Assembly (NCBI GenBank): GCA_965216565.1 | Contig: OZ244170.1 | Coordinates: forward strand, 3,648,001 to 3,712,000 | DNA from: Bythopirellula sp. | Lineage (GTDB): Bacteria; Planctomycetota; Planctomycetia; Pirellulales; Lacipirellulaceae | Length of the DNA stretch: 64,000 nt | Reading direction: 5' to 3' | Translations under genes and position numbers: made by a program | The notes under the pieces: generated by a model | Told to the model about the DNA's origin: nothing | Database searches by the model: none | What the model saw: the letters and a program-made list of their open reading frames with translations, nothing else | Part shown: positions 1-64,000 of the stretch, in pieces | Layout of the letters: every line of letters begins with the position of its first letter | Position numbering within the stretch: the first letter of the stretch is position 1

Positions 1-619
1 CACCCACAATTGCCGGAATCCCCAAGCCCTCGGCCACAATCGCCGTATGGCTCCCGGGCCCGCCAATCTCTGTGACCATACCCAAGACGAACCGCGGATT
101 GAGGTGGGCCGTCTCGCTCGGTGTAAGGTTGTGAGCGAGTACCAACACGGGCGACGTAATCTGCGAAAGTTCTTCGCGGCGCCGACCGAGCAAATTGCGG
201 AGGATTCTTTTTTCGATGTCAAAGATGTCATTTGCACGCTCTGCCATGTACTTGCCTTCCAAGGACTGGAAGACTTTGGCATAGCGACGTAGAGCACGGC
301 TCACCGCATACTCGGGCGAGTAGTGGCGGGTGCGGATCATCTCTTGAATTTCTTCGTGCAGGCGAGGGTCACGAAGCATTTGCAGATGGGCCGAGAAGAT
401 CGCGGCGTAGTCGTCACCTAATTGGTCGGCAACGCGCTTGCGATTGTGCTCCACCTCTTCCACCGCAGCATCGAACGCCTTGCCTAGACGCTCAAGCTCT
501 TGCTCGACGGCATCGCGCGGCAGGAAACGACGGGGGATCCGAAATCCCTCGTTATCGAGAACCAATGCTTCGCCGATCGCAATACCAGGCGATACGGCAA
601 TGCCTTGGAGGCGTTCCAT
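1..619 (-). CDS. ptsI: Phosphoenolpyruvate-protein phosphotransferase (PTS enzyme I), 5' part; runs off the window start
   Basis: Manual minus-strand translation: [20 protein letters not shown]... and ...[12 protein letters not shown]...[23 protein letters not shown] (phospho-His motif SHTAI); follows ptsH. Confidence 0.93.
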
Positions 620-933
620 TGCGGCCTCACTACACGCCAGCAGCAGCGGGGCGCGAGTGCCGATCTATGCATGAAACTTTAAAAAGGGAGGATAATGCGA
701 TTTCACGCGAGATCAAACCATTTGATCTGCGCCACAAACTCATATGCAATTGCTTCTTGCCACATCAATCGATAACTCGGGCAAGTCAACAAAAGTAGCT
801 CCCGAAAGTCTCAGGCAACAGGCCGAACTCTCGTCACCCAGCCTAAGCGGCTGGACGCTTACGTGGTTTCAAACCCAAGTGCTTATCGGATTGGCGCCCC
901 AAAGAGATGCGAACACCCCTGAGGCCGTGCCAG

Positions 934-1239
934 TTATCCCGAACTGCCTTGGCTCATTGTTTCATCACTAGCGAAATCGCTTTCGACCAGCCGGGTGAGC
1001 GCCTCAATCGCTTCTTTGGCGTCGGCCCCTCGGGCTTGCAGGATCACTTCCGTTCCCTGCGCAGCTCCCAAAGTGAGCACGTGCAAGATGCTTTTGGCGT
1101 CTACGGACTGGTTGTTGCGAATCACTTCAACTTCTGACTCAAACTGCATCGCCGTGCGCGCCAGCATTTCTGCAGGTCTTGCATGTAATCCTTGCGGATT
1201 GCTGATGACTACCGTGTTTTGCACACAAGGCGATTCCAT
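934..1239 (-). CDS. ptsH: HPr phosphocarrier protein
   Basis: GLHARPA (His15) and DAKSIL (Ser46) motifs. Confidence 0.93.
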   Translation of the reverse strand: MESPCVQNTVVISNPQGLHARPAEMLARTAMQFESEVEVIRNNQSVDAKSILHVLTLGAAQGTEVILQARGADAKEAIEALTRLVESDFASDETMSQGSSG

Positions 1240-1259
1240 CAAGTAATCTCTTTATCTCT

Positions 1260-1289
1260 CTTGGCTGTTACTGGCTTGGCTGTTACTGG
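1260..1289. repeat. Perfect 15-bp tandem duplication (CTTGGCTGTTACTGG x2) between ptsN and ptsH
   Basis: Directly visible in the sequence. Confidence 0.85.
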
Positions 1290-1333
1290 GGCAGTTATCT
1301 CCGACCAACCTGAACGGCTGTCAGGTGCCTCCG

Positions 1334-1807
1334 TCAGACAAACTGGTTGTTATCCGCTTCTTCTAACAACTGCCAAACGTCGTCGGACGTCTTGCTTTGC
1401 TTCAGAAGCTTGCAGAAAGTATCGTCGCGAAGCTGTCGCGAGATATTTTCTAAGGCCCGAAGGTGGTCGCCTGGTCGATCGGGAGGAGAGATTAACAAGA
1501 ACAACAGGTGCACTTTCTCGCCGTCTAGGCTATCGAAATCGACACCGTCCTCGCTCACCGCTACTGTACCTACCAACTCGTCGACACTGGGGTGTTTGGT
1601 GTGAGGCACAGCGACCCCGCGACCAATTCCTGTGCTGCCCAACTCTTCTCTTTTTAGAACCGCTTCGACGATGCTCTTGTGTTGATCTTCAGTGATCTTT
1701 CCCGACTCCAGCAGGGCCGTTGCCATGGCTTGGATCACCTGCTCTTTGTCGTCTACGTCTAAGCTGGTTCGAATCGCATCGCGACTCACAAAATCAACAA
1801 ACTTCAT
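1334..1807 (-). CDS. ptsN: PTS IIA (Ntr/fructose-mannitol type) protein
   Basis: REELGSTGIGRGVAVPH motif; context hpf-IIA-HPr-EI; ATG at 1807 preferred. Confidence 0.88.
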   Translation of the reverse strand: MKFVDFVSRDAIRTSLDVDDKEQVIQAMATALLESGKITEDQHKSIVEAVLKREELGSTGIGRGVAVPHTKHPSVDELVGTVAVSEDGVDFDSLDGEKVHLLFLLISPPDRPGDHLRALENISRQLRDDTFCKLLKQSKTSDDVWQLLEEADNNQFV

Positions 1808-1986
1808 AAGATACTCCACTCACAAATATGTATTTATGCAAAGGCGCTCGGCCGAGGAGCAATCGCTCCGCCACTGGGCACTGGTACTTTTTTGAATAAC
1901 ATCGCCACGAGCCACCCGGGCTGCGCAACGCTTCAACAACCTAACTTACTTACTCGAATCTAAGGCTCAGCTTATTCAACTTCACC

Positions 1987-2343
1987 TTATTCCTCTTCAC
2001 CCTCTCCTTCGATCGGTGCCGGCTCGAGCCGGCGTACCGAAGGATTGCGATGCTTGTCTTGAACTCGTTCTTTGTATTTTCGTAATTGCTGTTCGATCTT
2101 GTGAATACACGATTCAAACGACTTCATTAAGTTGTCGGATTGATCATGAGCTACGAAATCGTGTTTATGTTCAGCAGATGCTTTGATGTCGACTTTTGGT
2201 AGGTTTTCGTCTTTCACATCGACGACGATCTCAATCGCAGTCAGGCGGTCGAAAATTCGACCCAGCTTTTCAGCTTTCACCTTCAGCTTTTCCTGCGAAG
2301 CGTCGCTCAAATGACCATGTCGAACGGATATATCGAGCTGCAC
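1987..2343 (-). CDS. hpf: Ribosome hibernation factor HPF/RaiA (sigma-54 modulation protein family)
   Basis: MQLDISVRHGHLS...KIEQQLRKYKER pattern, 118 aa, upstream of ptsN. Confidence 0.85.
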   Translation of the reverse strand: MQLDISVRHGHLSDASQEKLKVKAEKLGRIFDRLTAIEIVVDVKDENLPKVDIKASAEHKHDFVAHDQSDNLMKSFESCIHKIEQQLRKYKERVQDKHRNPSVRRLEPAPIEGEGEEE

Positions 2344-2595
2344 GTAGGGGAACTCCTTGCCAGAGTGCGGGGACTGGTCATCGGCCTCAGGGATCCAATG
2401 CCTTTGGTAGAGACCTATTTTAGAACTTCATTCTAGCGATTTACGATCCAGACGACAAACCTACTCGCTCAGTTATTTGCGAGCACTTCCCGGAAAAAGG
2501 GCCATTTTTGCCATTGCGTCGTACCCAGCGAGCCTGTCTAGACGGCCTTGATCCGACCACTCCAACCGAGAGGCCCTACCTGGGAGACCTAGGCA

Positions 2596-4974
2596 TCAAG
2601 ACCCGGCCGGCATGAGATCGTTGGACTCGAATCGATTCCACAACTTCCGCAATGCGCGTTGCCGCTGCGAGGAGTCGGCCTCGGGACGATAGCCCGCCTT
2701 GTAGGTGGATCCGGTAATCTGGTTGAGGTTGTAAGTTGCCAGCACTCGATAATCGAGGCTTTCGTTGTCTAACCAGCCCAGCAATTTGACCAATGCCCCG
2801 TTCTGTTGCTGCTCGGCAGTGAGGCCAACTTCCTGGTCGCTATAGCCCTGGACCATTTCCATTAAATCCTGGGTGGCCTCGCGGCCTCGCAGTGTTTCGA
2901 ATGCATCTCGCACTTGTGCAGCAACTTTGGGGCTCAGTGCTATCGCTGCGCGGAGACTATCAATATGGTCGTCCCAAGCTTTGCGTTGATCCACGTCACT
3001 CAGCGACTTCACGAAAGGCTCGAATTGCCCAACGTGCAAACTCGATTTTGCGGCCAAGGTGCGCACCTCGCGCCGACGGCCTAGTCCTGCCGGATCATTT
3101 AGTTCAAGTAGAGTGATCTCAACGGGCTCCTTCTCGACCAATTGTTCGGAGAGAGCCTTCTTGGCACGACGTTCGATGTCGGTCACCTCTTCGTGATCGA
3201 TCCACACCGGTAGCTCTTCGATTGGCGAAGGCAGTTCGTCGATGCCTTCAATCGTTTTCCAAGCTGATGGGGCTTCAATCGTTTGCTTGCCGCCGCCTAA
3301 CCCGGGCCATTGCACACTGCCGCTGGTCAGGTACCAATCGACCTCAATAGGCGCCACCTCGGTTTCGAAATTGCTACCCGGCACAAATACGCGACGCACC
3401 TTGACTGCAAGACTGGCAGAACCACCCAACTTCATCTCGCGAGTGTCCTCACCTAGCTTCAGCAGTAGCGGCCCACCATCCAAACCTGCATTGATCAATA
3501 GTCGGCCATACAGGACATCGAGACCGACCCCCCCTTCACTAGAGAGTTGGTCGGCGTCGAGAATTTGAACGCGCGTCCCGCCAGCCAAATAGATGTTCAT
3601 CTCTTGCAAAGATATATGGGGCCGAAATGTTGGGAGTGTCAGCAAGTGATCGCCACCTGTGATGGCTGTTCTTGGTGGCATGCGAATCCACTTTCCCGTC
3701 TCAAAATCTCGACGCAACAGAATATCGGCAGCCACACTCAGGTAGTTGCCCATTTGAACCGGCCCTTCCGGCTCTGGTGGAGGCGGCACTGAAGACGCCC
3801 CCCCTACACCAAAATCATCTGTCAGTGCATCGTCGGTCGCGACTCGATCAGACCCTACTCCTAAAATGGGTCTCACAGGATCGGTCGTTTGCGGCGGCAA
3901 CGGGGCATCGGGCGTGGCCTCTGCCAAGGGATCGCCATCTAAGGGACTGCTAGTCGAGGAATCGCCATCGGCACCAGACGTCGCGGTGCTAACCCCGGGA
4001 ACCACTGAATCGGGCTGACTTGCGGCAACGGCGTCATTCGTCGAATCGAGGTCGCCCGCTGAAGGGGAATCCACTTCTTTCTCCTCAGCTTCGCCTGAGG
4101 AAGTCGCATCGTCGGCAGAACCCTCGCCCTCCCCTGTGGTCTCAGAAGAGTCCGTCTCTGGTACAAACGGAGGCGCCGACGAATCGTTGGTCTCAACCTG
4201 AGGCTCAGGTTCGCTTACCGATTCGATTTCAATAGCAGGTCCGCTTTCGATGCTTTGCATGTCAACCGAGGCCACGCCTTCCGGCAATTCCGGCTCAGCA
4301 ACTGGACGAAAGAGAAAATAGCCCAACGCCCCAAACATCGCGACAATGCAAGCTGCTGCTACCAGACGCAGTTTGTGATGACGCTCGGCAGTGGCAGCGC
4401 GCAAATAGTCCGGCACCTCAGCTTCTTCTTCCACATACTCATACGAAGGTGGCACGGGTGCGATGGGCACCTGGGGACGCGGTGCTGCGGGTTGTTCGAC
4501 AGGGGGTGCCTGGTGAGCGGGTTCGATTCTTAGCGACTTCGTCCGCTCGGCTTCTTCCGGCAAACGATACATCCGATCGCGAATCGAGGTTTCGATCTCT
4601 GCCGGCTCACCCAATACCATCGTCAGCACATGATGGCACGAAGCCACCTCGGCCAAATGCATATCGGCTTCGGTACCCGGCTCCAGGCAAATCCGCTCGA
4701 ACTCGGCGACGCGCTCAGGAGAAAGTGTATTGTCCAAATACTCCGAAACCGTATTGGCATCAGCAGTGTCAGCCTCGTCTCCCAGTACATCCTGGCTATC
4801 TTCGGCAAGAACCGCGGGGGCACCCAATCGAAGACGGCGAACTGTATCGCGGGAGCGATGAATCAACTCAGTGGCAAAATCACTGGACTCAATTTTCTTG
4901 CCCAGATCTTCATGGTCCTCTGGTTCTAGAATGTCATCGACATAAGCCAGCAATGTTCGGAGGGTGAGTCGCAT
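2596..4974 (-). CDS. Membrane-anchored hypothetical protein with two N-terminal anti-sigma-like repeats, an acidic/Pro linker and a C-terminal beta plus helical region
   Basis: 792-aa ORF; LLAYVDDILEP and VSEYLDNTLSPER segments; one TM helix (LVAAACIVAMFGALGYFLF). Confidence 0.8.
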   Translation of the reverse strand: MRLTLRTLLAYVDDILEPEDHEDLGKKIESSDFATELIHRSRDTVRRLRLGAPAVLAEDSQDVLGDEADTADANTVSEYLDNTLSPERVAEFERICLEPGTEADMHLAEVASCHHVLTMVLGEPAEIETSIRDRMYRLPEEAERTKSLRIEPAHQAPPVEQPAAPRPQVPIAPVPPSYEYVEEEAEVPDYLRAATAERHHKLRLVAAACIVAMFGALGYFLFRPVAEPELPEGVASVDMQSIESGPAIEIESVSEPEPQVETNDSSAPPFVPETDSSETTGEGEGSADDATSSGEAEEKEVDSPSAGDLDSTNDAVAASQPDSVVPGVSTATSGADGDSSTSSPLDGDPLAEATPDAPLPPQTTDPVRPILGVGSDRVATDDALTDDFGVGGASSVPPPPEPEGPVQMGNYLSVAADILLRRDFETGKWIRMPPRTAITGGDHLLTLPTFRPHISLQEMNIYLAGGTRVQILDADQLSSEGGVGLDVLYGRLLINAGLDGGPLLLKLGEDTREMKLGGSASLAVKVRRVFVPGSNFETEVAPIEVDWYLTSGSVQWPGLGGGKQTIEAPSAWKTIEGIDELPSPIEELPVWIDHEEVTDIERRAKKALSEQLVEKEPVEITLLELNDPAGLGRRREVRTLAAKSSLHVGQFEPFVKSLSDVDQRKAWDDHIDSLRAAIALSPKVAAQVRDAFETLRGREATQDLMEMVQGYSDQEVGLTAEQQQNGALVKLLGWLDNESLDYRVLATYNLNQITGSTYKAGYRPEADSSQRQRALRKLWNRFESNDLMPAGS

Positions 4975-5115
4975 ATTTTGTTTCTCGAGTTCTCATTCTC
5001 GGGGGGGAACCTGCGCGGGAGCGCATTGGCACCCGCCTTTACCAGTATTAGTGGCAAGCCGCAAATTGGTTCGTGCAGAATTCCTGCGAGAAAACAGAGA
5101 ATTATCGAGAGATGC

Positions 5116-5478
5116 CTAGGATCGCAGAAAAATCAGCGACCGCAGGTCGCTTAGCTGTCCACTCGACTGCTGTTCCCGTCGTCGTTCTGCCAAGCTCTTG
5201 GCAGCCGGGAACACAATCAAGGCCAAGAGAGAGGCCGAAATCTGAAATCCTGCCACAGCCAGCGGGTGGAGGCGCGGCAAAGTGTCCGCTCGCAGCGTGG
5301 TTCGCAACGCCTGAGGAGGCTCCCAGCCATCGACTGTTCTGACCCAAGTCGAGGTATCAAAGCGAGTAGCGACGATATCTGGCTCTCCCCGAGCTTGTTC
5401 AAAATGGCTCAGCAGTGCGCAGATTAACGCGACCAGGCAAACGGTAGTCAAACATCGGGCCAAGACGAACGCCTCCAT
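5116..5478 (-). CDS. Small hypothetical membrane protein
   Basis: Two hydrophobic segments flanking WVRTVDGWE; start uncertain. Confidence 0.55.
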   Translation of the reverse strand: MEAFVLARCLTTVCLVALICALLSHFEQARGEPDIVATRFDTSTWVRTVDGWEPPQALRTTLRADTLPRLHPLAVAGFQISASLLALIVFPAAKSLAERRREQQSSGQLSDLRSLIFLRS

Positions 5479-5661
5479 TAGGGCCGCCACCGAGATAAGA
5501 AGAAAACTGCGTGGTGGTACCCAGAGAAGTTGCAACCGGCATTCCGAGTCGCAACGCATTCAACAGCGTTTCATGCAGAAAACCCTGCTATTGCAGTGCG
5601 ATACGCCGTTGCAAAAGAAAAGCAGAAGCCCGGAGATGAGGTAATTCCGCCACAGGCAAGT

Positions 5662-5695
5662 TGCGCGAGTGTTGCGATTATTCAACACTTGCGCA
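5662..5695. promoter_or_regulatory. Intergenic dyad TGCGCGAGTGTTG-N8-CAACACTTGCGCA
   Basis: 12/13 matching arms in a divergent, AT-rich intergenic region. Confidence 0.45.
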
Positions 5696-6001
5696 CTGAA
5701 GGGGTCATTCCGCAAGTTGCCCCCACGCACAAGTCAAGCGCCTGGCTTAATTTTCTTAGCCGTACTAATCGCTAAGTTTCGGCAAAATTATTTTCAATTT
5801 CGTTACTGTTTGCCTGTCTGACATTTACGTCACGAAATTTTCTAGAAACTACTCCGCAGAGCATTTGCAGAATAAAATTTAGTAGCAATTCAGTTATGGT
5901 ATGCGTATCGTAATTGTCAGAAGGGCACGACGTAACGGCAAGGAAGCATTGGCTTGCGTGAAATAACAAAACAACTCGCGCATGAGAAAGCAAAGTTGCC
6001 T

Positions 6002-6517
6002 ATGTCTACTCAACAGAGAGAACGAGTCCGTCGAGTACGCCGCGAAGCGGAGGGATATCTCGAACTAGGGATGCCCGAGTACGCTCTGCGCTCGCTTCAA
6101 CGCCGAGGACGCTTGGTTCACAGCGACTCGCGAGGTTGCTATCTACTTGGCGAATGCCTGCGAGAACTTCGTCGCTATAACGAAGCCATCTTTCCCCTTC
6201 GCCGAAGCCTGCAACTCATCCCCGACGACATCCACGCGTGGATGGCACTGGCTTGGTGCTACAAACGTGTTGGGCAATTAGACCGTGCGATCGGCTCGCT
6301 AGAACGGGCCGTGGAAATCGAACCGGGCGAAGCGGTGTTGCACTACAACCTGGCCTGCTATTGGAGCCTGGCCCACAATCCTCATCAGGCGCTCCGCTAT
6401 CTAACGAACGCCTTGGATATCGACGGCAACTTCCGCGACTTTGTTTCGGACGAACCCGACTTCGATCCAATGCGAGCCGACCCGCAGTTCCAAAGCCTTA
6501 CCGGCATGCTGGGTTAG
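6002..6517 (+). CDS. Tetratricopeptide repeat protein
   Basis: TPR-like helices (AWMALAWCYKRVGQLDRAI, LHYNLACYWSL) and C-terminal DPDFDPMR-type motif. Confidence 0.85.
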   Translation: MSTQQRERVRRVRREAEGYLELGMPEYALRSLQRRGRLVHSDSRGCYLLGECLRELRRYNEAIFPLRRSLQLIPDDIHAWMALAWCYKRVGQLDRAIGSLERAVEIEPGEAVLHYNLACYWSLAHNPHQALRYLTNALDIDGNFRDFVSDEPDFDPMRADPQFQSLTGMLG

Positions 6518-6772
6518 TGAGATGGTGCCGACGGTGCACTCTCGATGAATAGGGAAGAGACCTTTCCTTCGGTGATCTTTCCATGCCCTTGAAATGCCTC
6601 CTTTAATGCCATTTTCTTGATTCGCCTCTAGGATCAGATAACATGGGGGCTTACTGAGACCCTGGGGCTTCCGATTTCTACTCGTTCCCTAGCGCCATGT
6701 TTTCTCTAAGATTCACTTGAGACTTCACCAACACCGATCTCCCTCTGCTAATTCCTAACGATTGGTCGGCTC

Positions 6773-8080
6773 ATGAACACGAACAAAACCATCGTCCTAT
6801 TATCGCCCGCATTGATCGCTCTCTTCTCTACAGTTTTGTGTGCCAACCAATGGACCGGAGGTGCTGGCGATTGGTTCGACGGAACCAATTGGATCGGTGG
6901 CGTACCTGACATCACTCGTCTCGCAGACATCCGTGATGGCGATGTTCAATTCAATGCACCTGCTTTCGCACGAGAACTAAGGGTCGCCACAAATGGAATC
7001 GACGGCACGTTAGGCGAATTAGCTGGTACGGACAATCTAACGATCGAACGTAGCGCGGGTATTGGAACTGCATCTGGCACTCTGACTCGTACCGGTGCAG
7101 TGTCAATCATAGGCGGGGACTTTTCGCTCGGTGATCTGAACTTCGCCGGCAGCTTAGCAGTTGGCACTGCAAGTGGCACTGGAACCGACAATGTAGCGGT
7201 GGGTAACGGTAGTTTATCTGTTACTGACGGGAATGTCATATTGACTTCAAATGTGATTGCAAGCGTCGGAACTGCTGGTGGAACTGGTACCAACAACACC
7301 CATACCGGCAATGGACAGGTCGACATTACGAATGGAAATTTTGAAGGAAGTACACTTCGGGTTGGTATTGCTGGTGGCACCGGTAGTGCTAATGGCTTTG
7401 CCGATGGCACTGTTTCGGTGACCGGTGGCGATTTAGTCTTTTCGCAGTCGATTACCGTCGGTCTATCGGGGGGCACGTCAAATTTTGACGGAGACGCTGT
7501 GGGTCTGCTCACCGTCGATCAGGGAAATATTTTTACCGACATCATTATTGTCGGGAGAACGTCGTTTCAGAGTAACGCATCTGGCATCTCTGATGGCAGG
7601 CTTATCATTAGCGACGGAAATATCATGATGGAAGAGATGAGTGTTGGACTTCCAATAAGTGGTCCTACTTACGGCCTTGTTGAGCAGACACGGGGCGTGA
7701 TTAATGGGTTTGACTTCACGCTGGGAACTGCGGGCGACTTGGTGCTTGGAATCGATGGCACAGTTCTCGGTGATGAGTATAGCCAGTTGAAAGCGAATAA
7801 CGTCGCGCTGGATGGCAACGTCGAAGCCCGTTTTCAAAATGGCTTTCTGCCTCAGGGTGGCGACAGTTTCGATTTGGTAGTTTCCGATAATCTGACTGGC
7901 AACTACAACTTGTCGATCACTGGCATCAACCAGCAAGACTATCCCAACCTGCGAATCGTTGAATCCAGTCGGCTGATCCGTGTGAAGTTCTTGGTCCCAG
8001 AGCCTCAACTTGGACTGCTTCTAGTCGCTTGCCCCGGGCTTTTCACGTGGATGAGGCCGTCAAAGCGACTCAGTCGATGA
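6773..8080 (+). CDS. Secreted PEP-CTERM protein with Gly/Thr-rich beta-strand repeats
   Basis: Signal peptide; repeated VGxAGGTG units; C-terminal VPEP + hydrophobic stretch + basic tail. Confidence 0.82.
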   Translation: MNTNKTIVLLSPALIALFSTVLCANQWTGGAGDWFDGTNWIGGVPDITRLADIRDGDVQFNAPAFARELRVATNGIDGTLGELAGTDNLTIERSAGIGTASGTLTRTGAVSIIGGDFSLGDLNFAGSLAVGTASGTGTDNVAVGNGSLSVTDGNVILTSNVIASVGTAGGTGTNNTHTGNGQVDITNGNFEGSTLRVGIAGGTGSANGFADGTVSVTGGDLVFSQSITVGLSGGTSNFDGDAVGLLTVDQGNIFTDIIIVGRTSFQSNASGISDGRLIISDGNIMMEEMSVGLPISGPTYGLVEQTRGVINGFDFTLGTAGDLVLGIDGTVLGDEYSQLKANNVALDGNVEARFQNGFLPQGGDSFDLVVSDNLTGNYNLSITGINQQDYPNLRIVESSRLIRVKFLVPEPQLGLLLVACPGLFTWMRPSKRLSR

Positions 8081-8197
8081 CTAGGCCCAGAGTCATAGGG
8101 GCATGCTAGGTTAATGGCAAAGCTTTAGGTGCAATTCTTCGAGTCCTGCTGACTTCAATTCATGACTGCCATGAGACATTAGCCGCGATTGCTCCAC

Positions 8198-8232
8198 AAA
8201 AAAACCCGGCTGACGCTCGCGCGCCAGCCGGG
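8198..8232 (-). terminator. Rho-independent terminator of the BBP7-like gene
   Basis: Stem CCCGGCTG/CAGCCGGG next to an A7 tract (U7 on the minus strand), ~40 nt after the stop. Confidence 0.8.
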
Positions 8233-8269
8233 ATAATGGAAACCCTCAGCTTCGGTTCGTAAACAAGGC

Positions 8270-10051
8270 TTAGTAGTTATACTCGATGCCTGTTTGCAAA
8301 CCGTGAATCAACAGCGAACCGTTGGAATGAATCCAACCGACTTGAGCTGGTGAGTTGAACGATGGAGGGATCTGATCGGTCGTTAGAGCCACGCCGGTCA
8401 CACCCATCACTCTCCAACCGCCATACACCCGGCAGTTGCAGCTATACCTGTAACTCGCTCCTAAGCGAAGTTCGCCGAGGATCGATACGTCGTCCTTGTC
8501 GTTCTCTACGTAGGTCGAGTCATTGCCATTATTTGCGTGTCGGACGGTACCGGCAGTAGGTGCATCCATCCACTGGGCAACTTCGATGTGATTGCCGTAC
8601 AGGCCAACGTTCGAAGCACAATGAAGTGCTAGACGTCCACTGCTACCACAGCGATAAGTACCTCGGCAGCCAAGCTGTCCACCGTACAGTGTGTTATCAG
8701 TCTGTACGTTGTAGGCAAGGAAGCTCTGAACATTGGTATCCATTCGCTCGAAATCGGTGCGGAACCAGAAGTCGTCGTCCATGCGGAGGAAGCGTGCACC
8801 GAGAACGGTGGTCACAGAGTAACGAGGTAGCGAAGCGCCGCAACCTCCACAGCCACCCATGCTGCAGCAGCCATCGCAGCCGCCAGCACCACATCCACCC
8901 ATGCCACATGCAGAACCGCCCATGCCGCAAGCACCGGCACCCGAGCAACCAGAGCTCAGAGCTGGGATCCGTAGCAAGTTCGCTTCGATATTCTGCATCG
9001 AGAACGTATTGCGTACCGAGAACTGACGCACTTCTACATCGTAGGGTGCGGTGCGATCCTCAGTCGGTGGACCGTAATCGTAGTAGTCATTAACCGGTCG
9101 ATAGTCAGCCACAAGACCTGTTGGGCTGTATTCCCAACCGCGGAAATCGATCATGCCGTACAGACGGTTGGCGTCGACAGTCGTATCGGTGACGAACGAA
9201 GTAGCACTCTCTTCGAACAATCCCCAGTAGACAACTTCCCAACCATGAGTTGGTCCGCAACCACAGGAGCCTGCACCACAACCATAGGCGTCGCAGCCGC
9301 CGTAGCCACAGCCACCGGCACCACGTCCACCGCCCATGTAGGCACCCAGACGAAACTCAACACCGGCTTGGTAGTCGATGTCAGCATCGCGAACCTCCAG
9401 GTTCACTTCGCCGTCTGCTGGGTAGTAGCCAGGAGCACCCGGGGTGGGCGTGGAGAACGAGATTGGCACGTACGGACCACGATCGCGATCCATCAATAAG
9501 CCATAAACGCCGCCGAACCATTGTGGGCGACATCCACCACAAGCGCCATCGAGGCAACCTACACCGGCGTGTTGGCCAGCACATTGGCAATAGCTTTGTC
9601 CACCGTTGAATGTGTTGTACGAGTTGTAGCAACCACCATCGCATCCACTGTAGCTACCTTGGTAGGCAGGGGCGGGAGCAGGGGCTTGTCCCTGGCAGTT
9701 GCCCGTAGGACAACCAGCAGCAGGCACCTGCGCTGGAACCTGTTCTGTGTAGTTTTGGTGACCTTCGCCGTGGTGCTCCATGGCCGAGTAGGCCATGGCC
9801 GTGTACGGCGGGGTTTGAGCATAGCGACTCGCAGGCTGAGTCGGTGCCGCGTAAGGCTGTCCCGATGCCTGGGGTGCAAAACTCTGCCAAGGTTGTTGGG
9901 CGGAGTAGGCAGCGGGGTTCTGCTGCTGTTGAGGCGGATTGGAATATCCGTACTGATTGTATTGGGCACGGACGGCGTCGGCTCCTTGCAGAAGCACGGC
10001 CATAGCGGCCAATGCCGCGATTCCGCTCCCTCGGGTCCACGAAACTCTCAT
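8270..10051 (-). CDS. Planctomycete BBP7-type outer-membrane beta-barrel protein
   Basis: Signal peptide, Q/P-rich then Cys/Gly-rich N-terminus, amphipathic strands, C-terminal HGLQTGIEYNY; ATG 10051 preceded by AGGAGA. Confidence 0.75.
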   Translation of the reverse strand: MRVSWTRGSGIAALAAMAVLLQGADAVRAQYNQYGYSNPPQQQQNPAAYSAQQPWQSFAPQASGQPYAAPTQPASRYAQTPPYTAMAYSAMEHHGEGHQNYTEQVPAQVPAAGCPTGNCQGQAPAPAPAYQGSYSGCDGGCYNSYNTFNGGQSYCQCAGQHAGVGCLDGACGGCRPQWFGGVYGLLMDRDRGPYVPISFSTPTPGAPGYYPADGEVNLEVRDADIDYQAGVEFRLGAYMGGGRGAGGCGYGGCDAYGCGAGSCGCGPTHGWEVVYWGLFEESATSFVTDTTVDANRLYGMIDFRGWEYSPTGLVADYRPVNDYYDYGPPTEDRTAPYDVEVRQFSVRNTFSMQNIEANLLRIPALSSGCSGAGACGMGGSACGMGGCGAGGCDGCCSMGGCGGCGASLPRYSVTTVLGARFLRMDDDFWFRTDFERMDTNVQSFLAYNVQTDNTLYGGQLGCRGTYRCGSSGRLALHCASNVGLYGNHIEVAQWMDAPTAGTVRHANNGNDSTYVENDKDDVSILGELRLGASYRYSCNCRVYGGWRVMGVTGVALTTDQIPPSFNSPAQVGWIHSNGSLLIHGLQTGIEYNY

Positions 10052-10379
10052 TCGTCGGGTCTCCTTTACGTGGTATTGCTCCCATCCTTGGGAACAGGCA
10101 CCGGTGCAGTTGTACGTGTTTTTTCTGTTAATCCCGTTTTCGTACTTTGTCTGCGTCGGCAAAAAAATTGCATACTGCGAGTTTGGACGTAGAGATTCGT
10201 CCCTAGATGCCAATCGACCAGTACGACCGGTACGCATTGGTAAGGCTTGCAGACTGCAAAGATGTTTTTCTGGGTCCCAGAGAAAGAACCGTTGTAACCG
10301 TCAAGCTCTAGCAGGCACAGGTTTCCAGGCCCGCAAAGTTTACCTGAGCGTTACAGCGAAGCCCTAAGGGACCAGACGC

Positions 10380-11201
10380 TTAGGCCGCTTGCGGCTTAGC
10401 AACTTCACTCGCCTTATAGAGGGCGATCACTTCATCAGCCAAGGCGCGATAATCAACGGCACCGGCCGATTGGGGGGCGTAGCGGAAAATCGACTGCTCG
10501 AAGCTGGGGGCCTCAGCCAGCCGTATATTCCGGCGAATTCGCGATTCGAACAGATGCACGTTCTTCCAGGCTGAGCCTCGCCCACGAGCGTCCTGGAAGA
10601 AGGCCTCGACGTCGCCCGTTACCTCAGCCGCCAACCGGGTGCCCGATTCGTACAAACAGAACATTACCCCGGCTAACCGCAAACGATTGTTGAGTCGTTT
10701 GCCCACCAGGTCGATCGTCTCCAACAATTTGCTCAATCCGTGCAGCGCCAAAAAATGCGGCTGCAACGGCAGGAACACATCGTCGACGGCCGACAGTGCG
10801 TTGATGGTTAAGATGCCGAGTGACGGTGGGCAATCGATGATCAGGTAATCGAACTTGCCAGCCGCCGCGCTCATCTTATCGCGCAAAATTACCTCGCGAC
10901 CGACCACGCCCGCAAGTTCCACTTCGGCAGCCGCCAAATCGATGTGTGAGGGCACCACGCTCAGGTTCTCGCTGATCGTTTGCCAGGCATCTGCCAGTGG
11001 GACATCGCTGGTGAGTAAATCGTAAGATGTGGGCAATGGCGATTGAGGATTGAGACCCAAGTGCAATGAGGCATGTGCCTGCGGATCGAGATCGATCAAT
11101 CCCACGCGGCAACCACTTTCGGCGAGTGCCGCGCTGAGGTTCACAGCGGTCGTGGTTTTCCCCACGCCGCCCTTCTGATTGATAATGGCAATGGATCGCA
11201 T
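10380..11201 (-). CDS. parA: ParA/Soj family ATPase
   Basis: Deviant Walker A NQKGGVGKTT, DLDPQ, IIDCPPSLG; no parB adjacent. Confidence 0.9.
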   Translation of the reverse strand: MRSIAIINQKGGVGKTTTAVNLSAALAESGCRVGLIDLDPQAHASLHLGLNPQSPLPTSYDLLTSDVPLADAWQTISENLSVVPSHIDLAAAEVELAGVVGREVILRDKMSAAAGKFDYLIIDCPPSLGILTINALSAVDDVFLPLQPHFLALHGLSKLLETIDLVGKRLNNRLRLAGVMFCLYESGTRLAAEVTGDVEAFFQDARGRGSAWKNVHLFESRIRRNIRLAEAPSFEQSIFRYAPQSAGAVDYRALADEVIALYKASEVAKPQAA

Positions 11202-11302
11202 GTGTGCTGTCCGCTCGATCGACTTGTGGGGTGTGATGCGGCGCAGCGAAATCGCACCGCAAGGGCGGCGAAGTATAGAAAGTCCCCCCTGAGCAACCCA
11301 GA

Positions 11303-11866
11303 TCATTCCGAGGGATTGCTAGCACCTTTGATGGCTGTATCCCTCGTTAGGCCTAACGACAAAAAATACTCCTGGAGCGTTTCTGCCATTGGCTGGCACG
11401 CGATGAGTTCGACATTGCCGCTGTCGGACATAAGTTTGCCCAGAGTCTCAAAATCGTCGGTGAATAAGACCGTCATTTCGCGGCCCTCTTGGGCGAACCG
11501 TAATGCCCATTTCCAACCGACGAGATTCGCCAATTGAACGTCCCAGAGATAATTGGAATCGGAGGTGAGGGCAAACCTCAAGTGGACCATCCCTCGCGCA
11601 TCAGAAAGGTCGACGCTAGAAAGTACCGAGTATCCCGGAAGAATTGGTAACGTCTCAAGCGAAGCTGGCTCACTCCCATTGGGGTCGAATTGGAGCAGCA
11701 TCGCCTCGACCTCGCCGTCTTCGACAATCAGGCGGGCATTGTCAGGCCCCCAAAACTGAGTGGCCCGATGTGCCGATTCATAGCGGTTCCACCACGAATA
11801 AACGCCCAGCGCAATGGCCAGACACATGAGCAAGACGACAAGTTTGGTTCCGGATTGCAAAGACAT
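11303..11866 (-). CDS. Hypothetical protein with N-terminal membrane anchor
   Basis: 187-aa ORF with N-terminal TM helix. Confidence 0.7.
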   Translation of the reverse strand: MSLQSGTKLVVLLMCLAIALGVYSWWNRYESAHRATQFWGPDNARLIVEDGEVEAMLLQFDPNGSEPASLETLPILPGYSVLSSVDLSDARGMVHLRFALTSDSNYLWDVQLANLVGWKWALRFAQEGREMTVLFTDDFETLGKLMSDSGNVELIACQPMAETLQEYFLSLGLTRDTAIKGASNPSE

Positions 11867-11978
11867 TTCTCCCAGGAGTTCGATCGACGCCGCTTTTTCT
11901 CACCTGCCAAGCTCAGTATACTAACCGTTCTGCGAAGATATTAAACACGCTTGCAATTAGCATATCTGGAATGAACGA

Positions 11979-12200
11979 ATGCCCGATAAATTCGATCCTT
12001 ACCGCGAAGCTCTCGTGATGGAAACCGCCACGGTTTGGCCGGAAGAGTACGATCTGGACCCCCGCCAGCAGTTTGAACTGGAATCTTTGCTGCACGAGTC
12101 GCCCGAAGAGGCTTCTCAATTGGAGTATGTCCGAACGCATACCGGCTTTTGCCGCACGATTCACGTCACCGAAGAAGATTATCAGCGCGTTGCTACCTAG
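11979..12200 (+). CDS. Small acidic hypothetical protein
   Basis: 73-aa ORF, protein-like composition, co-oriented with aroB. Confidence 0.7.
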   Translation: MPDKFDPYREALVMETATVWPEEYDLDPRQQFELESLLHESPEEASQLEYVRTHTGFCRTIHVTEEDYQRVAT

Positions 12201-12248
12201 CCCTCAGCATTGCTGGGGGGACTTGTCTCAAGAAATAGAAAGCACATT

Positions 12249-13340
12249 GTGACTGCCCAGGCCAAAATCACCCGCGTTGAGTTGGCCGAGCGTAGCTACG
12301 ATATCGAAATCGGCAGCGGCAATCTTTCCAACTTGGCCAACTTCCTCGGCCCCCGCAGCCAATCGTCGCACGCGGTGATTGTCACCGATACGAACGTCGA
12401 CGGGCTTTATGCCGACAAGCTTGGCGACCAACTCACCGAAAACGAGTGGGAGGTGCACCTACTGATTGTCGAGGCCGGCGAGCGCAGCAAATTGCCCGAG
12501 GTGGCCTTCGATCTGTGGGAAACCATGCTTGCCGAGGGCACCGATCGCCAGTCTGCCGTAGTAGCCATCGGCGGTGGCGTGGTCGGCGATTTGGCCGGAT
12601 TTGTCGCGGCAACGTTCGCCCGGGGGCTGGAGTTTTTCCAAGTCCCTACAACGCTACTCGCACAAGTCGATAGCTCCGTCGGCGGCAAGGTCGGCATCAA
12701 CTTGCCCGGAGCCAAAAACATGGTCGGCGCCTTCTGGCAACCGCAAGGTGTGTTGGTGGACGTCGACGTGCTCGGCACGCTCTCCGATCGCGAGTATCGC
12801 GCGGGACTCGCCGAGGTGGTGAAGTACGGTGTGATTCTCGACGAAAAGTTCTTTGCCTACTTGGAAGCAAATGTCGATGCCATTAATGAACGCCAATCGC
12901 AGGCACTCACTTACATCGTCGAAAGCTGCTGCCGCTTAAAGGCCGACGTGGTGGAAGCCGACGAGCGAGAAATCACCGGCCTGCGTGCCGTACTCAACTA
13001 CGGCCATACCTTCGCGCATGCCTTTGAGGCTGCCGGCGACTATGGCGAGATGCTCCATGGCGAAGCGGTATCGATGGGTATGATGTGTGCCGCTCGACTC
13101 GCCGAACGACTCGGTCGAGTCGACGCTAACTTTGTCGAGCGGCAAACCAAGTTGTTAACTGCCCTCCAACTGCCTCTGGAAGTGCCGAAGTTTGAAGCCG
13201 ACGAACTGATCGACTTGATGCGACGCGACAAAAAGGTCGATCAGGGGCAATTGCGATTTGTGCTCCCGAGTAGGATGGGACACGTGGAATTGGTCAAGGA
13301 TGTGCGTACCGACGACGTTCTTGCGGCCCTCAAGGGCTAG
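12249..13340 (+). CDS. aroB: 3-dehydroquinate synthase
   Basis: GGGVVGDLAGF, PTTLLAQVDSSVGGK, LNYGHTFAHA, LHGEAV motifs; GTG start at 12249 preferred. Confidence 0.96.
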   Translation: MTAQAKITRVELAERSYDIEIGSGNLSNLANFLGPRSQSSHAVIVTDTNVDGLYADKLGDQLTENEWEVHLLIVEAGERSKLPEVAFDLWETMLAEGTDRQSAVVAIGGGVVGDLAGFVAATFARGLEFFQVPTTLLAQVDSSVGGKVGINLPGAKNMVGAFWQPQGVLVDVDVLGTLSDREYRAGLAEVVKYGVILDEKFFAYLEANVDAINERQSQALTYIVESCCRLKADVVEADEREITGLRAVLNYGHTFAHAFEAAGDYGEMLHGEAVSMGMMCAARLAERLGRVDANFVERQTKLLTALQLPLEVPKFEADELIDLMRRDKKVDQGQLRFVLPSRMGHVELVKDVRTDDVLAALKG

Positions 13341-13355
13341 AGCGGTTAGCTCATA

Positions 13356-14492
13356 ATGTCTGTCACTTCAGACCCTAATGTAGTAGGCCAACAAGAGGGT
13401 GTGCGCCAGCAGCTCCTACTAGCGCTGGTGCCGGGCATTGGCCCGCTCATCCGTCGCAAGTTGCTGGGTAGATTTGTGACAGCCGATGCGGTGCTCGGCG
13501 CTTCGGCCGGTGAACTGCAGTGTGTCGATGGCATCGGACCTACCTTGGCACGTCGCATCACGAAGGCGGACGAAGAGGTTGACGTCGATGAGCAGTTGCG
13601 AATCGCTCGTGAAAACGATGTGCAAATCCTGCTCGAATCTCATCCAGAATATCCACCGCTACTCAAAGAGATCCCCGATCCACCCGGTGTTCTGTTTGTC
13701 AAAGGGTCGCTCCGCTCCGGCGACCAACTCGCCATTGGCATTGTTGGCACACGACACGCAAGTCGCTACGGTTTGAAGCAGGCGGCAGCGTTTGCCACTA
13801 GCTTGGCTCGCGCAGGCATCACGGTTGTCAGCGGCATGGCTCGTGGTATCGATAGCGCAGCCCACCGCGCGGCTCTCGACGCCGGCGGCCGCACCATCGC
13901 CGTGTTGGCCAGTGGGGTGTTGAAACCTTATCCGCCTGAGAATGCGCAACTTGCCGAAGAGATTGCCACACAAGGTTGCCTCATGAGCGAAGCCGCACCC
14001 ACCATGCCGCCAATCAGTGGCATGTTTCCGCAACGCAATCGGATCATCAGCGGTCTCTGCGTTGGGTCCATTGTCATCGAAGCCGCCGACCGCTCCGGAG
14101 CACTCATCACTGCCCGCCATGCTTGGGAGCAAAACCGCGAAGTGTTTGCCTTGCCGGGACAAATCGATAGCCGCACTTCCCAAGGACCACACCGACTCAT
14201 CCGCGACGGAGCCAAACTCGTGACGTGCATTGAAGATGTGCTGGAAGAGTTGGGGCCACTCGCAGAAGAAACTTCGCGCGAGGACGGCAGCACAGTCCGC
14301 GTGCCGGCAGAGGTGATGCTGAACGAAATCGAACAACAAGTGCTGCAAGCCATCGACCCCAAGGGGTCCCTCATCGACGATGTCACTCAAGCCTCTGGCT
14401 TACCCGTGCACCGAGTACTCTCGACAATCCACGTCCTAGAAATGCGGCAACTGGTCCGCCGAGTCAGCGGCAACCGCGTAGCCAGGGTCTAG
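13356..14492 (+). CDS. dprA: DNA-processing protein DprA
   Basis: IVGTRHAS, VSGMARGID, FPQRNRIISGL, SGALITA motifs. Confidence 0.95.
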   Translation: MSVTSDPNVVGQQEGVRQQLLLALVPGIGPLIRRKLLGRFVTADAVLGASAGELQCVDGIGPTLARRITKADEEVDVDEQLRIARENDVQILLESHPEYPPLLKEIPDPPGVLFVKGSLRSGDQLAIGIVGTRHASRYGLKQAAAFATSLARAGITVVSGMARGIDSAAHRAALDAGGRTIAVLASGVLKPYPPENAQLAEEIATQGCLMSEAAPTMPPISGMFPQRNRIISGLCVGSIVIEAADRSGALITARHAWEQNREVFALPGQIDSRTSQGPHRLIRDGAKLVTCIEDVLEELGPLAEETSREDGSTVRVPAEVMLNEIEQQVLQAIDPKGSLIDDVTQASGLPVHRVLSTIHVLEMRQLVRRVSGNRVARV

Positions 14493-14623
14493 CAGATCGG
14501 TGAAGCGTTGAATCCGCTGGGCCTAAGCAGCTCACCCCCCTGCAGGACTATCGCACGATAGCTCAAGTGTGGCAGAATCGATCACATCGAAATCTCACAC
14601 CTGGGCTGATTTCTGCCAATTTG

Positions 14624-14652
14624 GGAACAAAATTGCAAGTTTGGCAGTCCTA
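14624..14652 (+). promoter_or_regulatory. Candidate ECF sigma promoter GGAACA-N16-AGTCCTA
   Basis: Matches GGAAC/GTC ECF architecture; upstream of an ECF sigma gene. Confidence 0.5.
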
Positions 14653-14765
14653 GGTATTGATGGTGATTGATGCGAACCAATCGGGTACGTTATCCCGTAA
14701 CAGACTAGCTACCAACAAGTTGCGCGTCTGCTGGCAGATACTGAAACGCCCTAATTCCCGTATCG

Positions 14766-14781
14766 CGGCATGAAACTTGCA
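14766..14781 (+). promoter_or_regulatory. Candidate sigma-54 (-24/-12) promoter CGGCATGAAACTTGCA
   Basis: GG-N10-GC spacing with GGCAYG-N4-TTGC. Confidence 0.6.
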
Positions 14782-14934
14782 TTTCTTCGTCACTATCGGA
14801 ATGACCGATTACTCCATCACCCAAGGATCCGCACTTGTTTAGTTGCGAGGGTTGATGGACTCCAACTTGGACGGCAGGGAGAAAGGATCTTCTCCTAGTT
14901 TACGTCGAACCCTCAGCACGAGGAGTTCGTAGAA

Positions 14935-15588
14935 ATGATGAAGCAACAAACCCAAAATTTGAAAAACGATGAATCACTCGTTGTGGACTTTACTGACCAC
15001 ACCGATGAGCAATTGTTTCGCCAATATCGCGAATCGGAAGATTCGTTGATATTTACCGAGTTGGTCTCACGTTACCAACGTGAGCTATATAATTATTTGC
15101 GACGTTTTCTCGGCGATGCCGCCATGGCCGAGGACGTGTTTCAGGCAACTTTCCTACAGGTCCACGTCAAACGCGAGTTATTCCAGTCGGGTCGCAAGTT
15201 TCGACCCTGGCTCTATACCATCGCCACCAACCAAGCCATCGACGCACAGCGCCGCAACCGTCGGCACAAGCGATTGAGTCTCGACCAGGCTCAACGCACT
15301 AGCGGTGAAGAGATGGGTACGTTGATGGACATGGTAGCGACGGGCGACTCCACCCCCTACGAGCAAGCGGAAAAAACTGAGCAAGCCGAGTGGATTCGCG
15401 CGGCTGTCGATAACTTGCCAGAAACCTTGCAAAGCGCTGTCCAGCTAGTTTACTTCCGAGGGATGAAATACCGTGACGCTGCAAAGATTATGTCAGTGCC
15501 TGTGGGAACGGTTAAGAGCCGCCTACATTCAGCACTGCAGAAGCTTGGGCAATCGTGGCGGGACGTTCAGCCTCAAGAAATGCGTTGA
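14935..15588 (+). CDS. ECF RNA polymerase sigma factor
   Basis: AEDVFQATF, FRPWLYTIATN, VPVGTVKSRLH. Confidence 0.93.
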   Translation: MMKQQTQNLKNDESLVVDFTDHTDEQLFRQYRESEDSLIFTELVSRYQRELYNYLRRFLGDAAMAEDVFQATFLQVHVKRELFQSGRKFRPWLYTIATNQAIDAQRRNRRHKRLSLDQAQRTSGEEMGTLMDMVATGDSTPYEQAEKTEQAEWIRAAVDNLPETLQSAVQLVYFRGMKYRDAAKIMSVPVGTVKSRLHSALQKLGQSWRDVQPQEMR

Positions 15589-15726
15589 TCTTCAGTCGGA
15601 TACAATTGGCCAGCTTCAATTGTGCCCCGTCAACTCCACATCCAACACAACCAACCGCAAGCCCGTCATCTCCATGGCGGGCTTGTGTTTTATCAATGAC
15701 GACTTCTCGATTCGGAGGTGCAACCG

Positions 15727-16725
15727 ATGAGAGACCAACTGCTTGCCTATCTACTCGACGACCTCGAGCCCAAACAGCGCCAACGCGTCGAAGAACACAT
15801 CGCCAACGATCCCACCTGGCAACATGAATTCGAAAAGTTAAAGTCCTGCCTGGAATCGGGCGAAGAGCCGCCAGAAAAAACAACTTGCCCACCACCCGAC
15901 TTGGTACAAAAGACGTGCTCATTAGTGCGTCTCTCCGATAGCCAGGGGCCGCCTGGATCTTTGAGTGAGGCTCGCGAATGTTGCTCCAATCGCCGCCGCT
16001 GGACGTTACTCGACTTGAGCATCGGCGCTGCGATCTTCGTCGCGATGGGTGCCCTGCTCTTCCCCGCCTTGGTCGAAAGCCGTCGCACCGCCCGTCGCCT
16101 GCAATGCCAGGATAATCTCAAGGAGATCGGCACCGCATTGATTAAATCGCACGAAGTCCAAGGTGAAGGCCTCCCCCATATCGGCTACCACGAGAATGCT
16201 GGGATGTTCGTTGTGGAACTGGCCGAACGCGGAACGATCGATCGTGGTGAGCTGTCTCGATTTCTTGTCTGCCCCAGTTCAGATCTGGCCGATGAAGTCT
16301 TCCAGGGTCGAACCGTATTGCGGATTCCGACTCGTCAGGAACTCCGCCAGCTTTCGCGTGAAGCTCTTACCGAATTGCGGCAACACATGAGCGGCAGCTA
16401 TGCCTATCAGTTTGGCTATCTCGACTCCGACGGCTCCTACCTGCCCATGCCGTTTGTAGGACGCAGCGATGTGCCAATTCTTGCCGATCGCCCCAACTTG
16501 TCAGCCTCGGGCATGGAAAGTTCCAATCACGGCGGTTGCGGGCAGAATATTTTTAGCCAGGACGGCAGTAGCCGATTTCTATCAACCTGCGAGTCCGATG
16601 AGTGTGTTGGGCATCCTTTTCTCAACGACGACGGTCGGCATGCTGCCGGCAAGAGCGAGCGCGATAACGTGCTCGGCCGCAGCGATGCGACGCCCGCGGG
16701 CTCGGTCATTCCACTCGGCAACTAG
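15727..16725 (+). CDS. Putative anti-sigma factor fused to a prepilin-like/DUF1559-type domain
   Basis: N-terminal LLAYLLDDLEP...VEEHI; RRWTLLDL + TM + ESRRTARRLQCQDNLKEIG; C-terminal NHGGCGQNIFSQDG. Confidence 0.8.
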   Translation: MRDQLLAYLLDDLEPKQRQRVEEHIANDPTWQHEFEKLKSCLESGEEPPEKTTCPPPDLVQKTCSLVRLSDSQGPPGSLSEARECCSNRRRWTLLDLSIGAAIFVAMGALLFPALVESRRTARRLQCQDNLKEIGTALIKSHEVQGEGLPHIGYHENAGMFVVELAERGTIDRGELSRFLVCPSSDLADEVFQGRTVLRIPTRQELRQLSREALTELRQHMSGSYAYQFGYLDSDGSYLPMPFVGRSDVPILADRPNLSASGMESSNHGGCGQNIFSQDGSSRFLSTCESDECVGHPFLNDDGRHAAGKSERDNVLGRSDATPAGSVIPLGN

Positions 16726-16788
16726 AGCAGACGGTTTGGCTGCCTCGGTGTTTCATGACAAGTACGGTTAGAAGCAACTGAATGCGGA

Positions 16789-16989
16789 CTAGTCCTCATC
16801 AGATGCAGCCTTTCGATTGAGGAAGATACCAATACCGAATAGTGCCCCACCGACAAGCATCATTGGTAGTATGACTGACCGCCCGACTCCCAAGTCTTCG
16901 AGGCTCTCCTGGGGTATTCGCCGCAACACTGCCATGATGCCTACTATTGCCACTCCAAGTCCCGCGAGTAGCGTTCCCAAAATCTTCAT
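16789..16989 (-). CDS. Small two-TM hypothetical protein
   Basis: 66-aa ORF from ATG 16989 with two hydrophobic helices. Confidence 0.6.
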   Translation of the reverse strand: MKILGTLLAGLGVAIVGIMAVLRRIPQESLEDLGVGRSVILPMMLVGGALFGIGIFLNRKAASDED

Positions 16990-17115
16990 CGAAGGTTCTC
17001 CCAAAGTATTGTGCTCGTGACGGTCTGGTCTATTGAGCACCATTGCCAAGTGTAGCCAGGCGATGAACTTCTTGTAAGTTCGCCAATCCGCATCAATTCC
17101 TTAGACCTGTCTAGG

Positions 17116-17267
17116 CGGGTGCCATGCCCACGCATGGGGAGGCTCGATATCCGTTGGCTCGTCAAAACACATGGCCACACGGCTTCTCGGTAAGGTTACG
17201 CGTGGGCATGTGGTGCACGTGTTCATCCCGTAGGCCGTCGCCCTATTCGGCGTGGCCATGGCACCCG
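17116..17267. repeat. REPIN/MITE-like element with 18-bp terminal inverted repeats
   Basis: CGGGTGCCATGCCCACGC (17116-17133) vs GCGTGGCCATGGCACCCG (17250-17267), one mismatch; internal partial copies. Confidence 0.75.
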
Positions 17268-17441
17268 GCGATGACTGCGGTCGCCGCGATGGCCCACTTC
17301 AGTGTTAACAGGTTGCCCCGGGGCATCAGGGGCGTCCCCCAGGCGTTGCGAAAGTGCCACATTTGGGCGAATTGGCAAAGCCGGTTAGCCGGGCGGGAAA
17401 CTCAATTTTCCACTGATATTTCAGCATTTATGGAATTCCTG

Positions 17442-17470
17442 GGAACTTCTGGAACTCGCTTGGCATCCAA
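17442..17470 (+). promoter_or_regulatory. Candidate ECF promoter GGAACT-N16-CATCCAA
   Basis: Differs by one -10 base from the promoter at 53452-53480. Confidence 0.6.
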
Positions 17471-17475
17471 ACTGC

Positions 17476-17686
17476 AGAAGAGAAAGACAACTTCCTTCAT
17501 TAGCCCCCCGTTTCATGGCCGCTCTCCCCACTGGGGAGAGCGGTAATTACAACCTCCCAAGCGAGACGAGTAAGAGACAGCCGCCGAACTTCCTTCCTCC
17601 CGAAGTTCGGCGGCCTTTATGACACCCTCCCAAGACCGCGATGGAGAGCCCTGTCCCCTCGGGCTCTCGTCGCGGTCTTTTCTTTT
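17476..17686 (+). ncRNA. Candidate sRNA with three GC-rich hairpins, C/U-rich loops and an intrinsic terminator
   Basis: Stems 17519-17543, 17580-17614 (13 bp perfect, loop CTTCCTCCC), 17632-17679 followed by TTCTTTT; promoter immediately upstream. Confidence 0.6.
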
Positions 17687-17892
17687 CGTTGGTCAGAGCA
17701 CTGCCTCGCAGTGCCGACAAATCGAATCCCCCTGCGTCAGTGTCCCACGTCGTGATGCTGACACAAGTTGCGATCCTTTCGACAAATTGTCGCGGGATAA
17801 TTTCCAATGGAAGATCCCACGCTCCCCATGTTCGGTGGGAAGGCTTTTTTTGTGGTACCATATCTAATGGGGGCAAAGGGCGGAGGGATAAT

Positions 17893-18981
17893 TTGGGTCG
17901 GCCGTTCTATTTCATTTTGCTGGTAGCCATTCTGCAGGTTTGGTTATGGGCCCCTTGCCCGATGGCATTCTGCCAAGCACCAACGCCGCCCGAGGTGTTG
18001 CCCTCAGACCAAAATTCGCGGGAACACCGGGGCCTTGCCATTCTTCGAATTTCCGAGCAACTATTAGACCGTCTGCTCGCCAAGGACATCGATAAGCATT
18101 CAGAGGTCGATCGCTGTGTGTTGGGCACACGGGCCTTAGGAACAGCACACACTGCGGGGCAAGCTGACGTTGATCCCAAACCGAACAAGGACGATGCCTC
18201 TTTCCAAATAACCGTCACTGGTGAAAGCCGATCGAAGACGGTAGGTCGCAACGGACCGGCAATTATTCACAGCCGTTCGGTCACAAAGTGGGAAGTGAAA
18301 AAGAATGTGCACTTCGACGAAGGAAAGTTCTATACCCAACCGGGAACCATCGAAAGCAAAACGAAACTAATTCCCACAGGCATTGATGCAACCGTGCCAG
18401 GACTCCGTCGCCGACTTGTGAAAAGAATTGCTAAAAAGCGTTTGCAAGAACAACGCTGCCAGGCGGAGCGGATCACGGAAGGGAAAACCCGGGAACGAGT
18501 GCTCCATCAAGTCGACAAGGCGATTGATGAGCGGATTGATCGATTGAATGCACGAATCCAGTCCCGACCAATTCTCAATAGAATATTGCCGATGCTCGAT
18601 TCGCGGGCCGTTGATGTGTACACCAGCGAAAATTGCATCCATCTTGCATTCATGGGAAATAACGAAGCCACCGCCGTTATTTGCCCGCTAAATCGCTTAG
18701 AGCCCACCGAATCTGAACTGTGGATTCATGCCTCTTCTCTGGGGCTGCCGATTCTCGAACTTCCAAGCCTGATCGAGTTGCCGGGCGCCGCCGACAAATG
18801 GCTGAACGACAATTTATCGAAGCTCGATCTCCCAGCACCCATCGTTCCCGGACCCGATATTTCCGGTCTGGATGAATTAGCGCCGCTAAGCTTTCAGCTC
18901 GTCGACGGATGGGTTGTCATGCAGTCAAAACCCGCGGCACCAACGGCGAATAAGTCCGTTCTTTCTGACCGTCAGCAATAA
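17893..18981 (+). CDS. Secreted hypothetical protein
   Basis: Long ORF; in-frame TTG at 17893 follows GGAGG and gives a signal-peptide-like N-terminus. Confidence 0.7.
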   Translation: MGRPFYFILLVAILQVWLWAPCPMAFCQAPTPPEVLPSDQNSREHRGLAILRISEQLLDRLLAKDIDKHSEVDRCVLGTRALGTAHTAGQADVDPKPNKDDASFQITVTGESRSKTVGRNGPAIIHSRSVTKWEVKKNVHFDEGKFYTQPGTIESKTKLIPTGIDATVPGLRRRLVKRIAKKRLQEQRCQAERITEGKTRERVLHQVDKAIDERIDRLNARIQSRPILNRILPMLDSRAVDVYTSENCIHLAFMGNNEATAVICPLNRLEPTESELWIHASSLGLPILELPSLIELPGAADKWLNDNLSKLDLPAPIVPGPDISGLDELAPLSFQLVDGWVVMQSKPAAPTANKSVLSDRQQ

Positions 18982-19063
18982 GAACGCAGCATGGCGAGCC
19001 GCCAAGCCACATGACCTGCGATCCCTTACGAATTTCCCAAGTTCTTACTCAAGAGCAAGCGTC

Positions 19064-19276
19064 TTACTTGCAACTTCGCATCGCAGAAAAACCGGCTTGG
19101 GTCAGCGAGTAGCCACCCTTGAACGTCTCCTTGATGAGCAGTTCCTTATCGCTCATTTGTTCGAGAGTCTTGCCGTGTCGCTCTAAGTCTTGACCGGAGA
19201 AGCACAACATTTGGCCCGGGGTGATGCGGTACTCACGATAGGTTTGCAATACGCGTTGTTCAGATGTGGTTAACAT
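19064..19276 (-). CDS. Small hypothetical protein, possibly winged-helix
   Basis: 70-aa ORF ending GGYSLTQAG (wing-like), directly downstream of the helicase. Confidence 0.65.
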   Translation of the reverse strand: MLTTSEQRVLQTYREYRITPGQMLCFSGQDLERHGKTLEQMSDKELLIKETFKGGYSLTQAGFSAMRSCK

Positions 19277-19347
19277 GGCTCTCTTCGGTTAATAGTCAAA
19301 CTTTGACAAAGGAGGGTTACACTCTATTCGAGCAGGTCTGTCGCTGG

Positions 19348-20760
19348 TTATCCAGTGGTTGCGGGACGTCTTCGACGCCGTTTTCGCTTCGTAGCACTGG
19401 CATTTCCTTGGCCAGGCCGCTTTTTTCCTTTTCCGCCGCTGGGTCGAGCGGACTTTTCATTCGATTTGCCATAGGGACGCCGAGACGATTTTTTCGCTCC
19501 CCGCCGACCCGATCCGCCACGCCGTGCAGGGGTGACGGCATCCGTGGGTTCGAATCCATCGACTGTCGGTTCCACGTCGATCGAAAGCTTAGTCAGACGC
19601 TCAATTTGCTTGAGAAATCCCCGCTCGTCTCCCGCACAAAAGGAAACAGCAACGCCTTCCGCCCCGGCACGGGCCGTACGGCCAATGCGGTGAACATAGA
19701 CTTCTGGGGTTTCGGGCAAATCAAAATTCACCACGTGCGAAACATCGTTGATATCCAAACCCCGCGCGGCGATATCCGTAGCCACTAGCACCGGGGGACT
19801 CTTGCTCTTAAAGCGGGCCAACGCACGATTGCGGGCGCCCTGGCTCTTATTGCCATGAATTGCTACGGCCGTGTGTCCATCCTTGTTCAATCGCTTTACG
19901 ATTTTGTCCGCGCCATGTTTCGTGCGGCTAAAGACTAACGTCCGACTGCGGGGCGTTTTTTGCAGAAAGTGCGAAAGCAAATCGGGCTTCCGCTTCTTGT
20001 CTACCAAATGCACCGACTGGGCGATCCGTTCGGCTGGAGCCGCGGCTGGAGCCACTTGAATCGAAGCGGGATCCCGCAGCCATTGCTTGGTCAAACGACG
20101 AATTTCATCTGGCATGGTTGCAGAGAACATGAGCGTCTGTCGCTCGTCGGGGACTGTCGCGACAATCCGCTTGAGTGCCGGCAGAAATCCCATGTCGAGC
20201 ATCTGGTCCGCTTCATCGAAGACTAAGATTTCTAGCTTCGACAAATCGATGTAACCTTGACCCATCAAGTCGAGTAGTCGTCCCGGGGTAGCCACCAGCG
20301 CGTCGACGCCGTGCCGCAGTGCCTTCACTTGATGATGCTGCGAGACGCCACCGAACACGACTGTTTGCCTCAGGGGCGTGTTCTTTCCGTAACGCTCAAG
20401 GCTGCTTTCAATTTGGGCGGCCAACTCGCGCGTTGGCGCGAGCACCAGCGCTCGCAAAATCCGCGGCTTGGGCCGAGCACCGTGCTTCTTGTTCTTGTTG
20501 CGTTTACCCGATTCGCCTTGGTGGGAATTTTGCTCTAAATTTTTCTTGGGGCGTGGCGGCAGCGACTCCAGCAGCCGTTGCAGCATGGGGAGCGTGAACG
20601 CCGCCGTTTTGCCAGTGCCGGTTTGGGCACAGCCAATCAAATCGCGACCGGATAGGACAACCGGAATGGCTTCCGTCTGAATCGGCGTCGCGTTTTCGTA
20701 ACCTAGCGCAGTGGTAGCGCGGACAAAGGGCTCAGATAAACCGAGCTGGGAGAACTTCAT
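19348..20760 (-). CDS. DEAD-box ATP-dependent RNA helicase (RhlE-like)
   Basis: Q motif, [41 protein letters not shown]; basic C-terminal tail. Confidence 0.96.
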
Positions 20761-21155
20761 TGCTTCGATATTCTTTCTACTGGTGCAGCAGACTGGTTGC
20801 GACGGGGAGTCGAACCTTAGGATTAGCCGTGCTGCGTACCCTTGGCCTATTTATTCCTTAGAGGAAAGGCGGGGTGGTTGCCTATCTATCGGCCAGCGTC
20901 TTCCCTTCACATCGAGGAAGAATCTGACGCCAAAACACCATGCATGCAAAGCACAATGGAAATGACGGTGGCCGCAAGGGGCAAGAGAATCAATCGCGAT
21001 CGAGAGTAGACGAACCTAGTTGCTTTGAGTGGAATTCACTGCGAAGTGAAAGTCGCTCTACCAGATGACCGCTAATATCGAATTTTGAATGAACTTCGCT
21101 GGCGACACCCTTTGGGTGATCTTGCCAAGAAGTCTTACACCTTTAATACGTCCAG

Positions 21156-21164
21156 ATTATACCA
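21156..21164 (-). promoter_or_regulatory. Extended -10 element TGGTATAAT, ~400 nt upstream of the helicase start
   Basis: Perfect TGn-TATAAT on the minus strand. Confidence 0.5.
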
Positions 21165-21181
21165 GACCCCATCATGCCTGA

Positions 21182-22258
21182 CTAGGCGGCCCGGCGGTAG
21201 GTTTCGAGCGATAGTCCGGTGTCGGTGTGGGCCTCAAGCCGCTGTTCCACAGACTTTCTTGCTTGGGTATCGGACTCACTTACCCAAGCCGCAAGGTCTC
21301 TAGCGGTGCCATTAGCGGCCGCAGCGGAACTGCTGGCGGCATGGACCGAGCAGGACAGTTTGGAAACTTTTCGCCTGATTCGGAATGCTGCGACCACACA
21401 CCACAGCCAGCTAGCAGGCAAAAGGAATGCAAAATACTTCGCTACTTCGCTCACCGTGTTGACGGCCTGAACGGCGAACACGGTTGACCCAGCACTGAAT
21501 AGAGCCACCAACGGCATCGTCAACCACACAACACCCAGCGACGGACCCAGCAGTCCCGGATGTAGCAGCAACCAGTCGCCTGCCTCGCTATGATTGCGAT
21601 CGTCCATTGCTTCGCGCAGGGCCCGCAACAGACTCACCAGATAGAGATAGACGCAGCTCAAACCAACAATCGACCAAGCCACGCCCCCCGCCATCGGAAT
21701 CGTAAGGCCGGAACCGGGGATCGAAATTCGAGGTCTCGCCTCATTGGCTACATCGCGCAGTGTCGCTGCAGGACCAAGATCCAATCGTTCTACGTGCCAA
21801 CTCAGGAGCCTTATCTGTCGTTCGATGCTGGCGATCAGCGCAGCCGTCTCACGCGATGAAAGCCCAGGATGATTCGCCGCAGCAGCTTCTTCGGCAATGG
21901 CGAGAGCCGTGCTGCAAGCTTCAATATATTCTTCCGCAGAAGGCTGGTAGTGAATCGTACTTGGCGAGCTGAGGCTACTGTTTCTGCATCGACAGAGTTC
22001 GCTGCACTGATCATTGAATTCTTGAAGCAGTACAGCCTCGTCGGTGTTGAGCGGTGGGCCATCGATGCTCGCCAACGATGCCGGGAGGATTTTTCCGCCA
22101 TGCTGCGCGGCAGCCACAAGATGATTCCAGCTGATTTCCAAGTCGAGACAGTTGCGATGAATATCAACCGGCTCGATCGTCGCGACCCAGAGCAACACCA
22201 ACGCCCAAACGAGCAGCAAGTGCATCACACCACGCACACGTTGGATCAGTTTTTCCAT
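21182..22258 (-). CDS. Hypothetical membrane protein
   Basis: 358-aa ORF with about four hydrophobic helices. Confidence 0.65.
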   Translation of the reverse strand: MEKLIQRVRGVMHLLLVWALVLLWVATIEPVDIHRNCLDLEISWNHLVAAAQHGGKILPASLASIDGPPLNTDEAVLLQEFNDQCSELCRCRNSSLSSPSTIHYQPSAEEYIEACSTALAIAEEAAAANHPGLSSRETAALIASIERQIRLLSWHVERLDLGPAATLRDVANEARPRISIPGSGLTIPMAGGVAWSIVGLSCVYLYLVSLLRALREAMDDRNHSEAGDWLLLHPGLLGPSLGVVWLTMPLVALFSAGSTVFAVQAVNTVSEVAKYFAFLLPASWLWCVVAAFRIRRKVSKLSCSVHAASSSAAAANGTARDLAAWVSESDTQARKSVEQRLEAHTDTGLSLETYRRAA

Positions 22259-22558
22259 CGTCTAAATCGCTGGGTGAAATTACAGGCGTCGAGAAACTTT
22301 CTATTCCCAAATCCCACTCCGAGAAATGGTGGGGAATGATAGCAAGACGCCCCTAACCCAACAAGCCGAGACATACACCAGCCTATGAACTTCGTAACCT
22401 CAGTAAGATGAACGAGTTCGGTTGATGAGTGGTCGATACTTGGCCTCACAGTAGCAGCCCCACAATGAAGAGAAAAGAATTGAGATACGCTCCCCATAAA
22501 ACTAGGATAGTTGGTCTAAGATACGCCAACTCCATTTCCAACTAAAAGCGAGCCGCTC

Positions 22559-23236
22559 ATGCAGTGTAACTCTCTGCGTTCTATTCATTGTCTTAGTCTC
22601 GTTTTGTCTGCCGCAATCTGTATTGCGGGTTCTGCATCCCGTGCCGAGGTGATCAATATTGAAATCGATCCCCGCGATCCTCCCGATCCGGTTTACGTGG
22701 GCGACGATGGAGTACTCAGCACCACGGGTGGAACTGTTTGGAATCACCTGGGACTCGACTTTCTTAACGATGTGTCGAAAGATAATCTGCTCGATGAGTT
22801 TGGTCAGCCAACCGACGTCGACGTGACATTCGACGCCACTGGTAGTTTCGACGCCAACTTTCGTCCGATCGAACTCTACGCGGGTGGTGGCACAGGCATC
22901 TTAGAAATTAAGAGCCTGGATCCCACGCTTACTTACGATCTGGCCGTATACACTACCAACGCGAATCTCTCGATGACGGCCACCGATGCCAATGGCAGTA
23001 CTGTCCAAAGCACCGGTGCCACTTTCGATATCGAATTGCCCGGCGACCAAGGCGAGGAGTATGTGCTGTTCACGGGCTTAGTGCCGTTCGATCTCGGCGG
23101 GAGTATTCTCGGCTTGAGAATCGAAACCGGCGGTGGCGGCCGCATGGCAGGACTGCAGTTGAGGTCAATCCCCGAGCCGGGTGGAGCGACACTACTGATG
23201 GTAGCAATTCTTGCTCTGCAGAGACGGCCGAGCTAG
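22559..23236 (+). CDS. Secreted PEP-CTERM protein
   Basis: Signal peptide; C-terminal IPEP + hydrophobic stretch + RR. Confidence 0.8.
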   Translation: MQCNSLRSIHCLSLVLSAAICIAGSASRAEVINIEIDPRDPPDPVYVGDDGVLSTTGGTVWNHLGLDFLNDVSKDNLLDEFGQPTDVDVTFDATGSFDANFRPIELYAGGGTGILEIKSLDPTLTYDLAVYTTNANLSMTATDANGSTVQSTGATFDIELPGDQGEEYVLFTGLVPFDLGGSILGLRIETGGGGRMAGLQLRSIPEPGGATLLMVAILALQRRPS

Positions 23237-25095
23237 TCCGCAGCACCCGACCGCAGCACTTCCCGCTGTTTTACCAAGCGGCGAATGTTGTCCATGTCGT
23301 CGTTGGGCGTCGCGTCAATCAACCTCCGCGTGTAATCCTGGCGGGGGTCTGCGTAGATGGCCTGCGACGGGCCAAACTCCACGATCTTGCCCGAGTTCAT
23401 CACGGCCATCATGTCGGCCATAAATTTTACGACGCTCAGGTCGTGACTGATAAAGATATAGGTGAGCCCTCGCTTGTCTTGCAAGTCTTTCAGCAAATTC
23501 AGGACCTGGGCCTGCACCGAGACATCAAGCGCCGAAACCGATTCGTCGCAGATGATAAACTCCGGCTCGACGGCAATCGCTCGGGCAATGCAAATACGCT
23601 GGCGCTGTCCACCGGAAAATTCATGCGGATAGCGGCGCAAGTGGCTGGCGCTCATACCGACTTCTTCCAAGAGTGCTGCCGCCCGGTCTCGGCGGTCGCG
23701 CCGGGAGCTGCCTACGCCTTGAATAATCATCGGCTCGGTGACGGCCGACTCGATCGTCATCCGCGGATTGAGCGATCCGTAAGGATCCTGAAAAATGATT
23801 TGCATGCGGCTACGGATTTCACGAAGCTCGCTCGTTCCCAACTCGGCCAAGTCAATTGAATCGAACAAGACGTTCCCGCCCGTCGGTTCGATCAATCGCA
23901 GGATTGCCCGCCCGGCAGTGGTCTTGCCGCAACCCGATTCTCCCACCAGTCCCAATGTTTGCCCCCGATAAACACGGAAGCTAATGCCGTCGACCGCCCT
24001 CACATGATCGACCACACGGGAAAGCATGCCTCGCTTGACGGGAAAATGAACCTCCAGGTCTCTTACTTCCAGTAGCGGTGCTGTGCCTTCCTCGACACAC
24101 TCCGTATCGTCTTCCCGCGGCGTCTGCTCCCAGGGGTGCTCCATCGCGGTAAGTTCCGACTTGGGATGCAACAACCGGCCGCGACCATGCGTGACCAGAT
24201 GATTCATCCTCTCGGCGTCCATCTTTTTCTCGACGATTGTCGGTTTGCCATCGACTTGTTTCACTTCCATAAAGTCGTCGACCGTTGGCAAATGACGGAA
24301 CTTGCTGTCGAGCCGTGGCCGGCAGGCGAGCAATCCTTTGGTGTAAGGATGCTGAGGCGACTCGAAGATGTCTAGCACCTTTCCGTACTCGACCATTTCA
24401 CCGCGATACATAACCATCACTTCGTCGGCAATCTCGGCGATTACTCCCAGATCGTGCGTGATGAACAGAATCGCCATGCCGCGCTCGTCCCGAAGTGTGC
24501 GGAGCATGTCGAGGATTTGCTTTTGAATGGTAACGTCGAGCGCGGTGGTCGGTTCGTCGGCAATCAGCAGCTTCGGATTGCACGACAGCGCCATCGCAAT
24601 CATCACCCGCTGCTTTTGACCACCCGACATTTGATGAGGGTAGGAATCAACTCGCTGTTCTGGATCGGGAATTCCAACCTCGCGAAACAAATCGATCGTC
24701 CGTTCTCGTGCTTCCTCTTTCGATACATGCTGATGGATAATAATCGATTCCATCACCTGACTGCCGACGGTGTACACCGGGTTGAGCGACGTCATCGGCT
24801 CTTGGAAAATCATGCTGACATCTTTACCCCGAATGTCGCGCATCTCGGGTTCGGGCAGGCCAACCAGGTCTTTACCCAACAGCGCGATCCGGCCCGATTC
24901 GATCTTGGCCGAGGAGGTCAATAGTTGCATGACCGAAAGCGAAGTGACCGATTTGCCAGAACCACTCTCACCAACAATGCCCAGCGTGTGTCCTTGATCG
25001 ATACTGAGCGAAATCCCATCGACCGCTTTGACGACCCCATCTTCGGTATGGAAGTAGGTGCGGAGATCGGCGATGTCTAGTACAGCTGTGGTCAT
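23233..25095 (-). CDS. Peptide/nickel-type ABC transporter ATP-binding protein with two ATPase domains
   Basis: GESGSGKS and GESGCGKT Walker A, SGGQKQR/SGGQRQR signatures, HPYTKGL. Confidence 0.95.
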
Positions 25096-25113
25096 GATTC
25101 TTGGTTTGTTTTG

Positions 25114-25569
25114 ATAGCCACAAAAAGCACGAAAAGTTAGTGCGGCGTCATGAGGTATTTTTTGACGTAAAGCTTTTCGCTTCCAAAGTTGATCAACAGG
25201 CCTGTTTCTATTCGCGATGATCTCAAATAGCCCAATAGTTGGGCAACATGTTCGTCTGCAGTTGCCCTACAGGCCTTTAGTTCTACAATCAATTGGCCTT
25301 CAATGAATAGATCGGCAAAGTATTCTCCCAATACCGTTCCGTCTTCATCTATTACGTTGAGGGGATGTTGCTGTAGCACTTGCAACCCTTGTTTCCGTAA
25401 TCGATGTACCAAGGCATTCTCATAAACCTTTTCTAAGTGCCCGCAACGGTGGTATTTGTGGATGTCGAAACTTGTTTGTCGAACGATGTCGCATAATTCG
25501 TTGATCGAATCCCACGCTGCCTTCATGTTCAATTGCCTTCTCGTGACTTTTCGTGTTTTTTGTGGCTAT
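25114..25569. mobile_element. Putative GxxExxY cassette bounded by 24-bp inverted repeats
   Basis: ATAGCCACAAAAAGCACGAAAAGT (25114-25137) and ACTTTTCGTGTTTTTTGTGGCTAT (25546-25569), 23/24 match; mobility is inferred. Confidence 0.6.
25137..25532 (-). CDS. GxxExxY protein (PD-(D/E)XK nuclease-like fold)
   Basis: GHLEKVY motif, ADLFIE...IVELKA, AQLLGYL, GLLINFG. Confidence 0.92.
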   Translation of the reverse strand: MNMKAAWDSINELCDIVRQTSFDIHKYHRCGHLEKVYENALVHRLRKQGLQVLQQHPLNVIDEDGTVLGEYFADLFIEGQLIVELKACRATADEHVAQLLGYLRSSRIETGLLINFGSEKLYVKKYLMTPH

Positions 25570-25761
25570 TCTTGGCTTTGCAATCGTAGTGCAGTTCGCC
25601 TTTGAGGGTCAAACGAAGTGGTTTCCCGGATAATCCCTGATAGCACCGGGGACCTCTGTTGCCCGTGATAGCAGTTCCCAGTTAGATTCTAGGCTTCGAG
25701 GCTACCCGCCACTTGGCTGGGCTGGCCTACACCCTAAGACGGATCTCAAGGAACTTACGAT

Positions 25762-28700
25762 ATGAAGGCGTTCTCCGGCACCGCATGGTTGCTTTTCTCT
25801 TTGATTCTCTCGACGCTGCTCTGCCCTGCCCTATTGGCCGCTGACCCCATCGATAAAAAACTACAAGAGGAACGCAAGAGTTCTCCGCAGTGGATTTGGT
25901 CGGCAGCACACAAAAAGAACAAGGTGCCCGAGGGTACTTGCTACTTTCGAAAATCGCTGAAATTAAGAGTCCCCGAAGAAGGTGAAATCCATATCACGGC
26001 CGATAACCAATTTCAACTCTACGTAAACGGCCAACCGGTAGGCACGGGTTCCGATTGGCGGCAGATCGAAGTCTTCGACATCACCAAGTATTTGCAAAAA
26101 GGCAACAATACAATCGCCGTCGAAGCCACCAATTCCGATGCCGGGTCGGCAGGCATGGCAGCGCGGGTGCTGATCAAGGAGTTGGGCGGAACCTTTCAGA
26201 GTTACTCCACCGATACCAGTTGGAAGACCAGCGTGCGCCGCTATCGAAATTGGACCACTCCCGGGTTCCCGGAAAGCGAATGGGTTGCCGCGGCCAGTTT
26301 TGGCTCCTTGGGTGCTGCCTTGCCCTGGGGCAACGAAATGGTGGTGGCCGGTGAGGGATCTCGCTTCGAGATCCCAGTCGATTTCAACGTCGAGCGACTG
26401 CTGCAAGACGAAGAAGTCGGTTCGCTGATTGCCATGGCGTTCGACTCCGCGGGAAACATTCTTGCATCGCGTGAGGGAGGTCACCTTCAGCTGATTTCCG
26501 ACAGTAACAAGGACGGAACGTTCGACTCTGTTCAGGTGTTTTGTGATCAAATCAAGAACACGCAGGGCATTCTCTCACTGGGGTCGCGCGTGTTTGCCGT
26601 GGGACACGGGCCAGAAGGGGTTGCGCTCTACCAGCTTCGTGACGGCGATCGCGATGGCGTGGCCGAAGAGATCACTAGTATTGTTCCTATTCGCGGTTCG
26701 CGCGGCGAGCACGGAGCCCATGCCGTTCGTTTGGGCCCCGATGGATTGCTTTATGTGTTGCTTGGCAACTATGCCCGCGTCGGCCTACAGCCAGGTCCGC
26801 GTAGCCCTTACCGCAATTGGTACGAAGGACATCTGATCGATCCGAAAGAGGAGGATCCCCGCGGACACGCCGTCGGCATTCCCGCACCGGGCGGAACAAT
26901 TTTTCGTACCGACACTAGAGGAAGCTTTGTCGAGTTGGTGGCCGGCGGTTTCCGTAATCCCTATGACTTCGCATTCAATGCCGAAGGGGAATTGTTCACC
27001 TACGATGCCGACATGGAATGGGACATCGGCGCACCGTGGTATCGCCCCACGCGAATCAACCATGCCACCGCCGGAGCCGAATTTGGTTGGCGGAGTGGTT
27101 GGGCTAAGTGGCCTGAGTATTTTCAGGACAATCTCCCAGCAACTTTCAACGTTGGTAAAGGTTCACCCACCGGCATCGAGTTCTACGGCCACACGGCATA
27201 TCCCGAAAGGTATCGAAATTCACTCTTCGGCTGCGATTGGGCGACCGGGAAGATCCATTGCTTTCACCTTCAACCCAAGGGGGCCAGTTATGAGATCGAG
27301 CAAGAAGTATTTGTGGCGGGACGACCACTCAACGCTACCGACATCTCGGTCGGCCCCGATGGTTCGCTGTACTTCTGCACGGGTGGCCGAGGTACCGAAG
27401 GCGGAATTTTCCGCGTGAGCTACCAGGGAGAAGAAAGCACACCATCGCCCGACGATCTCAATCCCGTCGAGCGCGTGTTGAGCCAGCCTCAAATGGACGC
27501 CGATTGGTCGCGATCGATCATGGCGCGCACCCGAGGAGCTGTCGGTGCCGAATGGGGCGTACTATTAGCCGAGGCGGCCCGCGACACGGAGCGCGATGCA
27601 GCGGAGCGACTGCGAGCGATTGAACTAATGGTATTGTTTGGCCCGCGTCCGAGTGACGAGTTGCTCCTTGCCTTGGCCGAGGACGAGGACCTTCAGGTCC
27701 GGGCCCAAGCCACACGGCTGATGTACACCAGCACGTCGCTCCAATGCCGCGACCAGTTGATTCGATCGCTGGAAGACGAGCACGCCCTGGTTCGCCGCCT
27801 GGCTTGCGAAGCTCTTACGCGGAGCGGCCTACCTACCGCAGCCGAAAAGCATGTGCGGATGCTGGCCGACGAAGACCGCCACGTGGCATTTGCCGCGCGA
27901 CGTTCGCTGGAACAATTGCCGGTCGATTTGTGGGAAGATCTGGTGCTCGCCTTAGGTGAAGGCGACAGTAATAAAAACATCATCGGTTTTTGTCGCGGAG
28001 CGAACGCGTTGCTTGCTACGCGGCGAGATCAGAAGACGGGTGAAGTGATCTTGCAAAAATGTAAAGAACATTTAACCGACAAGGAATCGCCCTACACCGA
28101 AGAGCAGCTGACAAGCTTGCTACGCACCACCCAACTGGCCTTTATTCTCGGTAAGCTCGACAAAGGAAACTCCCCCGACTTGGGAGAAATGTTGCTGGCT
28201 CGCTATCCGAGCAAGAATCGTCCGGTCGATCGAGAGCTGGTCAAGCTGCTCGTGTTTTTGGACGTGGAGGGCGCGGCCCAAAAGTTTGCAGCACAAATGG
28301 AATCCGACATTCCTCGCGTCGAAAAAATCCATATCGCCGCGTTCGGCGCAAAATTAGAATCTGGCTGGGACACCGATTCGAAACTCGCTTTGATGCATTT
28401 TTACGAGTCGGCCAGGAATTTGTCTGCTGGATATAGTGTGAGCGCCTACGTAGAGAATTTTGCTCGAGACTTCTTTAGCAAATTATCTCTCGAAGAACGC
28501 GGTCACATTCTATCGGCTGGAGAACGATGGCCGACGTCTGCATTGTCTGTACTTGCTAGATTGCCTGAGGAAGTCGATACCGAGATGCTAACTAAGCTTC
28601 GCGAGCTTGACGCCCGTGTTCGGCCTTTGTGTGAGCAGCATGACAACTTCCGGCGGCTCAGGGTGGGCATTCTGGCTGTGTTGGGTCGCAGCGGAGAGGC

Positions 28701-29604
28701 AGATTCGCTGGCCTACCTACGCGAGATTTTCCGCAATGAGCCCGAGCAGCGCGACACCATCGCGATGAGTCTCACGCAGCATCCCGGTGACGAATCGTGG
28801 CCTTACCTCATCGAATCTTTGAAAACTGTCCGCGGAACTGTCGCTCGCGAAGTTCTTGCAGCCCTGGTAAAAGTTCCTCAACGACCCAGCGAACCGGAAC
28901 CCTACAGGCAGGTGATCTTACTTGGACTTCAGATGAACGCCCAGGATGCCTCGCTGGCGACTAACGTTTTGAATCATTGGTCGGGACAATCAACACAATC
29001 TGGCGAGGTCTCTCACACCGAGCAACTCAAGACTTGGCAGAAGTGGTACGCAACAACGTTCCCCGACGCCCCGCCTGCTGAGCAGCCCCTCGATACGGGC
29101 AAAGACAAATGGAGCTACGAAGAACTGTTAACCTATCTAGATAGCGACGCGGCACGCTTGGCAAGCGCCGAGCGCGGCAAGCAAGCTTTCACCACAGCCC
29201 AGTGCATCAAGTGTCATCGCTGCGGGGCGACCGGAGAATCGATCGGTCCCGACCTCACGACCGTTGCGCAACGTTTTCAAAAGAAAGAGATCCTAGAGTC
29301 GATCGTCTATCCGTCGCACATCATTTCCGATCAGTACGCCAGCAAACAAGTGTTGGCAAGCGGACGAACTTATGTTGGCCTGGCGGTTCCCACAAAGTCT
29401 GGCACCACGGTGTTGCTCCCTGATGGCGAAAAAGTTGAGCTTCTTGAGGAAGACATTGAGAGTATTACCCCCAGCCGAATCTCGGCCATGCCCGAGGGCT
29501 TGCTGAATCACTTGTCCCTTCAGCAGGTTGCCGATCTATTTGCCTTCTTGAGCGAACGCCGAGGGCAAGAATTGGCCACCGAGGCGGCACCCAGCATTCG
29601 TTGA
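25762..29604 (+). CDS. Large secreted c-type heme protein: sugar-binding-like N-terminus, beta-propeller dehydrogenase-like domain, HEAT repeats, C-terminal cytochrome c
   Basis: Signal peptide; GFRNPYD, YDADMEWD, GSPTG propeller motifs; CIKCH, GPDLT, SAMPEGL. Confidence 0.88.
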   Translation: MKAFSGTAWLLFSLILSTLLCPALLAADPIDKKLQEERKSSPQWIWSAAHKKNKVPEGTCYFRKSLKLRVPEEGEIHITADNQFQLYVNGQPVGTGSDWRQIEVFDITKYLQKGNNTIAVEATNSDAGSAGMAARVLIKELGGTFQSYSTDTSWKTSVRRYRNWTTPGFPESEWVAAASFGSLGAALPWGNEMVVAGEGSRFEIPVDFNVERLLQDEEVGSLIAMAFDSAGNILASREGGHLQLISDSNKDGTFDSVQVFCDQIKNTQGILSLGSRVFAVGHGPEGVALYQLRDGDRDGVAEEITSIVPIRGSRGEHGAHAVRLGPDGLLYVLLGNYARVGLQPGPRSPYRNWYEGHLIDPKEEDPRGHAVGIPAPGGTIFRTDTRGSFVELVAGGFRNPYDFAFNAEGELFTYDADMEWDIGAPWYRPTRINHATAGAEFGWRSGWAKWPEYFQDNLPATFNVGKGSPTGIEFYGHTAYPERYRNSLFGCDWATGKIHCFHLQPKGASYEIEQEVFVAGRPLNATDISVGPDGSLYFCTGGRGTEGGIFRVSYQGEESTPSPDDLNPVERVLSQPQMDADWSRSIMARTRGAVGAEWGVLLAEAARDTERDAAERLRAIELMVLFGPRPSDELLLALAEDEDLQVRAQATRLMYTSTSLQCRDQLIRSLEDEHALVRRLACEALTRSGLPTAAEKHVRMLADEDRHVAFAARRSLEQLPVDLWEDLVLALGEGDSNKNIIGFCRGANALLATRRDQKTGEVILQKCKEHLTDKESPYTEEQLTSLLRTTQLAFILGKLDKGNSPDLGEMLLARYPSKNRPVDRELVKLLVFLDVEGAAQKFAAQMESDIPRVEKIHIAAFGAKLESGWDTDSKLALMHFYESARNLSAGYSVSAYVENFARDFFSKLSLEERGHILSAGERWPTSALSVLARLPEEVDTEMLTKLRELDARVRPLCEQHDNFRRLRVGILAVLGRSGEADSLAYLREIFRNEPEQRDTIAMSLTQHPGDESWPYLIESLKTVRGTVAREVLAALVKVPQRPSEPEPYRQVILLGLQMNAQDASLATNVLNHWSGQSTQSGEVSHTEQLKTWQKWYATTFPDAPPAEQPLDTGKDKWSYEELLTYLDSDAARLASAERGKQAFTTAQCIKCHRCGATGESIGPDLTTVAQRFQKKEILESIVYPSHIISDQYASKQVLASGRTYVGLAVPTKSGTTVLLPDGEKVELLEEDIESITPSRISAMPEGLLNHLSLQQVADLFAFLSERRGQELATEAAPSIR

Positions 29605-29614
29605 GCGACGCCGA

Positions 29615-30133
29615 CTATTCGAGGGCAAAACTGTAGTCAGAGAGCAAGAGACTCTCAACCATCGACGACTTCAAGATCTGCTCGATGCGAAAACGAATAA
29701 TGCGGCGTAGTCGCATCAGCCCCGGTTCGCGAAAGTCATTCGTATGCGCCGTCCGCACTGCGACGATCACCTGATCGCGGAGCCGATGCTGCCAGGTTTC
29801 CAGTGTTGCCAAGTCTTCCTCGGTGGCAGTGGGCTCTAGCAGAAAGTGGACCGCAAAGCTGAGCTTAATGGTCTCATTTTTTTCCGGACGCAACTCTTTG
29901 ATTCGGATCGTGCCCAAATCTAAGAGCCGCTTAACGGCTGGGGCAGCATCTTCTTCCGCACTCTCTGCGGGAGGAGCTTCCTCCTGCGACCAGGCACTCA
30001 GAGGCGGAATGGTCAGGTTAAGTAGCATCGCAAGCGTCACCGCGCGGAATAAATGGAGGACGGCCCTCCGATTGGCAACAGCACTGGAAGGCGGGCACAA
30101 ATGATTCGGATTTCCCATATTGAACATTCTCAA
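29615..30133 (-). CDS. FliL-like protein
   Basis: RLRDQVIVAVR...EPGLMRLRRII...VESLLLSDY resembles the FliL C-terminal domain; start uncertain. Confidence 0.65.
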   Translation of the reverse strand: MRMFNMGNPNHLCPPSSAVANRRAVLHLFRAVTLAMLLNLTIPPLSAWSQEEAPPAESAEEDAAPAVKRLLDLGTIRIKELRPEKNETIKLSFAVHFLLEPTATEEDLATLETWQHRLRDQVIVAVRTAHTNDFREPGLMRLRRIIRFRIEQILKSSMVESLLLSDYSFALE

Positions 30134-30140
30134 CCCTTCT

Positions 30141-30635
30141 CTAAATCGGCTCCCAGCCGTAGTTATCGATCACAACCTGGCGGACGCGATCTTTACCCAA
30201 TATCGATTTGGCTGCGTCGGAGATTCTAGTTTTAATCGTCGCCCAACGAGGATCGCTCAGTTCGTCGAGAGTTGCGCTTCGCAGGATGCGTACGATCATG
30301 TCGTCGAACATTCCATGATGCCGCTCGTGAGCAGCTAGCAAAGCGTTCTCGTCTTTAGGGTCCACGACTACATACAATTTGCAGCGCGTTTGTACCCAGG
30401 TCCGAATATTCGAGTTTTTAGAATCTTCGTGTACCAGTGTGGCTGATGAAATCTTGAAGTTGCCAATCAGCACTTCCTCAAACGCTTCCAATGGCGTGCT
30501 GTATTCTAGTTCGTGCAGGTAGTCGCTAAGTTCAGGCATGTCCGTGCCGCCGCAGCCGCCCAACATCGGCGCAGCCACGAGCAAGGCTAGTAGCACGACT
30601 TTCGACCGGCATTGCTTTTGTGAATGGGCTGGCAT
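30141..30635 (-). CDS. FliL-like putative lipoprotein
   Basis: Lipobox-like LGGC; DMIVRILRSATLDELSDP...VRQVVIDNY. Confidence 0.65.
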   Translation of the reverse strand: MPAHSQKQCRSKVVLLALLVAAPMLGGCGGTDMPELSDYLHELEYSTPLEAFEEVLIGNFKISSATLVHEDSKNSNIRTWVQTRCKLYVVVDPKDENALLAAHERHHGMFDDMIVRILRSATLDELSDPRWATIKTRISDAAKSILGKDRVRQVVIDNYGWEPI

Positions 30636-30855
30636 ACTTCGATTCGTTGTTATGGCTCGTTCTGGAAGCGACGAACGCCTGATCTGATCCTCTTGACTCT
30701 CAAGCATAGGTTGCGCACAGGCCCTAGACGTAAGCTATGCTTTCCACAGAGCGTCTAGATGCCGAGCGATTGTTCCGTCTGTAACGAATCTTCGGATTCG
30801 GGCCCTATCGACATCCGACGGTCACACTGAATTCCCTTTTTCAATTGATTTGATC

Positions 30856-31305
30856 ATGATTCTTTGCCGTCTCCAACAGCTCGCTGCCCTATTAGCCGTT
30901 GGGCTCAGTTTGAGTATGCAGCTCGGCTGCTTCAATGCCGAAGCGCTCATTGAATCGCGGCGTTTAGTCGCAATCAAGGCGAGACTTGAAGAAATCGATC
31001 TCGGCAAGTACCGCATCTCGTTGCCTCAGACCGAGTCGGTCACCGAAACGATTGAAGTCAATTTCCATGTCTTCGGCCAAGTTGCCAACCGCGATATGGA
31101 AACGGTGTCGCAGCTGCTCGAATCGAGTCGGCCTGAAATTCGAGACCAATTACTCGTGGTCACCAGAAATCTTAGCGAGGCTGAACTGGAAGATCCTGAG
31201 TTGTCGTCGCTACGTGAGCACATCGCTAAGGTGGTAAACAACACCCTGGAAGGTGACCCTGTTCAATCGGTCGGCTTCTACAATTTTCGCTACGCGATAT
31301 TCTAG
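30856..31305 (+). CDS. FliL-like putative lipoprotein
   Basis: Lipobox-like QLGC; EIRDQLLVVTR...ELEDPELSSLREHI...VQSVGFYNF. Confidence 0.68.
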   Translation: MILCRLQQLAALLAVGLSLSMQLGCFNAEALIESRRLVAIKARLEEIDLGKYRISLPQTESVTETIEVNFHVFGQVANRDMETVSQLLESSRPEIRDQLLVVTRNLSEAELEDPELSSLREHIAKVVNNTLEGDPVQSVGFYNFRYAIF

Positions 31306-31595
31306 GCCTGCTCTGTATTTGAGCTCTGTTTTTTAGGTGCCGAGCTAAAATCTCTTCTGGTCGTGCACATTTCTCGAAATGCGTGACTCCGCATTGCCTT
31401 CGGCAAGATTCGTCAGGGAATAGTTCACACGGGATTGAAACTAGCTACAATCAATTGCTATAGGACTCCACAATCACTGGGGCCCTCCCCTAGAGTCTTC
31501 CACCCTACCGTCATCTGGCCAATATCAATCCCCCGTTCGTTAGATTGTCTAGCAATTTAACGTGCCCTTGATAACAAAAAGCTGAGGCACGACCG

Positions 31596-33086
31596 ATGAG
31601 TGATCCAAGCAACGTAAGCCGACGTAAGTTTTTTCAATCGAGCGCTGCTACCGCATCGGCCCTGGGCATGGCCGGAACCGTGCTGACCAATACCGGCACA
31701 GCTCATCCAACTCCCAAGGACATAAATGGCCGGCTAGGGATTGGCTTCATCGGTCCCGGCGGGCGAGGTTTCGACGGTCACGTCAAGCCGCTTGCCAAGA
31801 TGCAAAAGAATGGCGAGGCCATTGAGCTCGTTGCCGTCAACGATGTCTACAATGTGCATGCCGATAAAGCTGCGGACCACATCGAAAAAGAGACGGGCAA
31901 GAAACCCAAGCAGTACAAGAATTACCACGAGCTTCTGGCTGACCCAAGAGTCGATGCCGTCTGCATTGGCACGCCCGATCACTGGCATGCCCGACAAACA
32001 ATCGATGCGCTCAAGGCCGGCAAGCATGTCTACTGTGAAAAGCCGATGACCCACTCCGTCGAGGAAGCATTCGACGTGGTGAAAGCATGGAAAGAGTCTG
32101 GCAAGGTGATGCAAGTTGGCGTTCAGTCCACTTCGCTACCCATCTGGGACAACGCGAACTTGCTCATTCGACAAGGCAAATTGGGCAAGGTGCTCATGTT
32201 CCAAACAGAATTCTTCCGCAATTCGGTCATGGGACAATGGCGTTACTACGAACTCAAGAAGGAAATGTCGCCCAAGAATATCGATTGGAAGCAGTGGCTG
32301 GGCACCGAGGAAGGCTTGGCCCCCAAGATGCCTTTCGACCGTGCTATCTATGCCCAATGGCGTCGCTTCTGGCCATTTGGATCCGGCATGTATACCGATC
32401 TGTTTGTCCATCGCACCACCTCGATGCTCAAAGCCACAGGCTTGCGATTCCCGGAACGTGTCGTTGGTTCCGGGGGGATCTATCTAGAATACGATGGCAG
32501 GGACGTGCCCGACGTGGCCACCGTGCTGGCCGACTATGGCGAAGGTGTGCAAGGAATGATCTCGGCAACCATGTGTTGTGCCAACACCCCAATTCGTCAA
32601 CTGATTCGCGGACACCACGGATCGCTGGTATTCGGAAATGGAGAAGACTTCGGCGGCTTCAACTTTGTCGCCGAGCGTCCACAAGTGACGTTGGATAGTT
32701 CCATTAAGGACGAAGAGTTCAAAACTGGTAAGTTAAAGAACTCCACCTACGAGCATCAATGGAATTTTGTGCAGTGCTGTTTGAATAACACACCGTATCT
32801 GGCCAATTGTCCTCCGGACTTGGGTGCCGCAGCTATCGTGACCGTCAATCTTGGGTCGCGTAGTTATCGCGAAGGAAAGGTGTTCCACTTCGATCCCAAA
32901 ACAAACAAGGTTGCCAATGGCGACGAATCGTGGGCAAAGCGTTGGGAGAAAATGTCGAAGAATCGCGAAGAACCCAAACACGTTTTCGGCTGGCAGGCCG
33001 GCGACACTGGTAGCACCCTCCAAGAACCTGAGTATCAGTCGTTGGAAGGCCCCTGGATCGATGGCAAGGATCCTGCGATCACCTAG
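31596..33086 (+). CDS. Tat-exported Gfo/Idh/MocA family oxidoreductase
   Basis: SRRKFF Tat motif, IGPGGRG, TPDHWH, GKHVYCEKPM. Confidence 0.93.
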   Translation: MSDPSNVSRRKFFQSSAATASALGMAGTVLTNTGTAHPTPKDINGRLGIGFIGPGGRGFDGHVKPLAKMQKNGEAIELVAVNDVYNVHADKAADHIEKETGKKPKQYKNYHELLADPRVDAVCIGTPDHWHARQTIDALKAGKHVYCEKPMTHSVEEAFDVVKAWKESGKVMQVGVQSTSLPIWDNANLLIRQGKLGKVLMFQTEFFRNSVMGQWRYYELKKEMSPKNIDWKQWLGTEEGLAPKMPFDRAIYAQWRRFWPFGSGMYTDLFVHRTTSMLKATGLRFPERVVGSGGIYLEYDGRDVPDVATVLADYGEGVQGMISATMCCANTPIRQLIRGHHGSLVFGNGEDFGGFNFVAERPQVTLDSSIKDEEFKTGKLKNSTYEHQWNFVQCCLNNTPYLANCPPDLGAAAIVTVNLGSRSYREGKVFHFDPKTNKVANGDESWAKRWEKMSKNREEPKHVFGWQAGDTGSTLQEPEYQSLEGPWIDGKDPAIT

Positions 33087-33121
33087 GGAAATCCTTTCCT
33101 TGCGGACGAAGAAGTAATCCC

Positions 33122-34276
33122 GTGCCAAACAATCTTGCCTTCGACGAACTCTCCTCCAGTGCGAACGATCCGGCAGAGCTATTTCGCGTTGTCGGTCGTC
33201 AGCTGGTCGACGCTGGAGAGTTTCATCGACTGTTCGATTTGCGGCTCGTCCAGCGGCGTCACGAACTAGGTCTCTCACCAGAGCCCCATGCAGCGATCGA
33301 TGATCTCGACGAACAGGTTGCCACCAAGCTTGAGCAAGGCTACCTGGATGCCTGCCGTGAGATTGGCCAATTGTTTCTCCAAGCAGGCCAACCACTCGTA
33401 GCCTGGCGCTATTTGCGGCCCACTGGTGAGAAGCGATCGCTGCGGCGATGGCTTTCGAGCGTAGTGCCAAATGAAGAAAACGCCGACGAATTGATCGAGC
33501 TTGCCCTGCACGAAGGGATCGATCCCGAACGTGGCTATGCTTGGTTACTGGCTAGGCGCGGCACATGCCAGGGGATTACTGAACTGGAAGGCATGCAGGG
33601 ACATTTGCCCATCGATCAGCAGGCGGCCTGCGCCACGGTCTTAGTGCGACAACTTCATAAAGAACTCTCTGCAAATCTACGCGGCCATCTCGAGCAACTT
33701 GGCCAGCAGGCAGACGACCACTTATCGGTGCAGCAACTACTTGCCACCTGGCCTCAACTGACCGCCGAAGCTCATTTCCATGTCGACACCTCGCATCTTT
33801 CTACGACTGTTCGCTTTGCGCGACTGCTGACGGAACCCTCCATTCTGGAGAAGGCCATTGAGCTAGCGGATTACGGCGCGCAGCTTGCCGAGGATTATCA
33901 GTATCCCGACCAGCCGCCCTTCGAGGAACTCTATCCGACTCACGGCATGTTTTTCCGCGCAACCCTTGGCCAGGACGTCGATCAGGCCGTTGAGTATTTT
34001 GGGGGTCGTGCCCGCGAGAATTCCGAAGATCAATCAAGCACGGCCGAGATCGAGACTTATCTAATACTACTAGATCGATCTGGTCGCTACGTTCAGGCAT
34101 TGGAAGAGTATGCTTCGCTCGTGCCGGAAGACTGTGAGCTTTCGCCCTATGCGCCCAATCCGCTGGCCCTAGCACGAAAAGGAAACTGTTGGTCTCAATA
34201 TCTCGAACTGTGCCAGTCCCGCGACGATATTGTAGGCTTCGCAGCCGGGAAGCTTCATGAGCAGCGAGATCAATAG
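33122..34276 (+). CDS. Hypothetical helical protein
   Basis: 384-aa ORF co-oriented with the oxidoreductase. Confidence 0.8.
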   Translation: MPNNLAFDELSSSANDPAELFRVVGRQLVDAGEFHRLFDLRLVQRRHELGLSPEPHAAIDDLDEQVATKLEQGYLDACREIGQLFLQAGQPLVAWRYLRPTGEKRSLRRWLSSVVPNEENADELIELALHEGIDPERGYAWLLARRGTCQGITELEGMQGHLPIDQQAACATVLVRQLHKELSANLRGHLEQLGQQADDHLSVQQLLATWPQLTAEAHFHVDTSHLSTTVRFARLLTEPSILEKAIELADYGAQLAEDYQYPDQPPFEELYPTHGMFFRATLGQDVDQAVEYFGGRARENSEDQSSTAEIETYLILLDRSGRYVQALEEYASLVPEDCELSPYAPNPLALARKGNCWSQYLELCQSRDDIVGFAAGKLHEQRDQ

Positions 34277-34307
34277 CTAACTTCGCGACTTACCGGACGA
34301 CCACCGA

Positions 34308-35828
34308 CTACGGACGCTTGCCGGATTGAGGCTCGTCAGAAAAATCTGGCCGACGCCGTCGCGGTCGATCGTCGTTGTCTTCGTTCTCGAATCGACGGGG
34401 GCGTCGCTGGCCATGGGGGGGGCGATCATCTCTGGGGGGAGGAGGCGGGGCCCATCGATCTCCGGGCCGCTGATCGTCACGCTCCCGATCTTCTCGAGAA
34501 AACTCTGGTCGCTGCCTTGGAAGCGAACCGCTATACATTTTACGGAGTTGCTGCTCCATTTTATCTTGCGGCAGGGCCAACAGCGTTTCTTTTGTCGCGG
34601 CATCGACCTCCTCGACAAAAAATCGCTCCAACTCCTGGTCGGGAATACCTTCGCCTTTTTTGTGTGGACCTGGGCGACGACCCTCCGTAGCCACCCAATG
34701 CGCCTCGCGCATCCAGGCTTCGATCTGCATTCGCTTTTGCGGCATCGAAAGCCTCATGAAGGCTTCCGATTTTTCTTCCGGCAAGACACGACGAATGGTG
34801 TCCACCACCTCCATCGCCAGTTCCAAATGCTGCCGAGTCAGAAATTGCCAAAAGCGCTCGCGGGACGATCGTTTTCGTTCGTTTTTTTGATTGTCAATTC
34901 TATCCTGCATAGCTCGAGCTCGAATTGCCTCCAACTGCGGTCGAACTTCTCTGTACAGGGCTAACAGTTCTTCCTCGGTGAGCGTCAGCAGACGTTCTTT
35001 CGATTGCTCTTCAATCATGCGGCTAATTCGACTCAACCTCTTGTCGATGTCCAGCTCTCGCAGTTCAAACTGCTCGCTGGCCGTGAGTCCATGCAGCCAG
35101 TGTTGGTAGGTCAGCATGGTTTCCTGCAATCTGTCGGCGTCCGGAGCACTAACAATCTCCGCGTGCAGAGATCGCAGCCGATCTTGCTGTGTGACGGAGA
35201 GGGCTCGAAAGCGATTGAACTTTGCCCGCAGTTCGACTCGCTGCTCATTTTCTAAGGTGTCTAGCCAATTCTCTCGAGAGTTGTCTGCAATGACTTGCAA
35301 TAGTTGCGAAAGCTCTGCTTCGGTGTGTTCCTTGGCCACGGCGGAATCGATGCCAAGGATATTCTTCAAACGTCTGAGAAACTCGACTTCGCGAAACTGC
35401 GAGTAGATATCAATGTATTGAATCACCGGCAAGTCGGCAGTAAGTTGCTGGTTAACGTCCGGCATGACAAGCCGCGCGACGAGCAACCCCGCCAGAACCG
35501 CTCCTACCGCCAATAGGCCTGTGGCCAAACGCCGCTTGCGCTTCTGCACTGGCACAGCCATCGTCATCTTCCGCACGTCGTTGCCAGCCGATTGGACGAC
35601 CATTTCCATCGTTGTGCGGCTAAAGTTGTCGTCCACCGTTATTCGCGGCAGTTCGTCGAGTGCACCCCAAGCGCGATCCACCCCCTGGAGTTGCCGGCGG
35701 AACTGTTCGTCAGCAGCCAACCGACGCTCCACCTGAGCACTCTCGTCGGGCGAAAGTTCTCCGTCCAGATAAGAGACAATCAGTTCTAATTGCTCTGATT
35801 TCTGATCGTTGGGAATGGGACTGCTCAT
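34308..35828 (-). CDS. Putative anti-sigma factor with TM helix and helical repeat periplasmic domain
   Basis: IVSYLDGELSPDESAQVERRL; TM; W..L...QR repeats; downstream of ECF sigma. Confidence 0.82.
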   Translation of the reverse strand: MSSPIPNDQKSEQLELIVSYLDGELSPDESAQVERRLAADEQFRRQLQGVDRAWGALDELPRITVDDNFSRTTMEMVVQSAGNDVRKMTMAVPVQKRKRRLATGLLAVGAVLAGLLVARLVMPDVNQQLTADLPVIQYIDIYSQFREVEFLRRLKNILGIDSAVAKEHTEAELSQLLQVIADNSRENWLDTLENEQRVELRAKFNRFRALSVTQQDRLRSLHAEIVSAPDADRLQETMLTYQHWLHGLTASEQFELRELDIDKRLSRISRMIEEQSKERLLTLTEEELLALYREVRPQLEAIRARAMQDRIDNQKNERKRSSRERFWQFLTRQHLELAMEVVDTIRRVLPEEKSEAFMRLSMPQKRMQIEAWMREAHWVATEGRRPGPHKKGEGIPDQELERFFVEEVDAATKETLLALPQDKMEQQLRKMYSGSLPRQRPEFSREDRERDDQRPGDRWAPPPPPRDDRPPHGQRRPRRFENEDNDDRPRRRRPDFSDEPQSGKRP

Positions 35829-35865
35829 GTGACTATCGTGTGAGATAACGGATACGGTCCAGGGT

Positions 35866-35899
35866 TCCACTCTCCTCGGGAGAGAGGATAGGCGAAGGG
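35866..35899. repeat. Degenerate solo copy of the DUF559-flanking repeat
   Basis: TCCACTCTCCTCGGGAGAGAGGATAGGCGAAGGG between sigma and anti-sigma. Confidence 0.45.
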
Positions 35900-35927
35900 C
35901 TGAAGTGACAAGTGAACCAAGCCTCCT

Positions 35928-36626
35928 CTAACCCCTCCTCTCCGCAGGCGAGTCACCGAGGCGACCTTTCAACGGAGGGGGATCTGTTAATGAATCTAAT
36001 GGTGCACCGTGCTGGAGGTAGGGCTCCAACACATCACGGAGGTTATTACGAGCACGCGACAATAACGACTTGATGGCCGAGGGCGTCAGCTGCATGACAT
36101 CGGCAATTTCTTCATAGCTAAGGTGTTCAAACTTATTTAGCAGCACCGCCATCCGTTGCCGTTCGTTCAGCGTTGCAATGGCGAGTTTTACGACGTCTCT
36201 CAATTCCGCTTTGTCCAACTGACGGGTGGGCATCAGTCCACTAGCTGCGGTGGCTGTTGCTTCAATCGGGTTGGTGGCGTGCTCCCCACTTTCGCGATTC
36301 ACCAGATTGATTTCCTTTCGGCGAGCCAATCCACGCAGGGCATTCAAGGCAACATTATTAGCAATCGTATATAGCCAAGTGGAAAACTTCGATCCCGGGA
36401 TGTAACGTTTACGGGCACGATAGACGCGCAGGAACACTTCCTGAGCCAAGTCCTCTGCCATGTCGCGACGACCCACTTGGTGCGACATGAGCGACACCAG
36501 ACGATTCTGATATCGTTGCATCAGTTCTTCGAAGGCAGTCGCATTGTCATCGCGCACCTGTAGCATTAACCGCACATCGGGATCTTGTGCAGTGAACCGC
36601 TGGGCGGTGGAATCGCTAATGGCCAA
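35928..36626 (-). CDS. ECF RNA polymerase sigma factor
   Basis: AEDLAQEVF, FSTWLYTIANN, LSYEEIA, IKSLLSRAR. Confidence 0.93.
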   Translation of the reverse strand: MAISDSTAQRFTAQDPDVRLMLQVRDDNATAFEELMQRYQNRLVSLMSHQVGRRDMAEDLAQEVFLRVYRARKRYIPGSKFSTWLYTIANNVALNALRGLARRKEINLVNRESGEHATNPIEATATAASGLMPTRQLDKAELRDVVKLAIATLNERQRMAVLLNKFEHLSYEEIADVMQLTPSAIKSLLSRARNNLRDVLEPYLQHGAPLDSLTDPPPLKGRLGDSPAERRG

Positions 36627-36835
36627 CCGTCTTCTCCGCAGGTCAACTTTTTCGAGCGCCGTTCACCAAGGACGGCCTCTTTATTTCGAATCTAGGATTT
36701 CAGACTTAACACTTGGAGTCTCAGATTCCAATCTCCAAATCCAATGTCTTCAATCCGCAATTCGTTGTGAGTGTCTATAGATAAAACCCCGCGGAGGGAT
36801 ACAGGTTTCGCTGCAGAATTTAATGCGGAAAAGCC

Positions 36836-37588
36836 CTACAACAGGCTCTCCAGCAGCAGTCTGATTTTGCGAAGCTCTGCTCGATGTTCAGTTCCCTCCA
36901 GCGGAGGCATATGGACGGCAAGAGCCCGATTAAAGCCAACTGCGTCGAGCTGCGAGATCAACTTGCCGTAGTCCACTTCTCCTTTGCCGACGCGAACATG
37001 CAACTCCGTCTTGGTCGAGTCTCTCAATTGTACGTGCATGGTGTAAGGAATCACCTTCGAGAAATCGCGCCCTTGCCGCGGACCTGTGATGTAATGACTA
37101 GGATCGAGAGACAGTCCTAGGCCTTTCACATTGTCGCACAGTACGACTGCGGTGTCGGGATCTTCAGTCATACAGCCAATCTGAGTTTTCATCGCCACCA
37201 GACAACCTTCGAATGATGCGATACGCACGAGCTCTCTCAGCCGCTCGATTTCTGCATTGAAGGGCGTACCCAATTCGGCCGCTGGGACCACCAGAGGTAC
37301 CACCTTCATCGCCTTGGCAAGTTTTGCACAGGCAGCAAACTGCTCGTAGTACTCCTGGCCTTCGCAAGATTGTTCGACGCTAAAAGCCGCCACGGTCAAA
37401 CGATGATTGTCGCGGCAAGTCTCAAGAGCCTTATCAGGATCGGAGAGCACGACGGACGGCTGGACCCAACCACTCTGATCTTCGTGAAGGGGGATTTCAA
37501 CCGCGACAAATTCCAAGTCTACTAATGTTGGTAGAACTTCTTCGCGAGGCTGATTGGGGAAACATTCTGTCGACGCACAAACGATCAA
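36836..37588 (-). CDS. Sugar phosphate isomerase/epimerase (xylose isomerase-like TIM barrel)
   Basis: LSLDPSHY, HVQLRD, VGKGEVDY motifs. Confidence 0.8.
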   Translation of the reverse strand: MIVCASTECFPNQPREEVLPTLVDLEFVAVEIPLHEDQSGWVQPSVVLSDPDKALETCRDNHRLTVAAFSVEQSCEGQEYYEQFAACAKLAKAMKVVPLVVPAAELGTPFNAEIERLRELVRIASFEGCLVAMKTQIGCMTEDPDTAVVLCDNVKGLGLSLDPSHYITGPRQGRDFSKVIPYTMHVQLRDSTKTELHVRVGKGEVDYGKLISQLDAVGFNRALAVHMPPLEGTEHRAELRKIRLLLESLL

Positions 37589-38048
37589 AGGGGGAACTCC
37601 TCTCGGCTAGGGAGGCTACTTTTGGAATCAGAGCATCTATCGTGGAAACATCTAGGTTGATTCCTGGCGGGCCTACACCCAGCGGATTGCAAAACTGAAC
37701 TTCAGGATTATCTAGGAAGAGCCCAAATACCTGGGGACCACTTCCTGGCAAGTAATTTAGCGTGAATCGAGCCTGCGAAGCAACACCGCGACGGTTGCCA
37801 GCAGTCGTTGTCTCTGGCCGAGGTGCCAGTAGAATAGTGAAAATGTCTTCGGCCTATTCAGCACAGCGCTAGGAATAAACTCTTTCGCAAGGTTTTTCCC
37901 GCTGAATCCAGGATATCCCTTAGATTCGGTGGCTCGATAGCGTCGCATTGCACCCCTAGAGCCAGACCGCTTGAAAACCTGTCCATGACCCCGCCCTAGC
38001 CGGCGTCTCCAACTATTACCCGGCACATCATCTCCACCGGAGCCTACT

Positions 38049-39128
38049 ATGTCGTCCGCATCGCCACCCGGCCCACCCTCGTCCCCGCCGCAGCAGGTAG
38101 TCATCCAGCAGCAGCAATCGGCTTTGGGCCGTTATGGAAAGTACGTCCTGATGCTACTCATTTTTTGCGTGATGGCACTCATTGGGTTACAAGCCCGCTA
38201 CGAAAGCTACTTCAGCAAGCCCGGCGAGCCCCAGGAGAAGTACCATTCGCTGAGCAAAGAAGCCACTAAGAAAGTCGCGGTCGTCAGCGTCTCTGGGACG
38301 ATCGTCGAAGGCAACGATTTTGTCAAAAAGCAAATCGATCAGGTTAAGAAAGACAAAGATGTCGTGGCAGTCGTATTGCGGATCGACTCTCCTGGCGGCA
38401 CCGTGACTTACAGCGATTATCTCTACCACCATCTCCGTGAGCTAACCACCCAGGAAGACCGCCAGCTACCGATGGTCGTCAGCATGGGCAGTATGTGTGC
38501 CAGCGGAGGCTACTACATGGCCATGGCTGTGGGGGACGAAGAGAACACCATCTTTGCTGAGCCAACAACGTGGACCGGTTCCATCGGCGTAGTCATCCCG
38601 CACTACGATCTCTCAGGTTTGCTGGCTACCTATAGCGTGAAAGACGACTCGATCGCCAGTCACAAGAACAAACTCATGGGTAGTCCGACACGTGAGTTAA
38701 CAACCGAAGAGCGTGCCGAAGAACGCGAGTTGCTCCAGAATCTGGTCAACATCAGCTTCGAGCGATTCAAAGACATCGTTCGAGCCGGACGTCCACATTT
38801 GGCTGAAGATGATGAAGCGTTAGACAAGGTTGCCACAGGGCAGATTTTTACGGCCACACAGGCACTCGAACTCGGGCTCGTTGATAACATTGGGTTTATC
38901 GAAGAAGCTATCGAGCGCGCCGCTGAGCTTGCCGATCGCGATCCGAAAAAACTGCGCTGCATCGAGTATGAAGAGCCACCGATGACGGTCAGCGACCTAT
39001 TGAGTGCCCAACCCGCCAAACGCAACATTCTCAGCGGTGATCTCCAGGCTTTGCTGGACCTTACGGCCCCCAGGGCATACTACCTCTGCACTTGGCTGCC
39101 GTCTGTTCTCTCCAACTCGAACCCTTAG
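38049..39128 (+). CDS. sppA: Signal peptide peptidase SppA (S49)
   Basis: LRIDSPGG, CASGGYY, TGSIGV, ALELGLVD. Confidence 0.92.
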   Translation: MSSASPPGPPSSPPQQVVIQQQQSALGRYGKYVLMLLIFCVMALIGLQARYESYFSKPGEPQEKYHSLSKEATKKVAVVSVSGTIVEGNDFVKKQIDQVKKDKDVVAVVLRIDSPGGTVTYSDYLYHHLRELTTQEDRQLPMVVSMGSMCASGGYYMAMAVGDEENTIFAEPTTWTGSIGVVIPHYDLSGLLATYSVKDDSIASHKNKLMGSPTRELTTEERAEERELLQNLVNISFERFKDIVRAGRPHLAEDDEALDKVATGQIFTATQALELGLVDNIGFIEEAIERAAELADRDPKKLRCIEYEEPPMTVSDLLSAQPAKRNILSGDLQALLDLTAPRAYYLCTWLPSVLSNSNP

Positions 39129-39156
39129 CCAAAACACGTTACGGTCGCTTATCTTC

Positions 39157-40221
39157 ATGCCGCATTTGTTAAATGACATCGATCAGTTGCTTGGCGACTG
39201 CATTGCGAAGTTGTGCCTGCCAAAATTCCGCGCGGGACAGGTGCGCAATTGGCTCTTTAAGCGTCGGGCAACCGATTGGCAGGACATGACCGATCTGCCC
39301 AAGCCACTTCGGACTGAATTGGCTCACGAGTTGCCGCTGTGGACGACAGAAATCGTCCGCCATACCAAGGCAGACGACGGCACAGAAAAGCTCCTGCTCC
39401 AGCTAGCCGACGGCGGACAAGTCGAGTGCGTGCTACTCCGCGATCAGGTGCGTCGCACCATCTGCGTCAGCAGCCAGGTGGGATGCGGTATGGGGTGCGT
39501 GTTCTGCGCAAGTGGCCTCGACGGCGTTGATCGCAATCTGACGACCGGGGAAATCGTCGAGCAAATGCTCCGCCTGCAGTTATTGCTCGACGAGGACGAA
39601 CGTCTCAGCCATATCGTGATGATGGGAATGGGCGAACCGCTGGCCAATCTCGACGCAGTGCTGTCAGCCTTGGACGAGGCTCACCGCGACGACGGTCTGG
39701 AAATCAGTGGTCGCCGGATCACAATTTCGACTGTGGGCCTGCCCCAAGCTATTGATCGCCTGGCAAAGCTCGATGCACCCTATCGCTTGGCAATCTCGCT
39801 GCACGCACCCAACGACGAGCTCCGCGACGAGCTGGTGCCCGTCAATGACAAAATCGGTCTTACCGACATCATGGCCGCAGCCGATCGGTACTTCGCCGTC
39901 TCAGGAAGACGCATGACCTACGAATACGTCTTGCTCGCGGAATTGAACGACCGACCGGAACACGCCCGACAACTCGTCACGCTGCTCAAGGGACGCGAGG
40001 CACTAGTGAACGTGATTCCATACAACCCGGTCGCCGGGCTGCCTTACCAAACTCCCAGCAGACGTCGTCAACAAGAGTTCCGCCAAATCTTGGAGAACGG
40101 TGGCATCCGCGTGCAATTCCGACACCGCAAGGGCGATCGCATCGATGCCGCCTGCGGCCAACTGCGTCGCTCGCAATTGCAACAGCCGGTCGTTAATATC
40201 GACACCACTCCCACATCATAG
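39157..40221 (+). CDS. rlmN: 23S rRNA/tRNA m2A methyltransferase RlmN (radical SAM)
   Basis: CVSSQVGCGMGCVFC, MGMGEP, DAACGQL. Confidence 0.95.
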   Translation: MPHLLNDIDQLLGDCIAKLCLPKFRAGQVRNWLFKRRATDWQDMTDLPKPLRTELAHELPLWTTEIVRHTKADDGTEKLLLQLADGGQVECVLLRDQVRRTICVSSQVGCGMGCVFCASGLDGVDRNLTTGEIVEQMLRLQLLLDEDERLSHIVMMGMGEPLANLDAVLSALDEAHRDDGLEISGRRITISTVGLPQAIDRLAKLDAPYRLAISLHAPNDELRDELVPVNDKIGLTDIMAAADRYFAVSGRRMTYEYVLLAELNDRPEHARQLVTLLKGREALVNVIPYNPVAGLPYQTPSRRRQQEFRQILENGGIRVQFRHRKGDRIDAACGQLRRSQLQQPVVNIDTTPTS

Positions 40222-40252
40222 AGCCAGTGCTCAACGAACGACCGCACCTCAA

Positions 40253-41278
40253 TTACTGGGGATCGTTGCCGTTATCTAACCGGTCTCGCATCTCCTCCAG
40301 TTGCTGCTCGAGTTGTTCCATCCGTTCCATCACCCGATCGCGCTGTTCGTTCCCGAAGCCAAATCCGCGGCCATTGCCTTCTTCAAAGATACGAGGCATG
40401 CGGAACTGTAGGTTCTCTTCGAGTCCTTCGAGATTCCCAAAGTTGAACCCTGGCAGTCGGTTGTTCGACAGCGCTTTCACGCGGGCGCGGATTTCCTCGG
40501 GAAGTTCTTGCAAGGCTGCATCGTCGTCCCCCTCGATCGTCCAAGTCTCGTCACCCTTCTTAACGACAATCTTCGCGGGCTCGTTATTCTTGCGGGTGAT
40601 ATTCACCGAGTAACCGCCTGGCAGTGCATTGTTGGTTTCCCACTGTCCGTTGAAGTTGAGTCCCGCGCCGGGGAAGATCCGGAAAGCGTTATTCCGCCCT
40701 TGCATCAAATCGCCAAACATGTCTCCCTCGCCTCCAAAACCAAAGCCCCGATTGGACTGCTCAGTCAACAAATCAACCGATCGCTCCTCGGGAACAACGA
40801 CTATCGTCTCTTCCTTCGAAAGCCGAATCAGCCGCAGTTCTAGTGGCTTACCCTCACTCGCGCGGACCACTTCGGAAAGCTGTTCCATCGACTGCAATGC
40901 CTCGCCGTTAACACGAAGCAAGATGTCGTGCTGCCGTAGACCTGCTTTTGCCGCGGGGCTCTCGGGCACGACTTGCTCAATCACCACGCCCATGTCGGCG
41001 GCCAATTGGAATTGAGTTCGCAAAACTGGTTCCTCGACATTCCGGCCACGTAGTCCCACCCAATAGGCGGTCTGCTCGGATTGCTCACCTTCCTCCGGGT
41101 CGTTCTCACGAATTTCCGGCAAATCGTCATTGGCGGTGGGAGCGATTTCTACGATCCTTCCCTCAGGTTCTTCTAGGGCTGCCGCCGAAGCAATCTCGGA
41201 ATTGGCCATACCGAATCCCATCACCATGGCAAGCGATGCCAGGCAAACAATTTCCCAAGATAGTCTTGTTTGTTTCAT
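40253..41278 (-). CDS. Secreted PDZ-domain protein
   Basis: Signal peptide; VVPESPAAKAGLRQHDILLRVNG. Confidence 0.85.
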   Translation of the reverse strand: MKQTRLSWEIVCLASLAMVMGFGMANSEIASAAALEEPEGRIVEIAPTANDDLPEIRENDPEEGEQSEQTAYWVGLRGRNVEEPVLRTQFQLAADMGVVIEQVVPESPAAKAGLRQHDILLRVNGEALQSMEQLSEVVRASEGKPLELRLIRLSKEETIVVVPEERSVDLLTEQSNRGFGFGGEGDMFGDLMQGRNNAFRIFPGAGLNFNGQWETNNALPGGYSVNITRKNNEPAKIVVKKGDETWTIEGDDDAALQELPEEIRARVKALSNNRLPGFNFGNLEGLEENLQFRMPRIFEEGNGRGFGFGNEQRDRVMERMEQLEQQLEEMRDRLDNGNDPQ

Positions 41279-41333
41279 CCTTCTTCTCCTTCAATTCTGC
41301 TCAGCTAATTAGCGTAAATACGAATTCAACAAT

Positions 41334-41364
41334 CTCCTTCCCTAATTCAGGGGAGGATTGAGGA
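41334..41364. repeat. Degenerate solo copy of the DUF559-flanking repeat
   Basis: CTCCTTCCCTAATTCAGGGGAGGATTGAGGA right after the anti-sigma stop. Confidence 0.4.
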
Positions 41365-41365
41365 C

Positions 41366-42067
41366 TCAAAGCACAGGCCGGCTCACTGGGACCACATAGG
41401 CGTCGTCAACCGGTACGGCCATGGGGACGACTTGTTCGTTCTGTTCGATAAAAAACGGTGCATAACGGCGTCGACCCCTGAGGTCCATACCGCGACGTTG
41501 CAGTTGTCGCACAAACGCGTCCGGCAACGTTCCGACAGAGGTTTCGCCCTCTTGGTCGGCGCCAGCCAGTTCAACTAATGGAACCCGCAGCCGATTTGCT
41601 TGGCCTTGATCGTCGCGGACCAAAAGCGTCACCACATCGTGATCGTCCAGTTCTGGCCTTATCGCTGGCGGTTTGTCCGCTACCTTCGGTTCAGGCACTT
41701 GCTCGATGTCACCCGCCGCCAGTTGATGCTGAAGATCCTCTGCAGTTCCTCCAGGCCGAGTCAGCCATCCAAGAGAGAAAGCAATGAGCAAACCCGCGGC
41801 CAGCGCCATAAAACTCAACACGCGGCTATCGGCTTGTCGTGCGTCGGGTCGAGTATCGGCCGGAGGCAAAGTCTTTTCTTGAATTGAGGGCCTCACGAGC
41901 GACTTCATTTCTCGTCGCCACGTTTGGTTCTCAAGAAATGCCAACGCGCAGTCGCGCCAGCCATTTTGCTGCTCGATCGATGCCAAGAGCCGTTCGCGCT
42001 CTGATGCGGAGAGCTCGTCATCTACGAGGCGATCAAGCAGAATGTGTTTCTCTTCCGATTCTTGCAT
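41366..42067 (-). CDS. Putative anti-sigma factor
   Basis: LDRLVDDELSASERERLL...WRDCALAFLE; TM helix; 3 nt from ECF sigma. Confidence 0.82.
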   Translation of the reverse strand: MQESEEKHILLDRLVDDELSASERERLLASIEQQNGWRDCALAFLENQTWRREMKSLVRPSIQEKTLPPADTRPDARQADSRVLSFMALAAGLLIAFSLGWLTRPGGTAEDLQHQLAAGDIEQVPEPKVADKPPAIRPELDDHDVVTLLVRDDQGQANRLRVPLVELAGADQEGETSVGTLPDAFVRQLQRRGMDLRGRRRYAPFFIEQNEQVVPMAVPVDDAYVVPVSRPVL

Positions 42068-42070
42068 GGT

Positions 42071-42634
42071 TTATTGTGGTGTTGAAAACTGATCGGGAGC
42101 CACCGTTGCCAACGCCCTTCTCATTTTGGCGCGAGCACGATGTAGCCGCGCTTCCACGGCACTAGCGCTGATTCCCAAGTGATCTGCCAATTCTCGATAA
42201 CTCCAATCCTCTGTATATTTCAGCATCAGCATTTCGGCATCTCGCGGGGGCAAGTGCTCGATAGCTTGTCGAACGATCTGTTGCTGTTCTCTGACAAGAA
42301 GCCAATCAAGTGGATCGGGTTCTTGAGTGAACGAATCTTCTTGGCGATCGGCATAACTTCGGATTAGCTTCTTGCGTCGTCCCACCCGTCGGCGGTACTG
42401 CAAGGCAGCGGTCACTGCAATGCGATAAAGCCAAGGGGCCAGCTTCGCAGGATCACGCAATTTCGCAGATCCTGCTATTGCCGTTGCACTGACCTCTTGA
42501 AAAACGTCCTCCACAGCCGACGCCTCCACTCCCCGGGCCAACATCACCGTCAATAGCCAACGCCGATGGGCAGACAATGCTTGCTGCCAATCGATGATTG
42601 TCTGGTCTGCGTTTGACTGGTCGGGCGAATTCAT
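42071..42634 (-). CDS. ECF RNA polymerase sigma factor
   Basis: VEDVFQEV, LAPWLYRIA, WSYRELA, VEARLHRAR. Confidence 0.92.
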   Translation of the reverse strand: MNSPDQSNADQTIIDWQQALSAHRRWLLTVMLARGVEASAVEDVFQEVSATAIAGSAKLRDPAKLAPWLYRIAVTAALQYRRRVGRRKKLIRSYADRQEDSFTQEPDPLDWLLVREQQQIVRQAIEHLPPRDAEMLMLKYTEDWSYRELADHLGISASAVEARLHRARAKMRRALATVAPDQFSTPQ

Positions 42635-42734
42635 AGGCTTGGACAATGCGACGCCGGAAAGATAGTTACCGCGGGGCTACACATCTTGCGGTTTATTTTT
42701 GAGGAATTCACTGGCGGTCGCAAATTCTTGCCAG

Positions 42735-44003
42735 CTATGCACTTTCGGCGAAGCTCTGGAGCGGAGTATCCGTCGGCGAGAATTTCAGCCAACCCCACAG
42801 CAGGACTGCTCCGGCCAGCAGAAATAGGCTGATATTCTGCGAAATGCTCAACCCCGTGCCGAATACGGCTGACTCATCGATGCGGATAATTTCCAGCAGG
42901 AATCGGGAGATCGGGTAAATCGCGAGCAGCAACCCGATCACCTGGCCATCTCGCTTGCGGAAGGGATAGAACGACCACAGGAGCCACGCGAGCAGCGCAG
43001 CATTGATTGAACTGTAGAGCTGCGTGGGATGCAGTGGCCGACTGCGTGGCGATAGACTCCCATCGAGTTCGAACGATTCGCCCGAGGCCAATGTGAGTCT
43101 CAAGGGTTGCTCTCGGCCCGAGCTTTCAAACAGCTCTTCTTGCACAACTTGCATATCGCTGGCGTCTCGGTCATTGATTTTTCGCAGCTGGGCTCCCGGC
43201 TCCATGCCTGCTAATTCTGCCGCAGAGCCACTCTCCACCGAGAGGATCGCCGGCTGATCCTGTTGCGTGACGGAAGAACCAATTTGAATTCCAAACGCGC
43301 TGCCTTGGCCGAGCTGTTCGAAGTAGGGAATGCTGTCGCGGGGAAACGTCACGCCCCAGGGGTGATCTGTCTGACCACCATAACAACAACCGTTGAGTAA
43401 ACAGCCGATCCTGCCAAACGCCAAACCGATCATCAAACTCGGTGCGACGATATCCGCAAAAGCCAACACCGGCAGCTTATTTTTGCGAGCCAACAGAACA
43501 AAGGCCAAGGTCCCACCGATGATCGAACCATAGAAGACCAAGCCACCCTCGGTAAACTTGAACACCTCAATAAGTGTTGCTTTCCAGTTTCCTTTGTCGA
43601 ACCGAGCATCCCAATACTCGATCACAAAAAACAACCTGGCACCAGCGATACCACTGATGAAAACGCCGAATGCCATCGAGATAATGACGTCCGGGTTGAG
43701 CCCCACCTGACGTGCGCGGTACAGCACCATCGCCATCGCGGCGATCGAACCCAAGAGTACCATCACACCATATCCGCGAATGGGAAGTCCCTCAGGGAAT
43801 AGCCGCGGCACGAGCAAGAATACGGCGCCGCCTAACAACCAACCTGGCAAATAACCTGCTAGTTCACTCGCAGGACGATTACTGCGAAGCAAATATATAC
43901 CAACCGCAATTCCGACGATCACCCAAATCGCCAGCAAAATGCCCATCCCAAACAATGGCATGCCATGGAGTTCGATCGGAATACGAAACAGTTCTGAACA
44001 CAT
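42735..44003 (-). CDS. lgt: Prolipoprotein diacylglyceryl transferase with PDZ-like insertion
   Basis: YGVM, GARLFFV, GGLVFYG, FGRIGCLLNGCCYG, HPTQLY, RFLLEIIR. Confidence 0.92.
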   Translation of the reverse strand: MCSELFRIPIELHGMPLFGMGILLAIWVIVGIAVGIYLLRSNRPASELAGYLPGWLLGGAVFLLVPRLFPEGLPIRGYGVMVLLGSIAAMAMVLYRARQVGLNPDVIISMAFGVFISGIAGARLFFVIEYWDARFDKGNWKATLIEVFKFTEGGLVFYGSIIGGTLAFVLLARKNKLPVLAFADIVAPSLMIGLAFGRIGCLLNGCCYGGQTDHPWGVTFPRDSIPYFEQLGQGSAFGIQIGSSVTQQDQPAILSVESGSAAELAGMEPGAQLRKINDRDASDMQVVQEELFESSGREQPLRLTLASGESFELDGSLSPRSRPLHPTQLYSSINAALLAWLLWSFYPFRKRDGQVIGLLLAIYPISRFLLEIIRIDESAVFGTGLSISQNISLFLLAGAVLLWGWLKFSPTDTPLQSFAESA

Positions 44004-44027
44004 AGAGAAAAACTTCGAGTCGCTGTG

Positions 44028-44053
44028 AGCCGGAGGCAAGTGTGCCTCCGGCT
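44028..44053. repeat. REP-like palindrome AGCCGGAGGCA-AGTG-TGCCTCCGGCT
   Basis: Perfect 11-bp stem; second copy at 48666-48690. Confidence 0.75.
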
Positions 44054-44066
44054 AGGACATCCCAAT

Positions 44067-44933
44067 CTAGGGCATCCCAATCGTGTGGTTATCGATCAAT
44101 CGAGCTGGCCCGACCCTTGCAGCCAACGCCACGGTCGTCGGCCCCTCGATTGTTTCCACCTCGGTCATGGTTCCGTCCTTCAGAAAGGCAATGTAGTCGA
44201 TCTGGCCGATGCCCGACGATGCCAATTGCTCTCGCATTTGCTGCTCCAACACAGCGCAGTTTTGTTCGCCCGCGGCATGCTGCTGCTCAGCTAGCTCAAG
44301 AGATTTCCACAAAGCGGTTGCTTGCTGGCGCTCTCCTGCATCTAAATAGGAGTTTCGCGAACTCATCGCCAGCCCATCCGACTCGCGCACAATTGGGCAT
44401 ACCTTGATTTCCACGGGCAGATGAAAATCTTCTACCAATTTGCGGATCACCAGCGACTGCTGATAATCCTTTCGGCCAAAATACGCGAAGTCGGCCGGCA
44501 CAAGCTGAAACAACTTCATTACCACAGTCGCTACGCCTCGAAAGTGCGACGTGCGAATCGAGCCTTCAAAGGGCTCAGCGATCCTACCTACATCAATGTA
44601 GGAATCGAATCCTGCCGGATAGATCTCTTCGACAGCAGGCACAAAGGCCACCCAGACTCCACGCTCGGAGAGAAGCTGAATATCTTTCTCCAAGGGCCGC
44701 GGGTAATGCTCAATATCCTCTCCTGGCCCGAACTGCGTGGGATTTACAAATATGCTGACGACCGTCCGGTCACACTCAGCGATCGATGCCTCAACCAGGC
44801 TGAGGTGCCCTTCGTGCAGCGCACCCATAGTCGGCACGAAACCAATCGTGTCTCCCGAAGCCTTAGCTTCCCGAACAGTAGTTTGCACCTCGTGCGGAGA
44901 ACTTAACTGCCGAATGATTTGCGCGTCGATCAT
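44067..44933 (-). CDS. panC: Pantoate--beta-alanine ligase
   Basis: VPTMGALHEGH, SIFVNPTQF, FGRKDYQQ, GLAMSSRN, RLIDN. Confidence 0.97.
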   Translation of the reverse strand: MIDAQIIRQLSSPHEVQTTVREAKASGDTIGFVPTMGALHEGHLSLVEASIAECDRTVVSIFVNPTQFGPGEDIEHYPRPLEKDIQLLSERGVWVAFVPAVEEIYPAGFDSYIDVGRIAEPFEGSIRTSHFRGVATVVMKLFQLVPADFAYFGRKDYQQSLVIRKLVEDFHLPVEIKVCPIVRESDGLAMSSRNSYLDAGERQQATALWKSLELAEQQHAAGEQNCAVLEQQMREQLASSGIGQIDYIAFLKDGTMTEVETIEGPTTVALAARVGPARLIDNHTIGMP

Positions 44934-44956
44934 AAATATTTGTTAGGGCATGAATG

Positions 44957-45817
44957 TTAATCGAGGTCTTTAGATTGGGGAGGTGCCGCTGTGAATTCAG
45001 GCCATGCAGCTTGGATGGCAGCCAATACTTCAGGCATCACCGCCTCAGCACTCGGTCCCCCGACAATCGCTAGCGGCCCATTCCAGGAAATTCTATCCCG
45101 CACCTGACATTCATCTTCCAACTGCCCCCGGGAATTGCAATCCCAGGCGACCACCACACCCACATCCGATCCCGCAGTGCAGCGTTGATTTTCGTGTCTT
45201 TGATGCCAGGTCGTGGTAATTTCCAATTCCTCATGCTCCGGCGAGAACGCACTCGTATCTAGGGACAGTTCGTCTTGGAAACGGCTCTTGAGAATCGAAG
45301 ATAATTCCTCGGCTGGCGTGCCATCACTGGCAACTACGGCCACCACTGGCGGTGCCTGCCGGAGATGGCTGGCCAATTGGAAGAGGGTCCATCCGCTCAA
45401 GGGATGAACCATGGCACCAGCAATTTCACAAGCAGGTTCCAAAACAAACCGCCGAAATGTCATTCGAGGATGCGGCACTGTAAGAGAATCGCTGGAAACT
45501 ATCTGGCTGTCGTAAAGCAATAAATCGACATCTATCAACCGCGCATCCCAACGCACGCGACGCTCGCGACCCATGCGAGCCTCTAGGTTGTGCATCTCAT
45601 GGGACAATTCGAGAGGCTGAAGGCGGGTTTCTAGGAGCACGCTCGCATTGAGAAATCCATCCTGCCCAGCAGGGCCACCGACTGGATTGGTGCTGTACCA
45701 CGCGCTCCGCGCCAGCTGATTGGTGCCCGGGAAAAGCGAAATCCCTTTCACCGCCTGGTAGAGATTCTCAGACGGGCACCCCAAATTCGACCCTAGTGCT
45801 AGCAATGCCCGAGCCAT
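44957..45817 (-). CDS. folK: 6-hydroxymethyl-7,8-dihydropterin pyrophosphokinase with C-terminal extension
   Basis: LALGSNLG, FLNA, RWDARLIDVDLLLY, PHPRMTFRRFVLEP. Confidence 0.92.
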   Translation of the reverse strand: MARALLALGSNLGCPSENLYQAVKGISLFPGTNQLARSAWYSTNPVGGPAGQDGFLNASVLLETRLQPLELSHEMHNLEARMGRERRVRWDARLIDVDLLLYDSQIVSSDSLTVPHPRMTFRRFVLEPACEIAGAMVHPLSGWTLFQLASHLRQAPPVVAVVASDGTPAEELSSILKSRFQDELSLDTSAFSPEHEELEITTTWHQRHENQRCTAGSDVGVVVAWDCNSRGQLEDECQVRDRISWNGPLAIVGGPSAEAVMPEVLAAIQAAWPEFTAAPPQSKDLD

Positions 45818-46671
45818 AAATTCCAATCAGTCACGACGTCAAAAAATTTGCCATTACTTTTCTCGCCAGAGACCGAGTAGTCAAGACTGCGAGTCTCGGT
45901 AAGATATGCAATATAGCGACTGGGTACAAAAAAAGGAGTTCAAGACGTCTTGCCTTGAACTCCCTTCGTAAGCATCCGTGCCATCAAATGGGGAGGGGCA
46001 TCCAGTCCTCAACAGAAAGCATGCTTCCTGCGCCGACGGGCGTTCCCTACTTTGTCGCCCCCCATAAGTTGAACAGCAATGGCTCGCTAAAATCGTTTAT
46101 TACAGCAGTTCTCAAGTTCGTTTCGACATTCGCAGACGGTTCGGAAGTTATCGTGCAGAAGGTAGACATACTTCAATGAAACAACGCAGGAATATCGGAG
46201 ACCTCTCATTCCATAGAGAATCTCGGGCAATAGCACTAACGCCAAACAACGAAAACTGCAGACTATCGCAATGAGGATCATCGGAGCGCAATCTTAGCGC
46301 TGAAAGTCGTGCCAGTTCTTTACCAAGTCCCACCAGTTGCGACCGCCTGGGCCCCAACACAAAAGCAATCGAGGTAATGCCAATCGAGGTAAACAAGACG
46401 AGCAGTCGGAGGCACTGCTCAGGTTTGAGGTCTTCAAATACTAAAAGGTTCCATCAACAGGAGGCGATTTTTGCCGCTCTCGGCACATATGTCAACCATC
46501 GATTTTAATTTTCCGTGTCGAGAAAAGTTACCGAAAAAACAAAATCGACTTGACAAAGTTATTCTAAACAGAATTCCGCTTCGTCCACTTATCTGAATCC
46601 GATTCTGTCGTTTACGATGCGATGTTCTGCTGACCATTTGTTACCACACTGAGACACAATTCCACTTGCCG

Positions 46672-48594
46672 ATGACTACTTCCCAATCGAAAAACAAACC
46701 GGTGCGGATTGCGGCCTTCGAGAGTCGCCGTATGGCCGAAATGGAAAAACTGATTGAGCGCACCGGCGCGGTTCCTTTCGTCAGCCCTTCGATGCGCGAA
46801 GTCATCGTGGAAGAAGATCGTCCCGCCATTGATTTTTGCAATCGATTGATCACCGGGCAAATTGATGTAGCTATTTTTCTCACCGGCGTAGGAGTGACCA
46901 AGTTTTTCGAACGCATCCAGCGACACGTACCGCGTCAACGTGTGCTGGATACTCTTGCCGATATCCAAACCGTAGTTCGTGGCCCCAAACCCTTGGCCGC
47001 GGTCAAAGCAATCGGGATTACTCCCTCGCTACGTGTACCGCCACCAAACACCTGGCGTGAAATTCTTTCTACGCTCGATGCGCAGCTACCCGTTGCGAAC
47101 CAAGTCGTGGGGGTACTCGAGTACGGAGTACCTAACGTCAGTCTGAATGCTGGGCTCGAAGCTCGCGGTGCCACGGTGGAATCGGTATCGATCTATCGTT
47201 GGGATTTGCCCGAAGACATCGAGCCATTGAAAGCTAACGTTCGACGAATCATCGCCGGGGAAATCGATCTGGCGATGTTCACCTCTGCCCAACAAGTGGT
47301 GCACTTACTGAAGATCGCAGGACAACTCCAGCAAGAAGAAGAACTGCGCCAAGCGTTGACCAAAATCGCAATCGCATCCATCGGTCCGACGACTAGCGAA
47401 ATGTTGCGATCGCAAGGACTCTCCGTCGACTTCGAACCCTCCGTTGCAAAAATGGGACACCTCATTAAGGAAGCGACGTCACAAGCGGAGCAACTACAAA
47501 AACGCAAACAACAATTGGCAGCGCAGCTTGTTCTCACCAAGGAGAGCTCGACTGACGGACAATGGGACGACACGCCGTTCATGCGAGCCTGCCGTGGACT
47601 ACCGACACCGTACACGCCCACGTGGCTGATGCGGCAAGCCGGTCGTTACATGGCCGAATATCGCGCCGTGCGAGAGAAGACCTCCTTTCTCGAGTTGTGC
47701 GAAAACCCTCAGCTTTGTAGCGAGGTGATGTGTACAGCTGTTGATAAACTAGGAGTCGACGCGGCGATTATCTTCTCCGACCTGCTCCCTATCCTGCAGC
47801 CGATGGGACTAGACCTGGAATTCGTGGCTGGCGACGGCCCACGTATCAACAACCCGGTTCGTTCAGCCGATGACGTAGGCCGTGTGAAAGAGCTGGAAAA
47901 TGTCGATGCCCTGCACTATGTCGTCGAAACCGTCTCGCAAACCCGCAAGGACTTACCGGCAGATATCCCACTGATCGGATTTGCCGGAGCGCCGTTTACT
48001 TTGGCAAGCTATGCGATTGAAGGTGGCGGCAGCAAGAGCTACCTCCACACCAAGACGCTCATGTATCGTGAACCTGCCGCTTGGAACGATTTAATGCAAC
48101 GGCTCTCGCATTCGATCACGATCTACCTGAATGCTCAGATCGCCGCCGGTGCCCAAGTCGTGCAGCTCTTCGATAGCTGGGTCGGCTGCCTCGCCGTGGA
48201 AGACTACCGCACCTTTGTGATGCCGCATGTGGCCAGCATCATTGGCAATCTGTCGCCCGGAACGCCGGTAATTCACTTCGGCACGGGCAACCCCGCCCTG
48301 TTGGGTTCTATGACCGAAGCCGGTGGCGACGTCATTGGCATCGATTGGCGCATCAATCTTGCTAGCGCCTGGCAAACGGTTGGCACCGATCGCGCTGTCC
48401 AAGGCAATCTCGAGCCGCTTGTGCTGCTCGCGGACCAGGAGACGATCGCAAGCCGCGCGCAAGACGTGCTCGACGCCGCCGCAAATCGGCCCGGGCATAT
48501 TTTCAATCTCGGGCACGGCGTGCTGCCACAGACGCCCGTTGAAAACGCACGGTTCTTGGTCGATTACGTACGCCAAGCCAGTGCTCGACAATAA
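46672..48594 (+). CDS. hemE: Fused uroporphyrinogen-III synthase (HemD-like) / uroporphyrinogen decarboxylase
   Basis: N-terminal FLTGVG, RGPKP, YRW, FTSA, ASIGPTT; C-terminal WLMRQAGRY, IFSDLL, GAPFTLASY, IFNLGHG. Confidence 0.93.
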   Translation: MTTSQSKNKPVRIAAFESRRMAEMEKLIERTGAVPFVSPSMREVIVEEDRPAIDFCNRLITGQIDVAIFLTGVGVTKFFERIQRHVPRQRVLDTLADIQTVVRGPKPLAAVKAIGITPSLRVPPPNTWREILSTLDAQLPVANQVVGVLEYGVPNVSLNAGLEARGATVESVSIYRWDLPEDIEPLKANVRRIIAGEIDLAMFTSAQQVVHLLKIAGQLQQEEELRQALTKIAIASIGPTTSEMLRSQGLSVDFEPSVAKMGHLIKEATSQAEQLQKRKQQLAAQLVLTKESSTDGQWDDTPFMRACRGLPTPYTPTWLMRQAGRYMAEYRAVREKTSFLELCENPQLCSEVMCTAVDKLGVDAAIIFSDLLPILQPMGLDLEFVAGDGPRINNPVRSADDVGRVKELENVDALHYVVETVSQTRKDLPADIPLIGFAGAPFTLASYAIEGGGSKSYLHTKTLMYREPAAWNDLMQRLSHSITIYLNAQIAAGAQVVQLFDSWVGCLAVEDYRTFVMPHVASIIGNLSPGTPVIHFGTGNPALLGSMTEAGGDVIGIDWRINLASAWQTVGTDRAVQGNLEPLVLLADQETIASRAQDVLDAAANRPGHIFNLGHGVLPQTPVENARFLVDYVRQASARQ

Positions 48595-48665
48595 ACGGCA
48601 TCGCAGCTTTTAACCTATGCCCAACCGCCACTGTCGACCCGTCGCGGTGGGCGGACCGAGGCACT

Positions 48666-48690
48666 CCGGAGGCAGGTGTGCCTCCGGCTA
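48666..48690. repeat. REP-like palindrome CCGGAGGCA-GGTG-TGCCTCCGG
   Basis: Near-identical to 44028-44053; lies between convergent genes. Confidence 0.75.
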
Positions 48691-48716
48691 TTTGACAAGC
48701 AGAGTGAGCTGTCAGA

Positions 48717-48959
48717 TTAAGCCGAGGGGCGACGGAAGTACTGATATGCTAGCAGCACTTCGTACAGGTCCGTGGAGACGGTGATATCATCGTCTTCGAA
48801 GTCGCTCAGCCAGGTACGCTGGCTATTCACAGCGTCGGCCAACAGCGGAAGAATTTCACCGGCCGAGACGGTAATGCAGCTTTGGCCCGACTCGTTCTTG
48901 GAGATCGTCGGAGCTTCTGTTTGCTCGGGACCACAGTACAATTTCAGATTATGAGGCAT
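48717..48959 (-). CDS. Small hypothetical protein
   Basis: 80-aa ORF with RBS-like GGAAGGAA. Confidence 0.7.
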   Translation of the reverse strand: MPHNLKLYCGPEQTEAPTISKNESGQSCITVSAGEILPLLADAVNSQRTWLSDFEDDDITVSTDLYEVLLAYQYFRRPSA

Positions 48960-49388
48960 GTCGAGGGTTCCTTCCCATCGATAGTGGATTTTCTTAACAA
49001 CTACTCAACCGCGCACTACAGCACAGCAAGACCATGCCCCCATCTTTGAAAGTTATCGGCAGCACCGGCTGTGGGCATTAAACCTATTCGCCAGCTATTT
49101 CCGTTTTTTCCGGCAAAGGTGCTAGCACCAGCGGTGCTGAGAAAGGAAGGAGATGGGTTTCCGCAGCTTCGTTGCAGGATGGTTTCGATAGGCCCCTCGA
49201 TTCGATGGATTCAGATCAGAAGAACGATGGGCTGCTGAGTCGATTTGGCCCAACCACGGCCCGCCAACATCGGTGCAAGTCTGCACGCTGTAAACGCCAT
49301 CCCCAATATCCCCATTCATCCCCGCATCTCCTTCCCTTAGTCCACCCGCAGGGCTTGCATCGCTAGCTGACCGCGATACGGTAGAGGC

Positions 49389-49871
49389 ATGGATTTCAAG
49401 CAACGACTACAACGTGCCACCGAGCGTGGCCAGCAGGCCCGCGACGAAGAGGCCCGCAAGGCGGCTGAGGCGGCCCTTTCCGAAGAGGAATGGCGACGTC
49501 TGCACTCCGACTATCGCCTGACGCTCACCGAACATATCGAAAAGTGCCTCAAGCAATTGGGCGAAAACTTTCCCGGCTTCAACTACGAGACCGTCGTCGA
49601 AGACAAGGGCTGGGGCGGAGCCGTGCGACGGGACGACCTCTCCCTCAAGGCCGGCAAGCGCGAAAATCTGTTCAGCCGCCTCACCATGACCGTTAGCCCG
49701 CACAGCGACTACCATGTGCTGGAGCTGCAGGCCAAAGGCACGGTCCGCAACAAAGAGAACTTCAGCCGCAACCACTACCAACTGCTCAAGGAAGCCGATC
49801 TCGATAGCTTCACGCAGTTAGTCGAACAATGGACGCTCGATTACGCCGAGCACTATGCAGCAGGAAGTTAA
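49389..49871 (+). CDS. Hypothetical protein
   Basis: 160-aa ORF with GC3-biased codons. Confidence 0.8.
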   Translation: MDFKQRLQRATERGQQARDEEARKAAEAALSEEEWRRLHSDYRLTLTEHIEKCLKQLGENFPGFNYETVVEDKGWGGAVRRDDLSLKAGKRENLFSRLTMTVSPHSDYHVLELQAKGTVRNKENFSRNHYQLLKEADLDSFTQLVEQWTLDYAEHYAAGS

Positions 49872-49921
49872 AAAAGTTTGAGGGAAGAACTCATGAAGCT
49901 TGAGCTTTCAACTTCAAACTT

Positions 49922-50836
49922 CTAACTTTCCTCAGCCAGGGCCAAACTACGCAGCGCGTCGAGGCAGCTCACCACCGACTCCGGCTTGGTCTCTTGCCAG
50001 CCTTCGCGTCGATGGGCGATGATCGCCAGCTTGAACGACTCGAAGGCCTCCGCCAAATCGTCGGGCAATTCGTCAACATCGATGTTCAGCGGAACTCGCC
50101 GCTCTTGCGCTGGCTTGGTTGCTGTAGCCTCGTCGGCGTCTTCACCGCCGGCATCATGAGAATCGGCCGCAGTGATCTCCGCCGCTTGCGGCTTGGCGGT
50201 CTGGCTCTGAGTTTCAGATGACTGCTCCGCTTTCGGCGTACTAGAGGCTTCGCCTGCTTCCGCTGTGGAAGACGACTGGATAGCATCTGCCGGGGCACTC
50301 GACCCCTCAACCTCATGTACCGCAGCCAGCTCAGCCTGCTGCTCCTCCGGCGGCGTGCCGAGGGTCTCCCAGCGTTTGCCCCGCATTTGCGAGATCGACC
50401 ATTCGTTGCGAATGGATCCCTCGAGCCACATCTCCGCATCGTCCCAATCCAGGGCGGCTTGGAAATGGCTCCAAAAGAGCCCTTCGTACTGATCGTACTC
50501 CTCACCAAAACGCTGGAAAACGCGACGCAGGCGGCCCACGTGCTGGCTAGTGACACCCCCCACGAGTTGGGCCCACGCCTCGTCGGAATATTCCGAGACG
50601 GCAACGCCACTGGTCATCAGCGACTCGCGCCATTCGCAGATGATGCGGCCCTTTTCCCAGTTGGTGGTGCTGACAAGCCGATTCCACTGCCCGACAAACT
50701 TTTCGGCAGCGGCGTCATCGGCAACGACGTCATCCGACTTGGAGGAATCTACTTGTTCGTCGGTTGGCGTTTCTTCGATGGTCGCTGTCGTGGTTGAGTC
50801 TTTCGCCTTGGGGGCACGTCGCTTCTTTTTCGCCAT
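49922..50836 (-). CDS. Hypothetical acidic protein
   Basis: 304-aa ORF, Trp-rich conserved-looking core, RBS AGGAG. Confidence 0.8.
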   Translation of the reverse strand: MAKKKRRAPKAKDSTTTATIEETPTDEQVDSSKSDDVVADDAAAEKFVGQWNRLVSTTNWEKGRIICEWRESLMTSGVAVSEYSDEAWAQLVGGVTSQHVGRLRRVFQRFGEEYDQYEGLFWSHFQAALDWDDAEMWLEGSIRNEWSISQMRGKRWETLGTPPEEQQAELAAVHEVEGSSAPADAIQSSSTAEAGEASSTPKAEQSSETQSQTAKPQAAEITAADSHDAGGEDADEATATKPAQERRVPLNIDVDELPDDLAEAFESFKLAIIAHRREGWQETKPESVVSCLDALRSLALAEES

Positions 50837-51117
50837 CTTGCGGCTCCTTGCCTAGCCAGAGTTTGTATCGTCTGAAGAAGTTGCCAGGGCTGTCCAAATG
50901 ATCAACCAAGGCAGGGCCTAGACTGTAGCAGTGGCGCACTGTCATCGCTAGCATTTTCGAAAGCCAACTGACAAGAAACTCGCCAAAGAATTTGCCGGTG
51001 ACTCGCGCAATCGTTACATGCAGCACGATTCGCGATTGGATGGCGAGGCGATGAGGCTTCGAACCAGGTCTGCGGAGTCGGCAAGTGGTGGATAACCTGT
51101 CGATCTCCGACAGCCGC

Positions 51118-51330
51118 TTACCCGCCGGCGCGTTCGTCGGAGTCGAATTCGCAGTTCTTATGGGCACCGTCGCAGAACGGACGATTGGCCGAAGCACCGC
51201 AGCGACACAGGGCAATCGCAGGTTTGTCGGGACTTATCTCAAACTCATTGCCGTCTGAATCGGTCAGTGTGAAAGGACCCTCAACAACAAACGGGCCATG
51301 GGGACGCATGCGAATTTTGACTTCTGCCAT
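51118..51330 (-). CDS. CDGSH iron-sulfur domain protein
   Basis: LCRCGASANRPFCDGAH motif. Confidence 0.92.
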   Translation of the reverse strand: MAEVKIRMRPHGPFVVEGPFTLTDSDGNEFEISPDKPAIALCRCGASANRPFCDGAHKNCEFDSDERAGG

Positions 51331-51475
51331 CGATTCAATCACCTTTCAAAGAATGAGATAAAACCTGAATGAGCGAAGTATATCCGAACCATGTATTGCC
51401 GAATAGTTTCAAGTTTAGGAGATGGGGGGAGATTCGAGATAAGTAGGGATGGCGTAAGAAACGCCACTACTACCA

Positions 51476-51533
51476 TGTCATTTCGAGCGAAGCGAGAAAT
51501 CTGGCCAGATCCCTCGGCAGACCTCGGGATGAC
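51476..51533. repeat. Inverted doublet of a GTCATYYCGAG..CGAGRRATCT palindromic unit
   Basis: GTCATTTCGAGCGAAGCGAGAAATCT-GGCC-AGATCCCTCGGCAGACCTCGGGATGAC. Confidence 0.75.
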
Positions 51534-51592
51534 TAGTTAGCGTATTGGGCTGAAAAGCCAGTTGCTATTGATGAGCCGAAGTCGCTTACAGC

Positions 51593-52747
51593 TCATTCCC
51601 CAGCAGGCAGCAGGACAAACAGCACGCGGAGGTTGCCGCGATTGGCATCCAGCCTGGGGTCGGCGGTTGCGTCTACAGCGCTCTCGTCTTCGGCAGAATC
51701 AGAGGCGGCGAACTCTGCAGCAGAAGGTACCGCTGCTTCCGTTCCACGGCCTAAGTAGAGAGCCCACGCATTACTAGTCGAACCCTGAAGCGAAAGCCAA
51801 CTGCCCAACGATTCGAGCGCGCCATCTTCGGCAGCAAAGAAAGACAGTGCCGGGGCCGCGTCGCTTTGACGACGGATGTTGACCGTTGTCCAATCGGAAT
51901 CATCGCTCTGGCAGTGAAGTAGAATCTTGCGAATCTGCAGCAAAGGGGCGTCCACTAAGATCATTTGAGCGCGGTAGCCCTCGGAGGACGTTGTCGATGC
52001 CGGCGAATTCATTTGCGTAATGCCAGAATCCTCGAGCAACTGGGCAAAGGCGCCTTCCTGAGCAGCACCCGCTTTAGGTTTCAGGTGCACATGCAAATGT
52101 TCGAGCGGTGCGTCGCCCAATAACTGATCGCCGATCAACTCGACACTGGGCGAAGGAATCGTACTGAATTCCGACTCTGTCACTTCGTTCTTGTTTTGCC
52201 GCGACGAGAACATGGCTCCCAGACCGCCCATCCCGGCAATCTGCGTGTTCTCAGAATTAGCGCCACGAATGATGGTGTCCGGAGCACCTGCCTTGGCGTT
52301 GTCACCTGACATTGCCACCTGGTCGCCCGCGGGATTCTCGCCACCCTGGTAGAACATTAATAGCAAAGCCGCCGCGATGGCAGCTGCAGCGTAGACAATC
52401 CGTCGGCCCGATCCATGGTCGTTAGCCTCGTAGATGTCTGTGTTGTAGTCCAGGCTGTCCTCCAACGTTGAGCTTCGTGGTTCAACCTGGCTCCACGGCT
52501 GAACCTGAGCGCGCTGCAGCACTAGCTCGCGCAGATCGATGCCCAATGTGTGCGGAGGCAAGCTACGCACTGCCTCGGAAGCAGATCGCAATTGATCGAG
52601 CATTTCTCGCGCTTGCTCATCTTCCAACAGACGCGTTTCGACCTCACTATGCTCCTCAGCGGTCAACTCGCCATCGAGGTACGCACTTAGTAGCTCGCCA
52701 TTCAAGGGTTCTTTGCTCATTGGAGATTGGTCTTCAGATTCGGCCAT
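51593..52747 (-). CDS. Putative anti-sigma factor
   Basis: LLSAYLDGELTAEEHSEVETRL; TM YAAAAIAAALLLMF; downstream of ECF sigma. Confidence 0.85.
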   Translation of the reverse strand: MAESEDQSPMSKEPLNGELLSAYLDGELTAEEHSEVETRLLEDEQAREMLDQLRSASEAVRSLPPHTLGIDLRELVLQRAQVQPWSQVEPRSSTLEDSLDYNTDIYEANDHGSGRRIVYAAAAIAAALLLMFYQGGENPAGDQVAMSGDNAKAGAPDTIIRGANSENTQIAGMGGLGAMFSSRQNKNEVTESEFSTIPSPSVELIGDQLLGDAPLEHLHVHLKPKAGAAQEGAFAQLLEDSGITQMNSPASTTSSEGYRAQMILVDAPLLQIRKILLHCQSDDSDWTTVNIRRQSDAAPALSFFAAEDGALESLGSWLSLQGSTSNAWALYLGRGTEAAVPSAAEFAASDSAEDESAVDATADPRLDANRGNLRVLFVLLPAGE

Positions 52748-52786
52748 GGTGTTCTCGAAATCCTAATTCAAGTTCCTATCCCAATT

Positions 52787-52827
52787 TCCCCTCCCCCGTC
52801 TTCGAGGGGAGGGGTTAGGGAAGGGGG
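52787..52827. repeat. Solo copy of the DUF559-flanking repeat
   Basis: TCCCCTCCCCCGTCTTCGAGGGGAGGGGTTAGGGAAGGGGG between sigma and anti-sigma. Confidence 0.8.
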
Positions 52828-52829
52828 TT

Positions 52830-53429
52830 TCATCCAGTCACGTCTTCATCCTGCAACATCGCTTGTAATTGGTCTTTCAATTGCACACGCGCACGAAACA
52901 AGCGACTTCGGACAGTGCCTACCGGTACGTCCAGGATGTCGCCGATTTCTTCGTACGAGCAGCTTTCCATTTCACGCAGTACCAGAATCTGTCGATGCTC
53001 TTCGCCAAGTTCTAGTAGCGCCTGCTGTACCAATTGTGCACGCTCTTTCTGTTCTAAATCCTGTTCCGGCCCTTGGAGTTCGTCGATCGGCTCTTCGCCT
53101 AGCTGATCCTTCGCGGCATCGACCGAAACTACAGGCCGTTTCTTGCGACGCTGGCTCAAAGAGAGATTGATCGCAATGCGGTACAGCCATGTGTAAAATC
53201 GGGCGTCGCCTCGAAAGGTATCGAGCTTCACCAGCGCCTGCACAAACGCGTCTTGTGCCAAATCGCTGGCATCGTGTCTCGATCCGGTAAACCGGACCAA
53301 GGTATTAAACAACCTGTCTTGGTATTTTTGCACCAGTAGCCCGAACGACTGCGTGTCGCCGCTAAGGGTCGCCTGAACCAGTTCGGCGTCGTCCAATGGA
53401 GTTTCGTCCGGGGGGGGTTCGTGGCTCAC
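52830..53429 (-). CDS. ECF RNA polymerase sigma factor (RpoE/SigW-like)
   Basis: DAELV, ASDLAQDAF, FYTWLYRIAIN, SYEEIG, VPVGTVRSRLFRAR; GTG 53429 chosen because it lies downstream of the promoter. Confidence 0.93.
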   Translation of the reverse strand: MSHEPPPDETPLDDAELVQATLSGDTQSFGLLVQKYQDRLFNTLVRFTGSRHDASDLAQDAFVQALVKLDTFRGDARFYTWLYRIAINLSLSQRRKKRPVVSVDAAKDQLGEEPIDELQGPEQDLEQKERAQLVQQALLELGEEHRQILVLREMESCSYEEIGDILDVPVGTVRSRLFRARVQLKDQLQAMLQDEDVTG

Positions 53430-53451
53430 TTTTCGCTCGGGTATCGGAGGG

Positions 53452-53480
53452 TTGGACGCGCACACAGGCGGAAGAGTTCC
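53452..53480 (-). promoter_or_regulatory. ECF promoter GGAACT-N16-CGTCCAA, likely autoregulatory
   Basis: Canonical ECF -35/-10 about 25 nt upstream of the sigma start. Confidence 0.72.
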
Positions 53481-53539
53481 CACATTTTACCGGCTGAAAG
53501 GGGGCGTCTTGGGGCTTTTTATCGCAATTCTGCTACTAT

Positions 53540-54751
53540 TTGAGCATGGATCCCCTCAATTGGATAGATGACGGCCTCCGGCAACTCCGCCAGCAGGACC
53601 TACTGCGGACGCTTCCCCCGGCGATTGGCGCCGCTGGAGTTGTGGCGGTGGACGAGGGTCAGCGGTATCTAAACTTTGCCTCCAACGACTATCTGGGCTT
53701 GGCGGCCGACCCTCGGCTGGTCGACGCCGCCGTCAATGCCTCGAAATCTACGGGCGTCGGCCGCGGCGCCAGTCCCTTAATCTGCGGTCGCGCCACCTGG
53801 CACGAACGGCTGGAACAGCGGCTGGCAGAATTCGAGCAGACCGAAGCCGCCCTGCTGTTCCCTTCCGGCTTTGCCGCCAATACGGGCGTGATCCCAGCAC
53901 TGGTCGACAAAGACGATGCTGTCTACAGCGATGCTTACAACCACGCGAGCATCGTCGATGGTTGTCGGCTGTCGAGGGCGCAGCGATTTGTCTATCCGCA
54001 TAACGACACCGATGCCCTGGAAAAACTACTGCGTGAGGGCCACAGCTTCCGGCGTCGCCTGATCGTGACCGATACCCTGTTCAGCATGGACGGAGATTTC
54101 GCCACGCTGAGTCAACTGGGCGAGCTGGCTGAAAAATACCAGGCAATGCTGATGGTCGACGAAGCGCACGCCACCGGGGTTTTTGGCGAGCACGGCCGTG
54201 GATTGGTTGAACACTTTGCCGATAGCCACCCTCGGCTGCACGAGCAGGTTCAAGTCCGCGTGGGTACATTGAGCAAATCGCTCGGCTCAGCCGGTGGCTT
54301 CGTTTGTGGAAGCCAGTCTCTGGTGGACTGGCTGGCCAATCGAGCCCGATCTTACGTCTTCTCCACGGCCCACCCCGCGGCAGCCAGCGCCGCAGCACTT
54401 ACGGCATTAGAAATAGTGGAGAGTGAACCCGAGCGACGGCAAAGGTTGCTAGAAACAGCCCAGCGCGTCCGCTTGGAGCTTCGCGAGCAAGGTTGGACAC
54501 TGGGAACAACCACCAGCCAAATCGTGACAATACGCATCGGTTCCGCAGCAAAAACCATGAAGCTGGCGGCGGCACTTCGAGATCGAAACATCTGGGTGGG
54601 AGGAATCCGACCACCGTCAGTGGCGGAGAACGAGTCGCTCCTGCGAATCGGCCTTTCTGCAGCGCACAGCGACGAGATGATTGAGCAATTGCTCGCAACG
54701 CTGGGTGAGTCCCGCAGTTTGGTCCTGGAATCAGTTCCTCTTCAAATGTAG
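53540..54751 (+). CDS. bioF: 8-amino-7-oxononanoate synthase
   Basis: NFASNDYLGL, NHASIVDG, FSMDGD, VDEAHATG, GTLSKSLG, IRPPSV. Confidence 0.92.
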   Translation: MSMDPLNWIDDGLRQLRQQDLLRTLPPAIGAAGVVAVDEGQRYLNFASNDYLGLAADPRLVDAAVNASKSTGVGRGASPLICGRATWHERLEQRLAEFEQTEAALLFPSGFAANTGVIPALVDKDDAVYSDAYNHASIVDGCRLSRAQRFVYPHNDTDALEKLLREGHSFRRRLIVTDTLFSMDGDFATLSQLGELAEKYQAMLMVDEAHATGVFGEHGRGLVEHFADSHPRLHEQVQVRVGTLSKSLGSAGGFVCGSQSLVDWLANRARSYVFSTAHPAAASAAALTALEIVESEPERRQRLLETAQRVRLELREQGWTLGTTTSQIVTIRIGSAAKTMKLAAALRDRNIWVGGIRPPSVAENESLLRIGLSAAHSDEMIEQLLATLGESRSLVLESVPLQM

Positions 54752-55089
54752 CTGGATTCGCAAGAATTCAGATCACACGAGTCTGAATTCTTGCGAATTC
54801 AGCGACGGGTTGCCCAGCAATCGATCGTCGCCCCTAAGTGCAGATCAATCGCAATGTGACGGTTCTGCGGGGTCAAAATCGCCAGCAACGCGGCCCTATT
54901 CTGAGAGTATTCGGTAATCGTAAGCCATAGGCCAGCAAAAACTTGACGCTGCCCAGGTGCCCACTTACGATCGAAAATAGAGGAACTTCCCACCACCTGA
55001 AACACTTTCGTGTGGTCGGTGATAGGCTGTAGCTGAATACGCAAGTATTCAGAACACAAATTCGGCTGAATTCTTGCGAATCCAGCTAC
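54748..55089. repeat. Four 24-bp GTAG-type REP units arranged as two inverted doublets
   Basis: GTAGCTGGATTCGCAAGAATTCAG-like units at 54748-54771(+), 54783-54806(-), 55029-55052(+), 55066-55089(-). Confidence 0.88.
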
Positions 55090-55108
55090 GTTCTACAAGG
55101 AACATCGC

Positions 55109-56290
55109 TTGGCACTCGTTTTCCAAATCGTATTGGCTCTCGCCCTGGTCACGGCCTTGGTGAGCATCGTGCTTAGCACCAAAATCTGGCATTGGACCCA
55201 GGTGGTGTTGGTGACGTTCATCTTGCTATTTGGCATCACCGCAATGTTCCTAGGTGCTGAGGTCTTTCGCATTCATCGCAATCTGCGCGCTGGCATTCCG
55301 AATTTCGAACAAAGACTTGAGGCCGAAGCTAAAAAGACAGAGCGTCTGCTCAACGGCGCGGGTGAGGACCTTGGCATACGAGAACTCGAGCACGAATTGC
55401 AGCTCGTCACCCGGCAACGCGGTCGCGTTTGGCGACAAGTGCAACCTGTGGGCCAGGTCAGCGATCAAGGCGAGGTGACCGTAGCGGTTCCCCAACCGGT
55501 GCCTCACGGACTCGATACCGATTCGATCGTCTACGCTTTCGAGTCGGGCAACCCCATCGAAGGGGCCCAGTATCTGGGTGAGTTCCGCGTCACTGGTTCT
55601 ACGGCCGAGGGCGTGACGTTAGAACCCGTCACACTCATTGATCAACGAACCGGCGAGCGACTCGCGAATAGCGGCGGGCCCTGGACCTTGTTTGAAACCA
55701 TGCCCTCCGATCGCCACAATTTGTACGAAGACCTCAGTGAGGAACAACTTCGCGAGCTACTGCCCGAATCGACAGTCGCTGAGTTCATCCATCATGGAGA
55801 AGAGGCCGACAACGATGATGATCCTTGGAACGTGATTAGCTTGGATGCATCAGGCAATCGGGTTGACCCAGACTCAGCAGATGCAGTGGCGAAAAAGCTC
55901 TATGATCGACCATTGCGAGACTACGCCTATCTATTCGAAGAACTAGCCCGGGAACGTGTAGAAGCACGGGCGCAAATCCAAGCCATCCAAGGCGACATCG
56001 CTAAGCTAGAAGAAACCTTAGCCAGCGCTGAAAAGCTCAGCCAATTTCGCCAGGAGCAGATTGACGCCCTGTCGAGCGATGTCGAGGGAATGCGCAGCGA
56101 TCGTGAAAAAATTGAGTCGCTACGCGATCGGGTTCAACAGGGATTGTCCAACGCCCTGAAACGAATTGAAAGTCTTCTGGCAGAAAACCTCTCTTTGGCC
56201 CGCCAACTCAAGCGGCAGCAGCTACAATCGATCGAAGAGATCGACTCGCGTGCTCCTTCGCCCCGCGACCTAGGTATTCTTAGCCCCTAG
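55109..56290 (+). CDS. Hypothetical membrane protein with two N-terminal TMs and C-terminal coiled coil
   Basis: 393-aa ORF; RBS AAGGAA; heptad-rich C-terminus. Confidence 0.8.
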   Translation: MALVFQIVLALALVTALVSIVLSTKIWHWTQVVLVTFILLFGITAMFLGAEVFRIHRNLRAGIPNFEQRLEAEAKKTERLLNGAGEDLGIRELEHELQLVTRQRGRVWRQVQPVGQVSDQGEVTVAVPQPVPHGLDTDSIVYAFESGNPIEGAQYLGEFRVTGSTAEGVTLEPVTLIDQRTGERLANSGGPWTLFETMPSDRHNLYEDLSEEQLRELLPESTVAEFIHHGEEADNDDDPWNVISLDASGNRVDPDSADAVAKKLYDRPLRDYAYLFEELARERVEARAQIQAIQGDIAKLEETLASAEKLSQFRQEQIDALSSDVEGMRSDREKIESLRDRVQQGLSNALKRIESLLAENLSLARQLKRQQLQSIEEIDSRAPSPRDLGILSP

Positions 56291-56462
56291 CCGGAGTAGA
56301 ATTACCGGGGCTAGAATTCCGCTGGACCCGGTTTCGCTATTCCTCTAGTGCAGTAGTGGGCCGTCCAATACCGCAGCGAGAGCGGTGCTAGCAGGACATT
56401 CCACTTCCTGGAACCCTTCGTGCGATGTATCTTTCTTGACCCTTGCCTAGGCATGGCGATAA

Positions 56463-56497
56463 ACCACCCACTACCGACAACCGACCACTGACCAACT
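56463..56497. repeat. Five degenerate heptamer tandem repeats
   Basis: ACCACCC ACTACCG ACAACCG ACCACTG ACCAACT. Confidence 0.6.
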
Positions 56498-56501
56498 CCC
56501 C

Positions 56502-57344
56502 ATGGGTTACGACAACCGCGACTACGCCTACGGTGCCCAACCGGGCATTCATCTACAACCGCCCCAGTCGGTGACGATGAAGCTGGTGCTGATTACATTT
56601 GTTGTGTACGGCCTACAGCTTTTCGTGCAGTCGTTTTCCAATTGGTTTGTATTGACCGCCGATTGGTTTGTGCAACCTTGGCGTTTCTACACGCTGCTCA
56701 GTTACGGCTTTCTGCACGACGAGCAAGGCGTGCAGCATATTCTGTTCAACATGCTGATGCTGTGGATGTTCGGACGCGAGCTAGAAACCCTTTACGGCCG
56801 GCGGGAATATCTGCTGTTCTACCTCTGGGCAATCGTTTTCGCAGGACTGTTCTGGTCAATCAGCGAAGCATCCGTGGGCCGAGGCCAAGCGGCTATGCTC
56901 GGCGCATCGGGCGGAATCAGCGCTCTCTTTGTGCTATTTGCACTCAATTATCCACATCGTCAGGTGCTCTTCATGTTCGTGATTCCCATGCCGATGTGGG
57001 TTGTCGCACTGATGTTTGTGGGGCATGACATCTATGGTTCGATCTATCGAACCAGCAATATCGCCTTCACCGCTCACTTAGCGGGAGCTGTTGCGGGGCT
57101 TTACTACTACAAATTCGGATTCTCACCGTTTGCGTGGATTGCAAACCGGTTCTCGGGCGTAAGGCCCAAACGGGGACCGAGCTTACGCCTGCATACGCCG
57201 ACTGCTGAAGACGGACCGAATGAGGACGATCGCGAAAACGAAATTCTCAAAAAGATTCACGAGCAGGGCCAGGAAAGCCTCACGCGGAGTGAACGAAAGT
57301 ACCTGGAGAAAAACAGCGAAAAGTATCGACGCAAACGGTCGTAG
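56502..57344 (+). CDS. Rhomboid family intramembrane serine protease
   Basis: WR motif, HILFNM, GASGG, AHLAG. Confidence 0.93.
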   Translation: MGYDNRDYAYGAQPGIHLQPPQSVTMKLVLITFVVYGLQLFVQSFSNWFVLTADWFVQPWRFYTLLSYGFLHDEQGVQHILFNMLMLWMFGRELETLYGRREYLLFYLWAIVFAGLFWSISEASVGRGQAAMLGASGGISALFVLFALNYPHRQVLFMFVIPMPMWVVALMFVGHDIYGSIYRTSNIAFTAHLAGAVAGLYYYKFGFSPFAWIANRFSGVRPKRGPSLRLHTPTAEDGPNEDDRENEILKKIHEQGQESLTRSERKYLEKNSEKYRRKRS

Positions 57345-57352
57345 CACCCCCA

Positions 57353-57422
57353 TAGCCCCCGGCTCCGTCGGGGGATTGTGTTGGCCTGCGTTGTCACGAT
57401 CCCACGGCAGAGCCGTGGGCTA
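57353..57422. repeat. Inverted REP-like doublet (TAGCCCACGGCTCTGCCGTGGGA family)
   Basis: 57353-57375 and reverse copy 57400-57422. Confidence 0.7.
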
Positions 57423-57498
57423 GATGAATTGATTGCGTATCAGTGAATTGGTTGCGGATTAGATCGTTAGCTCACTAGATGGAAAGGATTCCAAACTC

Positions 57499-58413
57499 TT
57501 GTCACGCTTGCTGAAAATGTGCTGCTTCGGAGCGATCTTGCTGCTACCGGCACCCATGGCTTGGAGGGCGTGGCGTGAGGATACGCCTCCAACGCGTTCC
57601 CCTCTTCTCGCAACATTGCCCAGGAGCCAGGGCATGGTGCAATTGCCAGCCGGCAGCTTCGCGATGGGTAGTCACAACTCTGGAGAAATGGACCAGGAAC
57701 CGGTCCACGATGTGGCTCTGCGAAGCTTCTGGCTAGACGTGCATCCCGTGACCAATGCGCAGTTCTCCAAATTCGTCGAGAGCACCAACTACGAAACTAC
57801 AGCTGAGGAGCTTGGGTACTCACAAGTCTTCATGCGACGCAACAAGCAATGGCAGAAAGTCACCGGTGCCAACTGGCGACGACCGGAAGGTCCCGACGAC
57901 ACGCTTGTCGGCAAGGAAAATCACCCGGTGGTCCAGGTCTCCTGGTTCGATGCCGCCGCGTATGCCGCGTGGGCAGGAAAGCGGCTACCTACCGAAGCAG
58001 AAATGGAATACGCCGCGCGAGCGGGTCTGAATGATCGCGACTATCCGTGGGACGATCAAACGCCGGCGGCCCAACGTGCCAATGGTTGGCAAGGCTGGTT
58101 CCCCGACGAGAACCACAAACTTGATGGGTTTTCCGGCGTCGCCCCCGTCAGCAGCTTTCCGCCCAACCGGTGGGGGCTCTACGACACCGCGGGCAATGTC
58201 TGGTGCTGGTGCGCAGATTGGTACAGCCCGGAGTACTACGGCGCAGCTTCCTTGCGCGACCCCGTCGGACCGAAAACAGGGTCTGAGCGAGTGCGCCGCG
58301 GCGGCAGTTGGCAGTCGTCAGACAACCACGAAGGCGGCCTCCGCCTCGCCCAACGCGGACATGCCCCACCCGAGCAATCGACCAATCACACCGGTTTTCG
58401 CTGTGCGCATTAG
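57499..58413 (+). CDS. Formylglycine-generating-enzyme (FGE/SUMF1) family domain protein
   Basis: FAMGS, VTNAQF, HPVVQVSW, RLPTEAEMEYAAR, GNVW, RGGSW, GFRC. Confidence 0.9.
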   Translation: MSRLLKMCCFGAILLLPAPMAWRAWREDTPPTRSPLLATLPRSQGMVQLPAGSFAMGSHNSGEMDQEPVHDVALRSFWLDVHPVTNAQFSKFVESTNYETTAEELGYSQVFMRRNKQWQKVTGANWRRPEGPDDTLVGKENHPVVQVSWFDAAAYAAWAGKRLPTEAEMEYAARAGLNDRDYPWDDQTPAAQRANGWQGWFPDENHKLDGFSGVAPVSSFPPNRWGLYDTAGNVWCWCADWYSPEYYGAASLRDPVGPKTGSERVRRGGSWQSSDNHEGGLRLAQRGHAPPEQSTNHTGFRCAH

Positions 58414-58549
58414 TGCAATCTTTATCTGTCGGACCACGTGGCGGTCCGACTATCCCCCAAAATAAAGCCCCTGGTCTTGTGAAGATTTTGCGCTAGTGTA
58501 CCGTTAGTGAAACTAACGCTCCACAATGCCAGCTGGTTGGGAATATGCG

Positions 58550-59470
58550 ATGAGTGCAGAAGGTTCGAATCGAAAAATCGTGGTTACCGGTGCTTCCGGG
58601 TTGGTCGGGACACCGCTGGTCAACTCACTCGAAGCCGCGGGGCACGAGGTATTGCGTGCCGTGCGTCGCGAAGTCCGCGATCCTGCGAAAGAACTCTTCT
58701 GGAATCCCGCTGCAGGGGAAATCGACCGAGACAAACTTGCCGGTGCCGATGCGGTGGTGCATTTGGCCGGAGCAAACATCGCGGGCAAGCGCTGGACCGA
58801 GGACTACAAACAAACATTGATCGATAGCCGTGTCGATGGCACGACACTCATCAGCGAGACCATGGCCTCGCTCGATCCCAAGCCACGTGTGTTGGCCTGC
58901 GCTTCGGCCATTGGCTACTACGGAGATCGCGGCGTCGAAGTGCTCGACGAATCCGCTTCCAGCGGCGATGCCTTTCTGCCCGAAGTCTGTTTGCAATGGG
59001 AACGCGCTTGCCAACCAGCCCGCGACGCGGGTATCCGCGTCGCCAACATGCGACTCGGCGTAGTTCTAAGCCCCGAAGGTGGTGCGCTTGCCAAGATGCT
59101 GCCGCCGTTCAAGATGGGGGCCGGCGGAGTTCTAGGAAGTGGCAAGCAATACTTCAGCTGGATCTCACTCAACGATGCTGTTGATGCCATCGAACACGTT
59201 TTGGAAACCCAAGACATTACCGGACCCGTGAATCTTGTGGCACCGGCCCCGGTCACCAACCGCGAATTCACCAAGGCCTTAGGCAAGGTTCTGTCCCGCC
59301 CCACGGTGATCCCCATGCCCGCCTTTGCGGCAAAATTGGCATTGGGCGAGATGGCCGATGCCCTCCTGCTGGCTAGCACACGGGTCGATCCCAAAGTGCT
59401 ACGGGAGACGCAATTCCAGTTTCAGCATCCCACCGTAGAATCTGCTCTGAGAGATCTCCTGCAGAAATAG
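58550..59470 (+). CDS. TIGR01777 (YfcH-like) NAD(P)-binding epimerase family protein
   Basis: VTGASGLVG, HLAGANIAGKRWT, SAIGYYG, GSGKQYFSWI. Confidence 0.9.
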   Translation: MSAEGSNRKIVVTGASGLVGTPLVNSLEAAGHEVLRAVRREVRDPAKELFWNPAAGEIDRDKLAGADAVVHLAGANIAGKRWTEDYKQTLIDSRVDGTTLISETMASLDPKPRVLACASAIGYYGDRGVEVLDESASSGDAFLPEVCLQWERACQPARDAGIRVANMRLGVVLSPEGGALAKMLPPFKMGAGGVLGSGKQYFSWISLNDAVDAIEHVLETQDITGPVNLVAPAPVTNREFTKALGKVLSRPTVIPMPAFAAKLALGEMADALLLASTRVDPKVLRETQFQFQHPTVESALRDLLQK

Positions 59471-59547
59471 CCTCTCTTTTTGAGGGCCATTGTGAGAACT
59501 ATCTCATGCGGTAAAATGGGGGGTTCTAACATTACAGCGCAGGGTGA

Positions 59548-59743
59548 GCTTGAAATGGGGACTAGCTCGTGATTGCTGAGTTATGTTTTGGGAATTGATT
59601 AAACGTAGCTAAAATCACGTGCCTGTCCCCATTTCAAGCGGAAGTTACAGATGGTCCGTCGAAAAAAGGGACAGGCACGACGACGTTGCGTGCGATGAGG
59701 GCTCAAGCCGTGTTCGAGCGTCGAGCCAGTCCCTATTTTCGAC
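59548..59743. repeat. Two oppositely oriented short elements with GGGACAGGCAC / GAGCCAGTCCC asymmetric inverted ends
   Basis: 59548-59639 (24/27 arms) and 59658-59743 (22/25 arms). Confidence 0.8.
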
Positions 59744-59795
59744 TCGCAACTCGGCGCTGTAATACTTAACTCTCTCATGGAACTCAGGAATCGCT

Positions 59796-61214
59796 ATGCA
59801 CTCACAGGTCGTGGTACTTGGAGGAGGACCCGGGGGGTACGCTGCTGCCTTTATGGCTGCGGATCTCGGCATGGAAGTCACGATCGTCGAAGCCGATGAC
59901 CGACTAGGCGGAACTTGCCTGTTGCGGGGATGCATCCCATCCAAGGCACTGCTGCACGTAGCGAAGGTGATCAGTGAAGCCCGCGAAATGACGGAGTGGG
60001 GTGTCGCCTTTGGCAAAATGAAGCTGAAGGTCGACACCATGCGCGACCGCAAGAATCAGGTTATCGAAACGCTCTCCGGCGGGCTGGCCCAACTGGCCAA
60101 ACGTCGCAAAGTACAAGTGATCCATGCCCGCGGCGTGTTTGTAGATTCACAAACCTTGGAGCTTGAGAATGTCGATGAATCCAAGCACGATAGCTCGCGA
60201 CTGACTTTCGACCATTGCATCTTGGCCACAGGCTCTGTGCCCGCAATGCCAAAGATGTTCGACATTGGCTCGCCTCGGGTGATGGACTCCACGGGTGCTC
60301 TGCAATTGGCCGACGTGCCGAAATCTCTATTGGTAATCGGCGGTGGCTACATCGGCCTCGAAATGGGCACCGTCTATGCCGAACTCGGTTCGGAGGTGTC
60401 GGTTGTCGAATTGACCGAGGGACTTTTGCCGGGCGCCGATCGGGATTTGGTCAAGCCTTTAGAAAAACGTTTGCAGGGCCTGTGCAAGGAAATTCGGCTG
60501 GGCACGAAGGTTGTCGGGTTAAAAGAAAAAGGCAAACAGATTGAAGTGCAGATGCAGGGCCCGGATTTCGAGGGCGCGCTGACCTACGACCGGGTGTTAG
60601 TTTCTGTGGGACGTCGCCCTGTATCGCACGGCATTGGGCTGGAGAACACGAAAGTCACCCTCACCGAGCAAGGCTTTGTAGAGGTCGACGCCCAGCAACG
60701 CACATCCGACCCTCATATTTTGGCAATTGGCGACATTGCCGGCGAACCGATGCTGGCTCACAAGGCCTCGCACGAGGGCAAAGTGGCTGCGGAGGTACTC
60801 GCCGGCGAACCTGCTGCCTTCGAGCCGCAGGCCATGCCAGCCGTGGTGTTCACCGACCCCGAAATTGCCTGGGCCGGGCTCACCGAAGGCGAAGCCAAAC
60901 AGAGCGGTCGCAAAGTAAAAGTCAGCCAATACCCCTGGCAAGCCAGCGGCCGGGCAATCGCCATCGGCCGAACCGACGGCATGACCAAGTGGCTCGTGGA
61001 TCCTGAAACCGACCGTGTGTTGGGCTGTGGGATTGTCGGTTCTGGCGCAGGAGATTTGATTTCCGAAGCGGTGGTCGCCATTGAAATGGGTTGTGTCGTC
61101 CGCGACGTGGCCGACTCGATTCATCCTCATCCCACGTTGAGTGAAACGGTCGCCTTTGCCGGCGAAGTTCACCTGGGAACCGCGACTGAGGTTTATCGTC
61201 CGAAGAGAAAGTAG
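59796..61214 (+). CDS. lpdA: Dihydrolipoamide dehydrogenase
   Basis: GGGPGGY, GGTCLLRGCIPSK, GGGYIGLE, HPHPTLSE. Confidence 0.97.
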   Translation: MHSQVVVLGGGPGGYAAAFMAADLGMEVTIVEADDRLGGTCLLRGCIPSKALLHVAKVISEAREMTEWGVAFGKMKLKVDTMRDRKNQVIETLSGGLAQLAKRRKVQVIHARGVFVDSQTLELENVDESKHDSSRLTFDHCILATGSVPAMPKMFDIGSPRVMDSTGALQLADVPKSLLVIGGGYIGLEMGTVYAELGSEVSVVELTEGLLPGADRDLVKPLEKRLQGLCKEIRLGTKVVGLKEKGKQIEVQMQGPDFEGALTYDRVLVSVGRRPVSHGIGLENTKVTLTEQGFVEVDAQQRTSDPHILAIGDIAGEPMLAHKASHEGKVAAEVLAGEPAAFEPQAMPAVVFTDPEIAWAGLTEGEAKQSGRKVKVSQYPWQASGRAIAIGRTDGMTKWLVDPETDRVLGCGIVGSGAGDLISEAVVAIEMGCVVRDVADSIHPHPTLSETVAFAGEVHLGTATEVYRPKRK

Positions 61215-61255
61215 TACTTATAAATGTTGAGGAAACGGGTTTAGGCCGAGAACAA

Positions 61256-61713
61256 TCCCCCTCCCTCGCAGGGAGGGGTTAGGGGAGGGTAGGATTAGGC
61301 TGGACTCATGGGCTCGCGATCAAAAAAACGAGTAAGCCAGCAAACCCGTGATCGGGCACTTAAACTAAGGAAACAAACAACTGAGCCAGAAAAGCTCTTG
61401 TGGTCGATACTTCGCGCTCGCCAGCTTGCTGGCCTGAAGTTTCGCCGACAACACCCCATCGAACCCTATATCGTTGATTTCTATTGTGCTCCTTGCCAAT
61501 TGGTTATCGAACTCGATGGAGAAAGTCACGAAGGTCGTCAACAATATGACGCAGAGAGAGAAAAATACCTGCATAACTTAGGATTGACAGTCTTCCGAGT
61601 TACTAACGATGACGTAATGAATAATTTGGAAGGTGTGGCCGAAGCGATTTACAGGGCCACATTGAATGAAAGACCCCTCCCCTAACCCCTCCCCTGCAGA
61701 CAGGGGAGAGGGA
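61256..61713. mobile_element. Putative DUF559 cassette bounded by inverted G/C-rich palindromic repeats
   Basis: TCCCCCTCCCTCGCAGGGAGGGGTTAGGGGAGGGT (61256-61290) and ACCCCTCCCCTAACCCCTCCCCTGCAGACAGGGGAGAGGGA (61673-61713); mobility is inferred. Confidence 0.62.
61308..61685 (+). CDS. DUF559 / Vsr-like endonuclease domain protein
   Basis: TEPEKLLWSILR, KFRRQHPI, YIVDFYC, IELDGESH, FRVTNDDV. Confidence 0.93.
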   Translation: MGSRSKKRVSQQTRDRALKLRKQTTEPEKLLWSILRARQLAGLKFRRQHPIEPYIVDFYCAPCQLVIELDGESHEGRQQYDAEREKYLHNLGLTVFRVTNDDVMNNLEGVAEAIYRATLNERPLP

Positions 61714-61742
61714 CAAATGGGCAGCGAAAACAAAGGCCCCCT

Positions 61743-64000
61743 ATGTCTGATACAAAAACCGATATCCCACCGTCACCAATTCCAGATGACGTCGACCCTG
61801 GCGAAACCGCGGAATGGTTGGAGTCGCTCGATTACGTGCTGGAAAGCAAAGGCCCCGAGCGCGTAGGGAAATTGCTGCACGTGCTCGACGAAGCGGCGCA
61901 CCGCAACGGAGTGGAACTGCCGTTCACGGCGACCACTCCTTACTACAATACCATTCCCCGCGACAAGCAACCGCCCTACCCCGGCAATCGAGAGCTGGAA
62001 CGCCGCATCAAAAGCTTCGTACGTTGGAACGCCATGGCGATGGTCACCCGCGCCAACCGCGACCCGGCCGCCCCGGGCGGACATATCTCCACTTTTGCCT
62101 CCTCGGCCACGTTGTATGAAGTGGCCCAGAACCACTTTTTCCGCGGTCGGGGCGAGGATGGTTTCGGCGGCGATCAGGTTTACTACCAAGGTCATGCCGC
62201 CCCTGGTATGTACGCGCGAGCCTTTTTGGAAGGCCGTCTCACCGAGCAAAACCTGGTGAACTTCCGTCGCGAACTCAGCGAAGGTGGCGGGCTTTCGTCC
62301 TATCCCCATCCCTGGTTGATGCCGGAGTTCTGGGAGTTCCCCACCGTTTCGATGGGACTCGCGCCCATCATGGCCATCTATCAGGCGCGGTTCAACGAGT
62401 ACCTGAATGACCGAGGCATTCTCGACACCACCAACAAGCGTGTCTGGGCTTTCCTGGGTGACGGCGAGTGTGACGAACCGGAAACGCTCGGTGCCATTAC
62501 CCTGGCCGCCCGCGAGCATCTCAACAATCTGACCTTCGTAATCAATTGCAATCTGCAACGCCTCGACGGCCCGGTGCGCGGCAATGGTAAGATTATTCAG
62601 GAACTGGAAGGAGCGTTCCGAGGTGCCGGTTGGAATGTGATCAAAGTCATTTGGGGCAACGATTGGGATCCCCTGTTGGAAGAAGACGACCTCGGAATAC
62701 TCGCCCGGAGGATGATGGAAGTCGTAGATGGCCAATACCAAAAATATGTGGTCTCGCCTGGCAGCTTCATCCGCGAGGATTTCTTCGGCAAGTATCCTGA
62801 ACTGTTGGAAATGGTGAAAAACTACTCCGACGAAAAAATCGCTAAGCTCCGTCGTGGAGGACACGATCCTGAGAAGGTTTACGCGGCATACAAAGCTGCC
62901 GTCGAGTGCAAGGATCGACCCTCGGTTATCATTGCCAAAACCATTAAAGGCTATGGCCTGGGCGAAGGCGGCGAAGGCCGCAATGTCACCCACAACCAGA
63001 AAAAGCTCAACGAAGATGAGTTGCGCGAATTCCGCACCCGCTTTGGCATCCCGATCTCCGATGAGAAGGTTTCTGAGGCACCGTTCTATCGTCCGCCGGA
63101 AAACAGTCCCGAGATGATTTACCTGCGCGAGCGACGCGAAGCTCTGGGTGGCTCAGTTCCCAGTCGAACGGCCAAGCCAATTACAATGAAAGTGCCCACT
63201 CTGGCCGACTACGAAAAAACGCTGCCCAAGCTCGTCAGCAAAGGCCCCGGCAAAGAAATGTCGACCACCATGGGCTTTGTCCGATTGTTAAGCGACCTGC
63301 TGCGAGACAAGCAAATCGGCAAGCACATTGTACCGATTGTTCCCGATGAATCTCGCACGTTTGGTATGGAAGGCTTGTTCCGGCAAGTTGGCATCTACGC
63401 CCACACGGGCCAGCATTACGATCCGGTCGACTCCGATCAAATCGCCTTCTACAAAGAGGCCCGTGATGGCCAACTCTTAGAAGAGGGCATCACCGAGGCG
63501 GGGTCGATGTCGTCGTTCAACGCTGCCGGCACGGCTTATGCTTCGCATGGCGTGAACATGATTCCCATGTTCATTTACTATTCGATGTTTGGCTTCCAGC
63601 GCATTGGCGACCTGGTTTGGGCGGCAGCCGACATGCGGGCCAAAGGCTTTATGCTCGGCGGCACCGCAGGACGCACCACCCTCAATGGCGAAGGACTCCA
63701 GCACCAGGACGGGCACAGCCTATTGAATGCGATCGCGTTCCCCACCGTACGCTCGTACGATCCGGCCTACGCCTACGAGACGGCCGTGATTATCTTCGAC
63801 GGACTGAAACGGATGTACGAAGACAACGAGACCGCCATCTACTACATCACGCTGGAGAACGAAAACTACCTGATGCCCGAGATGCCCGAGGGCTGTGAAG
63901 AAGGCATCATTCGCGGCATGTACCAGGTGGCATCGCAGGAGGCGAAGGGCCATCGGGTCCAGCTATTCGGTAGTGGTGCCATTCTGCGAGAAACGTTGCG
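61743..64000 (+). CDS. aceE: Pyruvate dehydrogenase E1 (homodimeric); runs off the window end
   Basis: Manual translation: DDVDPGETAEWLESL, GGHISTFAS, LSSYPHPWLMP, GDGECDEPE, NCNLQRLDGPVRGN, GRTTLNGEGLQHQDG. Confidence 0.96.
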   Translation, partial: MSDTKTDIPPSPIPDDVDPGETAEWLESLDYVLESKGPERVGKLLHVLDEAAHRNGVELPFTATTPYYNTIPRDKQPPYPGNRELERRIKSFVRWNAMAMVTRANRDPAAPGGHISTFASSATLYEVAQNHFFRGRGEDGFGGDQVYYQGHAAPGMYARAFLEGRLTEQNLVNFRRELSEGGGLSSYPHPWLMPEFWEFPTVSMGLAPIMAIYQARFNEYLNDRGILDTTNKRVWAFLGDGECDEPETLGAITLAAREHLNNLTFVINCNLQRLDGPVRGNGKIIQELEGAFRGAGWNVIKVIWGNDWDPLLEEDDLGILARRMMEVVDGQYQKYVVSPGSFIREDFFGKYPELLEMVKNYSDEKIAKLRRGGHDPEKVYAAYKAAVECKDRPSVIIAKTIKGYGLGEGGEGRNVTHNQKKLNEDELREFRTRFGIPISDEKVSEAPFYRPPENSPEMIYLRERREALGGSVPSRTAKPITMKVPTLADYEKTLPKLVSKGPGKEMSTTMGFVRLLSDLLRDKQIGKHIVPIVPDESRTFGMEGLFRQVGIYAHTGQHYDPVDSDQIAFYKEARDGQLLEEGITEAGSMSSFNAAGTAYASHGVNMIPMFIYYSMFGFQRIGDLVWAAADMRAKGFMLGGTAGRTTLNGEGLQHQDGHSLLNAIAFPTVRSYDPAYAYETAVIIFDGLKRMYEDNETAIYYITLENENYLMPEMPEGCEEGIIRGMYQVASQEAKGHRVQLFGSGAILRETL

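Follow-up and report, generated by a model that had tools for sequence, protein, structure and literature searches.

A candidate sigma54-dependent hairpin RNA of Pirellulales planctomycetes with seeds that covary with the Flp pilin ribosome binding site

The window, a stretch of 64,000 nucleotides of a Bythopirellula sp. genome, contains an ECF sigma factor and anti-sigma factor gene pair (14935-16725, + strand; assigned by Pfam), which served as a synteny marker, and a gene on the same strand whose true start is likely near 17893 (17893-18981). Between them lies a predicted small RNA (sRNA) of about 200 nt (17487-17686, +; predicted ends), preceded by a sigma54 -24/-12 promoter whose box is shared with the homologues (17461-17475, +; predicted +1 at 17487), an ECF-type promoter-like site, GGAACT-N16-CATCCA (17440-17470, +), and two sites for a bacterial enhancer-binding protein (bEBP). 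The main enhancer site (17342-17363, +), an imperfect palindrome of the type TGTTGC-N6-GCAACA, is centered at about -135 and scores 18.1 on the family matrix, and a weaker upstream site (17309-17330, +) scores 10.7. An earlier note on this DNA, which had read the locus as an ECF-dependent stress sRNA, overlooked the sigma54 box and both enhancer sites. The anti-sigma gene lies upstream of the RNA in 16 of 63 loci. Also present in the window are a sigma54-type box 5' of the ECF/anti-sigma pair (14766-14781), an 86-aa open reading frame with a hydrophobic stretch between the anti-sigma gene and the RNA (16789-17049, -; not seen in syntenic relatives), nested inverted repeats with arms of 18 and 11 nt 5' of the enhancer (17116-17267), probably a REP-like element, and a second terminator-like hairpin with a U-run just 5' of the downstream gene (17825-17850).

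The segment 17487-17686 has a predicted folding energy of -90 kcal/mol (z = -8.3), and none of 200 shuffles folded as well; counted from the ECF site, the predicted RNA would be about 211 nt long. Its C/U-rich 5' segment (17487-17512, +), which corresponds to the seed region of the family, is unpaired in the predicted folds, and the 10-nt core of this segment occurs again at 17587-17596. The three strong hairpins described in the earlier note are all present, with a correction for the first, which has 12 bp rather than 11. Hairpin 1 (17518-17544, +; 3-nt loop) was not seen in relatives, and it has its core in common with a dispersed palindromic repeat, seven further copies of this core occurring elsewhere in the genome. 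Hairpin 2 (17580-17614, +) is a perfect 13-bp stem with the loop CUUCCUCCC at 17593-17601, this genome's best partner for the pilin Shine-Dalgarno sequence. Hairpin 3 (17632-17686 including the U-tract, +), which defines the family, combines a 19-bp stem with one bulge (17632-17679), the loop UGUCCCCUC at 17652-17660 and a U-tract that reaches 17686. It is the sole match in this genome to R1, the covariance model of the hairpin, and with its U-tract it is likely an intrinsic terminator, missed by a simple terminator scan because the loop exceeds 8 nt. The two linker copies reported earlier were recovered at 17546-17561 and 17619-17634 (both +); each carries CCUCCC, and together they form a direct repeat (D4) whose copies are 88% alike. 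The window's copy, with duplicated modules, is the longest seen, and the window has four to five redundant CCUCC-type modules.

An open reading frame starting at ATG 17641 runs through hairpin 3, and the earlier note had named translation as part of this frame as a possible refutation. Homologues align only from residue 86 of its product or later, which puts the likely gene start near 17893 and makes the RNA region non-coding; translation from 17641 was ruled out on this ground. The downstream gene is itself unrelated to the RNA family.

A BLAST search of the region against 61 genomes gave matches mainly to the 3' hairpin, and a hairpin pattern search of a species collection returned at least 120 loci. 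Divided by record name, the pattern matches listed comprised 66 planctomycete and 54 other loci, the latter taking in one Phycisphaeraceae record and unnamed 'bacterium' records; among these listed matches, strong stems were formed by 63 of the 66 planctomycete loci versus 9 of the 54 others. The loop that defines the family is GUCCCCUC. When 82 hairpins with 10-nt loops were aligned without gaps, both sides were seen to change in 11 of 14 stem pairs and 92.9% of cells were paired, far above the level of slid controls, while the invariance of the inner stem and loop is partly a matter of construction, both having been set by the search pattern. In a sample anchored on a neighboring protein, the exact loop was present in 18 of 50 loci, a few others having variants and many having none. 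Family stems contain 96 G-U versus 12 A-C pairs, an excess that identifies the + strand as the RNA strand.

The covariance model gave a single match in each of 51 of the 151 Pirellulales genomes searched, matches in 39 of 120 family genomes, and none in 149 genomes outside the order; these counts are lower bounds, because the 9-nt-loop variant of the window's genus scores weakly. Class-level pattern matches in two families (f29 and f31) had neither stem nor promoter and were dismissed as chance. The family is, on this evidence, confined to Pirellulales planctomycetes, the order to which the named records also assign it. Its occurrence within the window's genus is patchy, with the RNA at 9 of 26 syntenic loci and shortened at some of them, and three genus members carry a shifted loop, CCCUCC, which is simply an anti-Shine-Dalgarno sequence. 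Rfam gave no gathering-level match for the window or in 10 homologue loci. Comparative evidence indicates that the RNA is real, and the covarying family and the lack of an Rfam match bear out the earlier proposal of an undescribed planctomycete non-coding RNA.

A YGGY-N8-TGC (-24/-12) box was found upstream of 63 of the 66 planctomycete matches listed versus 9 of the 54 chance matches, and of 6 of the 66 in an antisense control; it was likewise found in 29 of 30 covariance-model matches and in 46 of 50 gene-anchored loci. The box positions that the search pattern left free agree with the known sigma54 -24/-12 consensus, and the window's own spacer departs from the family matrix. Further upstream, the palindrome GTTG-N8-CAAC occurs in 52 of 105 regions, clustered near -146. 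An enhancer matrix, whose training set included the window's promoter, gave scores of 10 or more for 104 of 105 homologue promoters, as against 1 of 105 shuffles and one of the 81 distant regions, and all of 10 held-out promoters scored 13-25. The genome contains rpoN and 16 strong bEBP matches, and no match to Hfq was found in it. The near-universal box and enhancer indicate that the conserved driver of the RNA family is sigma54, not an ECF factor.

The ECF comparison made in the earlier note concerned a second ECF gene (52830-53429, -; Pfam; orthologues in 87 of 89 family genomes), and the resemblance is there: TGGGAACT begins at 17440 (GGAAC core at 17442) and is followed, after 16 nt, by CATCCAA at 17464-17470, while TGGGAACT-N16-CGTCCAA lies upstream of the ECF gene. 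In 29 orthologues the autoregulatory consensus of this ECF factor is GGAACT-N16-CRTCNA, with A at the variable position 2 of the -10 element in 4 of the 29 promoters. The window's site fits this consensus (20.6 bits, rank 5 genome-wide) and in its strict form is one of only two one-mismatch sites with a 16-nt spacer in the genome, against none for two control patterns; a loose ECF pattern was not significant in the window, its 3 matches being reached by 11 of 100 shuffles. Additional intergenic matches to the consensus, which make up a small candidate regulon, were noted at G000:C1:1704090, 4457060, 851541 and 2409519. By matrix, an ECF-type site is present in 1 of 107 homologue promoters, that of the window, and it was found in none of the 66 planctomycete pattern matches listed, 30 covariance-model matches and 6 metagenome relatives. 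Moreover, the CATCC of the supposed -10 element falls within the sigma54 -24/-12 box. Given this single occurrence and the overlap with the -24 box, the site is at most a lineage-specific second promoter; the chances that it is real and recently gained appear roughly even, and ECF control, proposed in the earlier note for this RNA, is not supported as the general driver of the family.

In this genome the pair of enhancer and box also precedes genes for an acyltransferase, a GNAT protein, a Wzc-like ATPase, a sugar transferase, a group 1/2-type sigma70 factor and a cupin. Single examples were found in relatives before Wzz, GNAT and the sigma factor; a gapped enhancer-plus-promoter pattern gave 13 matches in five genomes versus 22 in a reversed control, so that the search supports conservation of the regulon in no more than a few examples. 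The genes sharing the pair point to an exopolysaccharide programme and surface attachment rather than to envelope stress. Sigma54 boxes without this enhancer precede genes that we take to be groEL-, dnaK-, groES- and csrA-like. The occurrence of sigma54 boxes at such chaperone and csrA-like genes accords with passages of PMC12316311. About 50 intergenic matches to the enhancer matrix were noted in G000:C1, many of them without a sigma54 box, including one in the window at 5668-5689.

A gene for a 290-aa protein lies directly downstream of the RNA, on the same strand, in 54 of 63 loci, so that in most families the hairpin sits in its leader, and promoter and enhancer remain with this gene where the hairpin is absent. 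Searches of this genome did not recover the gene. The hairpin of close relatives adjoins a convergent ABC-transporter gene, which leaves nothing downstream to be regulated in cis, and in one genome (G122) the RNA and the 290-aa gene are both kept, 110 kb apart. Of the 22 loci without the gene, 13 have a U-tract after the hairpin, as against 12 of the 60 that are linked to it. Judged by sequence, the RNA is a standalone non-coding unit with its own predicted promoter and terminator. Part of the Lacipirellulaceae has lost the 290-aa gene, and the RNA has gained a U-tract; the loci may be read as successive snapshots, from leader to standalone to seed-amplified RNA, of how an mRNA leader gives rise to an sRNA. 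The 290-aa protein gave no significant Pfam, NCBIfam, PDB-sequence or Atlas match. Its structure model is all-helical (pLDDT 88); Foldseek returned nothing at E<=0.001, and the best VIA-align result (Z 7.7, rmsd 4.4, 144 aligned) reflects a common helical arrangement. The gene, noted at L041:550-1425 (-), has orthologues in 79 of 201 class genomes and is mostly single-copy; both in the Pirellulales and in another planctomycete family it is preceded by this sigma54 promoter and enhancer.

The complement of the invariant loop occurs at none of 3977 called starts in this genome (78 genome sites), and no common gene emerged among its 105 sites in five genomes. It was this search that pointed to the Flp pilin (PF04964), which was recovered from 132 of 151 Pirellulales genomes, so that the pilin lead is post hoc and not the outcome of a planned screen; the exact complement of the loop is present in 1 of 81 pilin loci. 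The pilin leader contains a c-di-GMP-I-GGC riboswitch. In G000:C1 the Flp pilin gene lies at 829430-829914 (L481:931-1413, -), with the riboswitch about 230-300 nt 5' of the start, and riboswitch-like motifs recur in many Pirellulales pilin leaders. In the window's family the pilin ribosome binding site (RBS) is typically GGAGGA(A)UGC just before the AUG, a motif present at 1 of the 3977 starts that a crude gene finder called in this genome, namely that of the pilin, and the recurrent 5' motif of the RNA, GCAU(U/C)CUCC, is its complement. YCUCC occurs in 34 of 36 5' regions of the window's family (shuffle mean 13) and shows little enrichment in other families (18 of 71 versus 11 in shuffles).

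Seed-pilin pairing was compared in 45 of the 46 genomes with both sequences, one being left out for a 5' region shorter than 14 nt. Within the window's family (29 genomes), cognate pairs beat non-cognate pairs in 10 of 11 genera, with a permutation p of 0.0007 that overstates the case because the genera are related and not independent; outside it (16 genomes, 13 genera) no cognate signal was found (p = 0.29). Other Shine-Dalgarno-like starts of the same genomes gave a residual of -0.56 +/- 0.47, itself negative, versus -1.80 for the pilin, a value as low being reached in 1 of 200 draws. Matching changes on both the seed and the RBS side were seen in G032, G029/G328, G021 and G037. In the window's own copy the best pilin duplex, of 7-9 bp, is formed through loop 2 (7 bp and -11.7 kcal/mol for the hairpin 2 loop), which is weaker than the family mean (residual +1.9), and 12% of 766 Shine-Dalgarno-bearing starts of this genome pair as well as the pilin. 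The RBS motif of the pilin persists in genus members without the RNA. We conclude that an accessible seed covaries with the pilin RBS at the family level, and modestly so for the window's copy, and that this target does not account for what the invariant terminal loop does. The anti-Shine-Dalgarno-like, C-rich seeds of the earlier note thus covary with one RBS, that of the pilin, while no support was found for the GGAGG at 17882 that it had named as a possible target. The csrA paralogues were rejected as targets, as 23 csrA starts of three relatives gave no consistent pattern; in this genome one of 12 csrA genes pairs at 13 of 14 nt with linker 2. Among the 12 CsrA-domain genes of G000:C1, three have long C-terminal extensions (246-266 aa) and two lie behind sigma54 boxes.

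Vibrio Qrr, Pseudomonas CrcZ and Myxococcus Pxr are sRNAs transcribed from -24/-12 promoters under enhancer-binding proteins, and GlmY has an overlapping second promoter. GlmY/GlmZ and the Campylobacter flagellar sRNAs likewise combine a -24/-12 promoter with an enhancer-binding protein. The present RNA resembles none of these sRNAs in sequence or by Rfam; it differs from them in phylum, in its seeds and in its predicted target, and here an origin from an mRNA leader is traceable. The Rhodopirellula-1 RNA motif is multi-copy and also proteobacterial, whereas the present RNA is single-copy and restricted to one order; the two are set apart by description only, and the published alignment of the motif could bear on novelty. 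Its table row presents it as a candidate structured RNA of Planctomycetes, without an Rfam number (PMC2864571). A literature search of titles and abstract openings, with most subscription journals outside its scope, returned no planctomycete regulatory sRNA and none matching this RNA.

Passages on the alphaproteobacterial cuckoo RNAs (CcsR1-4 and NfeR1; ar14, RF02344) describe C-rich anti-Shine-Dalgarno loops, variable stems and modular repeats (PMC4615179, PMC10746234), and the present RNA resembles them in its C-rich anti-Shine-Dalgarno loops on variable stems, its modular repeats and the predicted occlusion of an RBS. Rfam ar14 matched the window only weakly, below threshold, at 25.1 bits against a gathering score of 58.8. 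Cuckoo loops all carry CCUCCUCCC, which none of the window's loops does (a 3-nt loop, CUUCCUCCC with one mismatch, and UGUCCCCUC), and unlike in the cuckoo RNAs it is GUCCCCUC that is conserved as a loop, single-stranded linkers holding most of the seeds. Cuckoo RNAs consist of 2-4 adjacent hairpins; the window has three, with long linkers, and most homologues have 1-2. Where cuckoo RNAs are driven by RpoH (CcsR) or by sigma70 with LsrB/NtrC (NfeR1), the driver here would be sigma54 with an enhancer, in a single planctomycete order and in a genome without an Hfq match. By analogy, the RNA would work like the cuckoo and NfeR1 RNAs without being a member of their family, so that the likeness drawn in the earlier note would hold for the mode of action and fails, on loop motif, score and distribution, for kinship. 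Passages on the PEP-CTERM/PrsR regulon describe a conserved enhancer and -24/-12 motif before exopolysaccharide-associated genes, an arrangement similar to the one found here; the motif is proteobacterial with a spacer of about 63 nt, shorter than here, and these passages list no PrsK/PrsR for Rhodopirellula and describe no sRNA (PMC1569441).

We favor, with a confidence slightly above even, a reading in which the hairpin RNA behind the sigma54 box and enhancer acts in trans, independently of Hfq, covering the pilin RBS and shutting down pilin translation during the exopolysaccharide programme. An unlikely alternative is an anti-Shine-Dalgarno sRNA of the NfeR1 kind with many weak targets, the pilin being one of them or incidental. 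The redundant CCUCC-type modules of the window's copy and the numerous Shine-Dalgarno regions that pair as well as the pilin in this genome would fit such an RNA, and NfeR1 is described as acting on multiple mRNAs through redundant loops (PMC10746234); the cognate covariation with the pilin, seen in 10 of 11 genera, and a seed whose GCAU extension matches a site unique among 3977 starts speak against it. It is distinctly unlikely that the invariant GUCCCCUC loop is instead a protein-binding site, with the hairpin regulating the 290-aa gene in cis from its leader in most Pirellulales and persisting, where that gene has been lost, as a sponge for protein or as a remnant. The adjacency of that gene in 54 of 63 loci, the U-tract in only 12 of 60 gene-linked loci, the retention of promoter and enhancer by the gene where the hairpin is absent, the failure of the search to yield an RNA partner for the loop and the 12 CsrA-domain genes are all in keeping with it. 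Yet loop and stem persist after gene loss, gaining a terminator and extra seeds, and the loop has become a plain anti-Shine-Dalgarno CCCUCC in three genus members; CsrA, moreover, binds GGA, which is absent from the seeds of this strand. An antisense, CsrB-like reading was ruled out by the G-U asymmetry and the promoter strand, the GGA-rich strand being the opposite one, and GGA is not enriched in family 5' regions (6 of 36) as a CsrB/Rsm-type sponge would have it.

That the RNA is mainly ECF-driven in this organism and serves an envelope-stress regulon seems very improbable to us: the site does fit the autoregulatory consensus (20.6 bits, rank 5 genome-wide), but only 1 of 107 homologues has it, half of it comes from the sigma54 -24 box, and the window's enhancer sites are intact. 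A terminator or repeat-derived palindrome devoid of RNA function is scarcely credible, even though the core of hairpin 1 is common to seven dispersed repeats and the hairpin adjoins a convergent gene end in relatives. The single copy per genome, the invariant loop and the covarying stem disfavor it, as do the dedicated promoter and enhancer 40-190 nt upstream and a strand asymmetry that points away from the convergent gene.

In the favored reading, that of a sigma54-dependent repressor of pilin translation, one of about 16 enhancer-binding proteins would activate the RNA and the exopolysaccharide genes together, transcription would start at 17487 and terminate at 17686, and open C-rich seeds would pair with the pilin Shine-Dalgarno sequence in vivo, so that cover of the RBS would lower pilin synthesis and tie the RNA to an attachment-to-biofilm switch. 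Sequence comparison shows the family, its strand, structure, promoter box and enhancer, as well as the co-occurrence of the promoter type with exopolysaccharide genes, gene loss with U-tract gain, and, in the window's family, seed-pilin covariation. Having multiplied its anti-Shine-Dalgarno modules, the window's copy is likely to have additional targets, and it may have acquired an ECF promoter. A fuller history, which we put forward tentatively and consider doubtful as a whole, would be that an ancestral Pirellulales leader hairpin of a sigma54 mRNA became an independent sRNA in one family after gene loss, gained a terminator and seeds co-evolving with the c-di-GMP-riboswitch-controlled Flp pilin mRNA, and, free of Hfq, retracts pilus synthesis as the exopolysaccharide regulon fires, the window's copy having gone one step further by multiplying its seeds and capturing an ECF promoter.

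The finding yields an RNA family that extends across the order and whose promoter is defined, an enhancer motif shared with an exopolysaccharide regulon, a concrete and testable target in the Flp pilin, and what may be successive snapshots of an mRNA leader turning into an sRNA. Cultured genera of the Lacipirellulaceae make tests feasible, and, if true, the proposed mechanism would give a direct handle on the switch from attachment to biofilm in planctomycetes.

Follow-up and report, generated by a model that had tools for sequence, protein, structure and literature searches.

A DUF559 nuclease gene framed by inverted triplex-type repeats between lpdA and aceE of Bythopirellula sp., and its pairing with such repeats across bacteria

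The cassette between lpdA and aceE

The window analyzed here comprises 64,000 nucleotides of a 5.2-Mb Bythopirellula sp. genome. At its right end it contains lpdA for dihydrolipoyl dehydrogenase (59796..61214, TIGR01350) and aceE for pyruvate dehydrogenase E1 (61743..64000, TIGR00759; 900 aa, extending beyond the window). Between these two host genes lies a DUF559 gene of 125 aa (61308..61685; YcjD-like, Vsr/EDxHD fold), and all three are located on the plus strand. The gene is framed by two copies of a class II intrastrand-triplex motif, found by inverted-repeat and triplex-motif detection. The left repeat (61258..61289, plus strand) reads CCCCTCCC-TCGCA-GGGAGGGG-TTA-GGGGAGGG and consists of a pyrimidine arm (61258-61265), a loop (61266-61270), a purine arm (61271-61278), TTA (61279-61281) and a mirror third strand (61282-61289). 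The right repeat (61674..61712, minus strand) shows the same motif, with the third strand at 61674-61682, the TTA loop, read as TAA, at 61683-61685 and the hairpin at 61686-61712. The inverted arms (61258-61289 and 61675-61706) are 81% complementary, and both third-strand tails are directed into the gene, whose final codons R-P-L-P and stop are complementary to the tail and the TTA loop of the right repeat. The whole unit, from repeat to repeat, has a size of 455 bp. The GC content of the gene is 46.6%, compared to 58.0% for lpdA and 56.8% for aceE. For the hairpins alone, the folding energy is roughly -10 to -12 kcal/mol, with z between -1.5 and -3.2. A preliminary description of the locus had reported an AT-richer 125-aa nuclease-fold gene with inverted hairpin-plus-tail flanks, its last codons and TAA derived from the right repeat, and Pfam, GC and repeat searches agree with this. 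The four G-runs it noted in 61271-61289 are seen on inspection, and the solo repeats it mentioned elsewhere in the window were located as well (see below).

The cassette is also in place in a contig of another study (X5), which covers 59800-62063 and differs in 18 letters, so it is not an assembly artefact. In run X6, lpdA and aceE are covered and the gene body is uncovered; because no contig joins across the junction, this run was not scored as an empty allele. A promoter scan of the locus revealed no promoter-like site near the DUF559 gene, and terminator-like counts around it were within chance. There was no Rfam match in 59400-62000, and the PADLOC anti-phage models matched 0 families. Among 50 DUF559 loci, the ATG lies at most 20 nt from the left G-tail in 30, and the stop codon lies inside or at most 20 nt from the right repeat in 36. 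The gene probably lacks its own promoter and would be read from the host operon; the left G-tail may often provide the ribosome site, and the right repeat the stop codon.

The protein matches the Pfam model DUF559 (PF04480) with an E value of 3e-38 and 130.4 bits (cut-off 20.6). For the E. coli YcjD equivalog model NF007294 it reaches 84.6 bits against a cut-off of 218, and it is a homologue of YcjD rather than an equivalog. The AlphaFold model has a pLDDT of 85. Its best fold matches are the uncharacterised Neisseria protein 3hrl and the catalytic domain of I-Bth0305I (3r3p), and Vsr matches more weakly. Q48, D57, E68, D70, G71 and H74 are conserved in 79 of 79 DUF559 proteins, D81 in 78 and E28 in 77. 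D57, D70 and D81 align with D196, N208 and D222 of I-Bth0305I, and H74 is one column off H213 (active-site residues as given in the part of PMC3239194 that was consulted). Internal stops occur in 3 of 79 copies. Of 18 pairs compared, 7 were saturated and the remaining 11 gave a dN/dS of 0.04-0.39. Judged from the alignments, the Vsr/I-Bth0305I active site is retained in the protein, which is under purifying selection and is probably an active nuclease. It has no NUMOD, no separate DNA-binding domain and no strand-transfer residue. The homodimer prediction scored 0.01 (mark 0.42), which says nothing either way.

By its sequence, the repeat can be placed as a variant within the established BoxC/PIT/TM family of intrastrand triplexes, a membership which the preliminary description overlooked. 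These repeats have been known since the 1990s, form triplexes in vitro and mark unstable loci; the accessible text of Holder et al. (2015, PMC4666352), where the family is named BoxC/PIT/TMECO, assigns them no enzyme or origin. TM sites stop polymerases in vitro and were linked to instability, and protection in vivo was undetected (PMC4666352, same text). BoxC/PIT/TMECO shares with the window repeat the C-rich arm, the loop, the G-rich arm, the 3-nt TTA loop and the mirror G-rich third strand, and it is likewise intergenic, dispersed and sometimes arranged in inverted doublets. Both window arms combine a pyrimidine arm, a purine arm and a mirror third strand with G:G and A:A/T matches; the tail mirrors the purine arm of the hairpin, as in a class II purine-motif intrastrand triplex. 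They represent a shorter-stem variant with an 8-9-bp stem and differ on inspection from the strict TMECO consensus (CCCTCNCCC N3-6 GGGNGAGGG N3 GGGNGAGGG), as neither has GGGNGAGGG.

The preliminary description had stressed a competition of hairpin and G-quadruplex (G4) folds, and this emphasis did not hold, since the tail obeys purine-motif triplex rules. With the register fixed using G matches only, the base opposite a purine-arm A in 81 distinct flank motifs was A in 95 cases, T in 47, C in 1 and G in 0, thus A or T in 142 of 143. Four G3 runs were present in 66 of 88 flank motif placements and missing from 22. Because of the A/T rule and these 22 placements, the conserved fold of the family is most likely a triplex, and G4 as the conserved fold was rejected. 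The window copy may possibly adopt a G4, but this would not be the shared feature of the family. For the homologous motif of E. coli, NMR gave a triplex and not a G4 (Holder et al., 2015, PMC4666352), though CD in K+ was read as an ion-dependent G4/hairpin switch (HPG1/HPG2; Kaplan et al., 2016, PMC5100583). The accessible part of the latter work lists one copy between fabI and a gene spelled 'yjcD'.

Pairing of gene and repeat

The short-loop form of the triplex motif occurs 61 times in the genome and 0 times in the genome read backwards, so the motifs are not due to chance. Long ORFs, which cover 81% of sampled positions, contain 16 of the 61. The genome has two DUF559 genes, the second of which is framed by a long-loop variant of the repeat. 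One solo repeat in the window, of the right-arm subtype, is located at 52788..52825 (plus strand). The other (35922..35981, minus strand) is a composite long-loop repeat, and its loop gives the TAG stop of an ECF sigma ORF (35928-36626). Each of the two has an ECF sigma gene on one side and an anti-sigma-like gene on the other. Gene-less inverted doublets with inward tails, often pairing two subtypes, were seen at G000:C1:20716-20804, 973147-973235, 3087773-3087862, 2306774-2306908, 4273950-4274035 and 5165173-5165346. Such doublets were also reported for TMECO in E. coli in the part of PMC4666352 consulted. At G000:C1:4174049-4174878 an inward-facing composite-repeat pair surrounds an unrelated ORF (~130-150 aa) which is not DUF559.

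For the pairing survey, 79 distinct DUF559 loci were collected from genus, class and GTDB matches, including the window locus and E. coli K-12; 5 were dropped because of short flanks, and the sample is biased toward close relatives and top-scoring matches. An inward-facing motif was found upstream at 58 of 74 loci, downstream at 48, on both sides at 42 and on either side at 64. Control windows 700-1300 nt away contained the motif in 1 and 2 of 282. Extra outward-facing copies occur at 22 and 16 loci. The triplex detector requires an 8-purine stem and misses short-stem and pure-G variants, which are visible by eye at L043, L089, L112, L201 and L202, so that the true number in this set of loci is at least 64 of 74. 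No such flank was seen at L067, L073 and L205. A general lack of these flanks among homologues, which the preliminary description had named as evidence against its reading, was not found.

The DUF559 matches span Planctomycetota, Pseudomonadota, Chloroflexota, Bacillota, Bacteroidota and others, and the pairing is found in at least 8 phyla. The repeat subtype (short-loop, long-loop or hairpin-in-loop) tracks the protein clade, and the repeats remain alignable between copies with saturated synonymous sites. Among plasmids, 46 records match DUF559; of 6 loci checked, 3 score, 2 carry pure-G variants and 1 shows nothing. In one genome (L042 in G004) a close homologue is framed in the reverse order of G-tail, G-arm and C-arm, a would-be class I-type triplex. 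DUF559 matches within open frames of 545-1106 aa in G185, G275, G056 and G181 are possibly in-frame insertions or fusions. The accessible texts of PMC4666352 and PMC5100583 name no partner gene for BoxC/PIT/TMECO, in contrast to the window repeat, which frames DUF559; the former describes no mobility genes near TMECO, and ycjD is absent from its main text. Among the more recent, mostly non-subscription main texts searched, we found no link of DUF559 or ycjD to BoxC/TM, nor does the part of PMC3184786 consulted contain one.

DUF559 is present in 84 of 251 genomes of the class, usually in 1-4 copies per genome. A TMECO-like pattern, which detects just 6 of the ~61 motifs of the present genome, was found in 55 of the 84 gene-bearing and 36 of the 167 gene-less genomes. 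At least three solo repeats, after subtraction of two per gene, occur in 28/84 versus 23/167 (Fisher p 4e-4, which is overstated because kin genomes are not independent). Of 5426 E. coli genomes, 3378 carry ycjD, with essentially the same locus in all of them. The motif counts of six chromosomes with ycjD (28, 28, 22, 22, 16, 13; one of them with a frameshifted ycjD) exceed those of six without (16, 12, 11, 2, 2, 1; p 0.01). According to the accessible part of PMC12817139, ycjD is distributed by phylogroup and is found in alternation with the eef efflux locus. One E. coli strain (L198) has an intact motif across the ycjD stop codon, oriented as in the window, and K-12 ycjD has only a degenerate motif, with none upstream. 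The co-occurrence of gene and repeat number, which the preliminary description had suggested to examine, is positive for the overall class and E. coli contrasts, but within families only one of five tested is significant (f24, 11/26 vs 2/34) and 14 gene-less class genomes hold at least 10 repeats.

Position of the cassette and its derivatives

DUF559 is absent from the lpdA-aceE junction in 60 of 60 family genomes fetched, which were chosen, mostly by score and by long contigs, out of 111 with an aceE match. It is also missing there in 21 of 21 relatives first examined, a set that overlaps the 60. The tailed triplex motif occurs at this junction in 0 of the 60, and one locus (L184) has a single tail-less hairpin. 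Close homologues (55-66% identical) are located at aceE-aceF in five genomes, namely in 2 of 54 scorable ones and at L183, L049 and L050. Independent insertion of these five copies is not supported, as one clade was not rejected (AU p 0.115); the DUF559 phylogeny of 79 proteins is a quick tree. Among congeners and paralogues the position of DUF559 varies. The stable synteny that would have spoken against the preliminary description is thus not seen within the family, and the alleles it had suggested to look for include empty junctions (0/60 with the gene at lpdA-aceE) as well as collapsed and gene-deleted forms.

Derivatives of the cassette were found at several sites. One genome (G018) contains five copies of a ~700-bp long-loop module at separate sites with 86-92% identity, some of them broken. 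In the same genome, L225 and L226 are gene-less derivatives in which the left arm is fused to the right via shared purine-arm microhomology. At L138, both repeats and both gene ends are retained and the core is gone; a 19-aa end is 63% identical to L037. By eye, no target-site duplication outside the hairpins was seen in six aligned cassettes. No clean pre-insertion allele was found in close relatives with three queries of the closest genome pair: two lacked orthologous flanks on both sides, and the third is a deletion retaining half of the right repeat. When the cassettes of 24 relatives were compared with the present genome, a syntenic junction existed only at aceE-aceF (five loci) and one other site. 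The matched junctions in this genome hold none of the repeat, and two further pairings looked spurious.

At five lpdA-aceE loci (L136, L144, L150, L151, L187) one inverted pair is nested within a pair from a different repeat family, a pattern that would arise if elements inserted in the middle of a doublet already present. The BoxC-type hairpin of L184 occupies this central position.

Possible roles of the DUF559 protein

The gene-repeat unit is real and represents a known kind of repeat-plus-enzyme system in a new form, with a mechanism that we infer. Its anatomy, cross-phyla pairing, patchy and shifting position, duplicates and gene-deleted derivatives were directly seen, as were conserved catalytic residues and purifying selection. 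On balance, we lean towards a cassette that is gained and lost at many sites, with DUF559 as the likely cognate nuclease of its repeats: the protein is predicted to nick the triplex-folded repeat, and host repair would then move the cassette and seed solo repeats. DUF559 would thereby be the likely missing partner that spreads or maintains the long-known orphan BoxC-type repeats. The repeat would fold into the triplex on transiently single-stranded DNA, where the DUF559 protein would recognise and nick it. A Vsr-fold protein of 125 aa that lacks both a strand-transfer residue and a separate DNA-binding domain must rely on the host for integration; host repair would duplicate the cassette, cut it out or insert it again, and leave solo repeats behind. 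Each hairpin is palindromic, so the two ends share direct repeats of 8-10 nt. Recombination via these may collapse the cassette to one tail-less hairpin, and such products were seen; the reverse reaction would insert a cassette at an existing hairpin, an event that was not seen. Nick-primed copying may be an alternative route to new sites for the cassette or a lone repeat.

Several observations speak against a cognate nuclease. In E. coli, ycjD stays at a single locus (3378/5426) and K-12 lacks the upstream motif. There are the 14 gene-less genomes with at least 10 repeats, the repeat pair around an unrelated ORF and the unflanked loci L067, L073 and L205. Neither a target-site duplication nor a clean pre-insertion allele was seen, and the aceE-aceF insertions are possibly one clade (AU p 0.115). 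A bolder form of the cognate-nuclease reading, which we hold only tentatively, is a minimal transposase-free selfish element. Here a 120-aa Vsr-fold nuclease would read the triplex at its own ends, nick, and excise or re-insert at other hairpins through the 8-10-nt direct repeats, generating the bacterial BoxC/TM populations; GxxExxY would be an independent family of the same design, both competing for the same operon junctions.

The single locus of ycjD in 3378 E. coli genomes would also fit a domesticated host factor, a structure-specific repair nuclease that resolves triplex roadblocks or serves a repeat-based host function and moves rarely and passively, like RAYT genes. Vsr itself functions in repair, polymerases are stopped at TM sites in vitro and these sites have been linked to instability (PMC4666352, accessible text), and the usual 1-4 copies per genome and the purifying selection point in the same direction. 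However, the position differs among congeners and paralogues, one genome has five recent copies, some broken, and just 84 of 251 class genomes have the gene. A repair gene also needs no framing by its own substrate in a fixed orientation, and we regard such a host role as rather unlikely. Repeat-rich genomes without DUF559 and the pair around an unrelated ORF would be expected if the gene were a passenger, captured once and kept for its ribosome site, stop codon and recombination handles, with the repeats spread by another enzyme, replication errors or recombination. Every derivative seen could be explained by microhomology deletion in the host. This is improbable in our view, given that the pairing extends over at least 8 phyla while the repeat subtype changes with the protein clade, that the catalytic residues are invariant and that the cassettes showed no enzyme gene besides DUF559; repeats can also outlive their enzyme, as described for REPINs (10.1101/2021.07.10.451892, in the part consulted). 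Finally, the four G-runs in 61271-61289, the G3 pattern in 66 of 88 flank motifs and the CD results on the E. coli motif, which point to an ion-dependent switch (PMC5100583, accessible part), could suggest that a regulatory G4/hairpin switch modulates the pyruvate dehydrogenase operon and that the nuclease acts on the G4. Against this stand the 22 of 88 motifs unable to form a G4, the A/T rule (142/143), the NMR triplex (PMC4666352, accessible text) and the tailed motif in 0 of 60 relatives at lpdA-aceE, which make it very unlikely.

The preliminary description had compared the layout to REP/RAYT systems with a non-HUH nuclease, and this is borne out by the 64 of 74 flanked loci and by Pfam, NCBIfam and fold searches, which yield the DUF559/Vsr fold only. 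As in REP/REPIN-RAYT systems, a small enzyme gene is framed by inverted copies of a cognate repeat that is dispersed as singles and doublets, and low gene copy number and patchy loss are shared (10.1101/2021.07.10.451892, in the part consulted). The REP-RAYT enzyme is an HUH/Y1 transposase (TnpA-REP), whereas DUF559 is Vsr/PD-(D/E)XK-like and no HUH/Y1 enzyme; its repeat is a triplex motif, unlike REP. The accessible text of the same source describes RAYTs as vertically transmitted genes at fixed sites that do not occur on plasmids. In contrast, DUF559 is located at different sites within one genus, is duplicated and is also carried by plasmids, and a single-copy, fixed and plasmid-free state is true for E. 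coli ycjD only. With Vsr and the EDxHD homing endonucleases (I-Bth0305I, PMC3239194, in the part consulted) DUF559 has the fold and the active-site residues E, D, H and D in common. Unlike homing endonucleases, it is a free-standing intergenic gene of 125 aa without NUMOD, and no intron or intein was seen; unlike Vsr, it has no Dcm-like methylase neighbour and has structured repeats at both sides. MITEs are internally deleted derivatives of parent insertion sequences which retain both ends. L138, L225 and L226 are MITE-like in their internal deletion with both ends kept. Unlike insertion sequences, the cassette encodes no transposase from any known family, and a target-site duplication was not seen.

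If the cognate-nuclease reading is true, the REP-RAYT design would extend to a nuclease without strand-transfer chemistry, the large unknown-function family DUF559 would gain a function, and a bacterial protein would be known to recognise an intrastrand DNA triplex that occurs naturally. The question is directly testable, as E. coli K-12 already carries ycjD as a candidate partner. The window locus contributes the triplex rule test, the deletion products and the survey of two junctions at which cassettes of two nuclease families swap.

The second of these families is represented in the window by a separate GxxExxY cassette (25114..25569, minus strand; gene 25137-25532, TIGR04256) between 24-nt inverted repeats. 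A repeat common to GxxExxY and DUF559 was considered and rejected, as the flanking sequences are unrelated to the triplex motif. The preliminary description was right about this cassette, but instead of a joint system with DUF559 it forms a parallel one with its own repeat. GxxExxY cassettes with their own repeat were found at lpdA-aceE in 2 of 60 and at aceE-aceF in 5 of 54 family genomes. Within the family, related cassettes and gene-less doublets occur repeatedly at both pyruvate dehydrogenase junctions (L128, L131, L132, L154, L159, L179, L180). Just beyond the window, the aceE-aceF junction of the present genome (G000:C1:3712445-3712643) has no DUF559 and contains an imperfect inverted pair which looks GxxExxY-type by eye. 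Further inverted-repeat families in the window are a 38-nt pair with an extra internal copy (54734-55103) and a 27-nt inverted pair directly upstream of lpdA (59548-59639).
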